Positions 1 to 64,000 of a stretch of 64,000 bases of DNA are shown in pieces. Source of the DNA: Dictyostelium discoideum (lineage: Eukaryota). Below the pieces are notes generated by a model. That model was given only the letters and a program-made list of their open reading frames with translations. It was not told the origin of the DNA and searched no databases. The stretch covers positions 4,544,001-4,608,000 of the forward strand of contig CM000154.2 of the NCBI GenBank assembly GCA_000004695.1, in the 5' to 3' direction. The translations under genes were made by a program, and so were the position numbers. How positions within the stretch are numbered: the stretch's first letter is position 1; every line of letters starts with the position of its first letter.

Positions 1-3000
1 AATCCAAATTATCAAGTTGAAATCGAATATACATGGAGTGATATTTCACCTGCATTCATAGCAGATGCAAAGAATAAAATCAATAAAATCATTAATGATG
101 CTGCTATAACAAATGGATTAAATGTTATTTATCGTTCATTAACAATCGATGAATCATTGCTTGAAAATCAAGCAATTAAACCATCATATTATGATTTCGT
201 TATAATGTCAAATGTTCTTCATGTTGTTAAAAATATTAAACAAGCTGTAGAACAAATGTATCAATTGTTAACACCGAATGGTCAATTGCTATTTATAGAA
301 CCACCTTATAAATCAGTTCTAATCGATTCAATCATTGGTTCATTTGAACAATGGTGGTCATTCACTGATACTGATATTAGAAAAGATAGATGTGGTATGT
401 CTCAACAAAGTTGGTATCAATTATTAAAGACATGTAATTTTAAAGACATTTTAATGTCAAAAGAATGCATCTTTGTTGGGTCAGTAATACATGCACAAAA
501 ACCACCAATTTCTTTATTGAATTCTCAACCAAAACATGATAATATAATTATATATGGTGGTGGTGGTAATTTAAGTTTTGTAGAAAACATCAAATTAGAT
601 TCAAATTCAAAAAGTTTAATTCAAATTGAAACTATTCAAGAATTTAATCAATTATTAAGTCAATCAACAATTACAAATGATTCAATAATTTATTTCATAA
701 AAACATTAGAAACATTATCATTGGATAATTATAAACAAATAACTCTTGAATATATTGAAATCAATCAAAGACTATTACAAATCAATAGTTTATGTAAACA
801 TGTATTAATTGTTAGTGATTCAAGAAAAACTAACTATTTAGCATCATCAGTTGTTGGTGCTGCAAGATACTTTGATGAATTCCAACAATTGAAATTACAC
901 ACATTAGATTTTGATTATGATTCAACTCAAAATTATATAAATTCAAAAAATAACAAAATGGTTCAATTCATTAATATCTTGGTGGACTCCAAAACAAATG
1001 TTCATAAAGAAATGATTATAATTAATAACAAAGTATATTATGAAATAGTTCAAAAAGAGAAAAATCTAAAACTAAAATACAATTCAGAATCTTTTGAAAA
1101 TCAAAATAATTTAATGTGTTCATTATCACCAAATTTAGAATATCAATTACAATCAAAACAAATTAAATTAAGAGATAATCAAGTTGAAGTTAAAACAATT
1201 GCAACTGGTATCAATTATAAAGATTATTTAAATTTTAGCGGTTCAAATAATAATAATGGTGATGACAATACAGGTTTACCACAATTTGGATATGAATTTT
1301 CAGGTATTATAACAAGAGTTGGTAATAATGTAAAAGATTATAAAGTTGGTGATAATGTATTTGGTTTATCAAATTCTTGTACATCATCCCACATTGTTAC
1401 AAATTTTAAAAATATTCAATTAAAACCTTCAAACATAAGTCATAACGAAGCATCATCAATTCCAATTGATTATTTAACATCATTTATGAGTTTATTTAAT
1501 GTTGGTAGTTTAAATATTGAAGATAATGAATCAATTCTAATTCATTTAGGTAGTGATAGTTTTGGATTATCAACATTTGAAATATTAAAATGGAAAGGTT
1601 TTAAATCAAATTTATTCGTTACAGTTGATTTGGACGAAACTAAACAATATCTTCTAGATAGATATGGTGATTTTATTACTGGAATTTATTCAAACACAGA
1701 TAAAAGTTATGTTACAGAAATAAAAAACGAATTAATTAAATTAGGTTCAAAAAAGAAAGGAGTAGATTTAATATTAAATACATTACCAAGTGATTTTATG
1801 GATTCAAATTTCGAGTTATTAACAAAGAGTGGTAGAATAATTGATTTAACTTCAAATCATTTAAATCAAAGTGAATTTTTAAAAAATATCAATTTTAAAT
1901 ATAACCATGGTTACCACAACTTTCAGTTATCATTAATTCAAAAAAATAAAATACAAAAATGTTTATATGAAATTTCACATGCTATTGAAAATGGAGAATT
2001 AAAAACTATTCCAATTAAAGAATTTACAAATTTAAATATTAAAGATGCCATCAAATACATTACCAACGGTAACATTGAAAAAATTACAGTTAGTCATGAT
2101 CATGAAATTTATAGTGATATTATTTATAGATCTTTAGATGAAAAAGAGTTTTCAATATTAAAATCAAATTATCAAATTAATTCAAATAATTTAGGTAAAA
2201 ACATATTAATTACAGGTCAATCAGGTATTATTTTAGAAATATTAAAATGGATCATTAAATATTCAAATATTAACACAATTGAAAATGTTATTATTCTTTC
2301 AAGATCATCATTAAAATGGGAATTAGAATTATTAATTAATCAAACTAAACTATCAAATAATAATATTAAATTTCATTTCAAGAGTGTTGATGTCGGTGAT
2401 AGTGAACAAGTTGATAATGCAATCAATGAAATATTAAATGAAAATCAACAAATTACAAATATTGATTCAATATACCATTTTGCATTTCAACAAATTACAT
2501 GTAAAGTTCAAGAAATCAATATGAAACATTTAGATATTTCACATGGAGCAAAATCAATGGGTGCAGTTAATTTACATAATCAATCAATTAAACGTAATTG
2601 GAAATTAATTAATTTTGTTATGGCTTCTTCTGCACTTTCATTAATAGGTTCAACAGATCAATGTACATATGCCTGTGCAAACCTATTATTAGATTCATTT
2701 TCAAAATACAGAGAATCACTTGGATTACCATCTGCTTGTATTAACCTTGGGTCAATTGAATCAACTGGTTTCGTTTCAAAGAATGAATCAATTTCAGAAT
2801 TTACAGATGGCATTGGTTACGTTCCAACACCTATCAATCTAGTTTTAGGTCTTTTAGATTTACAAATTCAAAATGCAGGTAAATTTACGAATTCAATGCT
2901 TTCAAATTTAATATCATCAAAATTTAAAAATATTCAACAAACATCATTATTTCTAAAATTTGATTACTTGATGAATTTAAATGACAACAGTGAACAAACT

Positions 3001-3267
3001 AAAAAAGAGAATATTGGAAATAAAAACATTGATGAATTATTCATTGAGAAAGTTTCAGAATTATTTTCAACGGATCAATCAAGAATAAATAAAAATCTTA
3101 GATTAATTGATTATGGCGCAGATTCATTAATAATAGTTCAATTAAAGAATTGGATAGATAAAGAAATTGGTATAAATTTAATAACAATTAAACAACTTCA
3201 AAACAATACAATTAATATTTCAATCAAAATGATATTAAATTCATTAATGAAAAATAATCAAATATAG
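1..3267 (+). CDS. Type I polyketide synthase, copy A. 3' part only; the 5' end lies outside the window. Domains present: C-terminal MT, ER, KR and ACP.
   Basis: A continuous 1036-aa ORF. It is ~97% identical at nucleotide level to positions 10465..13735 of the downstream PKS. It has the MT C-terminal region, the ER motifs ([25 protein letters not shown]), the KR Rossmann motif ([14 protein letters not shown]) and the ACP motif ([12 protein letters not shown]). It ends at a TAG created by a 1-bp deletion relative to copy B (aatcaaatatag vs aatcaaaatatag). The reductase domain is deleted. Confidence 0.85.
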   Translation, partial: NPNYQVEIEYTWSDISPAFIADAKNKINKIINDAAITNGLNVIYRSLTIDESLLENQAIKPSYYDFVIMSNVLHVVKNIKQAVEQMYQLLTPNGQLLFIEPPYKSVLIDSIIGSFEQWWSFTDTDIRKDRCGMSQQSWYQLLKTCNFKDILMSKECIFVGSVIHAQKPPISLLNSQPKHDNIIIYGGGGNLSFVENIKLDSNSKSLIQIETIQEFNQLLSQSTITNDSIIYFIKTLETLSLDNYKQITLEYIEINQRLLQINSLCKHVLIVSDSRKTNYLASSVVGAARYFDEFQQLKLHTLDFDYDSTQNYINSKNNKMVQFINILVDSKTNVHKEMIIINNKVYYEIVQKEKNLKLKYNSESFENQNNLMCSLSPNLEYQLQSKQIKLRDNQVEVKTIATGINYKDYLNFSGSNNNNGDDNTGLPQFGYEFSGIITRVGNNVKDYKVGDNVFGLSNSCTSSHIVTNFKNIQLKPSNISHNEASSIPIDYLTSFMSLFNVGSLNIEDNESILIHLGSDSFGLSTFEILKWKGFKSNLFVTVDLDETKQYLLDRYGDFITGIYSNTDKSYVTEIKNELIKLGSKKKGVDLILNTLPSDFMDSNFELLTKSGRIIDLTSNHLNQSEFLKNINFKYNHGYHNFQLSLIQKNKIQKCLYEISHAIENGELKTIPIKEFTNLNIKDAIKYITNGNIEKITVSHDHEIYSDIIYRSLDEKEFSILKSNYQINSNNLGKNILITGQSGIILEILKWIIKYSNINTIENVIILSRSSLKWELELLINQTKLSNNNIKFHFKSVDVGDSEQVDNAINEILNENQQITNIDSIYHFAFQQITCKVQEINMKHLDISHGAKSMGAVNLHNQSIKRNWKLINFVMASSALSLIGSTDQCTYACANLLLDSFSKYRESLGLPSACINLGSIESTGFVSKNESISEFTDGIGYVPTPINLVLGLLDLQIQNAGKFTNSMLSNLISSKFKNIQQTSLFLKFDYLMNLNDNSEQTKKENIGNKNIDELFIEKVSELFSTDQSRINKNLRLIDYGADSLIIVQLKNWIDKEIGINLITIKQLQNNTINISIKMILNSLMKNNQI

Positions 3268-3639
3268 ATGACAATAATAATACATACAATAGATATTAAC
3301 CCAATGAAAATCAAAACATTACTAGAATTATCAACAGATAATGGGTGATCTTGAAATTTTTTATTTAAATAAGATTCAAATTTTACTTTGCGTTTTTTTT
3401 ATTTAATATTTTTAGATTTGGGTAGTTTTGGACATTATAAAATAAAAAATCTAAATCTAAATAAAATAAAAAATACAAATCTAAATTATTCTTTTTTATA
3501 AAAAAAAAAAAAAAAAAAAAAGTCAAATCAACATAAAAACATCTTCAGACATTATTTTTAAAATTGAATTTATAAAAAAAATTTTATTTATAAAAATAAA
3601 ATTTTTTCTCAATTAATATAGATATTTCAAAACTAAATT

Positions 3640-5095
3640 ATGAATAATTTTAAAAAATATAAATTTAATAGATAAAGGTGTTGCAATTGTTGGGGTGGGG
3701 TTCAGAATTCCTTCTGGTAATTATGAAAATTCAATTAGTTCACCAGATTATTAAATTTAATAATTTAAAGAATGGTTTTGATGGTGTTAGTAGTACATCA
3801 GAAAGATGGAGTGACAATTTTCATAAATTAGGTGAAATTAGTAGTCCAAATGCAGGTTTATTACCATTTAATGAATGCAAATCATTCGATCCATTATTTT
3901 TTGGTATTAATCCATCCGATGCTCATCAGATTGATCCTCAACAAAGATTATTATTAAAATGTACATGGGAAGTATTAGAAGATGCATCTATTGATCCAAT
4001 TTCAATTCGTGGTACAAATACTTCAGTTTTCATTGGTTCTTCAACTATCGATTATCAACTGTTTCGATTTTAATGGTCCATCATTTTCAATGCATGTTCA
4101 TCATCATTAAATGTTGTTTAATGTTTAAATATCAATGCTTTTTACCAAATATTCATTTCAAAAATCCAAATCCATTAATTAAATTCAATGAATGGAATTT
4201 AAAAGTTGTAACATCACCAATTCCATTCAACAAAAGAAATAATGAATTACCAGTTTCAATGATGATTAATAACTTTGGTTTAACAGGTTCAAATTGTTGT
4301 TTACTTTTAACAGAATATAAAAAACAAGATTATGAATCATATGAAACTATCTACAAAAATGATAATAGTAAAAATATATTAATACCATTTTCAGCAAATT
4401 CAACAAATTCATTAAATCAATACCAATCAAAATTTAAAAATATAAATAATAATCAATTCAATTTTATTGATTTTACCGCAAATCAAATTTATTCAAAATC
4501 AAATTATCTTTATCAAAGATCGGTTGTAATCGCAAGTAATTCAAATGAACTTTTTGAAAAAATTTTAAATAAAAAACAAATTCGAAATAAAAATTCAATC
4601 ATCTCAAATATGTCATTCAAAGGAAAGAATCCAATTACAATTTTTGTTTTTTCAGGTCAAGGATCACAATATCCTAAAATGGCTTTAGAATTATATAATA
4701 ATGAAGTAATCTTTAAAAAATCAATTGATTTAATCGATTCAAAATTATCAAAGTACTATGGTTATTCAGTATGGGAGAAGGTAAAAAAAATCAAAGATTA
4801 TGATACTACTTCCATTCATGATCCAACTATTGTACAACCAGCAGTGTGTATGTTTTCAGTATCATTATTTGAATTGTATTGCCATTGGGGAGTAAATCCA
4901 TCATTTATTCTTGGTCATAGTATTGGTGAAATTTCAACATTATATTGTTCTGGAATAATCGATTTAGATACATTTTATCACAGATCAATAGCACAAACTA
5001 AAACACACTGTAATGGTGGGCATCCACTGATATTGATATTAGGAAAAATAGATGTAGTATGTCTCAACAAAGTTGGTATCAATTATTAAATAACA
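3640..5095 (+). pseudogene. Mosaic PKS pseudogene fragment. It joins a KS N-terminus, a KS C-terminus/AT piece and an MT piece, with large internal deletions.
   Basis: 3640..4060 matches 6105..6540 of PKS-B, including the promoter-proximal sequence, but the ATG context is destroyed (atgaataattttaaaaaatataaatttaatagataa gives an immediate stop). Position 4060 jumps to the equivalent of ~6600 and then ~7305, so the KS active-site Cys (DTACSSSL) and His motifs are missing. 4110..5040 matches 7305..8200 (AT domain, GHSIGEISTLYCSG). 5040..5095 matches the MT region at 10845..10920. The ORF track shows the pieces in different frames (3678..4073 and 4073..5089). Confidence 0.8.
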
Positions 5096-5766
5096 GTAAT
5101 TATAAAGACATTGCAATGTGCATGCTAAAATTAAAAAGATTCCTTTATTGTATCCAAAAAATAAAAGTGAAAAAAAAAAAAAAAAGAATGGTTTAAAAAA
5201 AAAAAAAAAAGGGTTAAAAATATAATAAATTAATTTTTAATAAATGTTGAGAGAAAGTATTTAAATTTTTTTTTTATTTTATTTTTTATTTTTTTTTTTT
5301 TTCCTATTCTCTGGGATTATAATCTGAAAAAGGGTTTTTTTTTTTTAAACAAATATGGGCTTACTAATAATTTAAATTGGTAAAAAAAAACAGAAAGGAT
5401 GATATATACAAAAAAAAAAATATTTTTTGTCCTTGAATATAATTTTTTCAAATATTATATCATTGTTGTTTTATAATTAATTTGAATTTGTATAATTTTA
5501 TGAATTTTATCTGGTGTGAATCTGCAAAAAATTTTATATTTTTTTTTATTTTTTTATCTGGTGGAAATCTACAAAAAAAACAACAATAAATCTATAGATT
5601 TAAAAAATTAAAAAATCGTCATTATTTTTTTTTTTGGTATGGCTTTCTCTAAACGAATCCCCACGAAAAAAAATTATAAACTTCTAATTTTCTAAGGCCA
5701 CAGTGCTGCACAAAATTACTTTTCACTTTATAGTGCTGAAATTTTTACATCCAACCCCCAAAATTT

Positions 5767-5803
<37 letters not shown>

Positions 5804-6114
5804 CATATGTACAAAAAAATAAATAAAAATAAATAATTTAACAACAAAATGAACACAAAAACAAAATACATTTCTTCAAGTATTATTTTTAAAATAAATC
5901 AAATGTGCTGTTAGTTAATCTCCTGAATAAAAATTTTTTATAAATTTTACCACATAAAGCCTTTAAAAAAAGTTTGTGTTTAATAATTTTAATTAATAAA
6001 ATCATGTAAATAATGAAAGTTTTTTAAAAAAAATATAAATTTAAAACAACAATATTTAATTTTAATAAAAAATTTTCTTCACTAATTTTGATATTTCAAA
6101 ACTACTAAATACCT

Positions 6115-9100
6115 ATGGGTAATTTAAAAAATATAAATTTAAAAGAGAAAGGAGTTGCAATTGTTGGTATTGGATTTAGAATTCCTTCTGGTAATAATGA
6201 AAATTCAATTAGTTCACCAGATGATTTATTTAATAATTTAAAGAATGGTTTTGATGGTGTTAGTAGTACATCAGAAAGATGGAGTGACAATTTTCATAAA
6301 TTAGGTGAAATTAGTAGTCCAAATGCAGGTTTATTACCATTTAAAGAATGGAAATCATTCGACCCATTATTTTTTGGTATTAATCCATCTGAAGCTCCAT
6401 TAATCGATCCTCAACAAAGATTATTATTAAAATGTACATGGGAAGCATTAGAAGATGCATCTATTGATCCAATTTCAATTCGTGGTACAAATACTTCAGT
6501 TTTCATTGGTTCTTCAACTATTGATTATTTACATACAAATAAACATCAAGACTCAGTTTTAAAGAATGCAATAGCACAATCAACCAGTGCGATTTCAAAT
6601 AGAATTTCATACTGTTTCGATTTTAATGGTCCATCACTATCAATTGATACTGCATGTTCATCATCATTAAATGCAGTTTCTCAAGGTTATCATTCAATAT
6701 TAAATGGTACTTCCAATATGTCAATTGTTGGTGGTGTAAATTTAATATTAGGTAAGGATTATTATTTTTTTTTTAAAATTAAAAATACACTTATTAATTA
6801 AAATTTATTTTTATTAGATGTTGATATTATAAAAGCATATTCGATTTTAAGCATGTTAAGTAAAACACATGGTAAATGTAAAACATTTGATGAAAGTGGC
6901 GATGGTTTTACACGTGGTGAATGTGTCGGTGTTGTAGTTTTAAAGAATTTACAAGATGCAGTAAAAGATGGTAATAGAATTTATTGTGTAATTAATGGTT
7001 CAAGTTCAAATGTTGATGGTAATGGTAATATGGATAAAGTTAACTTTTATTCACCATCAAAACAATCACAATTTAATAATATTAATTCAGCATTTAAGTC
7101 AACAAATGACAAACTCTCGATTAATGATATTCAATATATCGAAGCACATGGTACCGGTACTAAAACAGGCGATCCAATTGAAACTGAAGCAATTTCAATG
7201 GCTTTTAAAAATAGAGATAAATCAACACCAATTCTAATTGGTTCAATTAAAAGTAATATTGGTCATTGTGAAGCTGGTTCAGGTGTTGCATCATTAATCA
7301 AATGTTGTTTAATGTTTAAATATCAATGCTTTTTACCAAATATTCATTTCAAAAATCCAAATCCATTAATTAAATTCAATGAATGGAATTTAAAAGTTGT
7401 AACCTCACCAATTCCATTCAACAAAAGAAATAATGAAAAACCAGTTTCAATGATGATTAATAACTTTGGTGTAACAGGTTCAAATTGTTGTTTACTTATT
7501 TCAGAATTTAAAAATAACAATAACTTTAAAGAGAATATTAATTTAGAATCTCAAAGTGTTAATGATAGAGTGTTAATACCATTCTCAGCAAATTCATCAA
7601 ATTCATTAAATCAATACCAATCAAAATTTAAAAATATAATTAATAATCAATTCAATTTTATTGATTTTACCGCAAATCAAATTTATTCAAAATCAAATTT
7701 TCTTTATCAAAGATCAGTTGTAATTGCAAGTAATTCAAATGAACTTTTTGAAAATATCTCAAATAAAAAACAAATTCAAACTAAAAATTCAATCATCTCA
7801 AATATGTCATTCAAAGGAAAGAACCCAATTACAATTTTTGTTTTTTCAGGTCAAGGATCACAATATCCTAAAATGGCTTTAGAATTATATAATAATGAAG
7901 TAATCTTTAAAAAGTCAATTGATTTAATCGATTCAAAATTATCAAAGTACTATGGTTTTTCAGTATGGGAGAAGGTAAAAACAATCAAAGATGATGACTT
8001 AACCTCAATACATGATCCAATTTTTGCCCAACCAGCACTATGTATGATTTCAGTATCACTATTTGAATTATATTACCATTGGGGAGTAAATCCATCATTT
8101 ATTCTTGGTCATAGTCTTGGTGAAATTTCAGCATCATATTGTTCTGGAATGATTGATTTAGATACATTCTGTTATACAGTTTATCAAAGATCAATAGCAC
8201 AATCTAAAACAAATGGTTGTGGTAGAATGTTATCAATTAATATCAGTGATGAAGAATTTAAATCAATGTATTCTCAAAAGTATCCACAAATTGAAATCGC
8301 ATGTTATAATTCACCTCAATCAATTGTTGTGGCAGGTAATGAATCAATATTAAATGAAATTTCAAAAGAATTAAAAGAAAAAGAAATTTTCACCACAATG
8401 TTAGGTTCATTATCATCATTCCATACAAGTAGCCAACAATGTACAAAAGATAGTATATTACAACTAAACATTGAAAGTAATCAACCAAAAGTACCAATAT
8501 TTTCAACAGTTACAACAAATTTATTTAATGAATCAAATCGATTTAATTCACAATATGTTTATGATAATATTATCAAACCAGTTAAATTCACACAAACAAT
8601 TTCAAATATTTATAAACATATCGAATCAAATCAATTAAATAATGAAATTGTATTCATTGAAATTGCACCACATCCAACATTATTATTTTATATTAAACAA
8701 ATGGTACCATCAAGTTTAAATGAATCAGTTTCAGTTTATTCAGCACTTCATAAGAAAAAGAATGATGTCGAAGAGTTTCAACAAACCATTTCAAATTTAT
8801 ATTGTCAAAATGGATATAATATTAATTTTAAATGTCAATTTAATAATAAAAAATCAAATCAATCAATAAATTTACCACTTTACCAATGGGATGAAGAATT
8901 ATATTTCACTCAAGCCCAAACTCTCGAACAACATAGAAAAGAAGGACCACCAATTGACCATCTTGGTACATCAAACTCTTATAATTCACCATTTAATAAT
9001 TCATATAGAACATCAATCGATATAAAGAATAAACCATTTCTATATCTTAAAGGCCATATGGTTAAAGGTAAATACTACTTCCCAGGTTGTGGTTATATTG

Positions 9101-12100
9101 ATAATATTATTCAACTTTATAAAAATCAAGATATTTTTATTAGTTTTATTGAATTTAAAACACCATTAATTTTAATTGAAGGTATCAATCAATATTTACA
9201 AACAAACATTCAACAAACTGGTAAAAGTGAATATCGTGCACAATTTCATTTCAAAGATCAAAAATCAAATGAATGGATTCAATCATCAAATGCAAATTTC
9301 CAATTATTAGATCATGGTAATGATATACCACCAAAGTATAATATTAAAGAAATTATTGAAAACAAATGTAATTTAAGCAAATTAACAAAGAATGAACTTT
9401 ATACACATATAAAATCAAAAACTGGTTTAAATTATACTGGAGTTTTTCAAGGTGTTACTGAATGTTATATAGGTGGTGATTGTACATTATCAGTTGTATC
9501 TTTAGAATCTCAAACAAACTCATTTTTAAATATACCAATATTAGATACTTGTTTACATGGAATGATAGGATTGTCAAATGATCAATGTCAAATTGTATTT
9601 GATAAAGCTATTGGATTTAAATATTATTCATCAAACATACCAGCAAATTTAAAAGATTATAAAGATAGTGTTTATGTTTATTCCCATTTAAAATCAAAAA
9701 GTGTTGATTCATTCTTTGGATCTATAATAGTAATGTTATCAGATGGTTCAGTTTTATATGAAATTGAAGAAGTTGTTTGTAAATCATTAATTCCAATCAA
9801 AGATTCACTTAAAATTGAGTATCCTAATGATGAATTATACAAAGTTCATTTACAATCAAAAGATTCTCCAATTCCAACACCATCATCATTCAAATCAATT
9901 ATTTATGAAAATGATTTCTTCCATTCTGCACTTAATATTCCAGAAGATTTATTCAAATATATTTCAACATTATTTTATAAAGATATTATAAAAAGATGTC
10001 CAGAAATTAATATCAATAAAATTAATTCTCATAGTGTTAATGAAATTATTTCAAGTTTCAGTAAAATTTCAAAACACGAAAGATTATTTAGATTTGTATT
10101 TGAAACAATAAAAGAGAATGGTATTCTTAATAGTTTGGAAGAAAATGATGATGCTTATTTCGAATTTAATGAAGTAATTATCAAATCGTCAAGAATTATT
10201 TCAAAATTATTATTCCCACTAGAAAGTGATAATGATAATGAAGATTTACCTCAATCATTATTTCAAAATGGTTTAATGGATAAAATTTATAAATGCAGAT
10301 ATTTAAGAAAGAAGAATCAAATGATTTCACATGTTATTAAACATTCAATTAAAGAGATTATTAATAATAATATTATAATTAGAATTTTAGAATTTGGAGG
10401 AGGTACTGCATCATTATCAGTTGAAGTTATTGAAGAAATAATTGCATTACTTCAAGAGAATCCAAATTATCAAGTTGAAATCGAATATACATGGAGTGAT
10501 ATTTCACCTGCATTCATAGCAGATGCAAAGAATAAAATCAATAAAATCATTAATGATGCTGCTATAACAAATGGATTTAATGTTATTTATCGTCCATTAA
10601 AAATTGATGAATCATTGATAGAAACTCAATCAATTAATCCATCATATTATGATTTCGTTATAATGTCAAATGTTCTTCATGTTGTTAAAAATATTAAACA
10701 AGCTGTAGAACAAATGTATCAATTGTTGACTCCAAATGGTCAATTACTATTTTTAGAGCCACCTTATAAATCAGTTCTAAATGATTCAATAGTTGGTTCA
10801 TTTGAACAATGGTGGTCATTCACTGATACTGATATTAGAAAAGATAGATGTAGTATGTCTCAACAAAGTTGGTGTCAATTATTAAAGACATGTAATTTTA
10901 AAGACATTGCAATGTCTAAAGAATGCATCTTTGTTGGTATTGTAATACATGCACAAAAACCACCAATTTCTTTATTGAATTCTCAACCAAAACGTGATAA
11001 TATAATTATATATGGTGGTGGTAATCCAATTTTTGTAGAAAACATCAAATTATATTCAAATTCAAAAAGTTTAATTCAAATTGAAACTATTCAAGAATTT
11101 AATCAATTATTAAGTCAATCAACAATAACAAACGATTCAATCATTTATTTCATAAAAACATTAGAAACATTATCATTGGATAATTTTAAACAAATAACTC
11201 TTGAATATATTGAAATCAATCGAAAATTATTACAAATCAATAGTTTATGTAAACATGTATTAATTGTTAGTGATTCAAGAAAAACTAACTATTTAGCATC
11301 ATCAGTTGTTGGTGCAGCAAGATACTTTGATGAATTCCAACAATTGAAACTAAATACTTTAGATTTTGATTATGATTCAACTCAAAATTATATAAATTCA
11401 AATAATAAAGATATGGTTCAATTCATTAATATCTTGACAGATTCCAAAACAAATGTTCATAAAGAAATGATTATAATTAATAATAAAGTATATTATGAAA
11501 TAGTTCAAAAAGAGAAAAATCTAAAATTAAAATACAATTCAGAATCTTTTGAAAATCAAAATAATTTAATGTGTTCATTATCACCAAATTTAGAATATCA
11601 ATTACAATCAAAACAAATTAAATTAAGAGATAATCAAGTTGAAGTTAAAACAATTGCAACTGGTATCAATTATAAAGATTATTTAAATTTTAGTGGTTCA
11701 AATAGCAACGGTGATGACAATACAGGTTTACCACAATTTGGATATGAATTTTCAGGTATTATAACAAGAGTTGGTAATAATGTAAAAGATTATAAAGTTG
11801 GTGATAATGTATTTGGTTTATCAAATTCTTGTACATCATCTCACATTGTTACAAATTATAAAAAAATTCAAATAAAACCTTCAAACCTAAGTCATAACGA
11901 AGCATCATCAATTCCAATTGATTATTTAACATCATTTATGAGTTTATTTAATATTGGTAGTTTAAATATTGAAGATAATGAATCAATTTTAATTCATTTA
12001 GGTAGTGATGGTTTTGGATTATCAACATTTGAAATATTAAAATGGAAAGGTTTTAATTCAAATTTATTCGTTACAGTAAATTCATATGAAACTAAACGAT

Positions 12101-14976
12101 ATCTTCAAGATAATTACGGTGATTTTATTACTGGAATTTATTCAAACACAGATAAAAGTTATGTTACAGAAATAAATAAAAAATTAATTAAATTAGGTTC
12201 AAAAAAGAAAGGAGTAGATTTAATATTAAATACATTACCAAGTGATTTTATGGATTCAAATTTCAAGCTATTAGCAAAGTATGGTAGAATAATTGATTTA
12301 ACGTCAAATCATTTAAATCAAAGTGAATTTTTAAAAAATATCAATTTTAAATATAATCATGGTTACCATAACTTTGAGTTATCATTAATTCAAAAAAATA
12401 AAATTCACAAATGTTTATATGAAATTTCAAATGCTTTTGAAAATGGAGAATTAAAAACCATTCCAATTAAAGAATTTACAAATTTAAATATTAAAGATGC
12501 CATCAAATACATTACCAACAATAAAATTGAAAAAATTACAGTTAGTCATGATCATGAAATTTATAGTGATATTATTTATAGATCTTTAGATGAAAAAGAG
12601 TTTTCAATATTAAAATCAAATTATCAAATTAATTCAAATAATTTAGGTAAAAACATATTAGTCACAGGTCAATCAGGTATTATTTTAGAAATATTAAAAT
12701 GGATCATTAAATATTCAAATATTAATACAATTGAAAATGTTATTATTCTTTCAAGATCATCATTAAAATGGGAATTAGAATTATTAATTAACGAAACTAA
12801 ACTATCAAATAATAATATTAAATTTCATTTCAAGAGTGTTGATATCGGTGATAGTGAACAAGTTGATAATGCAATCAATGAAATATTAAATGAAAACCAA
12901 CAAATTACAAATATTGATTCAATATACCATTTTGCATTTCAACAAATTACATGTAAAGTTCAAGAAATCAATATGAAACATTTAGATATTTCACATGGAG
13001 CAAAATCAATGGGAGCAATTAATTTACATAATCAATCAATTAAACGTAATTGGAAATTAATTAATTTTGTTATGGCTTCATCTGCAATTTCATTAATAGG
13101 TTCAACTGATTTATGTACATATGTTTGTGCAAATGCATTATTAGATTCATTTTCAAAATACAGAGAATCACTTGGATTACCATCAACTTGCATTTGCCTT
13201 GGTGCAATTGAATCAACTGGTTTCGTTTCAAAGAATGAATCAGTTTCAGTATTTTTAGACGGTGGTGGTTTCCATCCAACACCAATCAATCAAGTTTTAG
13301 GCCTTTTAGATTTACAAATTCAAAATGCTGGTAAATTCACAAATTCAATGCTTTCAAATTTCAAACCCTCAAAATTTAAAAATAATCAACAAACATCATT
13401 ATTTTTAAAATTTGATTACTTGATGAATTTAAAAAACAATAGCGAAGAAACCAAAATAGAGAATACTGGAAATAAGAACATTGATGAATTATTCATTGAG
13501 AAAGTTTCAGAATTATTTTCAATGGATGAATCAAAGATAAATAAAAATCTTAGATTAATCGATTATGGTGCAGATTCACTAATAATAGTTCAATTAAAAA
13601 ATTGGATAGATAAAGAAATTGGTATAAATTTAATAACAATTCAACAACTTCAAAACAATACAATTAGCACTTCAATGAAAATGATATTAAATTCATTAAT
13701 GAAAAATAATCAAAATATAGATGACAATAATAAAGACCTACCTTCAAATAGAATCGATTATTGGAAGAATGAAATGAAATTTGAAGAGTCTATTAAACCA
13801 ATATCAAATGAAATACAATCAAGGAATAATTCAGAAAAAATTATTTTATTAACCGGTACAACTGGTTTTTTAGGTGGTTTCTTATTATTCAATATGGTAA
13901 GATTAGATTCATGTAAATTAATTTATTGTTTAATTAGAAATAAAAGTAAATCAAATAATCCATTAGATGAAATTATAAATAATTTAAAATATCATCAACT
14001 TTATGAAAAATTAAATCAATCACAAATTTCAAAGATTATACCAATTATTGGTGATTTATCAATGAATAAACTTGGTCTTTCAAATGATGATTATGAAACA
14101 ATTTCAAAAAATGTAAATTTAATAATCAATCCAGGTGCAGATATTAATCAAAAATCAAGTTACCAAGATTGTAAATTAGTAAATGTAAATGGAGTAAAAG
14201 AAATTATTAAATTATCATTATCATCATTAAAACAAAGGATACCAATTGTAAACTTTTCATCATTTTCAGTATTTTTCAATCAATCACTTGATAAGAATTT
14301 TGATGAATCAGTTTTACCATCAATTGATAATATTGATAATTTACCAACAGAATATATGAAGAGTAAAGTTGTTGGTGAATATATTTTATTGGAAGCTTCT
14401 AAAAAATATAATATACCATCAATTTTAATTAGACCACCAAGTATATTTTTAAATCCAGAAACAGGTATTGGTCATATTAGTGACTTCTCTTTATTATCAA
14501 TCCAATCATGTTATGAATTAGGTTATTATCCAAATCAATTTGAAAATGATTTTATTTTAATTAATACAATTACATGGTTATCAAATAATATTACAAATAT
14601 TATAATGAATGATAATTGTTGGACAGATTCAAAAATGAATATTTATAATGTACATGGTAAACAAATTCAATCAAGTTTAATAATTAAACCACTTGAAAAA
14701 CATTTCAATTGTAAACATATCAATACTAATGATTGGATTGATATGGTAAATAATTCAAATAAAAAATCATGTATTAAATTAAAATCATTCCATTCTTTGG
14801 ATATAATTTTAAAAAGTGAAAACAATAGATATAAACCCAATGAAAATCAAAGCATATCATTATCAACCAAATCATTACTAGAATCAATGGGCTCATACAA
14901 CACTGATCTTGAAATCACTGATAAAATGATTATTTCTCATATTAATCAAATTTTTAATTTAAATGAAACAATTTAA
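6115..14976 (+). CDS. Highly reducing type I polyketide synthase, copy B. Domains: KS-AT-DH-MT-ER-KR-ACP plus a C-terminal reductase (R). Exons 6115..6751 and 6818..14976, with a 66-bp intron at 6752..6817. About 2931 aa.
   Basis: - KS: N-terminus [26 protein letters not shown], active site [11 protein letters not shown], His motifs [14 protein letters not shown] and [10 protein letters not shown].
- AT: [14 protein letters not shown].
- DH: HxxxGxxxxP-type, [19 protein letters not shown].
- MT: [12 protein letters not shown].
- ER: [12 protein letters not shown]...[12 protein letters not shown].
- KR: [14 protein letters not shown].
- ACP: [14 protein letters not shown].
- C-terminal NAD(P)-binding reductase: [15 protein letters not shown].
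- Intron donor G|GTAAGG at 6752, acceptor TTATTAG| at 6817. The joined frame reads ...[33 protein letters not shown], the conserved KS motif. Confidence 0.9.
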
Positions 14977-15094
14977 TTAAAAAATAAAATTTTAAAATTT
15001 TAATAAATATAAATATAATTTTTAATTTATTTATTTTTTTTTATTATTACTATTATTATTATTATTATTATTATTATTTTTTAATTAATTAATT

Positions 15095-16064
15095 TTAACC
15101 TCTTGAAATATCTCTACCGAAAACACTACTCTTTAACCAATCGAAAGAGACTAAAGCACGATTTCTAACACTTAAAAGTTTAGTGAAATATACACTTCTC
15201 CAGAGGTAATAAGTGATATAACCTTCAGAGACAGTTGTTGAATGATCACCTTTGAATTCAGCTACAGCTTGATGATCACCAACATAAGCTAAAGTACCCA
15301 TATGTTTATATTTAAATAATGGTTTCTCTTTGACGGCTTCCTCAAAGCTTTTATTTGAACCAGTGATTGAATTGAAAAGGTTTAATTTCTCTTGTTGTTT
15401 TTCTTTTTCCTCTTTATGTGCATCTGGATTCTCTCTCTTTTTAATGAGATCATTATTCATTTCCTCTGCCAATTGATTGAATAATCTGCCTAAATAACGA
15501 CCTTGTTGAGAAGCAACTTGAGCAGTTTGAGCCAATGGTTTTGATGGATTAATTGAAGCATCACCAATTGACCAAATTCCATCAGTACCAGCCACTCTGA
15601 AATAATCATCAACAACCAAACCTCTTCTATTGTTTTGAATATTTGGTCCGATCGATTGCATAATTTGAGTGGTAATCTTTCTTGGTGTATTACCGGTTGC
15701 CCATACTAATAAACCGTATGGATGAATTGATTCCTCTTTGGTTGTAGTATTCTTTACTGTAATCTCTTTCTCTCTAACTCCAACAACTGCTGTCTTTGTC
15801 CAAATCTTTGTATTGTTTGAACTTTGAAGACGTTTTTCAACATGATCAATAATCTTCTTATCAAAAATTGTTAAAATATGTGGAAGTGCTTCAACTAATG
15901 TAACATTAATTCTCTTTGCTAATGGATATGTTTTTAATAAATCTGATTGAAGGAAATCATTTAATTCTGCTGTAAATTCAACACCAGATGGACCTAAAAT
16001 AAAAATAAAAAAATAAAAAATAAAAAATAAAAAAATTTGAAAATTAAAAATGATTAGGACAGCG

Positions 16065-16098
<34 letters not shown>

Positions 16099-17055
16099 GG
16101 AAAAATATATAAATAAACTTACCACCACCAACTACAACGAAATTTAATAAACGATCAATTTCTTTTTCAGGTTGACCAGGATAAGAAGCAGTTTCAAGAC
16201 AATCAATAATTTTATCTCTAATGTTACGAGTATCATTAATTTCTTTTAAGAAACAAGCATTCTCTTTTACACCTGGAATACCAAAGGTTTGATTATCGGC
16301 ACCGACACCAACGATCAAATGATCATACTCTAATTCGAATTCTGAAACTTCACCTTTTACAGCACTATTATCATAACATTTAACCTTTTTAGAAACTGGA
16401 TCAACTGATAAACATTCTGCTTCATAAAAAGTTGCATCCTCTGCATCTGCTCTCTTACAATACTTTCTAATTGGTTCCATAATTGATCTAACTTCAACTG
16501 TACCTGTTGTACCACCAACTAATAATGGTGTAAATAAAAAGTAATTTCTTTTTTTTTTTTTTTAAATTTAAAATAAATTAGTAAATAAGATTAAAATAAA
16601 AATAAAATTAAATAATTTAATTACCTTGGTGAAATGATTGTAACATCAAATAAATCAGTATGTAATTTTCTTAAGAAACATAATGAACCCCAACCAGTAC
16701 CAAGAATGACAACTTTTGGTCTTTTCTTTCTTTCACTTTCTGGTAATCTAGTTCTAAATTTATCAGTGACTGAATCGAAATCATCATTAACCACCATATC
16801 AATTATCCAAAAACCACCTAAACCTGCTACTGCTAATCCACCCCAAAATGCAAATTTATTCATTTTCTTTTTTGGTTCTTGTTCTTTTTGTTGTTGTTGT
16901 TGTTGATTTTGTTCATTATTATTACTATTATCAGTTGATGTCGAAAATCTTTGTATAAATTGTGTTTGATTATTTTTACATGCGACAATACGATTTGTTG
17001 ACACTGTTTTAATTAATTGATTTTTATTAACTTTTGAAAATGCTCTTGAAATCAT
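15095..17055 (-). CDS. Type II NADH:quinone oxidoreductase (NDH-2; alternative or external NADH dehydrogenase, mitochondrial). Exons 17055..16625, 16547..16123 and 15993..15095.
   Basis: - Exon 1 carries the first dinucleotide-binding motif, PKVVILGTGWGS...VTIISPR.
- Intron 1: donor AG|GTAATT, acceptor AAAAG|A. It restores ISP-R-NYFLFTPLL, the conserved NDH-2 motif.
- Intron 2: donor G|GTAAGT, acceptor TATTTTAG|GT. It restores the second Rossmann motif VVVGGGPSGVEFTAEL.
- The C-terminus (YLWRSVYFTKLLSVRNRALVSFDWLKSSVFGRDISR) is typical of the NDI1/NDE family.
- Splice phases check: 431 + 425 + 899 nt, about 584 aa. Confidence 0.85.
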
Positions 17056-17867
17056 TTTTTAATTTATTTATTTTATTAATTTATTTATTTTATTAATTTG
17101 GTTATTTTTTATTTATTTATTTATTTTTGGAAAAAAAAAAAAAAATTAAAAGGTTTTAATTTTTATAAATCTTTGAAAAAAAAAAAAAAAAAATTGAAAA
17201 ATAAAAATAGAAAAATAAAAAAAAAGTTATTATTATAACTTTATAATTAGTTGTAGTTTGTGAAGTGAGAAAAAAAAATGAAGAAAAAAAAAAAAAAAAA
17301 AATTCAAAAAAAAAATAAAAAAAATATAATACCACAAAAAAAAAAAAAAAAACAGTAGGACCTGCATAGGTCGGGGCAAATTTTACGTATTTGCCACCAT
17401 ACTGTTAGATTTTTATTTTTTTTTTTTTATTTTTTTTTTTTTTTTTTCGGAAATGAAATGGCTTTCGTTTTTGATCACCTGGTATGAAAAAAATAAAAAT
17501 TATGCACCCAACCCAAAAACAAAAAAAAAAAAAAAAAAAATTAAAAAAAATATTAAAAAAAAAATTTTTGAAATCAAATATGATATTTTCCCATATTAAT
17601 TAATTTGGGAAATAATATTTTTTTTATTTATCAATTTTATTATATTTTTATTTTATTTTATTTTATATTTTATATTATATTATTTACAAAAATAGAATTT
17701 TTATTTTTTATTTTTTATTTTTTTTAATTCTGCAATTATTTTTTAATTAAAAAAAAATGAAAGGGTGATTACTATATAAATAAAAACAAAACAAAAAATA
17801 AAAGGGCTCTACTTTTTTTGTTAATTTAATTTAATTTTTTTATTTTATTTTTTTTTTTTTTTTTTTT

Positions 17868-17906
<39 letters not shown>

Positions 17907-17967
17907 AAAACGAATTTTTTTTTTTTTATTTTAATTTTTATTTTTCTGAAATAATTGTAATAATAAT

Positions 17968-18531
17968 ATGTTAAAGTTTTGTAGTAAGACTAAAATACTA
18001 TTTGGTAGTTTGAATGGTGGAATCATTTCAACATCCATTTTTAAAAGAGATTTTTCAAAAATTCCAATTAGAACTTCAATTTTTAATAATCAAACCAGCA
18101 TTCCAAAAAGAATGATGATGATAAAAATTGAAGGTGAAGGAACTGTAAAAAAAGAATTAACAAATGAAGAGAAACAAAAGATTAAAGAGAAAAAGAAAAA
18201 AGAACAAATTGAAAGAAATGCATTAAAAAAACAGAATCGTGCTGCAATGATTGAAAGATCAAAAGAACTTAAAAAGACTAAAAAGGAAAAAGATATCCAC
18301 TCAAATGAAAAGAAATCTCAAAATCCCAAAAATAAAGATAAAGATGATGCCGATGATTACTATGATGAAGATGACGAAGATGATGAAGATGCACATGAAA
18401 AAAAAGGCGAAAGTGATGAAATTATAGATTTTGCTGAAGGTGATGGAGAAACATACTTTCCAAAAAAAGAAAAAGTTAAAGTTAAACCCAATAAAAAGAA
18501 ACCAAACAATGATAAAGGTTTTTGTAGATGA
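17968..18531 (+). CDS. Hypothetical Lys/Glu/Asp-rich protein, 187 aa.
   Basis: Intact ATG ORF. It has a structured N-terminus and then a charged low-complexity tail (KEKKKKEQIERNALKK...DDEDDEDDED). I recognise no domain. Low-complexity ORFs in AT-rich DNA can be spurious. Confidence 0.35.
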   Translation: MLKFCSKTKILFGSLNGGIISTSIFKRDFSKIPIRTSIFNNQTSIPKRMMMIKIEGEGTVKKELTNEEKQKIKEKKKKEQIERNALKKQNRAAMIERSKELKKTKKEKDIHSNEKKSQNPKNKDKDDADDYYDEDDEDDEDAHEKKGESDEIIDFAEGDGETYFPKKEKVKVKPNKKKPNNDKGFCR

Positions 18532-18796
18532 TTTTAATATTCCAATGTTAAAAAAAATTAAAAATTAAAAATTAAAAATTAAAAATTAAAAATTAAAAAT
18601 TAAATAATAATAAAAAAAAAAAAGATATTATAATTTAAATTATTATTTATTTTTTTATTTTTTTAAATCTGATCAATTTGTTTGGGTTGAAAAAAATAAA
18701 AAAAATTAATTTAAAAAAAAAAAAATGGAAAAAATTGAAAAAAAATAAAATCTAAAAAAAAAAGATACAGACAAAATGGTATCAGTTTTTTTTTTT

Positions 18797-18823
18797 TGTT
18801 TTGTTTTGTTTTGTTTTGTTTTG

Positions 18824-18851
<28 letters not shown>
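18797..18851. repeat. (GTTTT)n minisatellite, ~11 units (GTTTT)n, abutting the assembly gap.
   Basis: Read directly from the sequence. Confidence 0.9.
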
Positions 18852-18854
<3 letters not shown>

Positions 18855-18918
18855 TTTATTTTATTTTGTTTTTTTTTTTTTATATTTTTATATTTTTATA
18901 TTTTTATTTATATATTTT

Positions 18919-19018
18919 NNNNNNNNNNNNNNNNNNNNNNNNNNNNNNNNNNNNNNNNNNNNNNNNNNNNNNNNNNNNNNNNNNNNNNNNNNNNNNNNNN
19001 NNNNNNNNNNNNNNNNNN
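18919..19018. other. Assembly gap: a run of 100 N.
   Basis: Literal n characters. Just upstream, at 18797..18851, is a (GTTTT)n minisatellite. Confidence 1.
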
Positions 19019-21731
<2,713 letters not shown>

Positions 21732-22124
21732 TAATAATAATTAAATAAAAATAATAATTGAATAAATAAAAAAATAAAAACTCTAATAATATTTTATTTT
21801 TTGCCTGTGCGTATTGCTCAAGCCCTAACTGCATGCACAATTAGGTAGGAATGTCGATTTGATTTTTTTTTTTTTTTTTGATTTTCAAATCCTTGAATTG
21901 GTTGGTGATCAAAACCTTTTTTTTGATTTTTTTTTTTTTTTTTTAATTTTTTTTTTTCAAAGTTTTTGTGAAAATATCTTCAGTACACAAAAAAATTAAC
22001 GGCTTTGATTTCTTTTATTTTTATTTTAAAATAAAAAATTCGAAAAGTCTTAAATAAAAAAAATAAAAAAAAAAAAACTAATTGTATAACAGTAATAATT
22101 AAATTAAAAATAAAGATAAAAAAA

Positions 22125-22876
22125 ATGTCAGGGAATATTTATATGGATATTATTGCATCCCAAGTATGTAAAAAATAAAAAAAAACTAAAAAAATAAAAA
22201 AATTCTAATATTTATTAATTTATTTATTTTAGGTTAGTCAAGGCAACTTTGGTAAGGTTTTTTTTTTTTTTTTTTATTTATTAATTTAAAATATTAATTT
22301 TTTTTTTTTTTTTTTTTTTTATATATATATATATATAAATAAATAAATAGGTGGAAAGAATGGACAATTTGGTTATTTAGCAAAAGATAAAAGTAGAAGA
22401 GAAAAGAAATTAACAAAAGAGACTAAATTTGAAGCACCAAAAAAGAAAGTTGAAGAAAAATTTGAATGCAATGTTTTTATTGGTAGTGGAACAGCAAAAT
22501 CTACTGATAGTAATGGTTTATCAGATCCATTTGTTATTATTTGGAGTGTTGATGCTGAAGGACAACCAGATAAATCACTTTTCAAAAGTAAAGTTTGTAA
22601 AAAAACTTTAACTCCAAACTGGGATGAAAAGGGTACTTTAAAATTAAAGGAATCTTATAAATCATTAATTGTTGAATTATGGGATCACGATTTATTAACT
22701 GCAAATGATTTCATTGGTAGAGCTAGAATAAATGTTGATGCTATTAATATTAAAAAATACAGTTATACCTTCAAAGATACCATTAGTGTTTATGATGGTG
22801 AAATATCAACTCCAAGTGGTACTGTCTATATTGAAATTACCAATTCAAGTTCAACTAAATCATTTTCTTCATGTGC

Positions 22877-22880
<4 letters not shown>
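22125..22880 (+). CDS. Small C2-domain protein, paralog 1. Exons 22125..22163, 22233..22251 and 22351..22880.
   Basis: - Exon 1: MSGNIYMDIIASQ, donor |GTATGT.
- Exon 2: VSQGNF-G, donor G|GTAAGG.
- Exon 3 begins GGKNGQFGYLAK.
- C2-like core: SNGLSDPFVIIWSV...SKVCKKTLTPNWDE...LIVELWDHDLLTANDFIG.
- It is paralogous to the next gene. Confidence 0.75.
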
Positions 22881-22932
<52 letters not shown>

Positions 22933-22936
22933 ATTT
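22880..22936. repeat. (AAAT)n microsatellite, ~14 units (AAAT)n, in the 3' flank of C2 paralog 1.
   Basis: Read directly from the sequence. It begins at the stop codon. Confidence 0.9.
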
Positions 22937-22961
22937 AATTATCTCAAATTGATTTAAAAAT

Positions 22962-23005
<44 letters not shown>

Positions 23006-23288
23006 CACTTTAATAATAGTAATTGAATTACTTGACAAAAGATTATTCTTAAAAATTATTAATAGACAATTGATTCATAGAATATAGTTACATTAATTTA
23101 ATAAATTGGAATTTAATTTTTTTTTTTTTTTTGTTAAAGGTAACACAAAATTGTAAAAATATCTAATCAAAAAAAAAAAATAAAAAAATAAAAAAAAAAA
23201 AAAAAAAAAAACAAATCAAACAATTTGAAAATAAAATATAAAATTCAAATAAATAATTAATTTCAATAAATAAATATTAAAAAAAAAA

Positions 23289-23914
23289 ATGTCAGGTGAT
23301 TTATATTTGGATATGCTTGCCACTCAGTAAGTTTTATTATATTATTATATTATTTTATTTACTTCAAATACTTATAATAAAAAAAAAAAAAAAAAAAAAA
23401 AAAAAGAGTTAATCAAGGTAATATGGGTGGTAAAGGTGGACCATTTGGATATTTATGGAAAGAAAAAAATAGAAAAGATAAAAAAAAAGATAAAACACCA
23501 AAACCAAAGAAACAAGAAGATTATACAGTTTGTGACATTCATATAGGTAGTGGTTCAGTTAGAGATGCAAAAGATAGTAATGGTTTAGCTGATCCTTTCG
23601 TTATGATTTGGAGTGTAAATATTGAAGGTGATCATGATAAATGTATTTATAAAAGTAAAGTTTGTAAAGAAACTTTAACACCAAATTGGAATGAAGATGG
23701 TGAACTTAAAATGAAGAATGGAAGTTACAGAGAATGCATTCTAGAGTTATGGGATCATGATACCTTTACTGCAAATGATTTCATTGGTAGAGCTTTAATC
23801 TTTCCAAGTTCTGTAACTTTTGGTATGGAATATAAAGAAAATGTTAAAGTTTTTGATAAAGATGATAAAACAAATCCAACTGGTACTGTTGAAATTAATA
23901 TTAAAAGAAAATAA
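23289..23914 (+). CDS. Small C2-domain protein, paralog 2. Exons 23289..23326 and 23407..23914.
   Basis: - Exon 1: MSGDLYLDMLATQ, split codon, donor CA|GTAAGT.
- Exon 2: VNQGNMGGKGGPFGYLWK...
- C2 core: SNGLADPFVMIWSV...SKVCKETLTPNWNE...ILELWDHDTFTANDFIG. Confidence 0.75.
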
Positions 23915-23985
23915 AAAAAATAAAAAAATAAAAAATAAAAGAGAGATACCAATTAATTTACAATTTTTGTGTTTTTTTATTATTA

Positions 23986-24692
23986 TTATTTTTCCAAGAT
24001 TGGAGTTTTTTTAATAGTATGAAATAAAGGTATTGATTTATGTAATAATTCTAAATGAGTCATGTGAATACTTGAATGATGGTCATATGGTAAAGTTGAA
24101 GTTGTTTGAATTTGACTATTTTGAGTTTGTGCAATTATAGTATTATTTTCACAAATTTTATCCTCTGAAACTATACAACCTGCTCCAATTGAACATTGAT
24201 CTTTTATTATTGTATTCTTTAATATTTTACATTTTGGTTCAAAAACATTTCCATTTCCAATTGATTTACATTCTATATCTATTATTAATTAGTTTTTATA
24301 AAAATAAATAAAAGTATAAATATATGTTTATATGTGTGTGTGTGTGTGTGTTTGTATGATTATTTCTATTTTATATTATTATTATTTTTTTTTTTTTGAA
24401 AAAGAAAATGCATACAAGATCCAACTTCAAATAAATTATTTGAACCAATTATCATTGGTTCAGGTGATTTATTTACAATTTGAACTAATTCTTCTATAAT
24501 ATTATTTTCACCAATAATAATTGGACCTGCACCCTCTGAAATTATAATAGATGATCTTGGGTGTAAAACAGTTCCAATTGCAATTTGAACACCATTACTA
24601 ACTGTGCTATCTTGGCAAATTAATGATTTATTTATTACAACTGGTGATGTTTGTGTTGGTGATGTAATTGTTGGTGATGGTGCTGTTGACAT
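23986..24692 (-). CDS. Dynactin subunit 6 (p27), a left-handed beta-helix/hexapeptide-repeat protein. Exons 24692..24416 and 24278..23986.
   Basis: The sequence is collinear with metazoan dynactin p27: VQIAIGTVLHPRSSIIISEGAGPIIIGENNIIEELVQIVNKSPEPMIIGSNNLFEVGS ... IECKSIGNGNVFEPKCKIL...CSIGAGCIVSEDKICENNTIIAQ. The intron donor is T|GTATGC and the acceptor AATAATAG|, and the frames check through to the stop at 23986. Confidence 0.75.
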
Positions 24693-24696
24693 TATT

Positions 24697-24734
<38 letters not shown>

Positions 24735-25157
24735 CCCTACTCCTAAACAATGAACAATGAACAACAGAAAAAAAAAAAAAAAAAAGATTTTTTATTTTTA
24801 ATTTTTTTTTTTATTTATTTTTTTTTTTATTTATTTTTTATTTATTTTTATTTTTTTTTTTTTTATTTTTTTTTTTTTTTTTAAAAAACTCAATTTTTTT
24901 TTTATAAAATTTTCATTATTGACGATTTTCAGCAAATAATTATTTTCTGTTTTTTATTTAATACAAAGAGACTATAGTTTAGGTTACTAATAATCACTAA
25001 AATATTTATAAATAAAAGAAAATATAATAAAAGAATAATAAATTCATTTCATCAAAAAAATTTTTAATACACAGTTTGATATATATATAAATTTTTAAAG
25101 CATTAAAAAAAAAAAAAAAAAAAAAAAATTTAATAAAATAAAATAATAAAATAAACA

Positions 25158-25774
25158 ATGTCATCATTTGGAAAGAATAGCTCATATAGAGATACTGGTG
25201 CATCTCTTAAAGAATTAGGTGATTATTTAGATAGTAAACAAGAAGGAAAACCAACTCATCAAAAAACTATAGGTTTCGATACAAATGTAAGTTTTATTGT
25301 TGCAAAAACATTTATTTTTTTTGAGAAAATATAAAGAAAATTAATTGTTATTTATTTTTTTTTAAAAAAAAAATACAAATAATAATAAATAATAAATTTA
25401 ATAAAAAAGACATCACCAGTTTCAATCCCAACTATTATTTCACCACCATTGGGGTCAAATAATTCAAATTATGGAAAGAGCCCAAAATCATCATACGATA
25501 ATAAACAAACATCACCATTATTATCAGCATCAAATAATAGAAAAAACAATAATAATAACAATAATAATAATAATGCCACTTCACCAAAAGATTCATCAAT
25601 TATAGGTAAAAATAATGTAAATTCAGATTTATCAAAAGTATCATCATCATTAAATGAATTGAAATTTGAAAAACAACCAATAGGTTCAACATCTTCAACA
25701 CCAACATCCACTCCATCATCTACACCATCATCATCAACTCCATCATCAACTCCATCAACACCAAATACAAATTC

Positions 25775-25805
<31 letters not shown>

Positions 25806-27140
25806 AAGAAACAACAACAACAACAACCAAAACAACCACAACAACCAAAACAACAATCAAAGCAACAAGCAACACAACAAGATAAAAAAGATAAAGAACA
25901 ACAACAACAACAACAAGATAAACAAGATAAAGAATCAAATGAAATTAAAGGATCAAAAGAAGTTGCTAAAGATGGTCAACATGGTGTTAAACAATTCGAT
26001 GATCCAAAGCAAAGGGGTAAAATTACAAAGAAAAAGATTATAAAAGTTGGTGAAAGTTCAAGATCCGTTCAATTATTTAATCATTTACCACAATATAATT
26101 CAGAGTTTTCAATGGGTGTATCGGTATCAACCGATGAACCAAATGAGAAATATCCAATTCATCCAGATATCATTTCATTGGGATTAAAGTATGCAGAGTT
26201 TAAGATTGCAGGTTCAAATGCACGTGCAATCGCAATGATGACAGCATTCATTCAAATCTTTAAGGACTACGTTGCTGCACCAGATAAGGTTTACAGTAGA
26301 GAGTTGGATAGCCTCTTAAAGAGAAATATTCAATTCCTCGTAGATTGTAGACCAATCTCAATCTCTATGGGTAATTCAATCAATTATGTCAAACATAAAC
26401 TTTCACTCACCAACAATATGTCACACGAGGGTGCAAGAGATTACCTCATCAAATCAATCAATGAATTCATTGAACGTATTCAAATGGCCGATAATGCAAT
26501 CGTAAAACATGGTTGCTCAAAGATTAATGATGGTGATGTAATTCTAACTTATGCCTCCTCTCATGTCGTAGAGTTGATCATTCAACAAGCTATTCAAGAT
26601 AAAAAGAAATTCCGTTTAATCATTGTCGACTCTCGTCCAAAACATGAAGGTAGAGAATTACTACATCGTTTGGTTTTACATGGTGTTAAAATAACCTATA
26701 TCATGTTACACGCAGTCAGTTACATTATGAAAGAGGTTACCAAGGTTTTCGTTGGTGCTTACTCTGTTCTTTCAAATGGTAATTTAATCTCTAGAAGTGG
26801 TACAAGTTTAGTGGCATCAATGGCTAAATTCTACAATGTTCCATTCATTGTTTGTTGTGAAACCTATAAATTCACTGAACGTGTTCAATTGGATTCAATT
26901 TGTTTCAATCAAATTGGTAATCCTCAAGATTTGGTTCAAAATTTAGGTGAAAAAGAAGGTTCAAAGAGTTTATTAGAGAATTGGGAATCTTATAGCACTT
27001 TAAAACTTTTAAATTTAATGTACGATTTAACTCCAATTGAATTAATTGATATGGTTATCACTGAATTCGGTATGTTACCTCCAACTTCAATTCCTGTAGT
27101 TTTAAGAGAATATAGAAAAGAGGTAATTTCTATAAATTAA
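25158..27140 (+). CDS. Translation initiation factor eIF2B, delta-like subunit (IF-2B family). Exons 25158..25286 and 25410..27140.
   Basis: - Exon 1: MSSFGKNSSYRDTGASLKELGDYLDSKQEGKPTHQKTIGFDTN, donor |GTAAGT.
- Intron: 123 bp.
- The N-terminal half is Ser/Thr/Asn/Gln-rich low complexity, as is typical of the delta subunit.
- The C-terminal half is an IF-2B fold: ILTYASSHVVELIIQQA...FRLIIVDSRPKHEGRELLHRLVLHGVKITYIMLHAVSYIM...VFVGAYSVLSNGNLISRSGTSLVASMAKFYNVPFIVCCETYKF. Confidence 0.8.
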
Positions 27141-27268
27141 AATATAATAAAAAAATAAAAAAAAAATAAAATAAAATTAAAAAAAAAAAAAATCTATATA
27201 TATATATATAGATATATTGTTATTTTGTTATCTTTTAAGATTTAAAAAATATCCATTATTTTCTAATA

Positions 27269-28330
27269 ATTAAATATTTTTATTTATTGAAATATTTGGT
27301 AAATAACTTAATTTTATAAATAAATTATTATTATTATTTTTATTGTTTGAAATTATACAATAAGGTAATCTTGAATCATAATAAATTAAATCACCCTTTT
27401 TTAAAGTAATTTCTTTGAGTTGAGAAATTAAATTTGAATCATATTTGTATAGTTCACTTGTTGAATTTATTGATCTATATTGATTTTTTGATAGATTTAT
27501 TTTCTCTTTTGAATATTTTTCACAAATATATTGGATTGATTTTTTATGATATTTAGGTATTAAATTTATTGAAGCTGTTGAATCATCACCAATAAATAAA
27601 ATTGAATTGATTGGTCTCCATTTTTTTAATTGTATACTTTCAATGATTTTATCTTTATTTACTATCTCACTTTTAAATAAACTAAATGGATTCTAAATTT
27701 ATAAAATCCACAATATTAATAATTATAATTATTAAATCAAAAAAAAAAAAAGTATTTATATTACAATAATTTATTTATACCTACACAGTCTAAAATAATT
27801 ACTTTTTCTCTTTTATTATTAATATTACTATTATTATCATTAATATTATTATTATTATTATTTGTGTTTAATATTATATCAGTTGGTGAGAAATTATTAT
27901 ATATATTAGGCCATTCACTATATTCTATATTGTTATTATTGGTTTTATGAGAATTTGAATAGGTAATTTGAAATAATTGAGAAAATGAATTTAAAAAGTT
28001 TTGATTTGTTTTAATTATAGATTCATTTATGATATAATTATTATCATTTATTAATGATTTTAGTTGCTTTTGTTCAGAAAATAAATCAATATCATTTTTT
28101 ATAATATATCCATTGTCATTAAAATGTTCTAAATCATGTAATGATAAGGGTCCATTAATTCTATTCTTTATTACCGATATATTACCATTAGTAATAGTGG
28201 AACTATTATTCATCTGTTTATTGATCTTTTCAATATTAAAACATCCATCAATATGTATATAATTTCTTATTTCATTTTTAATATTACTTAATTGAAATAA
28301 TTTAGTTATTGTCTTGTTACTTTTAATCAT
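27269..28330 (-). CDS. Hypothetical Asn-rich protein. Approximate two-exon model: exon 1 28330..~27770, exon 2 ~27693..27269.
   Basis: The ORF track start at 28456 is a poly-Phe translation of a T-run. The plausible start is MIKSNKTITKLFQL at 28330. After a putative ~75-bp intron, the downstream exon continues in frame (NPFSLFKSEIVNKDKIIESIQLKKWRPINSILFIGDDSTASINLIPKYHKKSIQYICEKYSKEK...). No domain recognised. Confidence 0.4.
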
Positions 28331-28698
28331 TATTACTTTTTTATTTAAAAAAAAAAAAAGTGAATAAAAAAGTGAAAAAAAAAAAAAAGTGAAAAAAAGA
28401 GACCAAAAAAAAAAAAGATTTTTTCTTGAGGTGTTTTGGTAATAACAATGTTTCATATATATGTAAATAAAAAAAAATAAAAAAAGAAAAATAAAGAAAT
28501 ATTTTTGATTCCAACTATTTATTTTTTATATTAATCTTTATTTAATTTATTTTTATATATATATATTTTTTTTTGGAAGTTTAATGTTGTAATTAATGAT
28601 TTTTAATTATAACTACTAGGCTATTATTAATCTTTTTTATTATTATTAGTTATTATTATTTTAATATTTATAGTTTGTTTTATATATATTATATATAT

Positions 28699-30755
<2,057 letters not shown>

Positions 30756-31666
30756 TTTTTATTTATTTTTTTTTATATTTTTATATTTTTATATTTTATT
30801 TTATGTGTCGGTTTAATTATTTACAGAGAAAATATAAATATATAAGTGTGCGTGTGTTTTTTTTTTTTTTTTTTTTTTTTTCGCTCAAATTTGAAATCCC
30901 AATATTATTATTATTTTTATTATTTATTATCTTAACTATTATTATATAAGGGGAAAACAAAATAAAAAAAAATAAAAAAATAAGTAAAAATAAAAAAATA
31001 AAAAAATAGAAAACCTGAAAAAAAAAGTCAATTTATGTAAAAGAGAATGAAAAAAAAAAAAAAAAGATGTACAAATACTATTTTTTGTTTTTTTTTTTCT
31101 CAAAAATTCGAAAAATTATAAAAAAATAAAATTTAATTAATTTTTTAATTTTATTTTTTTTACCAGCGCATTTTTTTATTATAAAATAAAAAAAATTATT
31201 TTTAGAAAAAAGATAAAAAAAATATAAAAAAAAAAACATAAAGATAAAATGTTTAAAAAAATATCTTTTTTTATTTTTTTATTGAAATGGGACAAGGTAA
31301 GAGTTAATTTAGTAATAAATAAAAAAAAGGTTGAAAATTTTAAAAAAAAAAAATAAAAATAAAAACAAATAAAAAAAAAAAAAAAAAAAGATATAAAGAT
31401 TTAATTTAAAATTAATTTAATCTTTTTATCATTATAACTATAATAAAATTGAGATTTTCTTTTTTTGTGGATTGTTGTTTTATTTTTTGGTAAATGTAAT
31501 TTTTTTTTATGTTGGTACCATCGTTATTATAAGATTGGTTGTTTTGATCCATTGAATGTTCTTGTGTCACTTTTTTAATATTTTAAAAAAATTAAGTAAA
31601 TTTTAGTATTAGTATAACGAGTTTTATTTTATATTATTTTATTTTGTTTTATTGTATTTTATTTTC

Positions 31667-31722
<56 letters not shown>

Positions 31723-31802
31723 TTTTTATTTTTATTTTGTTTCTACTTTTTTTTTTGTTTTTGTTTTTATTATTTTTTTTTTTTTTATAATATTAAAAAA
31801 AT

Positions 31803-32050
31803 GAATAGTTACATCAATATCAAGGTCTTTAGTTAATCTTAATTGTTTAGTTTTGTTTTGATGATAAAACTACTTTCGAAATGTCGAGTATTTTGTCAGC
31901 CAATACAATGGGGTCACAATCCAAATATGTTGTGTTGTTTAAATTTAAAAATAATTCAAATTATGACCAAATTGTAGAGGAAAGCAAAATACTCTGAATT
32001 TTTAAAGTAGTTATATCCTAAAACAATAACTAAAGACCTTGATATTGATT
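31803..32050. mobile_element. Foldback/MITE-like element. About 245 bp, with 23-bp perfect terminal inverted repeats and extended imperfect inverted arms.
   Basis: The left end ATCAATATCAAGGTCTTTAGTTA (31812..31834) is the exact reverse complement of the right end TAACTAAAGACCTTGATATTGAT (32020..32042). The arms stay complementary further in: TTGTTTTA / GATGATAAAACTACTTT against AAAGTAGTTATATCCTAAAACAA. There is also an inner pair, CGAGTATTTTG / CAAAATACTCTG. The element is non-coding and sits in a 1.9-kb AT-rich spacer. Confidence 0.45.
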
Positions 32051-32101
32051 TTCTTTATTATTCTATTTAAAATTGGGAAAATTAATTTTTATTTTAAATC
32101 T

Positions 32102-32133
<32 letters not shown>

Positions 32134-32699
32134 ATTTGCGCTAAATTATTAACAAAAATTAAAATATTTTTTTTTTTTTTTTTTTTTCCTTAAATTAAAC
32201 CCCAAAAAAAAAGATACAAAAACTATTCATATTAAATTTACTTTTAAGAAAAAAAAAAAAAAAATAATAATATTAAAATTTTAAAAATTACATTATATCA
32301 CCACTATAAAAAAAATGAAAAATAGTACCACAGAATATTAAACTAAAGATATTAAAAAAAAAAAAAAAAATTAAAAAAAAAAAAAATTAAAAAATTAAAA
32401 AAAAATTAAAAAAATTTAAAATTTTTTTTTTTTTTAATTCTATTATTAAAAATCAAAGAATTCTGATTTTCTTTATTTTTTTTTCTTTTTTTTTTTTTCT
32501 TTTTTTTTTTTATTTTTTTTTTTAATTTTTGTAAGATTTATTTTAATTGAAATAAAAAAAAAAAAAACTATTTAAACTTTGAACACAAAAAAAAAATTTT
32601 AAATTCTATTTTTATTTTTATTATTTTTTTTTTTTTATTTCTTAAATTAATCTTTTTTTTTTTTTATTTTATTTTTTTATTTTTATTTTTTTTCAAAAA

Positions 32700-33548
32700 A
32701 TGGTTTCAGTTTGTCAAGTTGAAAGAAATGATGTTGAAAATTTAAATAAAGAATTATTTTACTCATACATTAAATCAAATAAACCAGTTGTATTTGAAAA
32801 GTATAGATCTCAAGCAATTGAAAAATGGACACCAGATTATTTATTGTCAATAATTGGTGATCGTGAGGTACATGTTAATATGTGTACATTTGGTTCAATG
32901 TCTGATATTGTACCAATGAAATTTTCAGAATATTTAAACAAAACTTTAAAAAATGAATTTCCAATAAATGATTCAAATGGTAAGTTTTAAATACTCACTC
33001 CATTCACTAATTTATTTATCACATACATATGACACTAACATAAAAAAAAAAAAAAAAAAAAAAAAATAGGTGAAAGAATTAAAAAAATTAATAAACCATA
33101 TTTACGTAATTTTGGTATGTTGGATGAATTTCCAATTTTAAAAGAAGATGTTAAAAATAATGAAAGTATTTTTAATAAAGATGTTCACAACATGGTTGTT
33201 ATGGGTTCATTTATTGGTTGTAAAGATAGTGCAACCAATTTCCATAAAGATACAGGTGAGAATTTAGTATCTGTTATTCATGGTAAAAAATTCATTGTTT
33301 TAATTGCACCATCTGATGAAACTAATATTAAATCAAAATTAAGTCATGATATTGAAGTTCAATTCGATTCAAATGATTTCGGTTCACCAATTGAATTACA
33401 TCCAGCTTTTTCTGATTGTTCAAAAATTTATACAACAATCTTAACTCAAGGTCAATCTTTATTCATTCCAGTCGGTTGGATTCACTATGTTCATAATATT
33501 GATACAACCATTTCTGTTTCATGTTGGGGTAAAGAAATGATTATGTAA
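32700..33548 (+). CDS. JmjC/cupin-fold protein, putative 2-oxoglutarate/Fe(II)-type oxygenase. Exons 32700..32979 and 33070..33548.
   Basis: Intron donor G|GTAAGT at 32980 and acceptor AAATAG| at 33069. The joined frame reads ...INDSNG-GERIKKINKPYLRNF.... The JmjC-like metal-binding arrangement is FHKDTGEN (HxD) ... LFIPVGWIHYVHN (distal His), and GKKFIVLIAP shows the cupin beta-strand pattern. Confidence 0.6.
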
Positions 33549-33726
33549 AAATAATAAATAATAATAATAATAAAAAAAAAAAAGAATAATTTTTATTCTT
33601 GCCCGCTATTTATTTTAAAAAATAATTAAATAAATTTATTTAATAAAATTATTTTATTTTTTTAAAATTTATCACACATATAATATTTTAAACTACAATT
33701 TTTTATTTTTTTTTTAGAAATTAAAT

Positions 33727-34260
33727 TTAATTTTTTACATTTAATAAATTATGACCATTTTTATCAACTTTTTGCATCATCATCATAACATTACCCTGAG
33801 CATGTTTTTCTTTATCGTGTAATATAAGATTATGAGCTTCTGGGGTATCATTAAAGTTTATATGGATTTTACAACTACCAATAAAATCATCCATAACAAG
33901 ATCATCATCCCAAAGTTCCACAATGATATTGTTTGCTTTTAAAGGAATTTTATACATTTCAGAGAATTGGAAATTTGGGTTCAATGTTTTTTTACATACA
34001 TTGGTTTTGAATAATAATTTCTTTGATTCTTCTCCATCTTTTTTCTCTTTTAATAAATATACTAAAACTTTTGGATCTGCCAATCCATTTGAATCCCATG
34101 CTTTAAATACTTCACCTCTTAGAATTGTGAATCTAATAATTTTAAAATCACTTTCTTTTTTTTCACCAGTTTTCTTTTGATTATTGGTATGATTATTACC
34201 TTAAAATTATAATAAAAAAAAAATTATAAATTTAATTAAATTGTGCAAATATAAAAGTAA

Positions 34261-34305
<45 letters not shown>

Positions 34306-34383
34306 ATTTAAAAATATCTTAATTTAATTACCTGTATAATTTCCAGCAATTTCATAAAAAATATTAGAAGTTACGTTTGACAT
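33727..34383 (-). CDS. Small C2-domain protein, paralog 3. Exons 34383..34332 and 34199..33727.
   Basis: - Exon 1: MSNVTSNIFYEIAGNYT-G, donor G|GTAATT.
- Intron: 132 bp; acceptor TTTTAAG|.
- Exon 2: ...FKIIRFTILRGEVFKAWDSNGLADPKVLVYLLK...FKTNVCKKTLNPNFQF...IIVELWDDDLVMDDFIG. This is the same C2 core as the two plus-strand paralogs at 22.1 to 23.9 kb. Confidence 0.7.
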
Positions 34384-34735
34384 TGTTTTTTATTTATTTA
34401 TTTAATTAATAAAATAAAATTAATTAAAAAAAAAAAAAAAAATAAATGGCTTTTTTTTTTTTTTTTTTTGAGTGTTTTCTCACCAAACCAATCACAAATT
34501 CAAAGTTTTTTTTTCCCCTACACAAACTTATCGAAAAAAAAAAAAATGTCGCCATTTTAGATTTTTATTTCGTGATTACAAACTTATCAAAACAATAAAA
34601 AATAATAAAATAAAAAATAAATAAAAAAATAAATAAAAAAAAATAAATAAAAAAAATAAAATAAAAATAAAAAAAAAAAATCAATTCCCAGACCATGTCT
34701 AATTTTTAATTAATTTATTTATTTAATTATTTTTT

Positions 34736-40404
<5,669 letters not shown>

Positions 40405-40611
40405 TTTAGTATCATATATAAATATTTGAACTAAATTATTATTATTGTTTTTTTTTATTTATTTTCTATTTTTTAATTTTTATTTAATTGCTGTATTTAT
40501 ATATATTCACATACATAAAAAAGAAAGAAAGAAAAAAAAAAAAAAAATAAAAAATAATAAATAAAAATGAAAAAAAAATAAAAAAAAAAAAAATGAATTT
40601 TAAAAAAAAAA

Positions 40612-40647
<36 letters not shown>

Positions 40648-40905
40648 AATAAAATTTAAAAAAACAAAAAAAAAAATAAATTTCTTAAGATAAATCTCAA
40701 ATTTATTACTTGAAGTTTTATTTTTTTTTTTTTTTTTTTTTTTTTTATTTAACACTTTTTTTTTTTATTTAAAAAAATTCTTTGGATTAATTAATTAATT
40801 ATCTTTGAATTTGTAAAATTGAATTTTGATTTTTTTTTACAAATTTTAAAATGTAATAAATTTCTGTAACGTTATTCAATAAATTTAATGATTCTTAACC
40901 TTTTC

Positions 40906-41534
40906 TTAAACAATAATATCATAATCTAAATCATTTGCAATTTTTTTAATTGAATCAATATTTGCAAAATTACAAGTACCCAATAATAATGAACCATCTG
41001 GAGTTAAGAAATCTTTTGATTCTTCAACATAACGTCTTAATAAAACATAACCATTAAGTGTTTTCTCTTATTGTAATTCATTAATAATTGAATTTTTAAA
41101 TTGTTGCATGGATGATTCCAAAAAATGAATTTAAATTTATTACAATTTGGTTTGTGTTGTTGTTGTTCCAATAAAGTATTATATAAATCACTTTTATGAA
41201 TACCACCAAATGGAATTTCATTATTGTTGTTTTTAAAATTTGGAAATGTAATATTAACAGCATTTGGATTAATATCAACACCGGTTACAGTTGCTTTTGC
41301 AAATTTTGAAACTGATAAAGAGATTAAACCAGAGCCAACGCCAACCTATAAGAAACAATCACCACTTTGCACTATTGTTTCTGATAATTGTTTGGCAAAC
41401 CATTTGTTTTCTGGGAAATGCAATGGACTAAAAACATTTGGATGTAGTGTTATATTTAATTCACCAATTGATGTTTTTTCACTTCCATCATTTTTAATTT
41501 TATACATTAATTCAAATAATCTTTTTTGTTCCAT
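40906..41534 (-). pseudogene. MTS-family (RsmC/'methyltransferase small domain'-like) class I SAM methyltransferase gene. It carries an in-frame TAG and a +1 frameshift.
   Basis: - The translation MEQKRLFELMYKIKNDGSEKTSIGELNITLHPNVFSPLHFPENKWFAKQLSETIVQSGDCFL-*-VGVGSGLISLSVSKFAKATVTGVDINPNAVNITF... matches MTS motif I (xGxVLDxGCGxG).
- A TAG at 41343..41345 sits exactly where the conserved Asp/Glu is expected.
- The run then continues ...FIFWNHPCNNLKIQ (the NPPF-like motif) in one frame, and ...EKTLNGYVLLRRYVEESKDFLTPDGSLLLGTCNF...DYDIIV* in the +1 frame. The switch is at an AAAA homopolymer near 41095. Confidence 0.5.
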
Positions 41535-41586
41535 TTGCCAGATATCTTTTTTCTATTTTTGATATTTCATAAAATTCTATTTGTTG

Positions 41587-41636
<50 letters not shown>

Positions 41637-42393
41637 AATTATTATATAAAGTTTATAATATTTATTATTTTATTATTTATTTATATGTATATATGTTTAA
41701 AAATATATATTTTATTTTATTTATATTATTAAAAATGAAATAAAAAAAAATAAAAAAAAATAAAATTTTATTAATAAAAAAAAATTGTGACCTCTTTTAA
41801 ATAATGTCATCCAAAAAAAAAAAAAAAAAAAAAAATTCATTAAACAATTATATCAAAATCATTTCAATAGTACAATAATAATTATAAAAAATAAAAATAG
41901 CACCCTCCCTCTAATTCTAAAAATACTTTTAATTATTTTATTATTAAAGGGAATAAAATGTTTTATTTATTTTTTTTTTTTTAATTTTTTTTTTTTAGGT
42001 TCACTACAAATGTAGAAAATATACAACAAAAAATTAAAAAATAATTTAAAGTGTATTAAATTAAACAAATTGATCAAAACAAAAAAAAAATTTTGACAAA
42101 AACCTGTTTAAAAAAAAAAAAAAATTAAATTAATTTTAAATAATTTCTTTATTAAATTAATTTTGATTTAATAAATGTTTATAAAAATTTTTTTTTTTTT
42201 TTTTTTTTTTTTGTTTTGACACAAATTTAAATGACAATAATTAGAATTTTTTTTTATTATTATTATTATTTATTTTTTTTTTTAATATTCTGTTTAAACA
42301 AAAAAAAAAAAAAATTTTTTTTTTAAGTAGTTACTATTTATTATATATAAATAAAAATAAGAAATTGGAAAAAAAAAATAAAAAAAAAAAACT

Positions 42394-42574
42394 ATGGTTT
42401 TAATAACATTTGATGCAAATAATTATATTCCATTATATAAGAACCCAATGGCTTTATATCTAAAGAATTATACATATCCACCAACTCATGCAAATTTCAA
42501 CTCAAAGATATTTTGTGAAAATTCATTTTTAACTTTAATCAAACATTCATTTTATGTAATTTCAATTTTAATTC

Positions 42575-42613
<39 letters not shown>

Positions 42614-42725
42614 TAATATTATTTTGTTTTAATTATTAGAAGAAATCAGATAAAAAAGAAGCAAGTTTAGAATTACAAAAAGACTATTTAAAAAGATATC
42701 GTTTATTAATTGGGGTAAATAATAT

Positions 42726-42778
<53 letters not shown>

Positions 42779-43049
42779 TTAATTGTATTATTATAAATAG
42801 GATAAAAAATATCAATTTAAAATAATGAATATTCCAGAAAATTTCCATCTTTCTTTGTTAATGTATTCACTATTATACAATGATTTAATTTTAATGGGGC
42901 TTGAATCTGAGGATGTTTTATTTGGTAATTATGATTTCTCAAATTATAAAAAAAATGCCAACGGACCACAATACATTAGTTTTGAATATCCAAAAATTGA
43001 AAAAAAAAGACAACCTCAATCATCATCACAAATTACAAAATTTAAATAT

Positions 43050-43099
<50 letters not shown>

Positions 43100-43400
43100 T
43101 AATAAAAAATCATCACCACAATCATCATCATCATCTCAATCATCATCAAATTCAACATATACTAAAAAAAGAAAATATTGTATTGATGATAAACAAAATG
43201 AAAATTTAGAAAGTTTACAATCACCAAATAGTCCAGAGGAAACATTATTAATCAAATCGTTAGATAATGAATATTTAGATAAATGGTATACACCAGAAAT
43301 TTCAAATTATTATTCACCATTTGAAATTAAAAAAAAATTAAAACTTTCAAACAATACAAAATCAAAATCAAAATCAAAATCAAAATCAAAACCAAAATGA
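42394..43400 (+). CDS. Hypothetical protein. Proposed exons 42394..42555, 42640..42714 and 42801..43400; about 278 aa, with a poly-Asn tract.
   Basis: ORF pieces MVLITFDANNYIPLYKNPMALYLKNYTYPPTHANFNSKIFCENSFLTLIKHSFY |GTAATT ... AG| KKSDKKEASLELQKDYLKRYRLLIG |GTAAAT ... AATAG| DKKYQFKIMNIPENFHLSLLMYSLLYNDLILMGLESEDVLFGNYDFSNYKK... join in phase. No domain recognised. Confidence 0.35.
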
Positions 43401-43506
43401 AAATGAAAATGAAAATTAATAATAATAATAATAAAAATAATAAAGTAATTTTTAAAATCATAATTTTTTTTTTATTTTTTTTTTTTAATTTATTTATTTA
43501 TTTGTT

Positions 43507-45901
43507 TTATTTTTTTAAATGATTTGAAATTATATGATTAATTGTATTTGAATGTTTTAAAAGGTAATCTAAACTATTATTTGATAATTTCTTAGGTAAA
43601 ATATCAATAATTGATGCATATGAACCAAATTGTGCAAATTTATTAAACTCTTCTTCATCTAATACTTTACATGCTAAAATAAATAAAGTTTCACTAAATT
43701 TAAATAAACCAATCTTTGAATTTTTATTTATAGATTTTAAATGGTCACAACAATCCATTGAAAACTGAATTTCATTATTTATAACTACATTAAATCTTTT
43801 TAAAAATTCTGAACTTTGATCATCACTACCATCACCACTATAAATGTTTAATTTTGATTGAATAATATCTAATTGTTTAAAAAATAAATCAACTCTTCTA
43901 ATTTGTAAACAAAATTCTAAATCTGAATTTAATGGTTTAGCTAAATATTCATAATTACTACCTATTTCTTCACCAATATTATTTTGGATTTCTTGATTTT
44001 CTTCATTTTCTTCATTTTCTTCATTATCATCATCATCATCATCATCATTACCATTATCACCATAATTAATATTATTTTGTTTATATTGAAATGAATATGA
44101 ATGAGATAATTTTTCAATTAATTTTTCTAAAATATCATCAATTGATAAACCACTTGAAAATAAATAATTAAATGAAAATAATTTTGGATTCAAGTATGAT
44201 GAAATATCATAAAATTTACCATCCTCTGGTGAATAACAACCACTATGATAATATGACATTTGTTGATAATCAAAAATCGTTTGAATATATGGTAAATCAA
44301 TTAAATATTTAGTAATAATTGGTGAAATTGAAATTAAATAATAAAATGATCTATATAAAGTATCTTTTAATACAATTTGATGATGATGATGATGATTTTT
44401 TGAAGATGTTGTACTAATTAACTTATTAAAATATTTAATTGTTTCAATTGATACATTTTCAATTCTTAATAAAACATCGTATAGAGTATTAATGATATTT
44501 AAAATTGAATTAATGTATTGTGTTTTTGTGGTTGTGGTTGTTGAGTCATCTTGATTTTTATCAATTGAATTTAATAATTCAATGAAAATATTTAAACATT
44601 TCTCTAAATTATCAATTAAACCATCAGTTTGTTTCATTTGTAAAAGTGTAGGTGGCTTTTTATCATTATGTGATGCTTGAAACATTGGAAAACTAAAATA
44701 TAAATTGATTTTATTAAATAATAATTCCGTTGGTATTAAATTTAAAATGAATTTAATTTTATTTAAACAGACATTCTCTATTGAATTTTTAAAAATTTCT
44801 GAATATATTATTGTATTTTCAATTAAATAATTGAAATCAATAGTACCATTATCGTTTCCATTTATAACAATATCACTTGATTCACCATTTTCAATTAAAT
44901 TAAAAACATTTTCATAAAAAACTGACATTAATCGTGATGGTATATTTTTATAATTTATACTTTTTAAATAATTTGAAAGTGTTATTAATTGGTTAATTGT
45001 CAATGGTGTTTCGATACCATCAATTTTTGATAACCTTTCATCTAATCTTAATTTAAAATCATAATCTTTCCAAAGATAATCGGTTGAAGACATTTTAGTT
45101 TTTGTTAAAATATAATCAATTGTTTCAATATCACATTTATGAAATGCAACTATTAATGGATATTCATACTCTTGATCAGTATAAAAAAATGATTTTGAAA
45201 ATTGTAATGATGAATTTGAATTTTTGAATATCTCTCTTGCATAATCAACAACCTTATATGATGTATATCTAATTGAATGAATTGAACTAATATATGAAAT
45301 ATTATTTGAAAAGGGACCTGATTTCTCAGTTTGTACAATCCAATCAACCGTATCATTATCATGTATTAAAAATGCACCCAATGAGCTATAATTATTTATA
45401 TCCATTAATCTATCATTTCTTTTCAATGGAAATAAATTTTTAAAAACTTTATTATCTGCTGGAATTGACGAAATTGCTTTTTTATATAGATTTTCATCAT
45501 CATCATCATCATATTTTAATGAGTTTATAAATGTGTATATCTTTCTATTAATTTCTGAAGTTGAAAATAATACACTATCTACACCATCAAGTGATGTAAT
45601 AATTTTTATAAATTCATAAGTTGATTCTAAATCTTTATTAATCGGTTTTAAGTATGTGTAATATTGATGATTTGATTTATAAATGATTTGATTAACTCCA
45701 TATCTATCATATCTAACTTTATTTAAAATTATTTTAAAAATATTTGAATTAAATGTTGATAATGAATAATATAATGCATTTGATATTTTTTCAGTATCAG
45801 TCATTAACTGTTCAATTATTTTATCATATTTATTTAAATAACTAATATAATAATTCTCTTTTGAAAATAGTTTATGTAATTCTTCAACTTTATTAAAATT
45901 T

Positions 45902-45942
<41 letters not shown>

Positions 45943-46277
45943 GTTTTTGAATGAATAAATATATTCAACTGATTTTAATGCTAAATTTGATAATGATGAT
46001 GATAATGATGATGATGGTGGTGAATTATTTAATAAAATATTATCAATTTCTGAATTTAATCTTGTAAATGATGATTTTTTATAATTTAATAAATCTAAAA
46101 TTTGATTTAATTCTTTATCAAAATTATATCTAAATAAAAAGTTTAAATCAATTAAAATTGGTTCACCAGCAATTTTATTTTGATTTAAATTTAAATTTTT
46201 ATAATCTTCAATAAAACTTGTAAAATTATAAGAATACGTATAATCAATATTATATTCAATTAAAGTATAACTTGTAA

Positions 46278-46344
<67 letters not shown>

Positions 46345-46601
46345 TATTTGATGAAATTTAATTATAAAATTTAACATTTCTCTATAATATTCATTATTTT
46401 TAACAAAAATATTATTCATATAATTTTTAAAATCATATAATAAATTCATTCTTGATAAATCTGATAATCTATGATTAATTAATAATTTTGTAATTTCTGA
46501 AATTATTAATTCTCTATCATTTGAATCGTATTGAAATAATTTAAAGATACCACATAATCCAATATCTAAATATTCATTTGATTTAATTTCACATTTTAAT
46601 A
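43507..46601 (-). CDS. Hypothetical large protein, more than 1030 aa. The 5' end runs into the assembly gap.
   Basis: A 980-aa ATG ORF (43507..46449). Its reading frame stays open upstream (...LKCEIKSNEYLDIGLCGIFKLFQYDSNDRELIISEITKLLINHRLSDLSRMNLLYDF...) until the N-run at 46602. It has several poly-Asn and poly-Asp tracts and no recognisable domain. Confidence 0.5.
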
Positions 46602-46701
46602 NNNNNNNNNNNNNNNNNNNNNNNNNNNNNNNNNNNNNNNNNNNNNNNNNNNNNNNNNNNNNNNNNNNNNNNNNNNNNNNNNNNNNNNNNNNNNNNNNNN
46701 N
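46602..46701. other. Assembly gap: a run of 100 N.
   Basis: Literal n characters. Confidence 1.
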
Positions 46702-46905
46702 AAAATAATTAAAAAAAAAAAAAAAAATATCTAAAAGTTGATTATTGTAAAATAAAAAGAAATCTAGATTGAAAATTTATTTTTAGAATTCCAATTTTAT
46801 TTTTTTTTTTTTTTTTTTTTTTTTTGAGAATTAATAAAACAGTGTGTGTTTTAAATTTTTTTTTTTTATATACAATTGAGTCACCTTTTTTTTTTTTTTT
46901 AATAA

Positions 46906-48292
46906 TTATGATATTAGTATTTTAAAAGACTTTTTTTCTCTTGACAAAAATCTACCAATTGTTGAGCCTAATGAAAAACCAATTCCTTTAAATAATTTTA
47001 ATCTTTTTTCTCTTTCTTCTTTTGTAAATACACTATTTGGATCATCTTTAAAAAATTCATCAACCTATTTTTTTTTTTATAAAGGTTTCTATTAATAAAT
47101 AAAAAAAAAATAAAAAAAAAAATTTCCCAAATAAATAAATAAATAAATAAATTTAAATTATAATTATAATTACTTTTTCATGATTTAAAATTGATTTAAA
47201 ATCAAATTTATCACATAAATGAGAATGATGATGATGATAATCTTGATTTGAATTTATTTTAGTTAAACAATAGAAAACGATTGGTGAAATATCAAAAAAT
47301 AATTTTGCAATGAATTTACTATATTCAGATTTATTTGAATGATTATGATTATTTTGATGATAAATTATAAATTCAATTGAAACCAGTACCCTAACCAACT
47401 CATTTTCCGAATTTATATATTTAAATATTTCATTCATTTCATCGAATGGTATTTTCTGATGAGTGTAATCTTTGAATCCCATAGATTGTAATTTTTCAAT
47501 TGTTAAATATTCTTTTAAATTATTAATATCATTTAATAATATAAAATTAATTAACTTCTTTCTATTATTAATATATTTTAAATCTGATAATGCATGAATT
47601 TTTTCAAATTCTTTATTTAAATCGTAATAGTAATCTCTATTATATGAAAATTTATTAAATATAATATCAATTAAATTTTCAATCTCTTGTATTTTTTTTT
47701 TATAATTATGGTGACTATTACTATATCTATAATTATTATTTTCACTATGACTACGACTATGATGATGATGATGATGGTGATGATGACCTCTACTACTACC
47801 ACTAGTACTATGACTATGGTGATGGTGATTAGTGATATCATTTGAATTTGAATTTGTAATTGTACTATTAGAACTATTATTAATGCCATCAGTGGTGTCA
47901 CAACTATTACATATACTATTACTATTATTACTATTATAATTATTATTATTATTATTATTATTAATATTATTATTAATATTATTTAATTGAGAAAGATTCT
48001 CATTTACACTTCCACCACCACCAATACTACCACTACCAGTGCAAGCATTATCACAGTCTTGATTTGTATTATTGTTGTTTGGATGGTTTAAACCATCATC
48101 ATTATTAAAAAGATTTAAATCTAATTTTGATAAATTTTCATTTACTTTTTTAAAATCAAAATTAAAGTAATCTTCTTCATTTTCTATAAAACTATTATTA
48201 CCACCATCAGATGATGAAATTGATAATGGTGGTAATTCATCATTTGAAAAAACTTTTTTCCAGTTTTCTTGGAAATTTATATTATTTGTCAT
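46906..48292 (-). CDS. Hypothetical Asn/His-rich protein. Exons 48292..47174 and 47064..46906.
   Basis: A 379-aa ORF with poly-His and poly-Asn runs. Donor AAA|GTAATT at 47173, acceptor AAATAG| at 47065. The joined frame continues VDEFFKDDPNSVFTKEEREKRLKLFKGIGFSLGSTIGRFLSREKKSFKILIS*. No domain recognised. Confidence 0.45.
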
Positions 48293-48467
48293 TTTAATTA
48301 ATTAATTATTTTATTTTAAAAAAAAATAAAATAAAAAATAAAAAAAATAAAAAAAAAGTATATTAAAAAGATATTATTTTTAATAATTATTTGATTTTTA
48401 TTAATATATTTATATTTCTTAAAAAAAAGTTTTTTTATTTTTTAATGTTTAAATAAATTTTTCTAAA

Positions 48468-48501
<34 letters not shown>

Positions 48502-49056
48502 ATCGTGAAATTTATACTAATTCTACAAATATCAAAATGTTTTTTTTTTTTTTGTTTTTTTTTTTTTTCTTTATTTTTGTTTATTTTTTTTATTTTTTTT
48601 TATTTTTTGTTAATTGGGGTGGGTCTGTTGTTTATCAATTTTTAATCATTATAGCGCGATAATGAATTTTCGATTATTTGTTGGAAAAAAAAAAAAAAAG
48701 TAATGATTACGTTGAGGCATAACATTAACGTAAGATTGGTAAATTGGATTTGATTTTAAGATCTTGAGAATTGGACTGCAGGTGAATTGGAGATGAGTGA
48801 AAGTTGATATTTAAAAAAAAAAAAAAAAAAAGCAGTGTTGTGATATATATAAAAAAAAAAAAAAAAAAAAAAAAAAGGAAAAACAGTGTTGTGAGATGAT
48901 AAAAAAAAATAAAAAAAAAGAGTGTAAAGGAATCAAATCTATTAATTGTGTGTGTATGTATTTTTTCTATATTATATAATTGATATATTTGTTGAAAAGG
49001 AGTGTGATCTGATGTGTAGATCTATACATATATATGTGTTGTATATTAATGTATTA

Positions 49057-49599
49057 TTAATTAATAGTTCTAAATAAATTTACATATTGATAAGAGGTAT
49101 GAAGATCTGAATAACTTTTTGGTAAAGTTGGATAAGCACTAAAATCAAAACTTGTTTGAATTGGTTCAGGGAATGGACCTAAATTTCCATTAATGAATTC
49201 AGATAATAACTTTGTACAATTGAAAGGAGAGGTAACGGGTGTTGAGCAAGCTGTATATTCCACTTCTACCAGTATACCTCTAATCTCAGTTCTGAATACA
49301 ATAGGACCAACTCTAATAATGAAATCACCCAATTCATATTTGCTTATTAATGCTTCAGTGGTTTGCCTCTTTTTATAGGAATTGGTTTTCTCTAGAATTG
49401 ATACCATCTCTCTATCAGTTTCGACGATTGTATCCCTGCAAACTGTAAAACATTTCTTTGGCTTTTCATCATACAATAGTAAATGAAATTCTCTTGGTAT
49501 TAAATTTGATCCATCTGGTACTCTCTCTAAATATAATGAACAATTAATTGTACCTGTTGATACTTTTATTCCTCCTAAAAATTCTATCCTTTTTGTCAT
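49057..49599 (-). CDS. med20: Mediator of RNA polymerase II transcription subunit 20 (MED20/TRFP-like).
   Basis: A 180-aa single-exon ORF. Its C-terminal half is collinear with MED20: [54 protein letters not shown] ... [11 protein letters not shown], against the human [28 protein letters not shown]...LLLEFLQSFLG...MVQYMELFNKI. Confidence 0.6.
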
Positions 49600-50694
49600 T
49601 TCTGGTAATTGACCTTTAAATGAGAATATACTTTTTTTTTTTTTTTAGTTTTGAATAAATAAATAAAAAAAAATAATAATTAAAAAACAAATAAAAACAA
49701 ATAAAAAATATATAATGATTTAAAATTTTAAAATTAATTAACTTTTTATTTTATTCTATTTTTTTTATTTTTTTAAGGAAATTTACCATTTATATCCCAT
49801 TTTTCTTAATTTATATTATTTTTTTTTTTTTTTTTTCTTATTTTAAATATAAGTGAATATGACTATAAATATATGTTTTATAAAAATAATTATGTTCAAA
49901 AAAAAAAAAAATAAAAAAAAAAAAAAAAAAAAAAAATTTAAAAATAAAAAAATAAAAAAAAAATTTAAAAAAAAAAAAAAAAAAATGTTTTTTTGGTGTG
50001 TTGAATCTTAATTAAAAATTAATATGCGGAGATAATGCCTAAATCAAAATCTCGTATGTTAATAAAAATTGGAATTTTGATTGATAGAGGAAAAAAAATT
50101 AAAAAAAAAAAAAAAAAAAAGGTTTTTTGTAAAAAACCATTCTATTAACTATGAATAGAGTAAAAAAATAATTTTATTTTATTTATTTATTAAATTTTAA
50201 AAAAAAAAAATTTTTTAAACCATATTAACTATTTGGGTTCGACAAAACCCAAACTTTTTCTTTTTTTTTTTTTTTTTTTTTCTTTTTTTTTTTAGGTTCC
50301 AGTTTTCGATTAAAAAAAAAAAAAAATTTTAATAATTTAATATATATATATTATTTTTTTTTTTTTTTTTCCATAAATAATATTATTTTAACATTATTTT
50401 TATAATACTCTCAGTTTAATAAAGCACACTTTTCAATCATTTTTAAAAAATAAAATTAAAAAAAATTAAAAAAAATAAAATAAAAAAAAAAAAATAAAAA
50501 ATAAAAAAAAAATTGGAAAAAAAAAAATTTTAAAAAAAAATTTTAAAATAAAATAAATTAAAATAAAAATAAAACAGTAAATAAAACAAATAGTAATAAT
50601 CAATATACAAAAAAATATAAAAAAAATCAAATATAAAACGTGGAAAAAAAAAAAAAAAATAAAATAATAATAAAATAAAATAAAAAAAAAGAAA

Positions 50695-50726
<32 letters not shown>

Positions 50727-51211
50727 AAAAAAAAAGGAAATTTTTTTTTTTTTTTTTTAAATTTTGGAAAAAAAAAAAAAAAAAAAAATTTTTTTTCATA
50801 AAAACCTTGAGGGTGGGGTTTTTGGGGGCCATATAAATAAATTTTTTAAAAAAAGGGGGGACCCGAAAATATCATAATCGCCCTTTTTATATATACCCAT
50901 ACCCCTACATTGATTCATACATACATCATACTTATACACATGCACACACATGCACCACATACACACATTGTTCACATACCGAAAAAAACAATAATAATAA
51001 AAAAAAAAAAAAAAATCAAATAAAATAAAAAAAAAAAAAAAAAAAAAAAAAAATCAATTCAAATTTGTTCGCTGTGAATCACATACAATAAATTTTTTTT
51101 TTTTTTTTTTAGGATACACAATACTAACCTCACTTCTTTTTTTCTAAAAATAATAATAAAATATTAAACGTTAAATAAAATAAAAACTACAATTATTACA
51201 ACACTTTACAG

Positions 51212-51567
51212 AGATGTTTTTAAAATTTTATTAATTGGTGATTCAGCAGTTGGAAAAACATCGTTATTATTAAGATTTGCAGTATGTATCTATTTTAAAG
51301 CATGAAAAAAATAAAAATAAAAATAAAAAAAATAAAATAAAATTCATGGTCAAATGGATTTAAAAAAAAAAAAAAAATATAAATATTAAATATCTTTTTT
51401 TTTTTTTAAAAAAAAAAAACTCAATTCATATATAGGATAACTCTTTTCAAGAGACTTCAGTAAATATGACTAGTGTCGATTATGTAAGTTTAGTTATCCA
51501 CTCTCAAATATTGTATTCTTCTTTCTTTCTCTCAAAAAAAAAAAAAAAATAAAAAAATAAAAAAATT

Positions 51568-51607
<40 letters not shown>

Positions 51608-52123
51608 CTTCCGCTCCTTAGCCAACGCTAACTTTTTTTTTTTTTTTTTTTTTTTTAGAAAAATAAAAATATAGTTATTGATGGTAGAACATTTAATTTA
51701 CAAATTTGGGATACAGCAGGACAAGAAAGATTTAGAACAATTACATCATCTTTTTATAGAGGAGCACATGGCGTTTTAGTTTGTTATGACGTAACAGATC
51801 AACTTACATATAATAACGTTAGATTATGGATGCAAGAAATTCAAAGATATGCAGTACTTGGCGTTAGTAGAGTTTTAGTTGGAAACAAATGCGATCTCGA
51901 AGATAGAAAATTGGTAAACACATCAATTGCAAGAGAATATGCCGATAGTCTTGGTATTCCATTCATGGAAGCTTCTGCTGCAACTGGTGTTAATGTTGAA
52001 GAGGCTTTCATGGCAATGGCAAATGAAATTTATAGAAATCATATGGGTGGTTCAAAACCTTCTGTTGTAAACCCAGGAAGTGGAGGTACCAGTAACACTG
52101 GTGGTAAAAAAAAATTTTGTTAA
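51212..52123 (+). CDS. Rab1-like small GTPase. Exons (>=51212)..51281, 51436..51483 and 51659..52123. The initiating exon is unresolved.
   Basis: P-loop [20 protein letters not shown] |GTATGT; [16 protein letters not shown] |GTAAGT; [47 protein letters not shown]...[12 protein letters not shown]...[22 protein letters not shown]... All five G boxes are intact. The ATG at 51214 is out of frame with the P-loop exon (it reads MFLKFY*). The P-loop frame is opened by an acceptor, TTTACAG|, at 51210/51211. So a short upstream start exon probably exists, and I could not place it. The C-terminus is ...GGKKKFC*, which ends in a single Cys rather than CC or CXC. Confidence 0.75.
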
Positions 52124-52635
52124 TAAAAAAAAAAAAAAAAAAAAAAAAAAACTAAATCAAATCAAACCAAACCAAACCAAACCAAACTAAATAACAACAA
52201 TCACAACCAACATACAATCAATAACACTCATAATAAAATGCAATATTAATAATCCTAAAAATAAAAATAAAAAAATAACACCATTTCACTTCGCTGGACC
52301 ACTTGGTTGATTGAAAAAAAAAAAAGAAAAAAAAAAAAAAAAAAGGAAAAAAAAAAAAAAAAACCTTTTACACAACTAAAAAAATAATACCAAAATTTAA
52401 AAAAAAAGGGGATAAAAAAAGCGCCGGGTTTTGGCCAATGGTTTAAAAAGTTTTATATAATGGCACCATCAAAAATTAAAAATTAAAAAAAAAAAAATTA
52501 AATTGTAAAATTTTACCTTAAAAAAAAAAAAAAAAAAAAATCTAAATCTATTTTTAAACATTTTTTTAAAACTATTTTTAACTTTTTTTATTTTTAATTT
52601 ATTTAATTTATTTAATTTTTTTTTTTAAAAATTTA

Positions 52636-54288
52636 TTAATGCATTAATTGACCACAATTATAAATATCTTGAATTAAAGTTGATTTTTGTAATGGTTTAC
52701 GAATATCATTTTCAAAGTTAACATCAACTCTAATTAATTTTCTAACAGTATTATTTTCATGAAGGATGGCACCTAAAGTTTTCCAAGTCATTTTTGGAAT
52801 GTTATATTTCTCTCTAATGTCATAGAGTATTTCATCTTCGGTACGATTGGCATACCAAATGTTAACACGATTCCATGCATGTTGACCCTCCTTACCTTTG
52901 TAATTCATTGCCTCTGGTAACTCTATGAAAGTGGTACGTGATGATATTAAATGATTGGATAGAGTATCTTCGAAATGTTGTTGAGTTTTCATATCGAACC
53001 AATGGAAAATTGATAAACAAAATTGGTACTCGTAGAGATGATTGTATTGTTGTGTCAATTGTTCAAACATTGATGGAAGTATACGAGTTTTGCATAGATA
53101 GTTATTGGTTAGGCCTAATTCATTGATTTTACTCTCGTGTATTGATGCGGCTGATTTATATTCGTTCATAGCTTCACCTTCAAAACTAAACACTGTTGCC
53201 TCTGGGAATTTCTGTGCCAATTGAATTGAAAAGAAACCTTGATTAGATCCATAATCAGCCATTTTACTACCTTCAACTTGTCTATTATCTAAATTTAATT
53301 CCCTTTCAATCATTCTCCATCTTGGTAAATTACGATATGGATGATATCCTTCAATCTTTTCACCTGGTATCTCTAATGCTCCAATCGACTCCAAATCACT
53401 CTTTGCATTCTTAAATAATATTTTCTCACTATCTCTCTTTGATTTTTGTACTTTTAATGGTGTTTGTGCTCCAACAAATATTAAATCAAATTCACTTTTT
53501 TTTTTTTTAAAAAAATAAAAAAAAAATATTAATTAGTATTAAATTTTATTATTATTATTATTATTATTGTTATTTATCTATTTATTTTTTACTTACGGTG
53601 GGAAAACAGTTTGAAAAATATATTGTGATCTTAAAACATGGAAATCAGATGTAACAATGAATAATCTTTGAACACCAATTTTTTGAAGATAGTTTAAAGT
53701 GAAACGTGCATTTTCAGCAGTATTGGATGAATTGTTTTCAATCAAGATGTCAAATGGTGAGACGTCATTTTGTAGAGCTATTTCATTCATTGCCTCAGCT
53801 TCTGAATTGAATGCTTTATCTGGATCACTTTGTTCTTCTTTACCTTTACCTGATAGAATTAATTTGGTTTTACCACCTTCAACATCATTCAATTTGGTAT
53901 AGTATTCACATGCCAATACAACACGCTCTTTTAAAATTTGTGTTGGCATACCATCTGAATGTAATGAATATCCTAATACAACAATTGCTGAATCATATTG
54001 TGTTACATTATCAATTTCACATGTACTTTGTTCTTCACTACATTGTTGAATTGTATTTTTATTAATTTTAATATTTTTATTATTGATATTATTATTGGCA
54101 TTATTATTATTATTGGCGTTATTATTATTATTATTATTATTATTATTGTTTTCAATATTCGATTTAAATGATACAAATGAAAGTAAATAAATTACTAGTA
54201 CTACTACAATTAAAATTCTAATTTTATTTTTGCTTGCGAATGCTGACACATTTTCAAATGTGTTTGACTGTTTTCTGTTATAAAACAT
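52636..54288 (-). CDS. Two-exon gene that fuses a DUF218 (YdcF/SanA/ElyC-like) domain to a class I SAM methyltransferase-like (FkbM-like motif I) domain. Exons 54288..53597 and 53494..52636. About 516 aa.
   Basis: - Exon 1: an N-terminal transmembrane helix (ILIVVVLVIYLLSFVSF), a poly-Asn linker, then DUF218: DSAIVVLGYSLHSDGMPTQILKERVVLACEYY...KLILSGKGKEE...SEAEAMNEIAL...ILIENNSSNTAENARFTLNYL...RLFIVTSDFHVLRSQYIF.
- Intron: donor CC|GTAAGT, acceptor AAAAAG|T (102 bp).
- Exon 2 is in phase: ...EFDLIFVGAQ...IPGEKIEGYHPYRNLPRWRMIERELNLDNRQVEGSKMADYGSNQGFFSIQLAQKFPEATVFSFEGE.... This gives motif I as DYGSNQGFFS, an acidic post-I residue, and LSIFHWFD as motif II-like. Confidence 0.65.
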
Positions 54289-54847
54289 TTTTTTTTTTTT
54301 TTTTTTTTTTTTTCTTTCTTTTTTTAATTTAAAAGAAAATTTAGATCTTTTCTTTTTTTATCTAATAATTATAATGATTTATTATTGGAAATAATTATAA
54401 AATAAATAAATAAAAAATAGGTGATAGTATGAAAAAAAAAAATGAAAAAAACAAATAAAAAAAAAGTTTTGTGTTTTGGTTGATAGATAATTTCCCAAAT
54501 AGATATAATAAATGGAAAAACGTCAATGAAAATTAAAAAAAAAAAAAAAACTAAAATTATAAAAAAAAACAAAATCAAAATTTTTTTTTATTTTTTTTTT
54601 ATTTTTTTTTTATTTTTTTAATTTTTTTTTTTTTTTTTTTTTAAAAACGTCCTTTACTTTTCCATTGAACAATATGGGTACGTTAATATTTTTAATAATT
54701 AAATTCACATACACACACAATTTTTATTTTTATTATTAATTTATTTTTATTTTTATTTTTTTTCTATTTTTTTATTTTTAAAAATAATATAGACAATAAA
54801 AATAATAAAAATAATAATTACTTAAAATTAAATCATGATCAAATAAA

Positions 54848-54878
<31 letters not shown>

Positions 54879-55252
54879 AATAGTAAATAAATTTAGTTTT
54901 AAATAAATTCCAAATAGGGATGAAAAATTAAAAATAAAAAAAAAAAACAATTGAAGATAATGACAACAAATATCCATTTTTTTAAAAATAAAAATTTACC
55001 TCCAATTTTCAAATTTTTTTTTTTTTTTTTTTATTTTTATTTTTTTTTTATTTTTATTTTTTATTTTTTATTTTTTTTTCTTTATTAAACACATTTTTTT
55101 TATTTTATTTTTTCTTTTTTTATTTTTTTCTTTTTCCACTATCCCATTTGTTTTATTTCATTTTATTTTATTTTGTTTTATTTTTTTTTTTATTTTTATT
55201 TTTAAATGATACAACTAATACTTTGCAAATAGTATTAATATACTAAGAAACC

Positions 55253-55294
<42 letters not shown>

Positions 55295-55307
55295 GGCAAA
55301 AGGGTTA

Positions 55308-55308
<1 letters not shown>

Positions 55309-55405
<97 letters not shown>

Positions 55406-55413
55406 TAATAATA

Positions 55414-55466
<53 letters not shown>

Positions 55467-55467
55467 T
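55309..55467. repeat. (AAT)n microsatellite of about 50 units, immediately 5' of the Myb-repeat gene.
   Basis: A near-perfect run with two interruptions (AAAAAT, AGT). Confidence 0.95.
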
Positions 55468-55541
55468 TTTTAAATAACTATGGTTTTGAAAATAATCTAT
55501 TGATAAATGATGAACCGACCACGCCTTTAAACTTTTTTGAT

Positions 55542-59525
<3,984 letters not shown>

Positions 59526-59658
59526 AAACAAAAAAAAAAAAAAAAACAAATAAAAAATTTAAAACCTTTTTTTTTTTTTTTTTTTATTGGATTGATTATT
59601 GACCTACAATATAAACGCAACTCGTCTTTTATTTTATTAATTAAATTCTTAACACTAA

Positions 59659-59944
59659 TTAATAACTACAATTAGAGACATCTACACACCAACAAAATCT
59701 AATTTTTTTATTTCTTATTTCTTGTTGTCTAAAAACAACAGGATCACTTATAATATTTCCTTTATAAAATTGAAGTGCCAATCCAATACCTCTTATAAAT
59801 GATTCTTGAATATTTATTGATTCTTTAGCTGACGTTTCAAAATAATGAATCCTACAAAAATAAGGATTGCTATAATTCCCATTATTAATTTTGTCTTGTT
59901 GTTTTCTACACCATTCATCAATTTTTTCTTTTGAAATAATTTCA

Positions 59945-60025
<81 letters not shown>

Positions 60026-60586
60026 TTATTTTTATTATTTATTAAATCTATTTTATTTCCCAAGATAATTATTGGAACATTTACATAATTTGATGATAAT
60101 AAGAAATCATTTAACCATTTTTCAAGATTTTCAAATGATGTTAAATTATTTAAATCAAAACATAAAAAACAACAATGAGCACCTCTATAAAATATATTTA
60201 AAGGATAATTTATATTATTCATTTTATTTGGAATATCCCAGATCTATATTTTAATATATACATTTAAATATTTTTAATTAATAATATTTGTTTTTGTTAT
60301 TAAATTGTTAAAAAAAAAAAAAAAAAAAAAAAATACAAACATTTAATATTATATGTTGACGTTTGAAATCAATTTCTTTTTGGTGTAAATAGTCCATTGG
60401 AGTTTTATTTTCATATTTTTTCCCTAAAAAACTTTTAATAATAGAACTCTTTCCAACTCCAGAGTCTCCACCTACAAAAATCTAATTAAATTATTTATTG
60501 TTAGTATTTCAAGGTAATTTTTTTAAAAAAAAAAATAATAATAATAACAGTTTGGCAACCTTTAAATTTATTTTTTTTTCATCCAT
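59659..60586 (-). CDS. Divergent Rab-like small GTPase. Exons 60586..60560, 60481..60341 and 60243..59659. The G3 box is degenerate (WDIPN instead of WDTAGQ). There is a poly-Asn insertion and no C-terminal CC/CXC.
   Basis: - Exon 1: MDEKKINLK, donor |GTTGCC. This follows the M-x-x-K-x-x-L-K|GT first-exon pattern of the three paralogs downstream.
- Exon 2: IFVGGDSGVGKSSIIKSFLGKKYENKTPMDYLHQKEIDFKRQHIILN.
- Exon 3: IWDIPNKMNNINYPLNIFYRGAHCCFLCFDLNNLTSFENLEKWLNDFL...VPIIILGNKIDL-(N)n-...YFETSAKESINIQESF...CVDVSNCSY*.
- G1, G4 and G5 are intact. The catalytic Gln and Gly of G3 are missing. Confidence 0.6.
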
Positions 60587-60999
60587 TATTTAATAGCTTT
60601 AAAAATATTTTATTCAATTGTTAGTTATTAAAATATTTTTTCTTTTTTTTTTTAAATTATTTATAAAAAAAAAAAAAAAAAAAAGAGATCAGGTTTCTCT
60701 GGTGTGAAAATCTCCAAAAAAAAAATAAAAAATGAAAATAAGAAAATTAAATAACTGGCATTAAAATAAAGCAATTTTCATTTCCCAAATGAGTTACTTT
60801 ATTAATTTTTGATAATTTTTAATTTTATTGTGAGAAGTATTATTAATATTGATATTAATGGACCAAATTTTTATTTTATACTTTTATTTTTGAATTTATT
60901 TAATTACTATTCATTACTATTAATTAAAAATTCGAGTGATTTACAATATCTTCTAATTATGGTTTATTTTTTTATTTTATTTTTTTTATTTTTTTTTTT

Positions 61000-61789
61000 C
61001 TAACAACAATATCCAGGTTTTACTTCTTGAAGTGAATCAATTGCAGGTGTGGTTATTGGTGGTTTTTGATTTTTATTATAATGTTCCAAAGCTAATTTAA
61101 GAGCAGCATTATATGATTCTGTAATATTTTGAGAAAACTTTGCAGATGTTTCAAAATAATGAACTCTATCAATAATTCCTTGATCTTCAATATTTTTACA
61201 CCATTGTTCAATTCTTTCTTTTGATATTGATTTATCAGTTCTTGGAATATCTTTTTTTGTACCTATTAAAACAAATGGAACTTTTCCAATACAGAACTTT
61301 CTAGCTTCGTCCATCCATTTATCAAGATTTTTAAATGATTTTTCATTGTGAATATCAAAACAAAGTGTATAACAATTTGACCAACGATAATAAATTGGGC
61401 TTAGGCCATTAAAACGTTCTTGACTACAGGTATCCCAAACCTTGTCATTATCATAATTATTATTATTATTATTATTTATTCCATTTTTTTTTTTTTTTTA
61501 ACATGTTGTTATTTATTCGTTTTTATGAGTTACAAACTTACATTTAAAATGACAGGTTCATTTTCAATGGTTAGGGTCTTTGAATAAAAAGATGGTGAAA
61601 CTGTGCACTCATTAATTTCATATTTTCCAGTAACAAAATTATTAAATACAGATGTTTTGCCTACATAACTGTCTCCAAGAGTAATAATCTTAAAAAATTT
61701 AAAAATAAATAGTTTAATTTTATATATAAAAAAATTAGAAATTATAAAAACTAATTAAATTATAATACCTTTAAACTTTTTTTACTCAT
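61000..61789 (-). CDS. Rab-like small GTPase, tandem paralog 1. Exons 61789..61769, 61688..61542 and 61440..61000. 203 aa, ending CC.
   Basis: MSKKSLK |GTATTA; [49 protein letters not shown] |GTAAGT; [24 protein letters not shown]...[14 protein letters not shown]...[27 protein letters not shown]...PGYCC*. The G3 box reads DTCSQ (A to C, G to S) and keeps its Gln. The C-terminal CC is the site for geranylgeranylation. Confidence 0.75.
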
Positions 61790-62074
61790 TTTACCTTTCA
61801 ATAACTTTTAAAAAAAAAAATAAAAAAAAAAAAAATAAATTAAAAAAAAAAATTAAAAACTCGCAAGAGAACAAAGATCTCTATTTTTTTTTTTTTTTTT
61901 TTTTTTTTGTTTTTATAAATAGAATTTTTACAATAGTGGTGGGAATTAGACAAAACTTAATTTTTTATACATTTTCAGTTTTTTTTATTTTTTTTCAAAG
62001 ATAACTATCCAAAAAAATGAATGTGTATATTCATAAATTTTGAAAATAATTTAATAATTTTGAAATGATTAAAT

Positions 62075-62114
<40 letters not shown>

Positions 62115-62123
<9 letters not shown>

Positions 62124-62770
62124 TGTTCCAACTTTGACTTCTTCCGGCGGACCAATTGGACGAATAATTGAGATATATTTAACTATACTATAATGTTCCA
62201 AAGCTAGTTTTGCAGCAACATTATATAATTCTGTAACATTTTGAGAAAGTTTTGCAGATGTTTCAAAATAATGAACTTTATCTATAATTCCTTGATCTTC
62301 AATATTTTTACACCATTGTTCAATTCTTGCCTTTGATATTGATTTATCAGTTCTAGGAATATCACTTTTTGTACCTACTAAAACAAATGGAATATTTCCA
62401 TAGCAGTACTTTATAATTTCATCCATCCACTTTCCAAGATTAATAAATGATTCTTCATTGTGAATATCAAAACAAAGTGTATAACAATTTGCACCACGAA
62501 AATAAGGTGGACTAAATGCTTGAAAACGTTCTTGACCACAGGTATCCCAAACCTAATACAATATAATTTATAATTAATAAAACAGTTTTATTTTATTTTT
62601 TTGAATGAATTATACACTTACCATTAAAAACACATGTTTATTTTCAACCTTTAATTCCTTTATAAAATAGTCAGGTCCAATTGAGGGTGGCCTATTATAT
62701 CGATATTCTCCATTAACATAATGATAAAAGAGAGATGTTTTACCAACATTACTGTCTCCAAGAGTTATAA

Positions 62771-62810
<40 letters not shown>

Positions 62811-62894
62811 AGAAAAAAAAAAATTTCAATAAAATAAGAAATTAATATATAATATATTAATCAATACCTTTAACATTGTTTTTTCTTCTTTCAT
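62115..62894 (-). CDS. Rab-like small GTPase, tandem paralog 2. Exons 62894..62868, 62771..62622 and 62552..62115. 205 aa, ending CC.
   Basis: MKEEKTMLK |GTATTG; [50 protein letters not shown] |GTAAGT; [24 protein letters not shown]...[14 protein letters not shown]...[27 protein letters not shown]...VGTCC*. All three introns are in phase. Confidence 0.75.
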
Positions 62895-63179
62895 TTTTAA
62901 ATATTATATTATATATTAATGATTAAGTTTAATTTTTAAAAAAAAAAAAAAAAAAAGGGTTTAAATGATATTTTTTATTTTTAATTGTTGAGAGAGCCAA
63001 GATCTCTTTTTTTTATTTACAAAATTTAGAAAAAAATAAAAATCTGAAATATTTGGAATGTTGTTTGGATATTTCTATTATTTTTAAAAATAGAAAACAA
63101 CACCCATGAAAATCATAATTTGAACTTTTATTATTATTATTATTATTATTTATTTTTAAAATTCTACCACAACCCTAAT

Positions 63180-63518
63180 ATCCCATTCGATGATGCAGGG
63201 TGGAAATATTTATTGAATTTTTCTGTTTATTTTTACACCATTGTTCGATTCTTTCTTTTGAAATTGATTTTTCAGTTCTTTCAATATCACTTTTTGTACC
63301 TATTAAAACAAATGGAACTTTCTCATCAACTAATGTATTTGCTTCTAATTCTTTTATCCAATAAATAAGATTATTAAATGATTGTTCATTATGAATACCA
63401 AAACAAAGTACACAACAATCTACATCTCTATAATATATTTTACTATCACCGAATGCACTACCATGTGTATTCCATAACTTTTCATTTTTATTGATTTATT
63501 ATTATTACTATCCATTTT

Positions 63519-63555
<37 letters not shown>

Positions 63556-63830
63556 CAAATTGGTACTTACTTGAAATGATACTGTTTCATTATCAATGAT
63601 TATCTCCTTGTAGTGAAAATCTAGTGCAATTGAGTAACCCCATTGAAAAATAGGTCTACCCATATATAATTCTTAATAATCGATAATTTACCCACCATTC
63701 TATCACCAATTGTTATTATCTTGTAAAAAAAATGCATATGCTTTAATACTTATATCTGATTTTAATAAGAATTTTTTTTTTTTTTTTTTAAAATACCTTT
63801 AAAAGTTTTCTTTTATTATCCATCACTATT
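63180..63830 (-). pseudogene. Degenerate third copy of the Rab-like gene. The P-loop is mutated, there is a frameshift, the G3 box is lost and the C-terminus is replaced.
   Basis: - The first exon is intact in form: MDNKRKLLK |GTATTT (63831..63805).
- The P-loop exon reads [18 protein letters not shown] (GDSxVGKTS has become GDRMVGKLS), then shifts frame to [31 protein letters not shown] |GTAAGT.
- Last exon: [84 protein letters not shown], after which the sequence diverges ([17 protein letters not shown]). The G5 SAK box and the CC tail are gone. Confidence 0.55.
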
Positions 63831-64000
63831 ATCTGATTAATTTGAAACTTGAAAAAAAAAAAAAAAAAAAAAAAAAAAGTGAGAGAAAGAAAAGTAAAAA
63901 AAGTCAGAGTAAGAAAAGCATGCTTTTGAACTTTTTTTTTTTTATTTTTTTTTTTTTTTTGACCACAGAGAAAAAAAAAAGAAAAAAAAAATTTGGTTGT

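Follow-up and report, generated by a model that had tools for sequence, protein, structure and literature searches.

Loss of the terminal thioester reductase from pks8 in the pks5-pks9 polyketide synthase array of Dictyostelium discoideum

Birth-and-death evolution accompanied by gene conversion is a general model for tandem gene arrays. The polyketide synthases (PKSs) encoded by the pks5-pks9 array of Dictyostelium discoideum are FAS-like, iterative type I enzymes of the highly reducing class. Within this array, Pks5, with the domain order KS-AT-DH-MT-ER-KR-ACP, is a functional synthase that makes dictyodene (PMC9618038; PMC12625978), and knockout of pks7 abolished a few metabolite features (PMC12625978). 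A thioester reductase (TR) at the C-terminus has been reported for some D. discoideum PKSs, Pks9/36 and Pks6 included (PMC12828403). For Pks8 and Pks9, no polyketide or fatty acyl product was reported in the literature searched, and no expression or protein evidence was found in the literature and supplements searched, gene identifiers included.

The window analysed here, 64,000 nucleotides of chromosome 2 of D. discoideum AX4, begins inside this array, and all features described below lie on its forward strand. The first of two tandem near-identical PKS genes recognized in a sequence-only reading, termed PKS-A, is the 3' end of pks8/35 (DDB_G0271618 / DDB_G0295667, 'Probable polyketide synthase 8/35', 2514 aa) and is 100% identical to residues 1427-2514 of that protein (P0002), while the second, PKS-B, is the annotated pks9/36 (2931 aa), its spliced product being exactly P0074. 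The names were thus already in the annotation, and they are double because the region sits in the AX4 chromosome 2 duplication. The pks8 portion in the window (1..3267) comprises the 3' 1,088 codons plus TAG, covering the end of MT, then ER, KR and ACP according to Pfam and the identity with P0002. The ACP occupies 3004..3261 (PF23297 and PF00550 over residues 1002-1087), with the phosphopantetheine-site motif GADSL at 3115-3129. The array order, read from assembly GCA_054883475.1, is pks5, pks6, pks7, pks8, a pseudogene relic and pks9.

The two genes belong to one array, but they are not directly adjacent, as a shattered third PKS copy (3560..5119) intervenes, the pieces of which match pks9 at 81-90%. 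These pieces, namely the promoter with the N-terminal part of the KS, another piece of the KS, the KS-AT linker and half of the AT, and a 108-nt MT fragment, correspond to pks9 6030-6528, 6594-6679, 7284-8211 and 10808-10915, respectively. With three internal deletions, a frameshift, stops in every frame, nothing after the MT fragment and no KS C-terminus, DH, ER, KR or ACP, this copy is a pseudogene. Other scanned open reading frames of the window match an NDH-2-type oxidoreductase, C2, eIF-2B, Sec7 and DUF218, and no gene for a tailoring or release enzyme was found among them.

The pks9/36 gene consists of exon 1 (6115..6751), a 66-nt GT..AG intron in phase 1 (6752..6817) and exon 2 (6818..14976, including the TAA stop), which encodes the rest of the KS followed by AT, DH, MT, ER, KR, ACP and the thioester reductase, giving the layout KS-AT-DH-MT-ER-KR-ACP-TR. 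An in-frame TAA at 6799-6801 might suggest a broken copy; this was rejected, as the triplet lies inside the canonical intron and splicing yields Pks9/36. The absence of PKS-B from the initial protein search likewise did not signify an unannotated gene or a pseudogene, since exact look-up found it; the word-index protein search is lossy, and a reductase-only query also missed relatives of 90-100% identity. The reductase, directly C-terminal to the ACP, was assigned to PF07993 of the SDR superfamily (E=5.7e-52) and features the Rossmann/NAD(P)H-binding motif TGTTGFLG (13852-13875) and the catalytic Tyr-x3-Lys motif YMKSK (14353-14367). Its alignment with dictyostelid and bacterial TRs spans the full length, C-terminal subdomain included, and it matches the solved TR domains of MxaA (4u7w, E=5e-25) and 8v1x (E=3e-23), while dN/dS for the reductase among reductase-bearing copies is 0.13-0.33. 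From its sequence, the terminal reductase of pks9 thus looks intact and functional, and product release presumably occurs by NAD(P)H-dependent reduction, which from the domain family would give an aldehyde or alcohol.

Alignment of window 1-3280 with pks9 10459..13733 gave 94.6% nucleotide identity (170 mismatches and 3 gaps in 3,281 columns), so that the homologous span is close to the 10465..13735 proposed earlier, whereas the identity is below the ~97% claimed. The proteins are 92% identical over the aligned part, and the coding bodies differ by just two indels of 3 nt each, both extra in pks8 (555-557 and 1246-1248). At the end of the ACP, pks8 reads AATCAAATATAG where pks9 reads AATCAAAATATAG, the loss of one A (A3 run at 3260-3262 against the A4 run at 13712-13715) creating an in-frame TAG at 3265-3267 (3260..3267 for run and stop together; bases identical in assembly L004). 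Homology breaks at 3280/13733 and restarts at 3286/14822, where 32 of the first 34 bases agree, and then continues with gaps to about 3376/14967. Five filler bases (3281..3285) mark the junction, the breakpoints being uncertain by a few bases. The pks9 segment lacking a pks8 counterpart (13734..14821; alignment and PF07993) amounts to 1,088 nt and spans the linker between ACP and reductase together with the bulk of the reductase; once the filler is counted, pks8 has a net loss of 1,083 nt, equal to 361 codons, and the deletion is therefore in frame.

What follows the junction in pks8 (3286..3376) is a decayed relic derived from the final ~150 nt of reductase coding sequence (pks9 14822..14967), matched to pks9 reductase DNA by BLAST with E=7e-11. 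Within it, AAA has become a TAA stop in the reductase frame (3297-3299) and several small deletions have occurred, neither of which had been described in the sequence-only reading; at least five indels fall in this ~100-nt relic versus the two in-frame ones in the 3.26-kb body. Consequently no coding reductase follows the pks8 ACP, only the stop at 3265-3267 and then ~90 nt of non-coding relic, and tblastn with the reductase protein found no match downstream of the ACP. The 1-bp frameshift was dismissed as the cause of the loss, as the frame would otherwise stop 12 codons on, at the TAA of the relic. The relic aligns with the C-terminal subdomain of the TR, which is conserved in dictyostelid and even bacterial thioester reductases, and therefore is not an old untranslated tail. 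The earlier proposals of a 1-bp deletion generating TAG after the ACP, of about 1.1 kb missing, of reductase scraps beyond the stop and of a reductase lost by deletion from a reductase-bearing ancestor are all borne out by these observations.

The same remnant bears on the reverse polarity, in which the ACP-terminated pks8 would be ancestral and pks9 would have acquired its TR when 1.09 kb was inserted into an older C-terminal tail. In D. citrinum, D. firmibasis and D. dimigraforme the nearest relatives, like pks5 and pks7, end at the ACP as such a history would predict, but the sequence past the pks8 junction equals the last ~50 TR residues, a segment conserved in other dictyostelid and bacterial TRs and broken in pks8 by a stop and small deletions, so that it belongs to the reductase rather than to an old tail. 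In addition, the pks9 TR shares 68% identity with that of D. firmibasis RB653_009810, its closest relative outside the pks6/pks9 reductases, in keeping with 59-67% identity between the bodies. An insertion is thus very improbable. Recent capture of the pks6/pks9 reductase from another gene was likewise discarded, as searches in D. discoideum turned up no closer donor of the TR; judging from these comparisons, either vertical retention with repeated loss or an old capture would account for its origin.

The risk had been raised that the assembly is collapsed or chimeric here, or that the TAG stems from a miscalled base. Copies that are 94-95% identical, a location within the AX4 chromosome 2 duplication and N gaps elsewhere in the window would fit such an artefact. 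The independent assembly GCA_054883475.1 matches window 1-13268 at 99.992% on a 3.6-Mb contig and agrees in gene order, relic and A3 run, and an identical pks8 protein has been deposited from three loci. Such a match over 13,268 nt with the same layout speaks against an artefact, which is scarcely credible for either the gene pair or the 1-bp deletion.

Whether pks8 is still a working gene was addressed by its reading frame, motifs and substitutions. The 2514-codon frame is open from end to end, and pks8 and pks9 share identical KS, AT, DH, MT, KR and ACP motifs. The KS, which lies outside the window, was checked in full-length P0002, and its active-site Cys (DTACSS) and His motifs (HGTGT and NIGH) stand at identical positions in both proteins; AT GHSxG, DH HxxxGxxxxP and the serine of ACP GADSL are present in both by motif check, and Pfam places MT, ER and KR in both genes in the order KS-AT-DH-MT-ER-KR-ACP. 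Pairwise dN/dS between pks8 and pks9 is 0.21-0.32. Across the whole of pks8, 47 synonymous and 49 nonsynonymous substitutions are private to it (omega 0.26, P=1e-10), and the 3' third has 16 and 10 (omega 0.15). NG86 site counts ignore mutation bias, but the test on the 3' third still gave P=9e-4 under an assumed synonymous fraction of 0.30; omega on these private substitutions equals that of pks9. As 6.8% of random substitutions produce a stop, ~7 stops would be expected under neutrality among the ~105 private changes, versus none observed.

A dying pseudogene with the reductase deletion as its earliest visible lesion would fit an array that sheds genes, as seen from the shattered copy adjoining pks8 and from a lineage (L005) in which pks7 and pks8 are lost and only an MT fragment is left, and would fit the frameshift, stop and small deletions behind the ACP. 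However, all decay is restricted to sequence downstream of the ACP, the body has neither a frame disruption nor an omega near 1, and the pks8 C-terminus, 'MKNNQI', falls at the end position of functional reductase-free relatives such as Pks5. The suspicion that PKS-A is simply degrading is thereby contradicted, as purifying selection on its open, intact body is as strong as on PKS-B, and the dying-gene explanation appears quite unlikely. Gene conversion from intact neighbours could keep a non-functional pks8 looking intact, and the private substitutions may be older than the deletion or derive from unsampled copies. Nonetheless, purifying selection with intact catalytic motifs is shown at the sequence level, and together with the open frame it makes pks8 most likely a working ACP-terminated synthase.

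The history of the array was further clarified by other lineages. The pks5-pks9 array is collinear in lineages 4-5% diverged, and paralogue divergence equals orthologue divergence with copies clustering by genome, indicating concerted evolution. Accordingly, recent duplication is not the simple source of the likeness between pks8 and pks9, and of the proposed snapshot of a recent tandem duplicate, the loss of the reductase by deletion stands while the recent origin does not. The positional pks8 orthologue of the FIW lineage (P0060, 2525 aa) is reductase-free through a different junction, located at pks9 13760 without a relic, versus pks9 13733 with a relic in AX4; the former is not derivable from the latter. 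P0060 was also considered as a pks8 allele free of the 1-bp frameshift and rejected, as it ends 'NLPSNRID' at this other junction. A dispersed, more diverged copy (P0004) has the P0060 junction too, which hence is probably old, and the linker retained in both suggests that they, too, lost a reductase. Elsewhere, pks7 departs from pks9 homology at pks9 13713, and the diverged lineage L005 without pks8 indicates that this gene is dispensable there.

Reductase loss hence appears recurrent within the array. A stronger version, which can be put forward only tentatively, is that the reductase was shed repeatedly and independently while conversion kept the bodies alike, with pks8 affected by two different deletions in two D. 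discoideum lineages. Searches of the 3' flanks of pks5, pks7, P0003, P0060 and P0004 for reductase relics returned noise (E>=0.002), and loss is therefore demonstrated for pks8 only. If the stronger version is true, related strains would release the same polyketide backbone by different routes and in different forms, a natural experiment in off-loading chemistry that would fit the scattered distribution of TRs among D. discoideum PKSs.

Two independent deletions from a reductase-bearing ancestor compete with a recombinant origin of the AX4 3' end, in which an older reductase-free, FIW-like pks8 would have acquired a TR-bearing end through gene conversion or unequal crossover, with pks9 or pks6 as donor, and then deleted the domain again. 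This history is consistent with the clustering of copies by genome, which points to conversion, with a relic whose best match is the pks9 tail from its own genome, and with the separate and probably old junction shared by P0060 and P0004. It costs an extra step, and it is regarded as unlikely, though less so than the other alternatives weighed above.

Taken together, the best explanation, held at a probability of roughly 0.8, is that pks8 is a TR-loss derivative that most likely still works, that pks9 presumably releases its product through its TR, and that the array is dynamic. The ancestor of pks8 was a TR-bearing gene from which the in-frame deletion (net 1,083 nt) took the ACP-TR linker and nearly the whole reductase, after which the leftover ~150-nt tail decayed through a nonsense change, small deletions and the 1-bp frameshift. 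The array as a whole evolves as copies are gained and lost, through deletions and through gene conversion. The product of pks8 would leave as an acid or via a trans-acting enzyme, like that of Pks5, and a change in release chemistry between pks8 and pks9 is a reasonable inference from the sequences.

Compared with known systems, Pks6 is 90-97% identical to Pks9/36 in every domain (92% in the reductase) and both share KS-AT-DH-MT-ER-KR-ACP-TR, whereas pks8 has the same body minus the reductase. In domain order and in the position of its C-terminus after the ACP, pks8 matches the ACP-terminated Pks5 and Pks7, and it differs from them in the reductase relic past its stop, none being present in the flanks of pks5 and pks7. 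Relative to the terminal R/TR release domains of PKSs and NRPSs (MxaA, PDB 4u7w) and of carboxylic acid reductases, pks9 possesses the Rossmann motif, Y-x3-K and the C-terminal subdomain and matches solved TRs, while pks8 keeps the ~90-nt non-coding remnant. As the TR carriers among D. discoideum PKSs have been catalogued (PMC12828403) and the genes annotated, the feature itself is not new; what is added here is polarity and status, with pks8 as a secondary reductase-loss derivative still under selection. Sharing ~92% protein identity and differing mainly by the off-loading domain, pks8 and pks9 form a natural pair for testing the role of the reductase in product identity, and, to judge from the differing junctions in other copies and in other lineages, losing this domain may be a recurrent path to chemical diversification in the array. 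In the terms of the birth-and-death model with gene conversion, which is inferred to apply to pks5-pks9, copy number varies by lineage, pseudogene relics persist and paralogues cluster by genome despite collinear flanks. The case is thus a tidy, fairly ordinary domain loss in a fast-changing gene array, in which what varies is an entire off-loading domain and copies may therefore differ in product release.

The two polyketide synthase genes are already annotated in the reference genome: the translation of 1-3264 reproduces residues 1427-2514 of P0002 with 100% identity (DDB_G0271618 / DDB_G0295667, 'Probable polyketide synthase 8/35', Dictyostelium discoideum AX4) and the spliced downstream gene (6115-6751 + 6818-14976) exactly matches the 2931-aa protein P0074 (DDB_G0271530 / DDB_G0295659, 'Probable polyketide synthase 9/36'). 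The 66-nt intron of pks9 (6752-6817, GT..AG, phase 1) holds an in-frame TAA at 6799-6801, which makes the gene seem interrupted in raw ORF lists. Just downstream of pks9 lies an NDH-2-type NAD(P)H dehydrogenase gene (15098-17058, minus strand) with Pyr_redox_2 and NDH2_C domains, which seems to be interrupted by a low-complexity insert resembling an intron and is not obviously connected with polyketide synthesis. Further ORFs scanned in the window, whose base composition is 22% G+C, matched C2, eIF-2B, Sec7 and DUF218, and two runs of exactly 100 N at 18919-19018 and 46602-46701 mark assembly gaps.

Nucleotide alignment of 1-3280 with 10459-13733 gave 170 mismatches and three gaps, corresponding to 94.6% identity (92% for the proteins) instead of the ~97% estimated in the sequence-only reading. 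Of these gaps, two are indels of 3 nt and the third is a single A missing from an A4 run (3260-3262 versus 13712-13715), generating the in-frame TAG at 3265-3267 that had been recognized after the ACP. Homology breaks off at 3280 in pks8 (13733 in pks9), picks up again at 3286 (14822), and reaches about 3376 (14967) with several small deletions within. The intervening stretch of pks9, 1,088 nt long (13734-14821), is missing from pks8, so the earlier description of about 1.1 kb gone, with only scraps of the reductase domain left after the stop, was accurate. The relic is statistically solid, matching reductase DNA with an E-value of 7e-11, compared with E=0.002 at best for flanking sequence from five other copies without a reductase. 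Allowing for 5 filler bases, a net 1,083 nt has been lost, a whole number of codons (361), and thus the linker frame continues into the reductase-tail frame until an AAA-to-TAA change at 3297-3299 ends it 12 codons beyond the 1-bp deletion point. The frameshift therefore did not remove the reductase; it trims just 11 residues and is incidental to the loss.

The segment missing from pks8 encodes a thioester reductase. The C-terminus of pks9 matches PF07993 (E=5.7e-52), carries the TGTTGFLG and YMKSK motifs, and resembles solved thioester-reductase domains (MxaA 4u7w, E=5e-25; 8v1x, E=3e-23). Its alignment with thioester reductases of dictyostelids and bacteria extends over the whole length and takes in the last ~50 residues, the part to which the pks8 relic corresponds. 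As these residues are a conserved part of the reductase, the relic is reductase-derived, indicating that pks8 lost the segment rather than that pks9 gained it by insertion. The reductases retained in the reductase-bearing copies are under purifying selection, with dN/dS values of 0.13-0.33.

Assembly collapse or chimerism, raised as a risk at such high identity, is ruled out for practical purposes by the independent assembly GCA_054883475.1 (locus L004), which is 99.992% identical to window 1-13268 and repeats the order of pks8, a third-copy relic and pks9, as well as the same A3 run. The third-copy relic (3560-5119, between pks8 and pks9) is a shattered PKS gene, disrupted by a frameshift, by stops and by three internal deletions. 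Still recognizable are a promoter with the N-terminus of KS, a further short stretch of KS, half of the AT together with the KS-AT linker, and 108 nt of MT. At its 5' end the relic shares 96.9% identity with the 5' end of pks8, and it is annotated in GCA_054883475.1 as two small 'genes' of 116 and 331 aa.

The alternative that pks8 is simply degrading found no support upstream of its stop, where the frame, motifs, substitutions and indels revealed no sign of degradation. The reading frame stays open through all 2514 codons, and the motifs of KS, AT, DH, MT, KR and ACP are identical to those of pks9, with a pairwise dN/dS of 0.21-0.32. Substitutions private to pks8, counted against four or seven other copies, comprised 16 synonymous and 10 nonsynonymous changes in the 3' third (omega 0.15, P=3e-6; P still 9e-4 with the synonymous fraction fixed at 0.30), and 47 synonymous and 49 nonsynonymous changes over the full length (omega 0.26, P=1e-10). 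The same full-length count gave an omega of 0.28 for pks9. As ~6.8% of random substitutions create a stop, roughly 7 stops would be expected among the ~105 private changes of pks8, and none was seen. The ~100-nt reductase relic has accumulated at least 5 indels and a stop, whereas the 3.26-kb pks8 body contains two indels, both in frame. The C-terminus also falls where reductase-free relatives stop, for instance pks5 ('...ILNFLKKINK'). By these sequence features, pks8 is maintained rather than decaying; gene conversion may help to keep its frame, and the private changes may predate the deletion.

In the AX4-type array the genes follow the order pks5 (2512 aa), pks6 (2924 aa, with reductase), pks7 (2513 aa), pks8 (2514 aa), the third-copy relic and pks9 (2931 aa, with reductase). 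The FIW lineage (GCA_054859355.1) is collinear by intergenic synteny, bearing a pks5-like gene, P0062 (with reductase), P0003, P0060 and P0078 (with reductase), and lacks the third copy. The FIR lineage (GCA_054859385.1; L005 8917-18973) lacks both pks7 and pks8, with an MT-domain fragment alone at L005 17436-18973 between the orthologues of pks6 and pks9; its pks6 orthologue is called as two pieces of 278 and 2331 aa. Such gene content amounts to copy-number variation inside what is labelled one species. Orthologous PKS genes of other D. discoideum-labelled assemblies (L001, L002, L004, L005 and L006 compared) differ from AX4 by 4-5% in nucleotides, the same as the divergence among AX4 paralogues, and a tree built from the 3' 3.2 kb groups the copies by genome. 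These patterns point to concerted evolution rather than the recent tandem duplication first proposed.

Reductase-free copies diverge from pks9 at three distinct points. The pks7 gene (L004 6106-6160) and its FIW orthologue P0003 (L002 7550-7620) depart at pks9 13713 with the common junction sequence CAATGTSGAAGGGA, which could be either an ancestral end without reductase or a further loss. The junction at 13733 followed by a reductase relic is found in AX4 pks8 only. P0060 and the dispersed copy P0004 of the FIW lineage (L002 17587-17700, L003 17620-17720) depart at ~13749-13760, keeping part of the ACP-reductase linker and having a downstream flank in common, and no reductase relic was seen after their junctions. 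Syntenic promoters make P0060 the positional orthologue of pks8, and neither of the two junctions is derivable from the other, which suggests either two independent losses in one gene or a recombinant history of the AX4 3' end. Reductase loss may thus be recurrent in this array.

The closest relatives in other species, as well as pks5, all lack a reductase. The nearest one outside belongs to D. firmibasis RB653_009810 (P0079), a full KS...ACP-TR protein placed by a distance tree as sister to the whole pks5-9 clade, whose top matches in D. discoideum are proteins of the pks9 type. Its reductase (68% identity to pks9) and body (59-67%) are about equally distant, which fits a clade that bore the reductase from ancestry and lost it repeatedly. 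An old capture of the domain is a possible alternative. The searches detected no separate D. discoideum donor, an absence of little weight, as lossy word-index protein searches also missed the 90-100% identical relatives pks9 itself, pks6, P0001 and P0062.

The feature is real, and the sequence-only reading was correct in its essentials. Useful corrections are that pks8 appears maintained, that the pair is not a fresh duplicate, that the frameshift is incidental, and that reductase loss may recur. The literature searched yielded no description of the relic, the polarity or the differing junctions. According to PMC12828403, 21 of the 40 D. discoideum PKSs carry a C-terminal off-loading domain, which is a chalcone synthase in two of them and most likely a thioester reductase in the others; a figure there, by its legend, marks the carriers and connects highly homologous genes that are chromosomal neighbours, so the presence of the reductase in Pks9 and its absence from Pks8 are already catalogued. 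Pks5, which makes dictyodene (PMC9618038; PMC12625978), shares the KS-AT-DH-MT-ER-KR-ACP layout of pks8. Knockouts of pks5 and pks7 have already been compared for their metabolites; the expected products would be an acid or ester for pks8 and an aldehyde or alcohol for pks9. The case is one of known genes and an ordinary process, namely the deletion of a domain within a tandem array whose copies are gained, lost and subject to gene conversion.

Follow-up and report, generated by a model that had tools for sequence, protein, structure and literature searches.

A thioester reductase domain at the C-terminus of Dictyostelium discoideum polyketide synthase Pks9/36 and its probable role in chain release

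Of the 40 polyketide synthases (PKSs) of Dictyostelium discoideum, only a few have established products. Where a synthase is known to terminate in a competent reductase, the chemistry to be sought is narrowed to aldehydes and alcohols rather than acids. The question of how a finished chain leaves the enzyme is raised by a PKS gene in a 64-kb stretch of the D. discoideum genome (hereinafter referred to as the window), the product of which continues well beyond its ACP. The initial annotation had proposed that this continuation is a reductive release (R) domain. Its quoted sequence strings were all found at the positions given for them, and the region 13840-14976 translates through to the stop codon, with the ACP motif located upstream. 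The extension, put at about 400 aa, comprises 414 aa past the end of the ACP (residue ~2517 of 2931).

Gene structure and domain organization of Pks9/36

The gene consists of two exons, and all features given below with coordinates lie on the forward strand. Exon 1 (6115..6751), delimited from the list of open reading frames (ORFs) and the sequence, extends from Met1 into codon 213, of which it holds the first base, and encodes the N-terminal half of the KS. It is followed by a 66-nt GT...AG intron (6752..6817) with the donor GTAAGG and the acceptor TTATTAG, and the splice 6751|6818 brings the reading frame back to give a product of 2931 aa. In a protein database comparison, the spliced product was identical to 'Probable polyketide synthase 9/36' of D. 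discoideum AX4 (DDB_G0271530 / DDB_G0295659), the gene for which is present in AX4 as two identical copies, the intron boundaries reproducing the database protein exactly, and the protein encoded here is identified by this sequence match as Pks9/36.

Exon 2 (6818..14976) was assigned, on the basis of Pfam, the remaining part of the KS followed by AT, a weak DH, MT, ER, KR, ACP, the thioester reductase (TR), and the stop codon. Within the ORF 6853-14973, Pfam E-values were 1.3e-44 for Acyl_transf_1, 1.3e-12 for Methyltransf_12, 6.2e-09 for ADH_N, 2.8e-23 for KR, and 1.7e-31 for ACP_SdgA_C; the DH was weak, with an E-value of only 1.9e-3 for PKS_DH_N. No NRPS domain was detected in the protein by Pfam. 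With the domain order KS-AT-(DH)-MT-ER-KR-ACP-TR, Pks9/36 is classified as an iterative type I reducing PKS.

The ACP domain (13459..13731) was recognized by ACP_SdgA_C (108.6 bits) and PP-binding, and Ser2466 in the motif DYGADSL (13576-13578) is its phosphopantetheine-attachment site. A low-complexity linker of about 37 aa (13732..13842) separates the ACP match of Pfam from that of TIGR01746. The part of this linker included in the AlphaFold2 (AF2) model (residues 1-19 of the model, the query of which started at position 13780) had pLDDT values of 48-62 and was without secondary structure. Genes found near Pks9/36 in the window encode an NDH2-type flavoprotein, which is adjoining, an eIF2B-family protein, a Sec7/GBF1-like protein, and a Myb protein. 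Among these neighbors in the window, no clustered tailoring gene, such as one for a transaminase or an alcohol dehydrogenase, was evident.

Family, fold, and active-site residues of the C-terminal domain

The region 13843-14976 is a well-preserved, two-subdomain thioester reductase (TR/R) located directly C-terminal to the ACP. Family HMMs, matches to solved R/TR domains, a confident structure model, and a fold search all led to this reading, and the reductive release domain of the initial annotation was thereby upheld. The N-terminal Rossmann subdomain, predicted to bind NAD(P)H and to be catalytic, covers 13843..14565 (residues ~2555-2795), with NAD_binding_4 matching at 13849-14565 and TIGR01746 from 13843. 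The C-terminal subdomain, predicted to bind the substrate and/or carrier protein, covers 14566..14973 (residues ~2796-2931), in which the TIGR01746 alignment runs to 14907.

The HMM search suggested in the initial annotation, against NAD_binding_4 and the thioester reductase family, gave matches to both that are well outside the range of chance. NAD_binding_4 (PF07993) scored 176.9 bits (E 5.6e-52) against a gathering score of 20.1 in Pfam, and TIGR01746 'thioester reductase domain' of NCBIfam matched with an E-value of 8e-43, the alignment covering positions 2-349 of a model of 371. The latter score (147.1) was below the curated cut-off of 213.35, which belongs to a library serving the NCBI naming of bacterial and archaeal proteins. 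In phmmer searches, the best solved relatives were all terminal reductases, including the R domain of MxaA (E 5.3e-25), 8v1x (E 2.5e-22), carboxylic acid reductase (CAR), an NRPS R domain of Mtb, and the R domain of AusA. Modeling, the other computational check that had been suggested, pointed to the same family: the AF2 model (pLDDT 87.1, pTM 0.89) was mostly confident and folded through to the C-terminus, and strands and helices alternated in the Rossmann subdomain with pLDDT mostly >90. The best 25 Foldseek matches in the PDB were all terminal reductase domains from PKSs, NRPSs, or carboxylic acid reductases. TM-scores of 0.77-0.78 to 4u7w and 8v1x extended over approximately 380-390 columns, so that both subdomains were covered.

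The breadth of the family was taken from an exhaustive search of a representative protein library. The closest relatives in this library of 1.8 billion proteins were PKSs with the same domain order, KS-AT-MT-ER-KR-ACP-NAD_binding_4, and, with the TR domain as the query, a word-indexed protein search yielded just two short fragments from Dictyostelium cf. discoideum. NAD_binding_4 ('Male sterility protein') also includes fatty acyl-CoA reductases (FARs), rice DPW (7eoz) was present among the Foldseek matches, and TR domains take acyl-CoA mimics in vitro (PMC2995488; bioRxiv 10.1101/2024.10.29.620908). The domain might on these grounds be a reductase other than the release catalyst of the ACP-bound chain, acting in a FAR-like manner on free acyl-CoA or in aldehyde/ketone tailoring of the released product. 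This is very unlikely, as R domains of PKSs, NRPSs, and CARs outscored FARs in both the sequence and fold searches, and covalent fusion about 37 residues past the ACP is the arrangement of every characterized terminal TR.

The GxxGxxG NAD(P)-binding motif noted in the initial annotation is present as GTTGFLG at 13855..13875 and is the sole GxxGxxG in the entire protein. Each of its glycines (G2559, G2562, and G2565) was kept in 143 of 151 homologues. Together with the preceding Thr (TGTTGFLG, residues 2558-2565), it is the counterpart of the TGX2GX2G motif that is invariant in the TR of CpkC (bioRxiv 10.1101/2024.10.29.620908). R2586 in CLIR (13936..13938) occupies the position of the first 2'-phosphate-binding Arg of TR domains; it aligned to clvR of MxaA and 8v1x, and the column held Arg in 142 of 151 homologues. 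In CpkC, R1824 contacts the 2'-phosphate of NADP+ and R1834 is the second Arg that binds it (bioRxiv 10.1101/2024.10.29.620908). R2586 is, in our reading of the phmmer alignment, the putative equivalent of R1824. E2597 appears to stand at the position of R1834, as mapped by counting ten residues along the alignment. A basic residue (R or K) was present in this column in 112 of the 151 homologues, and the nearest relatives of the TR in the representative library, which are presumed to be dictyostelid, had an acidic or neutral residue and not the second Arg. With Glu apparently at this position, the cofactor preference of the Pks9/36 TR is uncertain.

S2694 in FSSFSV (14260..14262) aligned to the Thr of VSTVSV in MxaA, and in the model strand 156-159 ends at this residue. 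The column contained Thr in 87 and Ser in 51 of 151 homologues (S/T in 138). Thr is found in the triad of all characterized bacterial and fungal TRs (bioRxiv 10.1101/2023.05.23.541938); Pks9/36 has Ser in place of this canonical residue, and Ser is common in SDRs. The predicted catalytic YxxxK is YMKSK (14353..14367), containing the proton donor Y2725 and K2729, and aligned to gYaqSKwvaE of MxaA and gYlrSKwvaE of 8v1x. In the AF2 model it is placed at the N-terminus of a long helix (191-210), which is the canonical SDR position. Y2725 was kept in 148 and K2729 in 146 of 151 homologues, and both were found in 23 of 23 long PKS-type matches. Based on the alignments and the model, the catalytic triad is assigned to S2694, Y2725, and K2729 (FSSFSV ... 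YMKSK); a Ser/Thr-Tyr-Lys triad together with GxxGxxG is typical of TR domains (bioRxiv 10.1101/2023.05.23.541938). The three glycines, R2586, S2694, Y2725, and K2729 are all intact and conserved, and the catalytic and dinucleotide-binding residues were retained in relatives as distant as 30% identity.

The initial annotation had assigned the short-chain reductase YxxxK to YQDCK (14161..14175), which was not supported by the alignments to 4u7w and 8v1x. YQDCK aligned instead to YESMR of MxaA and YETLK of 8v1x and is part of a conserved structural motif, Y-x-x-x-K/R-x-x-N-V-x-G, or (P)YxxLKxxNVxGT, at the start of helix alpha4. It opens helix 128-135 of the model right behind strand beta4, and the columns held Tyr in 143 of 151 homologues and, at the final position, Lys in 117 and Arg in 18. 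YxxxK was observed eight times in Pks9/36, compared with 9.6 occurrences expected from composition, so that the pattern alone is uninformative in this protein. The Tyr/Lys pair relevant for mutagenesis is accordingly Y2725/K2729, not Y2661/K2665. The initial annotation had stated that a missing reductase-family match or a missing Tyr/Lys dyad would count against its proposal; a strong match and the dyad Y2725/K2729 were found.

PsoA (9x29), the terminal domain of a fungal PKS-NRPS, was also among the sequence matches (E 1.5e-11), with a score far below those of MxaA and 8v1x. Redox-incompetent R* domains, which perform non-reductive Dieckmann/Claisen-type cyclization in fungal PKS-NRPS tetramate synthetases, are placed after an NRPS module, and their catalytic Tyr is typically missing and/or their NAD(P)H motif degenerate. 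The Tyr/Lys dyad and the glycine-rich NAD(P)H motif of Pks9/36 are intact and it has no NRPS module to supply a beta-ketoamide for Dieckmann chemistry; a reading as an R* Dieckmann cyclase, which has hardly any chance of being correct, was therefore rejected.

Chain release and loss of the domain in paralogues

Taken together with the mechanisms of related enzymes, these data indicate that the C-terminal TR of Pks9/36 probably releases the finished chain reductively as an aldehyde, which is possibly reduced further to an alcohol. The steps of this proposal are inferred from characterized TRs. The N-terminal Rossmann subdomain would bind NAD(P)H via TGTTGFLG and R2586 and carry the triad S2694-Y2725-K2729, and the C-terminal subdomain would form the pocket for the acyl chain and phosphopantetheine. 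The complete acyl chain, tethered through a thioester to the phosphopantetheine arm at Ser2466, would swing into the TR active site, where the hydride of NAD(P)H would attack the thioester carbonyl. Y2725, with its pKa lowered by K2729, and S2694 would polarize and protonate the oxygen, and collapse of the thiohemiacetal would give the free aldehyde and holo-ACP. Tyr is the proton donor in the CpkC TR, and aldehydes are released by bacterial PKS TRs (bioRxiv 10.1101/2024.10.29.620908).

The aldehyde may then be reduced once more, non-processively, to the primary alcohol, which cannot be predicted from sequence. The alcohol-forming R domain of MxaA and the aldehyde-forming TR of the CpkC type matched the Pks9/36 TR equally well in phmmer and Foldseek searches, so that two- and four-electron reduction cannot be told apart on this basis. 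The released compound would be a reduced (methyl-branched) polyketide in the form of an aldehyde or alcohol and not a free acid. Pks5, a relative without a TR, produces long-chain unsaturated fatty acids (PMC9618038), in keeping with a connection between having a TR and the oxidation level at which the product is released.

The upstream paralogue adjoining Pks9/36 (hereinafter PKS-A), which is 92% identical to it, has lost its TR by a deletion of approximately 1.09 kb, leaving a decayed tail. This remnant of the TR C-terminal tail (3286..3384), located past the PKS-A stop codon, pairs with 14822-14954 of Pks9/36. In a gapped local DNA alignment of 3286-3419 with 14822-15000, 108 of 117 aligned bases were identical, including an ungapped core of 32 identities in 34; the alignment score was 100.5, compared with 44.4 ± 5.5 (maximum 58) in 200 shuffles. 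No second intact TR was detected in the window by tblastn with the TR, and the remnant surfaced only in the DNA-level alignment. The decayed tail indicates that the TR was ancestral and then lost in PKS-A, providing small but clean evidence that the TR-less members of this paralogue group were derived by loss. The TR is kept in Pks9/36 and Pks6 and is missing in PKS-A and Pks7. Its loss from the adjoining paralogue shows that evolution can dispense with the TR.

The ORF of PKS-A is still open through the ACP after the deletion, and Pks7 (2513 aa) likewise stops right after the ACP. Both are compatible with a TR fold in Pks9/36 that is catalytically silent or vestigial, being only structural or en route to loss, with release by a trans-acting hydrolase or occurring spontaneously, since some other release route must operate in the TR-less paralogues. 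The apparent Glu in place of the second 2'-phosphate Arg points in the same direction. So does an unpublished observation of one group, in which function was not detected for chimeric fusions of bacterial PKSs with Dictyostelium TRs (bioRxiv 10.1101/2024.10.29.620908); this negative result was obtained in a heterologous setting with a non-cognate ACP. A literature search yielded no published assay of a Dictyostelium TR. A silent domain is nevertheless unlikely: every residue required to transfer hydride and to bind the dinucleotide is intact, and these residues persist in relatives down to 30% identity. Further, the 1.1 kb of the TR contained no frameshift or stop in a 22% GC genome, and its Rossmann part was 94.7% identical between Pks9/36 and Pks6, conserved as much as the other domains.

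Returning to a functional TR, a tentative and rather doubtful extension is that the release domain acts as a natural on/off switch in a very young tandem PKS family, and that the presumed dictyostelid TRs that appear to be without the second Arg may differ in cofactor use. If so, near-identical chain-building machinery would yield aldehyde/alcohol and acid versions of related polyketides, and these TRs would be unlike those of bacterial PKSs, for example in accepting NADH as Toxoplasma TgTR does.

Comparison with known terminal reductases

At the level of annotation, the TR of Pks9/36 is already known, and the assignment is correct and ordinary; a routine Pfam scan suffices to make the domain call, which opens no new question. 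A post-ACP offloading domain was reported for 21 of 40 D. discoideum PKSs (DdPKSs), and all of these domains except two chalcone synthases are most likely thioester reductases (PMC12828403, 2025), and Dictyostelium TRs were mentioned in a 2024 preprint (bioRxiv 10.1101/2024.10.29.620908). The TR of Pks9/36 is one of these predicted DdPKS TRs and does not differ from them. Pks9/36 is not named individually in the main text or supplement text of PMC12828403, in which the marking per gene is given in a figure, and nothing specific on pks9/pks36 was found in the Dictyostelium literature.

Among characterized systems, the R domain of MxaA from the myxalamid PKS-NRPS of Stigmatella aurantiaca (4u7w/4w4t) was the best match in both sequence (E 5.3e-25) and fold (TM 0.78, 381 columns). 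It shares with Pks9/36 the two subdomains, TGxxGxxG, the CLxR arginine, the S/T-Y-K triad, and YxxSK, although the identity is only approximately 23%. This R domain carries out four-electron reduction to the alcohol. In contrast to the TR of Pks9/36, it is preceded by the carrier protein of an NRPS, its triad contains Thr, and Arg occurs at the position of E2597.

The CpkC-type TR of the coelimycin PKS from Streptomyces coelicolor (8v1x; E 2.5e-22, TM 0.77-0.78) resembles that of Pks9/36 in being a terminal TR behind a PKS ACP, and the two align at the catalytic Tyr, TGX2GX2G, and the first 2'-phosphate Arg. CpkC belongs to a modular bacterial PKS, whereas Pks9/36 is predicted to be iterative. 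In addition, CpkC prefers NADPH via two arginines and stops at the aldehyde, which is then used by a clustered transaminase (bioRxiv 10.1101/2024.10.29.620908). In Pks9/36 the second of these arginines appears to be absent, and no adjoining transaminase is apparent.

Cryptosporidium CpFAS1-R (PMC2995488) and the TR of Toxoplasma TgPKS2 (bioRxiv 10.1101/2023.05.23.541938) are, like that of Pks9/36, located at the end of a protist type I FAS or PKS; the apicomplexan synthases are modular, unlike the iterative Pks9/36. Both domains reduce acyl thioesters in vitro (PMC2995488; bioRxiv 10.1101/2023.05.23.541938). CpFAS1-R accepts only C20-C26 acyl chains (PMC2995488), and the triad of TgTR is Asn-Tyr-Lys, with NADH as its only cofactor (bioRxiv 10.1101/2023.05.23.541938).

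Gene structure and loss of the TR in the upstream paralogue

The TR-coding region is the 3'-terminal part of a long gene on the + strand of the window, which has a G+C content of approximately 22%. ORF and splicing analysis gave exon 1 (6115-6751) and exon 2 (6818-14976, including the stop codon), separated by a 66-nt GT...AG intron (6752-6817) recognized by its splice signals in the sequence. The spliced product of 2931 aa was identical at every residue to 'Probable polyketide synthase 9/36' of D. discoideum AX4 (DDB_G0271530 / DDB_G0295659, XP_001733037.1; Pks9/36), which shares a 90%-identity cluster with Pks6 (2924 aa) and Pks7 (2513 aa). The Pfam domain order was KS, AT, weak DH, MT, ER, KR, ACP, and NAD_binding_4. 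All domains were strongly matched except the DH region (residues ~724-799 of ORF 6853-14973), where PKS_DH_N gave an E-value of 1.9e-3, under the gathering score. Ser2466, the phosphopantetheine attachment residue in the ACP motif, is encoded upstream of the TR at 13576-13578 (+), and the translated region 13840-14976 was open up to the stop codon. The protein continues for 414 residues beyond the ACP domain, in line with the ~400 aa estimated in the initial annotation.

The assignment of a TR to Pks9/36 is correct and was already known: the gene carries an annotation, and a routine Pfam scan recovers the domain. Optional product-release domains were mentioned by Sucgang et al. (2011), and offloading enzymes have been described after the ACP in 21 of 40 DdPKSs (PMC12828403, Mol Cell Proteomics 2025); apart from two chalcone synthases, these are given as 'most likely monomeric thioester reductases'. 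Our literature search, outside which Zucko et al. (2007) fell, yielded no paper naming Pks9/36 specifically.

The upstream paralogue PKS-A (1-3267; partial, as the window begins inside the gene), which we presume may be 'Pks8/35', ends straight after its ACP and was 91.6% identical to residues 1427-2511 of Pks9/36. A 1-nt difference (indel) brings a TAG in frame in PKS-A (CAAATATAG vs. CAAAATATAG). DNA homology persisted for 14 nt past this stop codon and picked up again at 3286, corresponding to 14822 in the tail of the Pks9/36 TR-coding region. The decayed TR-tail remnant (3286-3384) matched 14822-14954, within the last ~150 nt of that region. Its ungapped core was identical at 32/34 positions, and the gapped alignment from 3286 contained 108 identical bases among 117 aligned (score 100.5, compared with 44.4 ± 5.5 for 200 shuffles). 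This break and resumption of homology indicates that a deletion removed ~1.09 kb from PKS-A, almost its entire TR. Judged from the sequences, the ancestral state of this paralogue group is TR present. ACAATA was common to both deletion edges, which may represent microhomology.

Degraded PKS pseudogene pieces, in different frames and with large internal deletions, lie between both PKS genes (3650-5121). They correspond to the KS N-terminus (residues 4-138, 88-94% identical), the KS-AT linker with the AT start (82% identical to residues 372-681), and a small fragment equivalent to residues 1544-1579. Downstream, a gene for a 461-aa NDH2-type flavoprotein (15095-16480, - strand; Pyr_redox_2, 7e-33; NDH2_C, 6.3e-23) is convergent with the Pks9/36 gene, with only ~120 nt between its 3' end and the stop codon of the PKS. 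No biosynthetic link between the two was evident.

Family and fold of the C-terminal domain

The initial annotation had recognized a reductive-release (R) domain by its GxxGxxG and YxxxK motifs. GxxGxxG was present, as the single occurrence in Pks9/36, and YxxxK occurred 8 times compared with 9.6 expected from composition. Such short motifs are by themselves no evidence for a reductase; the similarity extends far beyond the two. NAD_binding_4 matched with 176.9 bits (E-value 5.6e-52; threshold 20.1), and TIGR01746 'thioester reductase domain' matched over model positions 2-349 of 371 (E-value 8e-43), its 147.1 bits lying below the curated cut-off of 213.35 in an NCBI library that names bacterial and archaeal proteins. 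The subsequent NCBIfam matches, aminoadipate-semialdehyde dehydrogenase, carboxylic acid reductase, and MxcG, were all reductive-release enzymes.

An AF2 model built from a 34-sequence alignment gave a confident two-subdomain TR fold (mean pLDDT 87.1, pTM 0.89) that was folded through to the C-terminus. The top 25 Foldseek PDB matches all came from the terminal reductase domains of PKSs, NRPSs, and carboxylic acid reductases. They included the myxalamid R domain MxaA R of Stigmatella aurantiaca (4u7w/4w4t; TM 0.77-0.78, ~380 columns), the CpkC-type PKS TR of S. coelicolor (8v1x; TM 0.77-0.78), an archaeal NRPS T-R didomain, carboxylic acid reductase R domains, an M. tuberculosis NRPS R, and PhqB R. 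Rice DPW (a fatty-acyl reductase), AusA R, and generic extended SDRs appeared further down. These matches indicate that both the Rossmann and the C-terminal substrate subdomains are present. Profiles, structure alignments, model, and fold search thus back the reductive-release organization computationally. A FAR-like or tailoring reductase, rather than a release catalyst, is highly improbable in view of the ACP fusion and of how the sequence and fold matches rank.

The domain order of the closest representative-library relatives was KS-AT-MT-ER-KR-ACP-NAD_binding_4, as in Pks9/36. Two Dictyostelium cf. discoideum proteins of ~440 aa (P0001 and P0012) appeared to be free-standing and TR-like. 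They shared 40-42% identity with the Pks9/36 TR, kept the SSFSV and YxxSK motifs intact, and may represent either independent reductase genes or the 3' parts of wrongly annotated PKS genes. Another library protein (P0016, 1745 aa) carried an N-terminal TR-like NAD_binding_4 followed by a FAD_binding_4 oxidase domain, with PKS domains absent, and by its domain content is another fusion context of the same reductase.

Catalytic residues and cofactor site

The reductase domain proposed initially is real, but its catalytic motif was misplaced. YQDCK (residues 2661-2665, 14161-14175), taken as the SDR catalytic YxxxK, aligned by phmmer to YESMR of MxaA and YETLK of 8v1x, within a conserved Y-x-x-x-(K/R)-x-x-N-V-x-G-T stretch. 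Against the solved structures, phmmer instead paired YMKSK (Y2725/K2729, 14353-14367) with the MxaA catalytic gYaqSKwvaE and S2694 (FSSFSV) with the MxaA triad Thr (VSTVSV). Among 151 homologues taken from a set of 1.84 billion representatives, Y2725 was kept in 148 and K2729 in 146, and the triad column was occupied by Thr in 87 and by Ser in 51. The Tyr of YQDCK was kept in 143, but the last position of this motif varied between Lys (117) and Arg (18), as one would expect of a structural motif. The Y2725/K2729/S2694 assignment is also in agreement with the AF2 model: S2693/S2694 close a predicted strand (model residues 156-159), Y2725 begins the long helix 191-210 at the canonical SDR position, and Y2661 begins the preceding helix (128-135). 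TR domains use a Ser/Thr-Tyr-Lys triad with GxxGxxG (bioRxiv 10.1101/2023.05.23.541938), and Tyr is the proton donor in the CpkC TR (bioRxiv 10.1101/2024.10.29.620908). With the Tyr/Lys dyad and glycine motif intact and an NRPS module absent from the protein, a non-reductive R* cyclase is excluded in practice.

At the first 2'-phosphate arginine position, Pks9/36 has R2586 (Arg in 142/151 homologues). The position mapped to the second, CpkC R1834, by counting along the phmmer alignment to solved structures is occupied by E2597 (13969-13971); R or K fills this column in 112/151. The closest library relatives (P0001, P0008-P0013; presumed dictyostelid) all had E, D, A, or V there, and shared the surrounding motif CL(I/L)RNK..(4)..NP(I/L)(D/N)(E/D)I(I/L)NNLK. 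The replacement may reflect a clade-specific difference in cofactor binding.

The missing second arginine, the evolutionary dispensability of the TR seen in PKS-A, and unpublished work, mentioned in passing, in which chimeras of a bacterial PKS with a Dictyostelium TR showed no function (bioRxiv 10.1101/2024.10.29.620908) would suit a TR that is silent or vestigial in Pks9/36. We consider this unlikely, as the catalytic residues are all intact and TR conservation between Pks9/36 and Pks6 (94.7%) is on par with that of other domains.

Predicted release reaction and comparison with known systems

A complete conserved TR active site is fused ~37 residues C-terminal of the ACP. By analogy with characterized TRs, the completed chain, carried on the Ser2466 phosphopantetheine, would enter the TR. 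There the thioester carbonyl would receive a hydride from NAD(P)H, Y2725/K2729/S2694 being the putative acid and oxyanion stabilizers, and collapse of the thiohemiacetal would yield a free aldehyde and holo-ACP. Assayed protist megasynthase R domains come from Cryptosporidium (PMC2995488) and Toxoplasma (bioRxiv 10.1101/2023.05.23.541938); the same literature search (Zucko et al. 2007 again outside it) found no assay of any Dictyostelium TR.

The aldehyde may or may not be reduced further to the alcohol, and the two best matches differ in this respect. MxaA R forms an alcohol. For the CpkC-type TR, the aldehyde is the stopping point (bioRxiv 10.1101/2024.10.29.620908). The TR-less relative Pks5 produces long-chain unsaturated fatty acids (PMC9618038), which fits the idea that the presence of a TR sets how oxidized the end of the chain is on release.

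What the first reader, a model, noticed from the sequence alone, without database searches (positions are those of the whole stretch)
31803..32050. A ~245-bp foldback element with 23-bp perfect terminal inverted repeats, a candidate MITE or hairpin-RNA locus
ATCAATATCAAGGTCTTTAGTTA at 31812..31834 and its exact reverse complement at 32020..32042 bracket a segment whose arms stay imperfectly complementary for about 50 nt more. The segment also has an inner complementary pair, CGAGTATTTTG / CAAAATACTCTG. The whole region can fold into a long imperfect hairpin. It is non-coding and intergenic. It could be a non-autonomous DNA transposon, a source of hairpin small RNA, or a pre-miRNA-like locus.
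Basis: seen in the sequence. Interest (0 to 1): 0.55.

Follow-up and report, generated by a model that had tools for sequence, protein, structure and literature searches.

The report
Strain-variable decaying palindrome in Dictyostelium intergenic DNA

Summary
The inverted repeat is real. The whole 237 nt folds into one long imperfect hairpin (RNA -85 kcal/mol, z -12.6). It is the only sizeable non-low-complexity perfect inverted repeat in the 64 kb.

The window is D. discoideum AX4 chromosome 5. The element lies between a SID-1-family gene and jcdA, which are transcribed divergently.

Syntenic loci from eight other assemblies show that the hairpin sits inside a ~1.0-kb insertion found only in D. 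discoideum proper. That insertion is absent from D. cf. discoideum, D. citrinum and D. firmibasis. Within D. discoideum there are three alleles:
- AX4 type, which has lost 22 nt of the right arm
- a 176-nt version that has lost the inner right arm
- a 658-bp deletion that removes the hairpin entirely

I found no target-site duplication, no precise empty site and no second copy in ~166 kb of Dictyostelium DNA. There was no Rfam hit and no match to 34 published mature miRNA sequences.

Best reading: an eroding, probably neutral foldback relic. A young hairpin-RNA locus remains possible (~0.2). Genome-wide copy number and small-RNA reads could not be tested. Interest is low to moderate.

The parts
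31813..31835 (.). Left terminal arm (segment A), perfect 23-nt inverted repeat ATCAATATCAAGGTCTTTAGTTA
   Evidence: One G>T substitution in strain L013, not compensated in its right arm.
31836..31852 (.). Unpaired 17-nt bulge (segment B, ATCTTAATTGTTTAGTT). Its partner has been deleted from the AX4 right arm but survives in strain L013.
   Evidence: Fold. The four-way arm alignment A2 shows a 22-column gap only in the AX4 right arm. The L013 fold pairs this segment.
31853..31940 (.). Left interior arm (segment C), imperfectly paired
   Evidence: Helices listed. Identity is 67% to the right arm and 87% to the L013 left arm.
31941..31948 (.). Apical loop of the foldback
31949..32026 (.). Right interior arm (C'). 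This part is deleted in strain L013.
32027..32049 (.). Right terminal arm (A'), exact reverse complement of 31813-31835
31288..32303 (.). Non-coding insertion of ~1016 bp that carries the hairpin. It is present only in D. discoideum proper. Boundaries are approximate (about +/-15 bp) because the junctions are low-complexity.
   Evidence: Absent from D. cf. discoideum (L008, L009), D. citrinum (L007, L012) and D. firmibasis (L006), while both flanks align. Anchor-to-anchor distance is 1292 bp in AX4 against 234-288 bp in the outgroups.
31545..32202 (.). 658-bp segment (hairpin plus T-rich flanks) missing in D. discoideum assembly L014; a secondary deletion
   Evidence: L014 is sister to the hairpin-bearing L013 (98.4% against 96.9-97.5% to AX4).
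31670..31722 (+). T52 run ending in G, 90 nt upstream of the hairpin base. It resembles the T-run/G start-site motif described for Dictyostelium pri-miRNAs and mRNAs. Its length varies between strains.
   Evidence: longest homopolymer in the window, but there are 18 T>=15+G motifs in 64 kb. Motif definition from PMC6161686. It is 15 nt shorter in L010 and only T14 in L013.
31881..31997 (+). 38-codon ORF across the hairpin apex; judged to be chance
   Evidence: It is not in the protein collection, alone or spliced to an upstream ATG exon. Both ATGs are lost and the 3' part deleted in L013.

Best explanation
The element is a single-locus, long imperfect DNA palindrome. Ancestrally it was about 260 bp with arms of about 118 nt; in AX4 it is now 237 bp. 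It arrived as part of a ~1.0-kb non-coding insertion in the promoter region shared by the divergently transcribed SID-1-family gene and jcdA. The insertion happened on the stem lineage of D. discoideum proper, after the split from D. cf. discoideum. Since then it appears to have evolved without detectable constraint. It has been eroded by deletions of the kind long AT-rich palindromes suffer (hairpin or cruciform formation during replication): 22 nt of the right arm lost in AX4, the inner right arm lost in L013, and the whole 658-bp block lost in L014. The inner arms (67% identical) are more diverged than the age of the insertion allows, while the outer ~45 nt are 93% identical. From this I infer that the element was already an imperfect, TIR-like foldback when it arrived, meaning a relic of a foldback or MITE-like element or a copy of a hairpin from elsewhere, and not a fresh in-situ inverted duplication. 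Shown here: the structure, lineage restriction, allelic decay, absence of TSDs and absence of local copies. Inferred: neutrality, the deletion mechanism and the mobile origin. If the region is transcribed, the RNA would fold into about 85 bp of dsRNA and could feed the RNAi machinery incidentally.
For: Structure and rarity. Organism and locus: jcdA = Q54FM1 / XP_635559.1 on a 5,125,352-bp record. Lineage restriction: the hairpin is 237/237 identical in a second D. discoideum assembly, L010. It has no hit in L006-L009 or L012 although both flanks align. All four outgroup loci have the same compact junction, which indicates one gain. Allelic decay: the L013 hairpin is 176 nt and L014 lacks 31545-32202. 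The distance matrix makes L013 and L014 sisters, so the absence in L014 is a secondary deletion. Arm alignment: the outer A+B segments match 39/42 between arms and the inner C segment 52/78 (Fisher p = 0.0014). Inner C matches 68/78 between strains against 52/78 between arms (p = 0.004). Of the 10 strain differences in the left arm, the right arm sides with AX4 four times and with L013 four times, so there is no arm-to-arm homogenisation. The one substitution in the L013 terminal stem is uncompensated. No TSD. No other copy by blastn, tblastx or nhmmer in ~166 kb. No Rfam match even at E<=1, no tRNA and no DUSE motif nearby. None of 34 published mature miRNA sequences maps to the window at 4 or fewer mismatches.
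Against: Neutrality rests on only three haplotypes. The hairpin-bearing alleles AX4 and L013 both keep a long terminal duplex (23 bp perfect in AX4; about 42 bp in L013, where the A stem itself is interrupted by the uncompensated G>T), so a function that needs only that stem is not excluded. The element is a GC-richer island (26% against ~10%) in AT-rich spacer and has a T52-G motif 90 nt upstream. Both are features reported for Dictyostelium miRNA loci (PMC11014262; PMC6161686). Genome-wide copy number could not be examined, so a dispersed family cannot be excluded. The excess divergence of the inner arms could instead reflect faster mutation near a palindrome centre.
Confidence: 0.55

Rival explanations
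1. It is a young hairpin-RNA gene (a proto-miRNA or hairpin-siRNA module). Pol II would start at the G that follows the T52 run (31722). The transcript would fold into the 237-nt hairpin, and the Dicer-like DrnB/RbdB microprocessor would cut 21-nt duplexes, most plausibly from the perfect 23-bp basal stem. The module was gained recently and is being reshaped or lost between strains.
For: The hairpin is strong: -0.36 kcal/mol/nt, which passes the < -0.2 criterion used for Dictyostelium miRNAs. It is intergenic and GC-richer than the spacer, as reported for amoebozoan miRNAs. A T-run/G motif lies 90 nt upstream; TSSs were mapped 116 and 281 nt upstream of mir-5p for mir-1177 and mir-1176 respectively. 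Edelbroek et al. 2024 describe gain and loss of whole miRNA 'modules' between D. discoideum and D. firmibasis, with shorter orthologous spacers, and treat hairpins longer than 200 nt as probably newly evolved miRNAs. The presence/absence pattern here matches that. The two hairpin-bearing alleles both retain the terminal duplex.
Against: The locus is not among the published loci I could check. These were 34 mature sequences and all listed chromosome-5 loci at 0.17, 0.59 and 4.87 Mb; a few Avesson 2012 entries could not be checked. There was no k-mer hit in the supplements of Liao 2018 or Edelbroek 2024. At 237 nt it is about twice the usual 75-125 nt. A 17-nt bulge sits directly above the basal stem. 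The T-run motif is common, with 18 in 64 kb, and its length is unstable between strains. The stem mutation in L013 is uncompensated and the element is fully deleted in L014.
Confidence: 0.22
2. It is a bona fide MITE, that is, a member of a dispersed family of non-autonomous DNA transposons mobilised through its terminal inverted repeats. This copy would be one insertion among many.
For: It has perfect 23-bp termini (ancestrally ~45 nt at 93% identity) with a much more diverged interior, which is the TIR-versus-interior pattern typical of MITEs. It is small, non-coding and lies near genes. It is lineage-specific. The arms were apparently already diverged on arrival (inference).
Against: No target-site duplication of 3 bp or more in either allele. 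The unit gained or lost is ~1016 bp or 658 bp, never the 237-bp element, and those larger units have no terminal inverted repeats. No second copy in 64 kb plus eight 12.8-kb loci by blastn or nhmmer. The 20-mer found only five single-arm chance matches in metagenome contigs.
Confidence: 0.12
3. It is a functional DNA-level or coding element: a cis-regulatory or cruciform site of the shared SID-1-family/jcdA promoter, or a small protein gene (the 38-codon ORF across the apex).
For: It lies in a divergent promoter region. An ATG-initiated 38-codon ORF spans the apex, and an upstream ATG exon with a GTAAG donor could splice into the same frame.
Against: The ORF and four spliced variants are absent from a 15-billion-protein collection that does contain the neighbouring AX4 protein. 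Both ATGs are mutated and the 3' half deleted in L013. The element is dispensable in L014 and in all sister species, which keep both flanking genes.
Confidence: 0.05

Closest known systems
Dictyostelid miRNA 'modules' and long young hairpin precursors (e.g. dfi-mir-1190, ppo-mir-1226; Edelbroek et al. 2024, PMC11014262)
   Same: An intergenic, GC-richer hairpin island. The whole module is present or absent between close relatives, with a correspondingly shorter spacer in those that lack it. The hairpin is longer than 200 nt. A T-run/G motif lies upstream.
   Different: No small-RNA evidence is available. It is not in the published lists I could check. MFE per nt (-0.36) is at the weak end of the published range. 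A large bulge sits next to the basal stem. It is eroded or deleted within the species.
MITEs / foldback-type non-autonomous DNA transposons, including MITE-derived miRNA hairpins of plants (PMC3086885, PMC8862332; from titles and abstracts only)
   Same: Perfect terminal inverted repeats with a more diverged, still self-complementary interior. Small and non-coding. Located near genes. Lineage-specific.
   Different: No target-site duplication, no precise empty site and no second copy in the DNA examined.
thug-S-associated multicopy miRNA loci of D. discoideum (Avesson 2012 as cited in PMC6161686; Meier 2016, PMC4894637)
   Same: They show that transposon-borne hairpins can yield small RNAs in this species.
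   Different: The published thug-S small RNAs (miRNA_can_D3 5p/3p) do not occur in the window. thug-S is described as having an intron, so it is a larger coding element. The thug consensus sequence itself was not available to me.
Unstable long AT-rich palindromes, such as the palindromic AT-rich repeats known from other eukaryotes (general knowledge, not tested here)
   Same: A near-spacerless AT-rich palindrome with independent deletions that remove part of one arm or the whole structure in different lineages.
   Different: No evidence of rearrangement or translocation. The deletion mechanism is inferred only from the end products.

Membership tests
MITE (non-autonomous class II transposon) | Terminal inverted repeats | tested here: met
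   23-bp perfect termini. Ancestrally the outer ~45 nt match 39/42 between arms.
MITE (non-autonomous class II transposon) | Target-site duplication flanking the termini | tested here: not met
   The flanks are ...AATAGTTAC | element | TTTCTTTATT... in AX4 and the same in L013. No direct repeat of 3 bp or more appears at any offset of +/-3; only the trivially palindromic AT.
MITE (non-autonomous class II transposon) | Multiple dispersed copies forming a family | tested here: inconclusive
   No other copy in the 64-kb window or in eight 12.8-kb related loci (blastn, tblastx, nhmmer). Only single-arm chance 20-21-mers turned up in metagenome contigs. The 34-Mb genome itself could not be searched.
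MITE (non-autonomous class II transposon) | Insertion polymorphism with a precise empty site | tested here: not met
   Alleles without the hairpin lack 658 bp (L014) or ~1016 bp (outgroups), not the 237-bp unit.
Dictyostelium miRNA gene | Hairpin precursor with MFE below -0.2 kcal/mol/nt | tested here: met
   -85.0 kcal/mol over 237 nt = -0.36 kcal/mol/nt. The criterion is quoted.
Dictyostelium miRNA gene | Discrete 5p/3p small RNAs of ~21 nt with a 3' overhang and precise 5' ends | not testable with these tools
   No small-RNA read data were accessible.
Dictyostelium miRNA gene | Dependence on DrnB/RbdB | not testable with these tools
   This needs mutant libraries (PMC6161686, PMC4894637).
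Dictyostelium miRNA gene | Identity with a published locus or mature sequence | tested here: not met
   34 mature sequences were tested with no hit at 4 or fewer mismatches. The known chromosome-5 loci are elsewhere. No Rfam hit. The list is incomplete: some Avesson 2012 entries (e.g. mir-7099 to 7101) were unavailable.
Dictyostelium miRNA gene | T-rich tract ending in G upstream (pri-miRNA start-site motif) | tested here: inconclusive
   T52-G at 31670-31722, 90 nt upstream. The motif is also a general promoter feature, occurs 18 times in 64 kb and varies in length between strains.
Class I / DUSE-driven small ncRNA genes of Dictyostelium | DUSE motif (WCCCAYAA, recalled from memory) about 60 nt upstream | tested here: not met
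   Four matches in the window, none within 1 kb of the hairpin, against 8.9 expected by chance.
Long DNA palindrome / inverted duplication | Two reverse-complementary arms with little or no spacer | tested here: met
   85 bp paired and an 8-nt apical loop. Significant as DNA too.
Long DNA palindrome / inverted duplication | One arm pre-exists at the locus (in-situ duplication) | tested here: not met
   Neither arm is present in any outgroup locus. Both arms arrived with the ~1-kb insertion.

The most novel reading that the evidence does not exclude
The locus is a newly born hairpin-RNA (proto-miRNA) module caught in the middle of turnover. It would be gained on the D. discoideum stem and now segregate as three natural alleles: a 237-nt bulged hairpin, a 176-nt hairpin with a ~42-bp stem, and a clean deletion. 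It sits next to a SID-1-family (dsRNA-channel-like) gene. That would provide a natural allelic series for studying how Dicer substrates arise and die in Amoebozoa.
Probability: 0.15. Interest if true: 0.55.

Novelty: new member of a known kind. Interest (0 to 1): 0.25.

Why it matters
As it stands, this is an ordinary piece of fast-evolving spacer DNA, and showing that prevents it from being over-read as a transposon or miRNA gene. Its modest value is as a dated example. A long palindrome was gained on one short branch and then eroded in three different ways in closely related strains. This illustrates both palindrome instability and the 'module gain/loss' pattern proposed for dictyostelid miRNA loci. 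If small-RNA data showed Dicer products from it, the three natural alleles would give a ready-made test of what a hairpin needs to become a miRNA precursor in Amoebozoa.

Tried and rejected
- **Rfam:** no match at gathering thresholds on the whole window or at E<=1 on 31200-32700.
- **tRNA scan:** none, so this is not a tRNA-targeted retroelement context.
- **DUSE motif:** none near the hairpin.
- **Literature k-mer searches:** the terminal repeat and T-free k-mers gave no relevant hit in full texts or in the supplements of Liao 2018 and Edelbroek 2024. A positive control worked.
- **ddi-mir-7096:** its first 13 nt match 31834-31846, but the rest diverges, it fails at 4 or fewer mismatches, and the real locus is on chromosome 4. 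I treat this as chance.
- **Metagenome scan with a 20-mer of the terminus:** five contigs, each with a single arm, only 21-24 nt matched (21-22 nt exact), GC 29-37%. These are chance matches.
- **Origin from a neighbouring gene or nearby sequence:** blastn and tblastx of the hairpin and of the whole 1016-bp insertion against the window and all fetched loci returned only self-matches and low-complexity matches.
- **In-window targets for 21-mers from the hairpin:** only low-complexity matches.
- **Small ORFs in and around the hairpin, alone or spliced:** none is in the protein collection. A 52-codon minus-strand ORF at 31412-31570 is frameshifted in L013.
- **Terminal repeats or TSDs at the ends of the 658-bp and ~1016-bp units:** none convincing. 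A weak TGARA..T.G.AC resemblance between the two junctions of the 1-kb insertion is ambiguous.
- **The search for homologous proteins with jcdA exon 2:** returned only an Acytostelium protein, although Dictyostelium orthologues are in the collection.
- **Papers not held:** Avesson 2012, Glockner 2001 and the genome paper. As a result the thug, DDT and Tdd consensus termini and a few miRNAs could not be compared.

Full report
**Observation**

The sequence ATCAATATCAAGGTCTTTAGTTA is at 31813-31835 and its exact reverse complement is at 32027-32049. These are the only two hits in the window at up to 3 mismatches, and none occurred in 100 shuffles.

The 237 nt between the outer ends fold into a single long imperfect hairpin:
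- a 23-bp perfect basal stem
- a 17-nt unpaired bulge on the left arm (31836-31852)
- an 8-nt apical loop at 31941-31948, with 85 bp paired in total

Folding energies:

| Molecule folded | Energy (kcal/mol) | z-score |
|---|---|---|
| 237 nt, RNA, plus strand | -85.0 | -12.6 |
| Minus strand (258-nt region 31803-32060), RNA | -84 | -11.6 |
| 237 nt, DNA | -49 | -10.6 |
| Interior without the perfect stem | -54.6 | -7.5 |

A scan for perfect inverted repeats of normal complexity within 500 nt finds this one (23 nt) and nothing else longer than 15 nt in the 64 kb.

**Where it is**

The window has about 20% GC, long homopolymer spacers and proteins rich in poly-Q/N. An exact look-up of the spliced product of 32700-32979 + 33070-33548 identifies it as D. 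discoideum JmjC protein A (Q54FM1 / XP_635559.1). The record is 5,125,352 bp, which I take to be chromosome 5 of AX4.

The hairpin lies in the 1.9-kb spacer between a minus-strand SID-1_RNA_chan (PF13965) family gene that starts at 30755 and jcdA at 32700. The two genes are transcribed divergently. The hairpin is a 26% GC island in flanks of 9-13% GC. No Rfam family matches it, even at E<=1. The window has no tRNA genes, and no DUSE-like motif lies near the hairpin.

**Comparative evidence**

The jcdA protein cluster gave access to syntenic 12.8-kb loci from eight other assemblies.

| Locus | Assembly | Substitution identity to AX4 |
|---|---|---|
| L010 | D. discoideum | 99.98% |
| L014 | D. 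discoideum | 97.5% |
| L013 | D. discoideum | 96.9% |
| L009 | D. cf. discoideum | 96.5% |
| L008 | D. cf. discoideum | 94.7% |
| L007, L012 | D. citrinum | ~92.5% |
| L006 | D. firmibasis | 89.6% |

L013 and L014 are 98.4% identical to each other, which makes them sisters.

L010 carries the hairpin with 237/237 identity. The AX4 and L010 spacers differ only in homopolymer lengths and one substitution.

In both D. cf. discoideum and both D. citrinum loci the two ends of the spacer align, but about 1016 bp (window ~31288-32303) is missing. That segment includes the hairpin. The distance between two conserved anchors is 1292 bp in AX4 against 234-288 bp in these four loci, and all four share the same compact junction. 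No part of the 1016 bp has a hit anywhere in the outgroup loci. D. firmibasis instead has an unrelated 293-aa CfaA_B_C-family gene in this spacer.

These outgroups branch off successively and share one junction. The parsimonious reading is therefore a single gain of ~1 kb on the stem of D. discoideum proper.

**Alleles within D. discoideum**

L013 has a 176-nt version of the hairpin (L013:5161-5336). Its left arm is 87% identical to the AX4 left arm. Its right arm consists only of the complements of segment A (the 23-mer) and segment B (AATCTTAATTGTTTAGTTTT). This gives a stem of about 42 bp with a loop of about 85 nt (z -8.4).

The four-way alignment of arms shows two things:
- Segment B, the unpaired bulge in AX4, is unpaired there because the AX4 right arm has lost 22 nt.
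- L013 has lost the inner right arm (C').

L014 lacks window 31545-32202 (658 bp: the hairpin plus its T-rich flanks), with the junction GGTTGTTT|CAAAAAAAAGAGAC. L014 is sister to the hairpin-bearing L013, so this absence is a secondary deletion.

That makes three independent deletions, each removing part or all of the palindrome, in three lineages. The single substitution in the L013 terminal stem (G>T on the left arm) is not compensated on the right arm.

**Age and origin**

- Between arms, the outer A+B segments match 39/42, while the inner C segment matches only 52/78 (Fisher p = 0.0014).
- In C, the two strains' left arms match 68/78, significantly better than the two arms of one strain (p = 0.004).
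- At the 10 sites where the left arms differ between strains, the right arm agrees with AX4 four times and with L013 four times.

The arms therefore diverged before the strains split and are not being homogenised.

The insertion is absent from L009. Its spacer divergence from AX4 (~18%) is only about 1.5 times the AX4-L013 spacer divergence (~10-13%). An inner-arm divergence of 33% is too large for a perfect palindrome born after that split.

I infer that the element was already an imperfect foldback with well-matched termini when it arrived. The alternative is that palindrome centres mutate faster. The TIR-versus-interior pattern is transposon-like, but the other MITE criteria fail:
- There is no direct repeat of 3 bp or more at the termini in either allele.
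- The units gained and lost are 1016 bp and 658 bp, never 237 bp, and these units have no terminal repeats of their own.
- blastn, tblastx and a profile (nhmmer) built from the four arms find no other copy in the window or in the eight loci, about 166 kb in all.
- A 20-mer of the terminus found only five single-arm chance matches in metagenome contigs.

The complete Dictyostelium genome could not be searched with these tools.

**Hairpin-RNA reading**

Several properties fit what is described for dictyostelid miRNA loci.
- They are intergenic and less AT-rich than the spacer. Whole 'modules' are present or absent between close species, with shorter orthologous spacers where absent. Hairpins longer than 200 nt are interpreted as young (PMC11014262).
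- Pri-miRNA start sites are a G preceded by a run of up to 26 T. For mir-1177 and mir-1176 these lie 116 and 281 nt upstream of the 5p arm respectively (PMC6161686).

Here a T52 run ending in G (31670-31722) lies 90 nt upstream of the stem, and it is the longest homopolymer in the window. At -0.36 kcal/mol/nt the hairpin passes the published energy criterion.

Against this reading:
- The T-run/G motif is common (18 in 64 kb) and its length is unstable between strains (T37 in L010, T14 in L013).
- The hairpin is about twice the usual precursor length and has a large bulge next to the basal stem.
- None of 34 published mature sequences maps to the window at 4 or fewer mismatches.
- The known chromosome-5 miRNA loci are at 0.17, 0.59 and 4.87 Mb and their sequences are not in this window.
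- Four deep-sequencing studies with hairpin-based discovery did not report this locus, as far as I could check. Avesson 2012 itself was not readable.
- The 13-nt identity with the 5' part of ddi-mir-7096 is chance.

No small-RNA reads were available to me, so this reading is weakened but not refuted.

**Other readings**

A 38-codon ORF crosses the apex (31881-31997), and an upstream ATG exon with a GTAAG donor could splice into its frame. None of these products is in a 15-billion-protein collection that does contain the neighbouring AX4 protein. Both ATGs are mutated and the 3' half is deleted in L013. The element is dispensable in L014 and in all sister species. A required cis-regulatory or coding role is therefore unlikely.

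**Verdict**

The palindrome is real and statistically striking. Biologically it is most likely an eroding, lineage-specific foldback relic carried by a ~1-kb insertion (confidence about 0.55).
- A young hairpin-RNA module is the main rival (about 0.2).
- A live MITE family is about 0.1.
- A regulatory or coding role is about 0.05.

It is a new instance of known kinds of sequence, and interest is low to moderate. Two simple analyses would settle it: a BLAST against the whole genome and mapping of the existing small-RNA libraries.

Noticed in passing
window 31288-32303: About 1.0 kb of non-coding DNA is specific to D. discoideum proper. It is absent, with the same junction, from D. cf. discoideum and D. 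citrinum. Its source is unknown: it has no terminal repeats, no clear TSD and no similarity to anything else in hand.
   Followed up: partly
L006:4684-5565 (D. firmibasis, syntenic spacer): D. firmibasis carries a complete 293-aa CfaA_B_C-family (PF11912) gene in the same SID-1-family/jcdA spacer. It is absent from the other species, so this spacer is a hotspot of lineage-specific insertions.
   Followed up: partly
window 28942-30755 (minus strand); L007:2870-5161, L012:2902-5152: The left neighbour of the hairpin is a SID-1_RNA_chan family gene (the family of the dsRNA channel SID-1). In both D. citrinum assemblies it is called as two separate genes (251 aa + 239-242 aa) instead of one of ~432 aa. 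This could be a gene split, a frameshift or an annotation artefact.
   Followed up: no
window 31670-31721: A T52 homopolymer is the longest in the window. It is 15 nt shorter in the nearly identical assembly L010 and only T14 in L013, so its length changes quickly.
   Followed up: partly
window 18919-19018 and 46602-46701: Two runs of exactly 100 N, which look like assembly gaps or masked stretches.
   Followed up: no
window 58688-58917 / 59913-60058 and 54054-54159 / 55308-55461: These are the longest inverted repeats in the window: arms of 100-145 nt, 80-97% complementary, ~1.0-1.2 kb apart, in many shifted registers. The shifted registers suggest simple triplet repeats on opposite strands and not structured elements.
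   Followed up: no
window 31412-31570 (minus strand): A 52-codon ORF lies inside the species-specific insertion. AX4 and L013 differ there by a synonymous-looking change and L014 by an in-frame 9-bp deletion, but L013 also has a 1-nt indel, so it is probably not coding. It is not in the protein collection.
   Followed up: partly
window 33117-33545 (jcdA exon 2): The homology search with jcdA exon 2 returned only an Acytostelium protein, although eight Dictyostelium orthologues with 90% identity or more are in the same collection. Close relatives therefore appear not to be returned by that tool, and negative results from it should not be read as absence.
   Followed up: yes
window 31834-31846: A 13-nt identity with the 5' end of ddi-mir-7096 (AAUCUUAAUUGUU...). 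The remaining 8 nt differ and the real locus is on chromosome 4, so I judge it chance.
   Followed up: yes

Follow-up and report, generated by a model that had tools for sequence, protein, structure and literature searches.

The window, i.e. the whole 64,000-nucleotide stretch of Dictyostelium discoideum DNA analysed here, has a G+C content of ca. 20% and tracts coding for poly-Asn and poly-Gln, as is typical of Dictyostelium; among database proteins, the nearest are hypothetical proteins of D. discoideum and D. citrinum, and no tRNAs were found in its 64 kb. Its minus strand carries a gene of two exons, with the ATG at position 54288, coding for a fusion of a DUF218 domain with a methyltransferase domain. 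The gene and the features of its N-terminal half are as follows:

53597..54288, minus strand: exon 1, 692 nt, codons 1–230 and the first 2 nt of codon 231, with the ORF open to the GT donor
53495..53596, minus strand: intron, 102 nt, GTAAGT...AG, 94% A+T, phase 2, splitting codon P231 (CC/T)
52636..53494, minus strand: exon 2, the last nucleotide of codon 231, codons 232–516, and the TAA stop (52636–52638)
54166..54222, minus strand: predicted signal-anchor transmembrane helix, aa 23–41 (IRILIVVVLVIYLLSFVSF), Kyte–Doolittle 19-residue mean 2.76
54004..54165, minus strand: Asn-rich low-complexity stem, aa 42–95, its length differing between strains and species
53597..53988, minus strand: exon-1 part of DUF218, aa 101–231, with GKGK from aa 147, T190 (53719–53721), and H217 (53638–53640)
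53413..53494, minus strand: exon-2 part of DUF218, aa 231–258, with the last beta-strand (FDLIFVG) and a helix carrying the invariant E254 (53425–53427)

An earlier note on this DNA had described two exons joined in phase across a canonical 102-bp intron, and all the elements that it placed between 52636 and 54288 are present there on the minus strand, including the peptides VVLG, ILSGKGK, SEAEAM, NTAENA, and VTSDFHVLRS in exon 1 and DYGSNQGFFS and FSFEGE in exon 2. Of all the GT..AG pairs tried, the 53596/53495 pair gives the longest ORF, 516 amino acids, and the unspliced frame of exon 1 terminates directly after ...VFPP. The exons have a G+C content of 27–32%, versus 12–18% in the 500-nt flanks. 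The same note had implied that the intron separates the two domains; in fact it cuts DUF218, whose last strand and E254 are encoded by exon 2, so that exon 1 alone specifies an incomplete domain, and removal of the 102 nt restores its continuity. This inability of exon 1 to encode the whole of DUF218 is the strongest internal argument for the predicted splice, which is supported indirectly, by domain continuity, by orthologue models with the same junction (the junction peptide VFPPEFDLIFVG is identical in those of D. discoideum and D. citrinum), and by unbroken transcripts in relatives.

Word-indexed homologue searches gave few relatives, and it was an exhaustive search of representatives that uncovered the family. 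The latter found the anchor, DUF218, and the C-terminal domain at full length in D. discoideum strains, Polysphondylium violaceum, Tieghemostelium lacteum, Heterostelium album, and Cavenderia fasciculata, as well as in transcripts of Physarum polycephalum and Trimastix marina; the word-indexed search adds D. citrinum, Ceratiomyxa fruticulosa, and two transcripts of Stenamoeba stenopodia. The architecture, for which a search in other Amoebozoa had been proposed, is therefore found there and in Trimastix as well, in gene models of at least six dictyostelid species and in transcript-derived single ORFs with both domains from Stenamoeba, Ceratiomyxa, Physarum, and Trimastix. Both domains also lie on one Logan contig, L001, with a 1-nt frameshift between them, which is probably an assembly error, since this contig is a raw read assembly opening with a sequencing-adapter remnant. 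In UniProt the fusion proteins bear the name 'DUF218 domain-containing protein', their C-terminal half being without annotation.

Membrane anchor, stem, and DUF218 domain

The transmembrane helix noticed earlier in exon 1 has its counterpart in a helix at residues 22–42 in the full-length model of P0003, a 97%-identical orthologue, and an N-terminal anchor is present in the orthologues and in most close family members. Since five K/R residues lie before or at the first residues of the helix, the positive-inside rule points to a type II (N-in) anchor, with both domains predicted to be lumenal. The stem following the anchor is disordered (pLDDT below 50 at residues 42–79 of the P0003 model), and it is in the Asn-rich tract that the orthologues examined vary, relatives being 494–502 aa long versus 516 aa here.

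The DUF218 domain, which the earlier note had assigned to exon 1 and which is completed by exon 2, matches PF02698 at aa 101–232 with 78 bits (E 7.9e-22), far over the Pfam HMM cut-off of 27.6. It has the YdcF-type alpha/beta fold; in the numbering of the P0003 model its last strand spans residues 219–225 and is followed by helices. T190, H217, and E254 do not vary among 10 fused homologues, E254 being the invariant column E159 of their alignment, and the three residues resemble T125/H149/E182 of SanA, of which they are candidate counterparts, in their order and approximate spacing. The alanine mutants of these SanA residues are inactive (PMC12176290). The His and/or Thr is gone in P0007, in the Stenamoeba paralogue P0152, and in P0153, a close relative of the latter, all of which keep an intact methyltransferase, and this suggests that the methyltransferase is independent of DUF218 catalysis. 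None of the NCBIfam families listed for the protein spans the DUF218 region, and a word-indexed homologue search with this domain as the query gave no matches. The full-length model of P0003 reaches a pTM of 0.78 despite 54 disordered residues, and in it DUF218 and the methyltransferase appear to form one unit.

The C-terminal methyltransferase and its relation to WbdD

The C-terminal half of the protein comprises the following features, the roles given being predicted ones:

52639..53349, minus strand: class I SAM-dependent methyltransferase domain, aa 280–516, WbdD-like, with no Pfam family
53320..53346, minus strand: N-terminal motif 'GYHPxRNxPRW', with Y281 (Y in 28/33) and R289 (R in 32/33)
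53236..53256, minus strand: motif I, D311-Y-G-S-N-Q-G317, predicted SAM-binding loop, D311 and G317 invariant (33/33)
53179..53181, minus strand: E336, acidic residue at the end of beta2 (E or D in 31/33)
53092..53094, minus strand: C365 (C in 30/33)
52999..53004, minus strand: H395-W396 in 'LSIFHWF' (H395 in 33/33, W396 in 32/33)
52741..52761, minus strand: H476-x5-R482 in the beta6/beta7 hairpin (R482 in 28/30, H476 in 18/33)
52654..52656, minus strand: C511, conserved C-terminal Cys

Pfam has no model for this domain. In the window protein Pfam gave only sub-threshold motif-I matches, the best with E 0.2 (Methyltransf_31, FkbM, and CbiT across Pfam and NCBIfam), the best NCBIfam match, with E 0.0046, is under its cut-off, and phmmer with the whole protein against the PDB returned nothing significant; among ten family representatives scanned with Pfam, only P0098 matched over the region, by a weak motif I. 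The assignment of the domain as a methyltransferase rests on a family profile and on structure prediction. With a profile built from three sequences, 247 of 1.84 billion cluster representatives were matched at E<=1e-3, and 119 of these reach E<=1e-10. The family alignment used comprises 33 sequences with 25–55% identity to the window domain; D311, G317, S320, H395, and E422 are invariant in it, R289, G313 (32/33), C365, Q388, S392, W396, P424, W444, and Y445 are nearly so, and R482, R486, and D488 are kept in 27 or 28 of the 30 sequences covering their region. The two conserved cysteines, C365 and C511, could form a lumenal disulfide.

The AlphaFold2 model obtained from this alignment (pLDDT 90.5, pTM 0.89) has the seven-strand class I topology with a beta6–beta7 hairpin. 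In the PDB, Foldseek matched 628 chains to it at E<=1e-3, and all 50 of those listed have the SAM-methyltransferase fold, in agreement with the methyltransferase-like reading of exon 2. The SAM-binding signature noted earlier is borne out as well, DYGSNQG being motif I and FEGE providing, with its first E, the acidic residue of beta2. Taken together, the architecture of the gene and the methyltransferase fold are held here with very high confidence at the least.

The close members of the family are mostly, or nearly all, anchored N-terminally, like Golgi glyco-enzymes. Distant members are fused to GT2, GT1, or FkbM domains in giant proteins, and others are located in glycan islands of T4-like phages, beside RgpF, GT2, WcbI, GDP-mannose dehydratase-type enzymes, and several sulfotransferases. 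The GT fusions, the phage islands, and the anchors together place the family in a context of glycan modification throughout. No kinase was found beside the standalone phage homologues. In the Physarum copy of the fusion motif I is degenerate.

The methyltransferase domain of WbdD is the best match by three independent methods, with a clear gap to the next, and the homology is specific, which narrows the earlier class I assignment to a WbdD-like one. Foldseek ranks WbdD first (E 1.2e-8); hhalign against the WbdD family, represented by a 76-sequence alignment of methyltransferase domains from 80 WbdD-like loci fetched, gives a probability of 97.9–98.5% (E 5.6e-13 to 2.2e-14) over WbdD residues 2–210; and in the comparison of the profile with PDB sequences WbdD comes first with a modest E of 3.5e-4, followed by MePCE at 0.05, the rest being at 0.1 or above. 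Residues of the window protein correspond to those of WbdD as follows, the WbdD positions being conserved in at least 72 of the 76 sequences of that family:

R289: WbdD R36, a SAM ligand; 32/33
D311: WbdD D59, motif I; 33/33, with D311...G317 aligned to D59...G65 of 'LDLGCAQG'
E336: WbdD D82, a ligand of the SAM ribose; E or D in 31/33
H395: WbdD H132, essential for phosphate methylation; 33/33
W396: WbdD H133, essential; W in 32/33, not His
H476: WbdD H197, pocket; H in 18/33
R482: WbdD R203, essential; 28/30, with the same H-x5-R spacing

The R482/R203 match comes from the local hhalign alignment, in its least confident stretch, and is a sequence-level one. The N-terminal region, where Y16 of WbdD lies, aligns poorly, and the conserved Y281 (28/33) is a candidate counterpart that is not aligned to Y16. 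Pfam found no kinase domain in the window protein.

WbdD adds a phosphate to the mannose at the end of the O9a polymannan and methylates it in a second step, in which only phosphate on alpha-1,2-mannobiose is accepted by its methyltransferase; R36 and D82 bind SAM, and the substitutions H132A, H133A, R203A, and Y16F abolish methylation (PMC3482155). The authors of that work ascribed the phosphate specificity to R203, H132, and H133, which by their account are without equivalents in other known sugar methyltransferases, and a His at the H132 position is also present in NodS and RebM, which do not methylate phosphate (PMC3482155), so that H395 alone is not diagnostic. The window protein belongs both to DUF218 and to the class I methyltransferase superfamily and most likely works like the methyltransferase of WbdD; it is not filed in the WbdD family because of the identity of 16–18%, the replacement of one essential His, and the lack of a kinase.

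Proposed function and alternative readings

In the N-glycans of Dictyostelium, terminal alpha-1,2-mannose bears methyl-phosphate, phosphate without the methyl group being rare; D. discoideum, D. purpureum, and D. giganteum share this modification, and ca. 20% of the glycans in two species bear methyl-phosphate and/or sulphate (PMC6994554, PMC11795075). GlcNAc-1-P-Man, the biosynthetic intermediate, is made by Gpt1, whose gene has been identified, and no gene for the methylation step is named in the literature searched (PMC6994554 and PMC11795075 included). No paper on a phosphate methyltransferase was found in that literature. An orphan phosphate-methylating activity is known in D. discoideum, where Freeze et al. 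are reported to have described, in 1992, a membrane-bound Golgi phosphate methyltransferase activity, SAM-dependent and specific for oligosaccharides. A type II anchored, WbdD-like protein conserved in dictyostelids fits this activity.

Man-6-P-OCH3 on N-glycans is the product that would match WbdD-like chemistry, and it is on this ground that the window protein is tentatively proposed to be a glycan phosphate O-methyltransferase, quite possibly the Man-6-P methyltransferase of Dictyostelium N-glycans, for which it is the best candidate. The single spliced gene would yield a type II protein of the secretory pathway, with a short cytosolic N-terminus, the anchor, the Asn-rich stem, and two lumenal domains. 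SAM would be held by motif I (D311...G317), E336, and R289, and its methyl group would be moved to a phosphate monoester on the terminal mannose of a glycan, the phosphate being placed by H395 and R482. In the corresponding pathway Gpt1 would add GlcNAc-1-P, the GlcNAc would be taken off, and the Man-6-P would then be methylated to Man-6-P-OCH3. The family is much wider than the taxa with reported methyl-phosphate glycans, so that substrates may differ between its members.

Several observations speak against a phosphate acceptor and an N-glycan substrate: the replacement of H133 by Trp, the unplaced counterpart of Y16, the low confidence of the R482/R203 alignment, the non-diagnostic His at the H132 position, the modest E of the PDB profile match (3.5e-4), the identity of 16–18%, the phage homologues without an adjacent kinase, and the degenerate motif I of Physarum. 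Some of them also bear on the alternative that the methyltransferase is active on another acceptor, such as a sugar hydroxyl (cf. the O8-type WbdD), a lipid-linked or polyprenyl phosphate, or a lumenal small molecule, which is a somewhat doubtful possibility. It would agree with the lack of a kinase next to the phage homologues, with the Trp at the H133 position and the occurrence of the H132-type His in non-phosphate enzymes, with all 50 listed of the 628 Foldseek matches being methyltransferase-fold proteins, and with the action of bacterial DUF218 proteins close to undecaprenyl-phosphate-linked intermediates (PMC12176290). Against it stand the position of WbdD as the single best match by three methods, with a clear gap to the next, and the retention, in 28 of 30 sequences, of R482, the counterpart of R203, for which the WbdD authors see no equivalent among the other sugar methyltransferases known (PMC3482155). 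Moreover, to our knowledge no O-methyl sugars have been reported on the N-glycans of D. discoideum, as opposed to the orphan phosphate-methylating activity.

The part played by DUF218 is a further point on which readings diverge. The domain probably serves as a hydrolase or as a partner that binds a ligand, sharing its substrate or cofactor with the methyltransferase, and, speculatively, either performs the preceding 'uncovering' step or handles SAM/SAH. The latter leads to an alternative, considered unlikely, in which DUF218 is the functional centre served by the methyltransferase, or the reverse holds by way of the cofactor, DUF218 binding or processing SAM or SAH; it might, for instance, relieve product inhibition by SAH where SAH hydrolase is missing from the compartment. 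YdcF binds SAM, the title of its PDB entry reading 'an S-adenosyl-L-methionine utilizing enzyme', and both the modelling of the two domains as one unit (pTM 0.78) and the retention of the fusion across Amoebozoa are compatible with such a role. On the other hand, the DUF218 His and/or Thr is missing from P0152, P0153, and P0007, whose methyltransferase is intact. SanA and ElyC, moreover, work in the periplasm, where SAM is not expected. The 'uncovering' option would make the protein a bifunctional Golgi 'uncover-and-cap' enzyme, whose DUF218 hydrolyses the GlcNAc-alpha-1-P-6-Man phosphodiester made by Gpt1 and whose WbdD-like domain methylates the exposed Man-6-P; this full form of the proposal is distinctly unlikely.

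A catalytically dead, methyltransferase-like binding module in the C-terminal half would be in line with its scores below the Pfam and NCBIfam thresholds and with the Physarum motif I, but D311, G313, G317, the acidic residue of beta2, R289, H395, and E422 are kept in 31–33 of 33 sequences across 25–55% identity, which makes this alternative very improbable. Finally, two separate genes or a pseudogene, fused by reading across an AT-rich spacer, would explain the frameshift of contig L001, an error-prone raw assembly with an adapter remnant, but can be set aside as extremely improbable, given that exon 1 ends within DUF218, without the last strand and E254, that the splice is in phase and uses canonical sites, and that both domains are joined in single-ORF transcripts from four further genera and in the gene models of six dictyostelid species.

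Significance and comparison with known systems

The earlier note had suggested a novel eukaryotic enzyme. The protein sequences themselves were already public, each as an uncharacterised 'DUF218 domain-containing protein'; the novelty lies in how the C-terminal domain is read, in its family, and in the functional hypothesis. With the preferred reading, i.e. a candidate glycan phosphate O-methyltransferase, the locus offers a concrete candidate, with predicted catalytic residues, for the methylation step after the known Gpt1. It also defines a sizeable family, so far without annotation, of eukaryotic methyltransferases, most of which have a membrane anchor and whose phage and bacterial relatives lie in gene clusters for glycans, and the location of DUF218 beside an enzyme with a predictable substrate gives a handle on DUF218 function. 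Should the bifunctional form be true, it would supply the gene for a modification that has been known since 1984, would define a chemical reaction for a DUF218 protein for the first time, and would suggest that SanA and ElyC cleave sugar-phosphate linkages in lipid-linked envelope intermediates.

Among the known systems, the FkbM family (PF05050/TIGR01444) was considered and rejected: TIGR01444 matched over ca. 45 residues with 17.4 bits versus a cut-off of 37.7, and PF05050 was not reported. The likeness consists in the motif I 'D-x-G-[AS]-N-x-G', the E of 0.0046 for TIGR01444, and an FkbM domain in the distant relative P0081; the fold matches at the top of the list include none named as an FkbM structure. 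MePCE/BCDIN3, the methyltransferase of the 7SK snRNA gamma-phosphate, is among the closest known systems.

The N-terminal domain is like YdcF, SanA, and ElyC in its PF02698 match, its YdcF fold, and its probable counterparts of the Thr, His, and Glu essential in SanA, and it shares with SanA and ElyC a single N-terminal membrane anchor and a location, predicted here, on the non-cytoplasmic side of the membrane. It differs from all three in its eukaryotic origin, in the intron within it, and in its fusion to a methyltransferase, and a role in peptidoglycan or ECA is impossible in an amoeba.

The C-terminal domain is closest to the N-terminal part of WbdD of E. coli O9a and Klebsiella O3 (PDB 4AZS, 4AX8, and 4UW0), which caps the polymannose O-antigen with methyl phosphate. 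The two share 16–18% identity and differ in that H133 is replaced by Trp and that the fused kinase and coiled coil are missing here. WbdD is a cytoplasmic bacterial enzyme acting on a 3-phosphate, whereas the protein described here is eukaryotic, anchored, presumably lumenal, and fused to DUF218, and its expected acceptor would be a 6-phosphate supplied by the Gpt1 route rather than, as in WbdD, by a kinase.

Gene neighbourhood and the Asn-rich stem

The features noted around the DUF218-methyltransferase gene are listed below with their window positions and strands.

Features around the DUF218-methyltransferase gene
49057-49599, minus strand: 180-aa ORF matching Mediator subunit Med20 (PF08612, E 2.4e-36)
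51830-52123, plus strand: final exon of a small GTPase gene of the Ras family (PF00071, E 2.4e-16)
55243-55548, minus strand: 101-aa "ORF" consisting nearly entirely of Tyr codons, within an intergenic trinucleotide repeat
55500-59525, plus strand: 1341-aa ORF with Myb-like DNA-binding domains of two kinds (PF00249, PF21227)

The GTPase gene, whose product ends in ...GGKKKFC, is convergent with the DUF218-methyltransferase gene, the two stop codons lying about 510 nt apart. The Myb-like ORF, which contains very long stretches of Gln, of Asn, and of acidic residues, is divergent from it. The two share about 1.2 kb of intergenic sequence, with a G+C content of 12% in the 500 nt adjoining the DUF218-methyltransferase gene. 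The Tyr-codon "ORF" was rejected as a gene, being a long repeat. No Pfam match was found for the 379-aa and 980-aa ORFs adjoining that of Med20.

The window protein is 516 aa long, versus 494-502 aa in the database relatives from the D. discoideum complex and D. citrinum. Both orthologues that were compared with it diverge in the Asn-rich stem (aa 42-95; window 54004-54165, minus strand). The homologue searches returned no protein identical to it, the best match showing 97% identity.

Variant fusion sequences

Stenamoeba stenopodia has two paralogues of the fusion. One, P0001, keeps the DUF218 motifs; in the other, P0152, the GKGK loop and the His are gone, TSDxH being replaced by AYDYA, and the methyltransferase is intact. 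The same loss of the loop and the His, likewise with an intact methyltransferase, is found in P0153, a close relative of P0152 from a Logan contig, and the homologue P0007 has also lost the Thr and the His of DUF218. The reverse of the P0152/P0153 pattern is displayed by P0013, a Physarum polycephalum transcript, which keeps DUF218 intact but has a degenerate methyltransferase motif I (ADYAGAHGPYFS) and lacks the "SLEGEA..." segment. Possible explanations for this sequence are a pseudo-enzyme, alternative splicing, or misassembly.

In the Logan contig L001, which starts with an Illumina adapter remnant (positions 1-21, AGACGTGTGCTCTTCCGATCT), a 1-nt frameshift at about 535-560 lies at the boundary of the DUF218 and methyltransferase parts, and the gene caller therefore made two overlapping ORFs.

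The C-domain outside the fusion

P0014, a 574-aa protein from an ENA metagenome, comprises two tandem copies of the WbdD-like methyltransferase domain (C-domain; residues 7-230 and 304-531) and lacks DUF218. Standalone homologues of the C-domain are encoded in four phage-like contigs.

Standalone C-domain homologues
L002, 7060-7776
L003, 7253-7969
L004, 9632-10351
L005, 4010-4729

One of the standalone proteins, P0156, appears to be widespread, since 92 blocks of the contig collection list it. Each of the four contigs carries PhoH, accompanied in L004 and L005 by a T4 gp15-like gene. The C-domain homologues are located inside glycan islands with RgpF, GT2, and epimerase/dehydratase genes, up to six Sulfotransfer_2 genes, and, in L002 and L003 only, WcbI. 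This setting suggests that phages encode the synthesis of a glycan that is both methylated and sulfated.

Follow-up and report, generated by a model that had tools for sequence, protein, structure and literature searches.

Does a row of Rab-like GTPase genes with increasingly aberrant catalytic motifs record stepwise decay after duplication, or are the motifs conserved traits of separate subfamilies? The question arises near the end of the window (the whole 64,000-nucleotide stretch of Dictyostelium discoideum DNA analysed here), where four minus-strand genes had been predicted with the G3 (switch II) motifs DTCSQ, DTCGQ, DIPN and NTHGS. We could rebuild all four as minus-strand three-exon models with GT..AG introns and these motifs (Table 1), three of them at the predicted coordinates; the fourth spans 63175-63823 instead of 63180-63830. 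A common exon-1 pattern, M-x-x-K-x-x-L-K/GT, had also been proposed, but exon 1 of RabM reads MSKKSLK (7 aa), so that only the ending LK/GT is common to all four. Pfam Ras (PF00071) scores of 144 bits for RabL, 129 for RabM, 107 for RabK1 of the same array, 85 for the DIPN protein and 60 for the RabK3 reference model, against a gathering cut-off of 21.6 bits, show that the gene features are not due to chance.

Table 1. Rebuilt genes and diagnostic features at the 3' end of the array (window coordinates)
Feature	Position	Strand	Remarks
DIPN (D-type) Rab-like gene	59659..60586	-	fourth subfamily; 250 aa; Pfam Ras 85 bits
DIPN exons	60586-60560 / 60481-60341 / 60243-59659	-	gene model
DIPN P-loop GGDSGVGKSS	60443..60472	-	canonical; in all five D-type copies
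DIPN G3 / switch II start W-D-I-P-N	60226..60240	-	degenerate; Gly and catalytic Gln of DxxGQ missing
DIPN G4 NKID	60046-60057	-	sequence
DIPN 26-Asn run	59944..60021	-	loop after G4; orthologue length ~6 to >30
DIPN G5 ETSAK	59824..59838	-	HYFE[TI]SAKESINI in all five copies
RabM (Q54FK8)	61000..61789	-	202 aa; exact reference protein match
RabM exons	61789-61769 / 61688-61542 / 61440-61000	-	gene model
RabM G3 WDTCSQ	61420-61434	-	Ser in place of DxxG glycine
RabL (Q54FK7, 'GTP binding protein RARE7L')	62115..62894	-	204 aa; exact reference protein match
RabL exons	62894-62868 / 62771-62622 / 62552-62115	-	gene model
RabL G3 WDTCGQ	62532-62546	-	D, G and Q all kept
RabK3 (Q1ZXB9 / XP_001134506.1)	63175..63823	-	RabK subfamily; read as unitary pseudogene; three disabling lesions
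RabK3 exons	63823-63797 / 63719-63571 / 63477-63175	-	rebuilt model
RabK3 P-loop codons GDRMVGKLS	63681..63707	-	Leu for Mg-binding Ser/Thr; RabK trait, not damage
RabK3 lesion 1, exon 2	63659..63671	-	+2-bp (TA) slip; AATTATATATGGG vs AAT--TATATGGG; frame shifts after P-loop
RabK3 G3 codons N-T-H-G-S	63457..63471	-	RabK subfamily hallmark
RabK3 lesion 2, deletion junction	63223..63237	-	123-bp (41-codon) in-frame deletion; alignment columns 660-782; all of G5 gone
RabK3 lesion 3, scrambled 3' end	63175..63204	-	-4 bp, +3 bp, clustered substitutions; ..IEPEKPKGICWW-stop to ..TLHHRMGY-stop

Three of the four genes are D. discoideum AX4 reference genes (RabL, RabM and RabK3), RabK3 being named, like RabK1, RabK2, RabN1, RabN2 and Q1ZXB8, by exact sequence look-up. 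For the DIPN gene, exact look-ups of three alternative models in the collection searched yielded no AX4 protein entry; it appears that no reference protein model exists for this conserved gene of a fourth type (59.66-60.59 kb), which newer assemblies annotate wrongly. The number four turned out to be an artefact of the window edge, which cuts the array: the region 59.6-64.0 kb is its 3' end, and the public locus holds nine same-strand Ras-family genes in the order RabN2-RabK2-Q1ZXB8-RabK1-RabN1-RabK3-RabL-RabM-DIPN gene. The Rab7-like GTPase genes of this larger cluster evolve fast, and part of them had been annotated before; expansions of Rabs in single lineages, Rabs of atypical type and evolution by birth and death are well known, and what we add overall modestly refines known genes. 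Assembly error does not account for the G3 differences, as RabL and RabM are exact reference proteins and the motifs recur in orthologues from other species. An independent assembly (L001) aligns collinearly with the window (99.5% identity), and in it the fourth copy is 100% identical, all lesions included.

In a neighbor-joining tree, each subfamily forms its own clade (bootstrap support 100 for RabK, 89 for RabN and 100 for the DIPN type). The array comprises four subfamilies, each single-copy in D. citrinum, and the four genes of the window fall into three of these (RabL/M, RabK and DIPN types). Synteny across six genomes revealed three copies in D. firmibasis, three plus a relic in D. dimigraforme, four in D. 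citrinum and at least nine in D. discoideum and D. cf. discoideum; this range confirms the birth-and-death evolution that the original prediction had proposed. We found the family only in these five species, a taxonomic limit that rests on word-seeded searches, which can miss distant relatives. The dN/dS values (RabK 0.32-0.43, RabN 0.32-0.49, RabL ~0.45-0.5, DIPN type 0.52-0.59), estimated by NG86, a crude method in a ~20% GC genome, place the cluster at 0.3-0.6, which is high for Rabs and indicates weak constraint.

RabL and RabM retain the double-cysteine motif for prenylation (forms such as CC, CXC or CCXX), as predicted, with C-termini ..GTCC and ..GYCC, respectively, and P-loops GDSNVGKT and GDSYVGKT. 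RabL, which also has G4 TKSD and G5 ETSAK, would be an ordinary prenylated GTPase. The G3 serine of RabM recurs in its ACTFIR orthologue P0003, and the RabL/M type has the signature WDT[C/F/Y]xQ, with the DxxG glycine repeatedly swapped for S or D. G4 (TKSD or TKKD) and G5 (ETSAK) occur in RabL, RabM and RabK1.

The DIPN, or D-type, gene does lack the catalytic Gln and the terminal CC (it ends in ..FCWCVDVSNCSY) and carries the expected poly-Asn insert. Its conserved cysteines are non-canonical, and the tail FCWC..DCxY is conserved within the type. Four genomes carry five intact copies of the gene, with orthologues P0005 (D. cf. discoideum), P0007 (D. citrinum) and a full-length ACTFIR copy. 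G3 reads WEMPS in D. citrinum and WDIPN in the other four copies, and both the length and the sequence of switch II vary (4/15 columns invariant). The P-loop has undergone conservative changes only: D. citrinum shows S/T exchanges at two positions, and the second copy of D. cf. discoideum has V for G. In D. citrinum, intron 2 has been lost exactly at the predicted exon junction. An AF2 model of P0005 shows a complete G-domain, the fold of a six-stranded sheet with five helices (pTM 0.77), and its top Foldseek matches are Rab7, Rab1 and Rab8 (target-normalised TM ~0.8); all neighbours are Rabs, the best solved structures being Rab7 (3law, 5z2m, 7f6j, 1vg9). At only ~30-36% identity to RabL and RabM, the DIPN protein is not a recent degenerate of either. 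A RabL/M-type duplicate is no more than a suggested source of the gene, as the long branch blurs its placement relative to the N, K and L/M types. Array position, shared intron positions and slightly higher similarity are hints of such a relationship.

RabK3 matches the 148-aa reference model P0149 in the window sequence. Its P-loop, which had been regarded as mutated, is not a sign of damage: GDRxVGKLS is also found in the intact RabK1 and in the orthologues from D. citrinum, D. cf. discoideum and D. dimigraforme, and like NTHGS it was inherited from an intact, conserved RabK lineage with the signature GK-L in the P-loop, [N/S]THGS in G3 and a C-terminal ICW(W). RabK1 itself lacks the P-loop Ser/Thr and the DxxG Asp and Gln and ends in ..GICWW, with a cysteine that is non-canonical but conserved. 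The real damage emerged when the DNA was aligned with RabK1 and with the ACTFIR orthologue, which in a sister lineage encodes an intact 203-aa protein. The predicted frameshift is the 2-bp slip, present in L001 and absent in L003 and L004; exon 2 is 149 nt long, so the frame breaks. The junction string of the deletion occurs only in the window and L001. The aberrant C-terminus, which had been noted as replaced, in fact reflects a clean 41-codon deletion and the scrambling of the last ~30 bp. With these lesions and an intact orthologue elsewhere, the fourth copy holds up as a pseudogene in the genome of the window. RabK3 is the only dead copy among the four genes and is most probably non-functional; RabK2, outside the window, is 5'-truncated.

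Motifs are indeed lost progressively, but along RabK orthologues between species: from GKS (P-loop GKSS), WDSHGQ and ..CC in D. firmibasis to GKL, WDTHGN and ..ICW in D. dimigraforme, WSTHGS in D. citrinum, and WNTHGS (shared by RabK1 and D. cf. discoideum) with ..ICWW in D. discoideum. Judged by these comparisons, the odd catalytic motifs are best read as conserved subfamily hallmarks and not as steps of decay.

How firmly does this reading stand against its alternatives? That the series DTCSQ, DTCGQ, DIPN, NTHGS is a graded loss of catalysis following duplication, with a pseudogene as its end point, would accommodate the presence of all four motifs, the disabled last copy and the variable copy number, and yet we consider it very unlikely. 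The copies belong to three old, separately conserved clades, each with a single-copy D. citrinum orthologue; NTHGS and GK-L are found in intact RabK genes of four species, and five copies with an open frame all preserve WDIPN/WEMPS. The low identity of DIPN to RabL and RabM also speaks against such a series, as do the actual lesions of RabK3, which lie outside G3. Even less probable, and close to untenable, is that the DIPN and RabK genes are neutrally decaying relics with frames open by luck. Their dN/dS is high for Rabs, and the D-type gene is dead in D. dimigraforme, where only a relic is left, and absent in D. firmibasis, both of which would fit; but none of 4000 D-type ORFs (0/4000) stayed open in neutral simulations at the observed synonymous divergence, all D-type orthologue indels are in frame, and the bootstrap interval for pN/pS lies below 1 in the comparison with D. 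citrinum. Nucleotide-binding motifs are moreover preferentially conserved (19/24 invariant columns in G1, G4 and G5 vs. 86/194 elsewhere; Fisher p = 0.002). This purifying selection, in a gene intact across four genomes, contradicts the view of the DIPN gene as a decaying duplicate. For RabK3, its protein-coding status in RefSeq and UniProt and the 60 bits that the model still scores against Pfam Ras could speak for a functional truncated 148-aa protein, as in the reference annotation. This is highly improbable, given that such a model must skip the P-loop and lacks G5, that three independent lesions separate it from both an intact orthologue and an intact paralogue, and that a G-domain devoid of beta1/P-loop and beta6/alpha5 would be unlikely to fold. 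The annotation of the AX4-type genome should mark RabK3 as a pseudogene, and probably RabK2 too.

A further question is whether the conserved but non-canonical genes encode working switches. G1 (GxxxxGK[S/T]) is present in RabL, RabM and DIPN (GDSGVGKS) and absent from RabK1 and RabK3 (GDRMVGK-L). RabL alone has a complete G3 (DxxGQ, which provides contacts to Mg and the gamma-phosphate as well as the catalytic Gln), the other versions being DTCSQ in RabM, DIPNK in the DIPN gene and NTHGS, with neither Asp nor Gln, in RabK3 and RabK1. G4 ([N/T]KxD) and G5 ((E)xSAK), which contact the guanine base, are found in RabL, RabM, RabK1 and DIPN (NKID and ETSAK). From these motifs, RabM, RabK1 and the DIPN protein are predicted to be broken switches, and the RabK and DIPN types would represent atypical or pseudo-GTPases, an assignment that is plausible for the DIPN protein. 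The latter probably still binds guanine nucleotide without hydrolysis or normal switching. Nucleotide binding by RabK1 is probably weak or lost, since both Mg-coordinating residues are missing. Alternatively, all three may still switch by means of alternative or GAP-supplied residues, with altered kinetics or partner specificity. Rap proteins, which lack Gln61 and depend on a GAP, are a general precedent. We regard this as an unlikely but serious option: G4 and G5 are conserved in all three, G1 in RabM and the DIPN type, all three types are under purifying selection, and the amoebozoan EhRabX3 is an atypical Rab reported to be an active hydrolase despite its non-canonical motifs (PMC8514894). 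Against it stand the joint loss of P-loop Ser/Thr, DxxG Asp and Gln in RabK1, and, in the DIPN type, the variable switch II and the missing DxxG glycine. The backbone amide of this glycine senses the gamma-phosphate.

Taken together, the locus is probably a tandem Rab7-derived cluster whose subfamilies keep distinct pocket signatures under purifying selection and in which RabK3 is dead. An ancestral cluster of the order RabN - RabK - RabL/M, located between an HD-domain gene and a ~1,400-aa gene, would have gained the DIPN type before D. dimigraforme, D. citrinum and D. discoideum split. Segmental duplication of N-K-L units would then have brought the D. discoideum array to nine genes, followed by the death of individual copies (RabK3 and the truncated RabK2), while each subfamily would have kept its own stable, non-canonical nucleotide-pocket signature under purifying selection. 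More tentatively, the cluster might capture the passage from a working Rab7-like GTPase to pseudoGTPases over very short distances, with intermediates alive in sister species, a fourth, apparently unannotated subfamily (DIPN) whose pocket persists without switch II, and RabL/M copies that have repeatedly lost the supposedly invariant glycine of DxxG. Orthologues at a dS of ~0.4-0.5 differ in precisely those positions by which a GTPase is defined (Ser/Thr of the P-loop, Asp and Gly of DxxG, the catalytic Gln and the cysteines for prenylation), making the cluster a compact natural experiment in which the step from switch to pseudo-switch can be tested in a tractable organism. If, within the phagosomal/lysosomal Rab7 pathway, the products function as scaffolds or decoys irrespective of nucleotide state, the rapid turnover, copy-number variation and relaxed but real constraint would amount to arms-race-type selection. 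D. discoideum is a bacterial predator.

Outside the cluster, the nearest sequences are Rab7 and Ypt7, with Rab7s at 30-41% identity. The cluster proteins share the G-domain topology of Rab7 (D. discoideum Rab7A, human RAB7A), a late-endosomal/lysosomal Rab, and likenesses extend to the terminal CC of RabL and RabM and to the GenBank name of RabL (RARE7L). The cluster genes are not themselves Rab7 orthologues; in the tree they form separate long-branched clades at a distance from the Rab7 outgroups, the N, K, L and M genes have TKxD as G4, G3 is non-canonical in most members, and all members share a family-specific segment ([PE][RK]T[DE]+12 residues) after G4. Compared with the annotated AX4 paralogues (RabK1/K2/K3, RabL, RabM, RabN1/N2 and Q1ZXB8), to which three of our genes belong, one difference lies in RabK3 and RabK2, which are coding there and disabled on the evidence given here. 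Small G proteins such as Rnd and RhoH are GTPase-deficient and have lost catalytic and/or Mg-binding residues while their fold is kept under selection. PseudoGTPases comprise proteins that by experiment lack nucleotide binding (class i) or GTP hydrolysis (class ii) (PMC12490416), and in the class i members AAGAB and ArlEM, catalytic and/or Mg-binding residues were lost and the fold was retained under selection (PMC12490416, PMC13393502); for the cluster proteins, a class assignment would be a motif-level prediction. Entamoeba histolytica EhRabX3 and EhRabX10 likewise belong to amoebozoan Rab expansions and are lineage-specific Rabs with non-conserved G motifs on a P-loop NTPase fold (PMC8514894). 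They are unrelated in sequence and of independent origin, whereas the Dictyostelium genes form a single tandem array, and comparison of sister species gives an order to their motif losses.

The window is D. discoideum nuclear DNA with ~20% G+C; it has poly-A/T tracts, and its introns are short and of the GT..AG kind. Its four minus-strand Rab-like genes were all remodelled as three-exon genes (table). Remodelling left the motif readings of the original prediction essentially unchanged, and its coordinates were also essentially right, except that c4 spans 63175-63823. Of the exon 1 pattern that it had proposed for all four genes, the ..LK end before the GT is common to them, but the rest is not, since RabM exon 1 reads MSKKSLK. 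Pfam Ras scores of 60-144 bits for the cluster genes, compared to a cut-off of 21.6, rule out a chance resemblance. Three of the four genes are already annotated: exact look-up provided the names RabL, RabM and RabK3, with AX4 entries identical to the spliced RabL and RabM proteins, and the RabK3 reference model is a 148-aa "protein" made by splicing around the P-loop region. For c3, exact look-up of three alternative models (250, 213, and 187 aa) returned no AX4 protein entry in the collection searched, from which dictyBase may differ. The gene is predicted in newer assemblies, often truncated. Such c3-type annotations are mis-spliced or truncated in D. cf. discoideum (L003 5837-6736) and in ACTFIR, a divergent assembly labelled D. 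discoideum (L004 10001-10486), with the P-loop exon skipped or an internal Met used as start; complete three-exon c3-type genes are intact at both loci.

Gene models of the four window genes (exons 1 / 2 / 3) and lesions of RabK3, in window positions
Feature	Position	Strand	Characteristics
c2, RabL (Q54FK7, "GTP binding protein RARE7L")	62894-62868 / 62771-62622 / 62552-62115	-	204 aa, WDTCGQ, end ..GTCC
c1, RabM (Q54FK8)	61789-61769 / 61688-61542 / 61440-61000	-	202 aa, WDTCSQ, end ..GYCC
c3	60586-60560 / 60481-60341 / 60243-59659	-	250 aa, GDSGVGKSS, WDIPN, NKID, 26-Asn run, ETSAK, end ..FCWCVDVSNCSY
c4, RabK3 (Q1ZXB9 / XP_001134506.1)	63823-63797 / 63719-63571 / 63477-63175	-	frame broken, GDRMVGKLS, WNTHGS, exon 2 of 149 nt, aberrant end
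RabK3 lesion 1	63659-63671	-	+2-bp TA slip in exon 2
RabK3 lesion 2	junction 63223-63237	-	123-bp in-frame deletion, all of G5 gone
RabK3 lesion 3	63175-63204	-	scrambled 3' end

The array extends beyond the window, upstream of position 64000. On L001, a public D. discoideum chromosome that is 99.5% identical to and collinear with window 64000-52075, it comprises nine consecutive same-strand Ras-family genes (RabN2, RabK2, Q1ZXB8, RabK1, RabN1, RabK3, RabL, RabM, and c3), flanked by an HD-domain gene on one side and a convergent gene of ~1,400 aa on the other. Its structure and its history of duplication and loss are demonstrated. The comparison covered the syntenic region of five other genomes, in which each gene was remodelled from annotation coordinates and product lengths. 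The array has three genes in D. firmibasis (N, K, and the RabL/RabM or L/M type), exactly four in D. citrinum (each type once), and at least nine in both D. cf. discoideum and ACTFIR. D. dimigraforme has N, K, an insertion, and the L/M type, plus a frameshifted c3-type relic, so the c3 type, the fourth subfamily, is older than the split and was lost there. This short relic (L006 ~16330-16460; ..YRGTDCYFLCFDL / NNLTTFENLGKWL..) lies between the L/M-type gene and the large convergent gene. The D. firmibasis array holds neither space nor trace for a c3-type gene.

Several further features of the region were recorded. Convergent with c3 is a 1,341-codon ORF (window 55500-59525, +) with a long poly-Gln (CAA)n tract; it has orthologues of 1,316-1,560 aa in every species, none with a Pfam match on record. 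A separate canonical multi-exon Rab gene (window 51200-52125, +; end ..GGKKKFC*) lies outside the tandem array and is syntenic beyond the cluster's far side in all six genomes. The RabN2 reference model (184 aa, start MLGDYRSGK) omits the upstream exon 1 (MEKANKKIK), which L001 (3480-3760) does contain, upstream of a repeat-rich intron; RabN2 itself is probably complete. Precise intron loss is found in RabN1 of D. discoideum (L001 8048-8801), which lacks the second intron kept by RabN of D. firmibasis and D. dimigraforme.

The window's four genes represent three distinct old subfamilies, and their odd motifs are subfamily hallmarks conserved in orthologues, which contradicts the proposal that the G3 box (DxxGQ, start of switch II) degenerates stepwise across four copies. 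A neighbor-joining tree, computed from a numpy distance matrix, placed RabK (bootstrap 100), RabN (89), and the c3 type (100, long stem) in separate clades; the deepest nodes carry no support values, and the c3-type clade was therefore left unplaced. Among the matches of word-seeded protein searches, the cluster family is confined to D. discoideum, D. cf. discoideum, ACTFIR, D. citrinum, D. dimigraforme, and D. firmibasis. The nearest matches outside it are ordinary Rab7s (30-41% identity), and the cluster genes are Rab7-derived rather than Rab7 orthologues.

The conservation of each signature is likewise a direct observation. Intact RabK1 combines GDRxVGK-L-S with W[N/S]THGS and a ..ICW(W) C-terminus, as do the RabK orthologues, also intact, of D. 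citrinum and D. cf. discoideum; RabK of D. dimigraforme shares the P-loop and tail of these GK-L RabKs, but its G3 reads WDTHGN. RabK3 thus inherited both its GK-L P-loop and NTHGS from a working parent, and its "mutated P-loop" is no sign of decay. Nor is c3 a decayed RabL/RabM copy, as it is only ~30-36% identical to these proteins and WDIPN is shared by c3 itself, the ACTFIR copy, and two D. cf. discoideum copies, all four intact, with WEMPS in the D. citrinum orthologue.

Progressive motif loss instead runs along the RabK orthologues between species, from D. firmibasis (P-loop GKS, G3 WDSHGQ, C-terminus ..YYCC) through D. dimigraforme (GKL, WDTHGN, ..SICW) and D. citrinum (GKL, WSTHGS, ..GICW) to D. 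discoideum (GKL, WNTHGS, ..GICWW). The frame is open and G4 and G5 are conserved in all four species, and the canonical states in RabN and the L/M type identify the D. firmibasis state as ancestral. In the L/M type, the DxxG glycine was substituted several times, by Ser in RabM of AX4 and ACTFIR, one D. cf. discoideum copy, and the D. firmibasis gene, and by Asp in two other copies.

The prediction that RabK3 is a pseudogene is supported at the sequence level. Three lesions (table) were read directly from the alignment with RabK1 and the ACTFIR RabK3 orthologue, which is free of them and codes for a 203-aa RabK that is intact up to its GICWW end. Assembly error or a collapsed repeat would be an alternative source of such differences, but L001 and the window are 100% identical across a 745-bp stretch that includes all three lesions, and this independent assembly, together with the same motifs in orthologues, rules it out. 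Strain polymorphism is also ruled out, as ACTFIR, where RabK3 is intact, differs from the window by ~4-6% everywhere, flanking genes included, and thus represents a sister lineage after whose split RabK3 died in the AX4-type lineage. Over window 49186-63885, ACTFIR (GCA_054859385.1; L004) is only 88-92% identical; this divergence, far above strain-level expectation, suggests a cryptic sister species.

RabK2 (Q1ZXB7, 147-aa reference model; L001 4262-5060), which lies outside the window, is 5'-truncated in the AX4-type genome: it begins with a remnant of exon 2 and has lost exon 1 together with the P-loop's first half. Its orthologue in ACTFIR (L004 1065-1799) has kept the full length. The AX4-type lineage thus has three RabK copies, two of which look dead. 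The AX4 reference model of RabK1 (213 aa, end ..KPKGIFQIMIFMGVVFYF) is apparently spliced past the conserved ..GICWW* stop, and its extra downstream segment is also found after RabK3 (window 63100-63160). Since conservation across species is seen for the ICW(W) end instead, this 3' model may be wrong.

Constraint on c3 is weaker than on RabK or RabN, yet non-neutral. The dN/dS of the c3 type is 0.52-0.59, with a pN/pS bootstrap interval below 1 against D. citrinum, compared to 0.32-0.43 for RabK (leaving out the D. dimigraforme protein P0147) and 0.32-0.49 for RabN. Every indel among c3-type orthologues is in frame, and neutral substitution at the observed synonymous divergence closed every one of 4000 simulated ORFs. 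Invariant columns are concentrated in G1, G4, and G5 (19/24 vs. 86/194 elsewhere; Fisher p = 0.002), and switch II varies in length with only 4 of 15 columns invariant. The D. citrinum gene (L002 10001-10741) has precisely lost intron 2 at the predicted exon 2/3 junction, thereby independently supporting the c3 splice model. An AlphaFold model of the D. cf. discoideum orthologue P0005 (78% identical to c3, and used in its place) shows a complete G-domain (pTM 0.77), whose only low-confidence parts are the switch regions, Asn-rich loop, and tail; its best solved neighbors are Rab7 structures. The c3 protein thus appears to keep the guanine-nucleotide pocket and, as neither the DxxG glycine nor the catalytic Gln is present, would be incapable of normal switching.

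The roles of Ras residues S17, D57, G60, and Q61 are established, and the activities predicted for the cluster proteins rest on them. Normal GTPase activity and prenylation are likely for RabL. RabM (Gly to Ser) and the c3 protein probably bind nucleotide but are defective in hydrolysis and switching, and nucleotide binding by RabK1, in which both Mg ligands are gone, is probably weak or nil. Alternatively, RabM, RabK1, and the c3 protein may be atypical yet active GTPases, as reported for the atypical Rab EhRabX3 (PMC8514894). That the cluster is a living GTPase-to-pseudoGTPase series, possibly tied to the phagosomal pathway, is a speculative and rather unlikely reading. A literature search found nothing specific to Dictyostelium RabK, RabL, RabM, or RabN, and a Rab7/Rab9 phylogeny paper only mentions three Rab7 copies for D. 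discoideum. Lineage-specific Rab expansions, pseudoRabs, known from Entamoeba (PMC8514894), and pseudoGTPases (PMC12490416, PMC13393502) are already established concepts, to which the cluster adds the pseudogene status of RabK3, a conserved, apparently unannotated fourth subfamily, and a series of motif loss along RabK orthologues.
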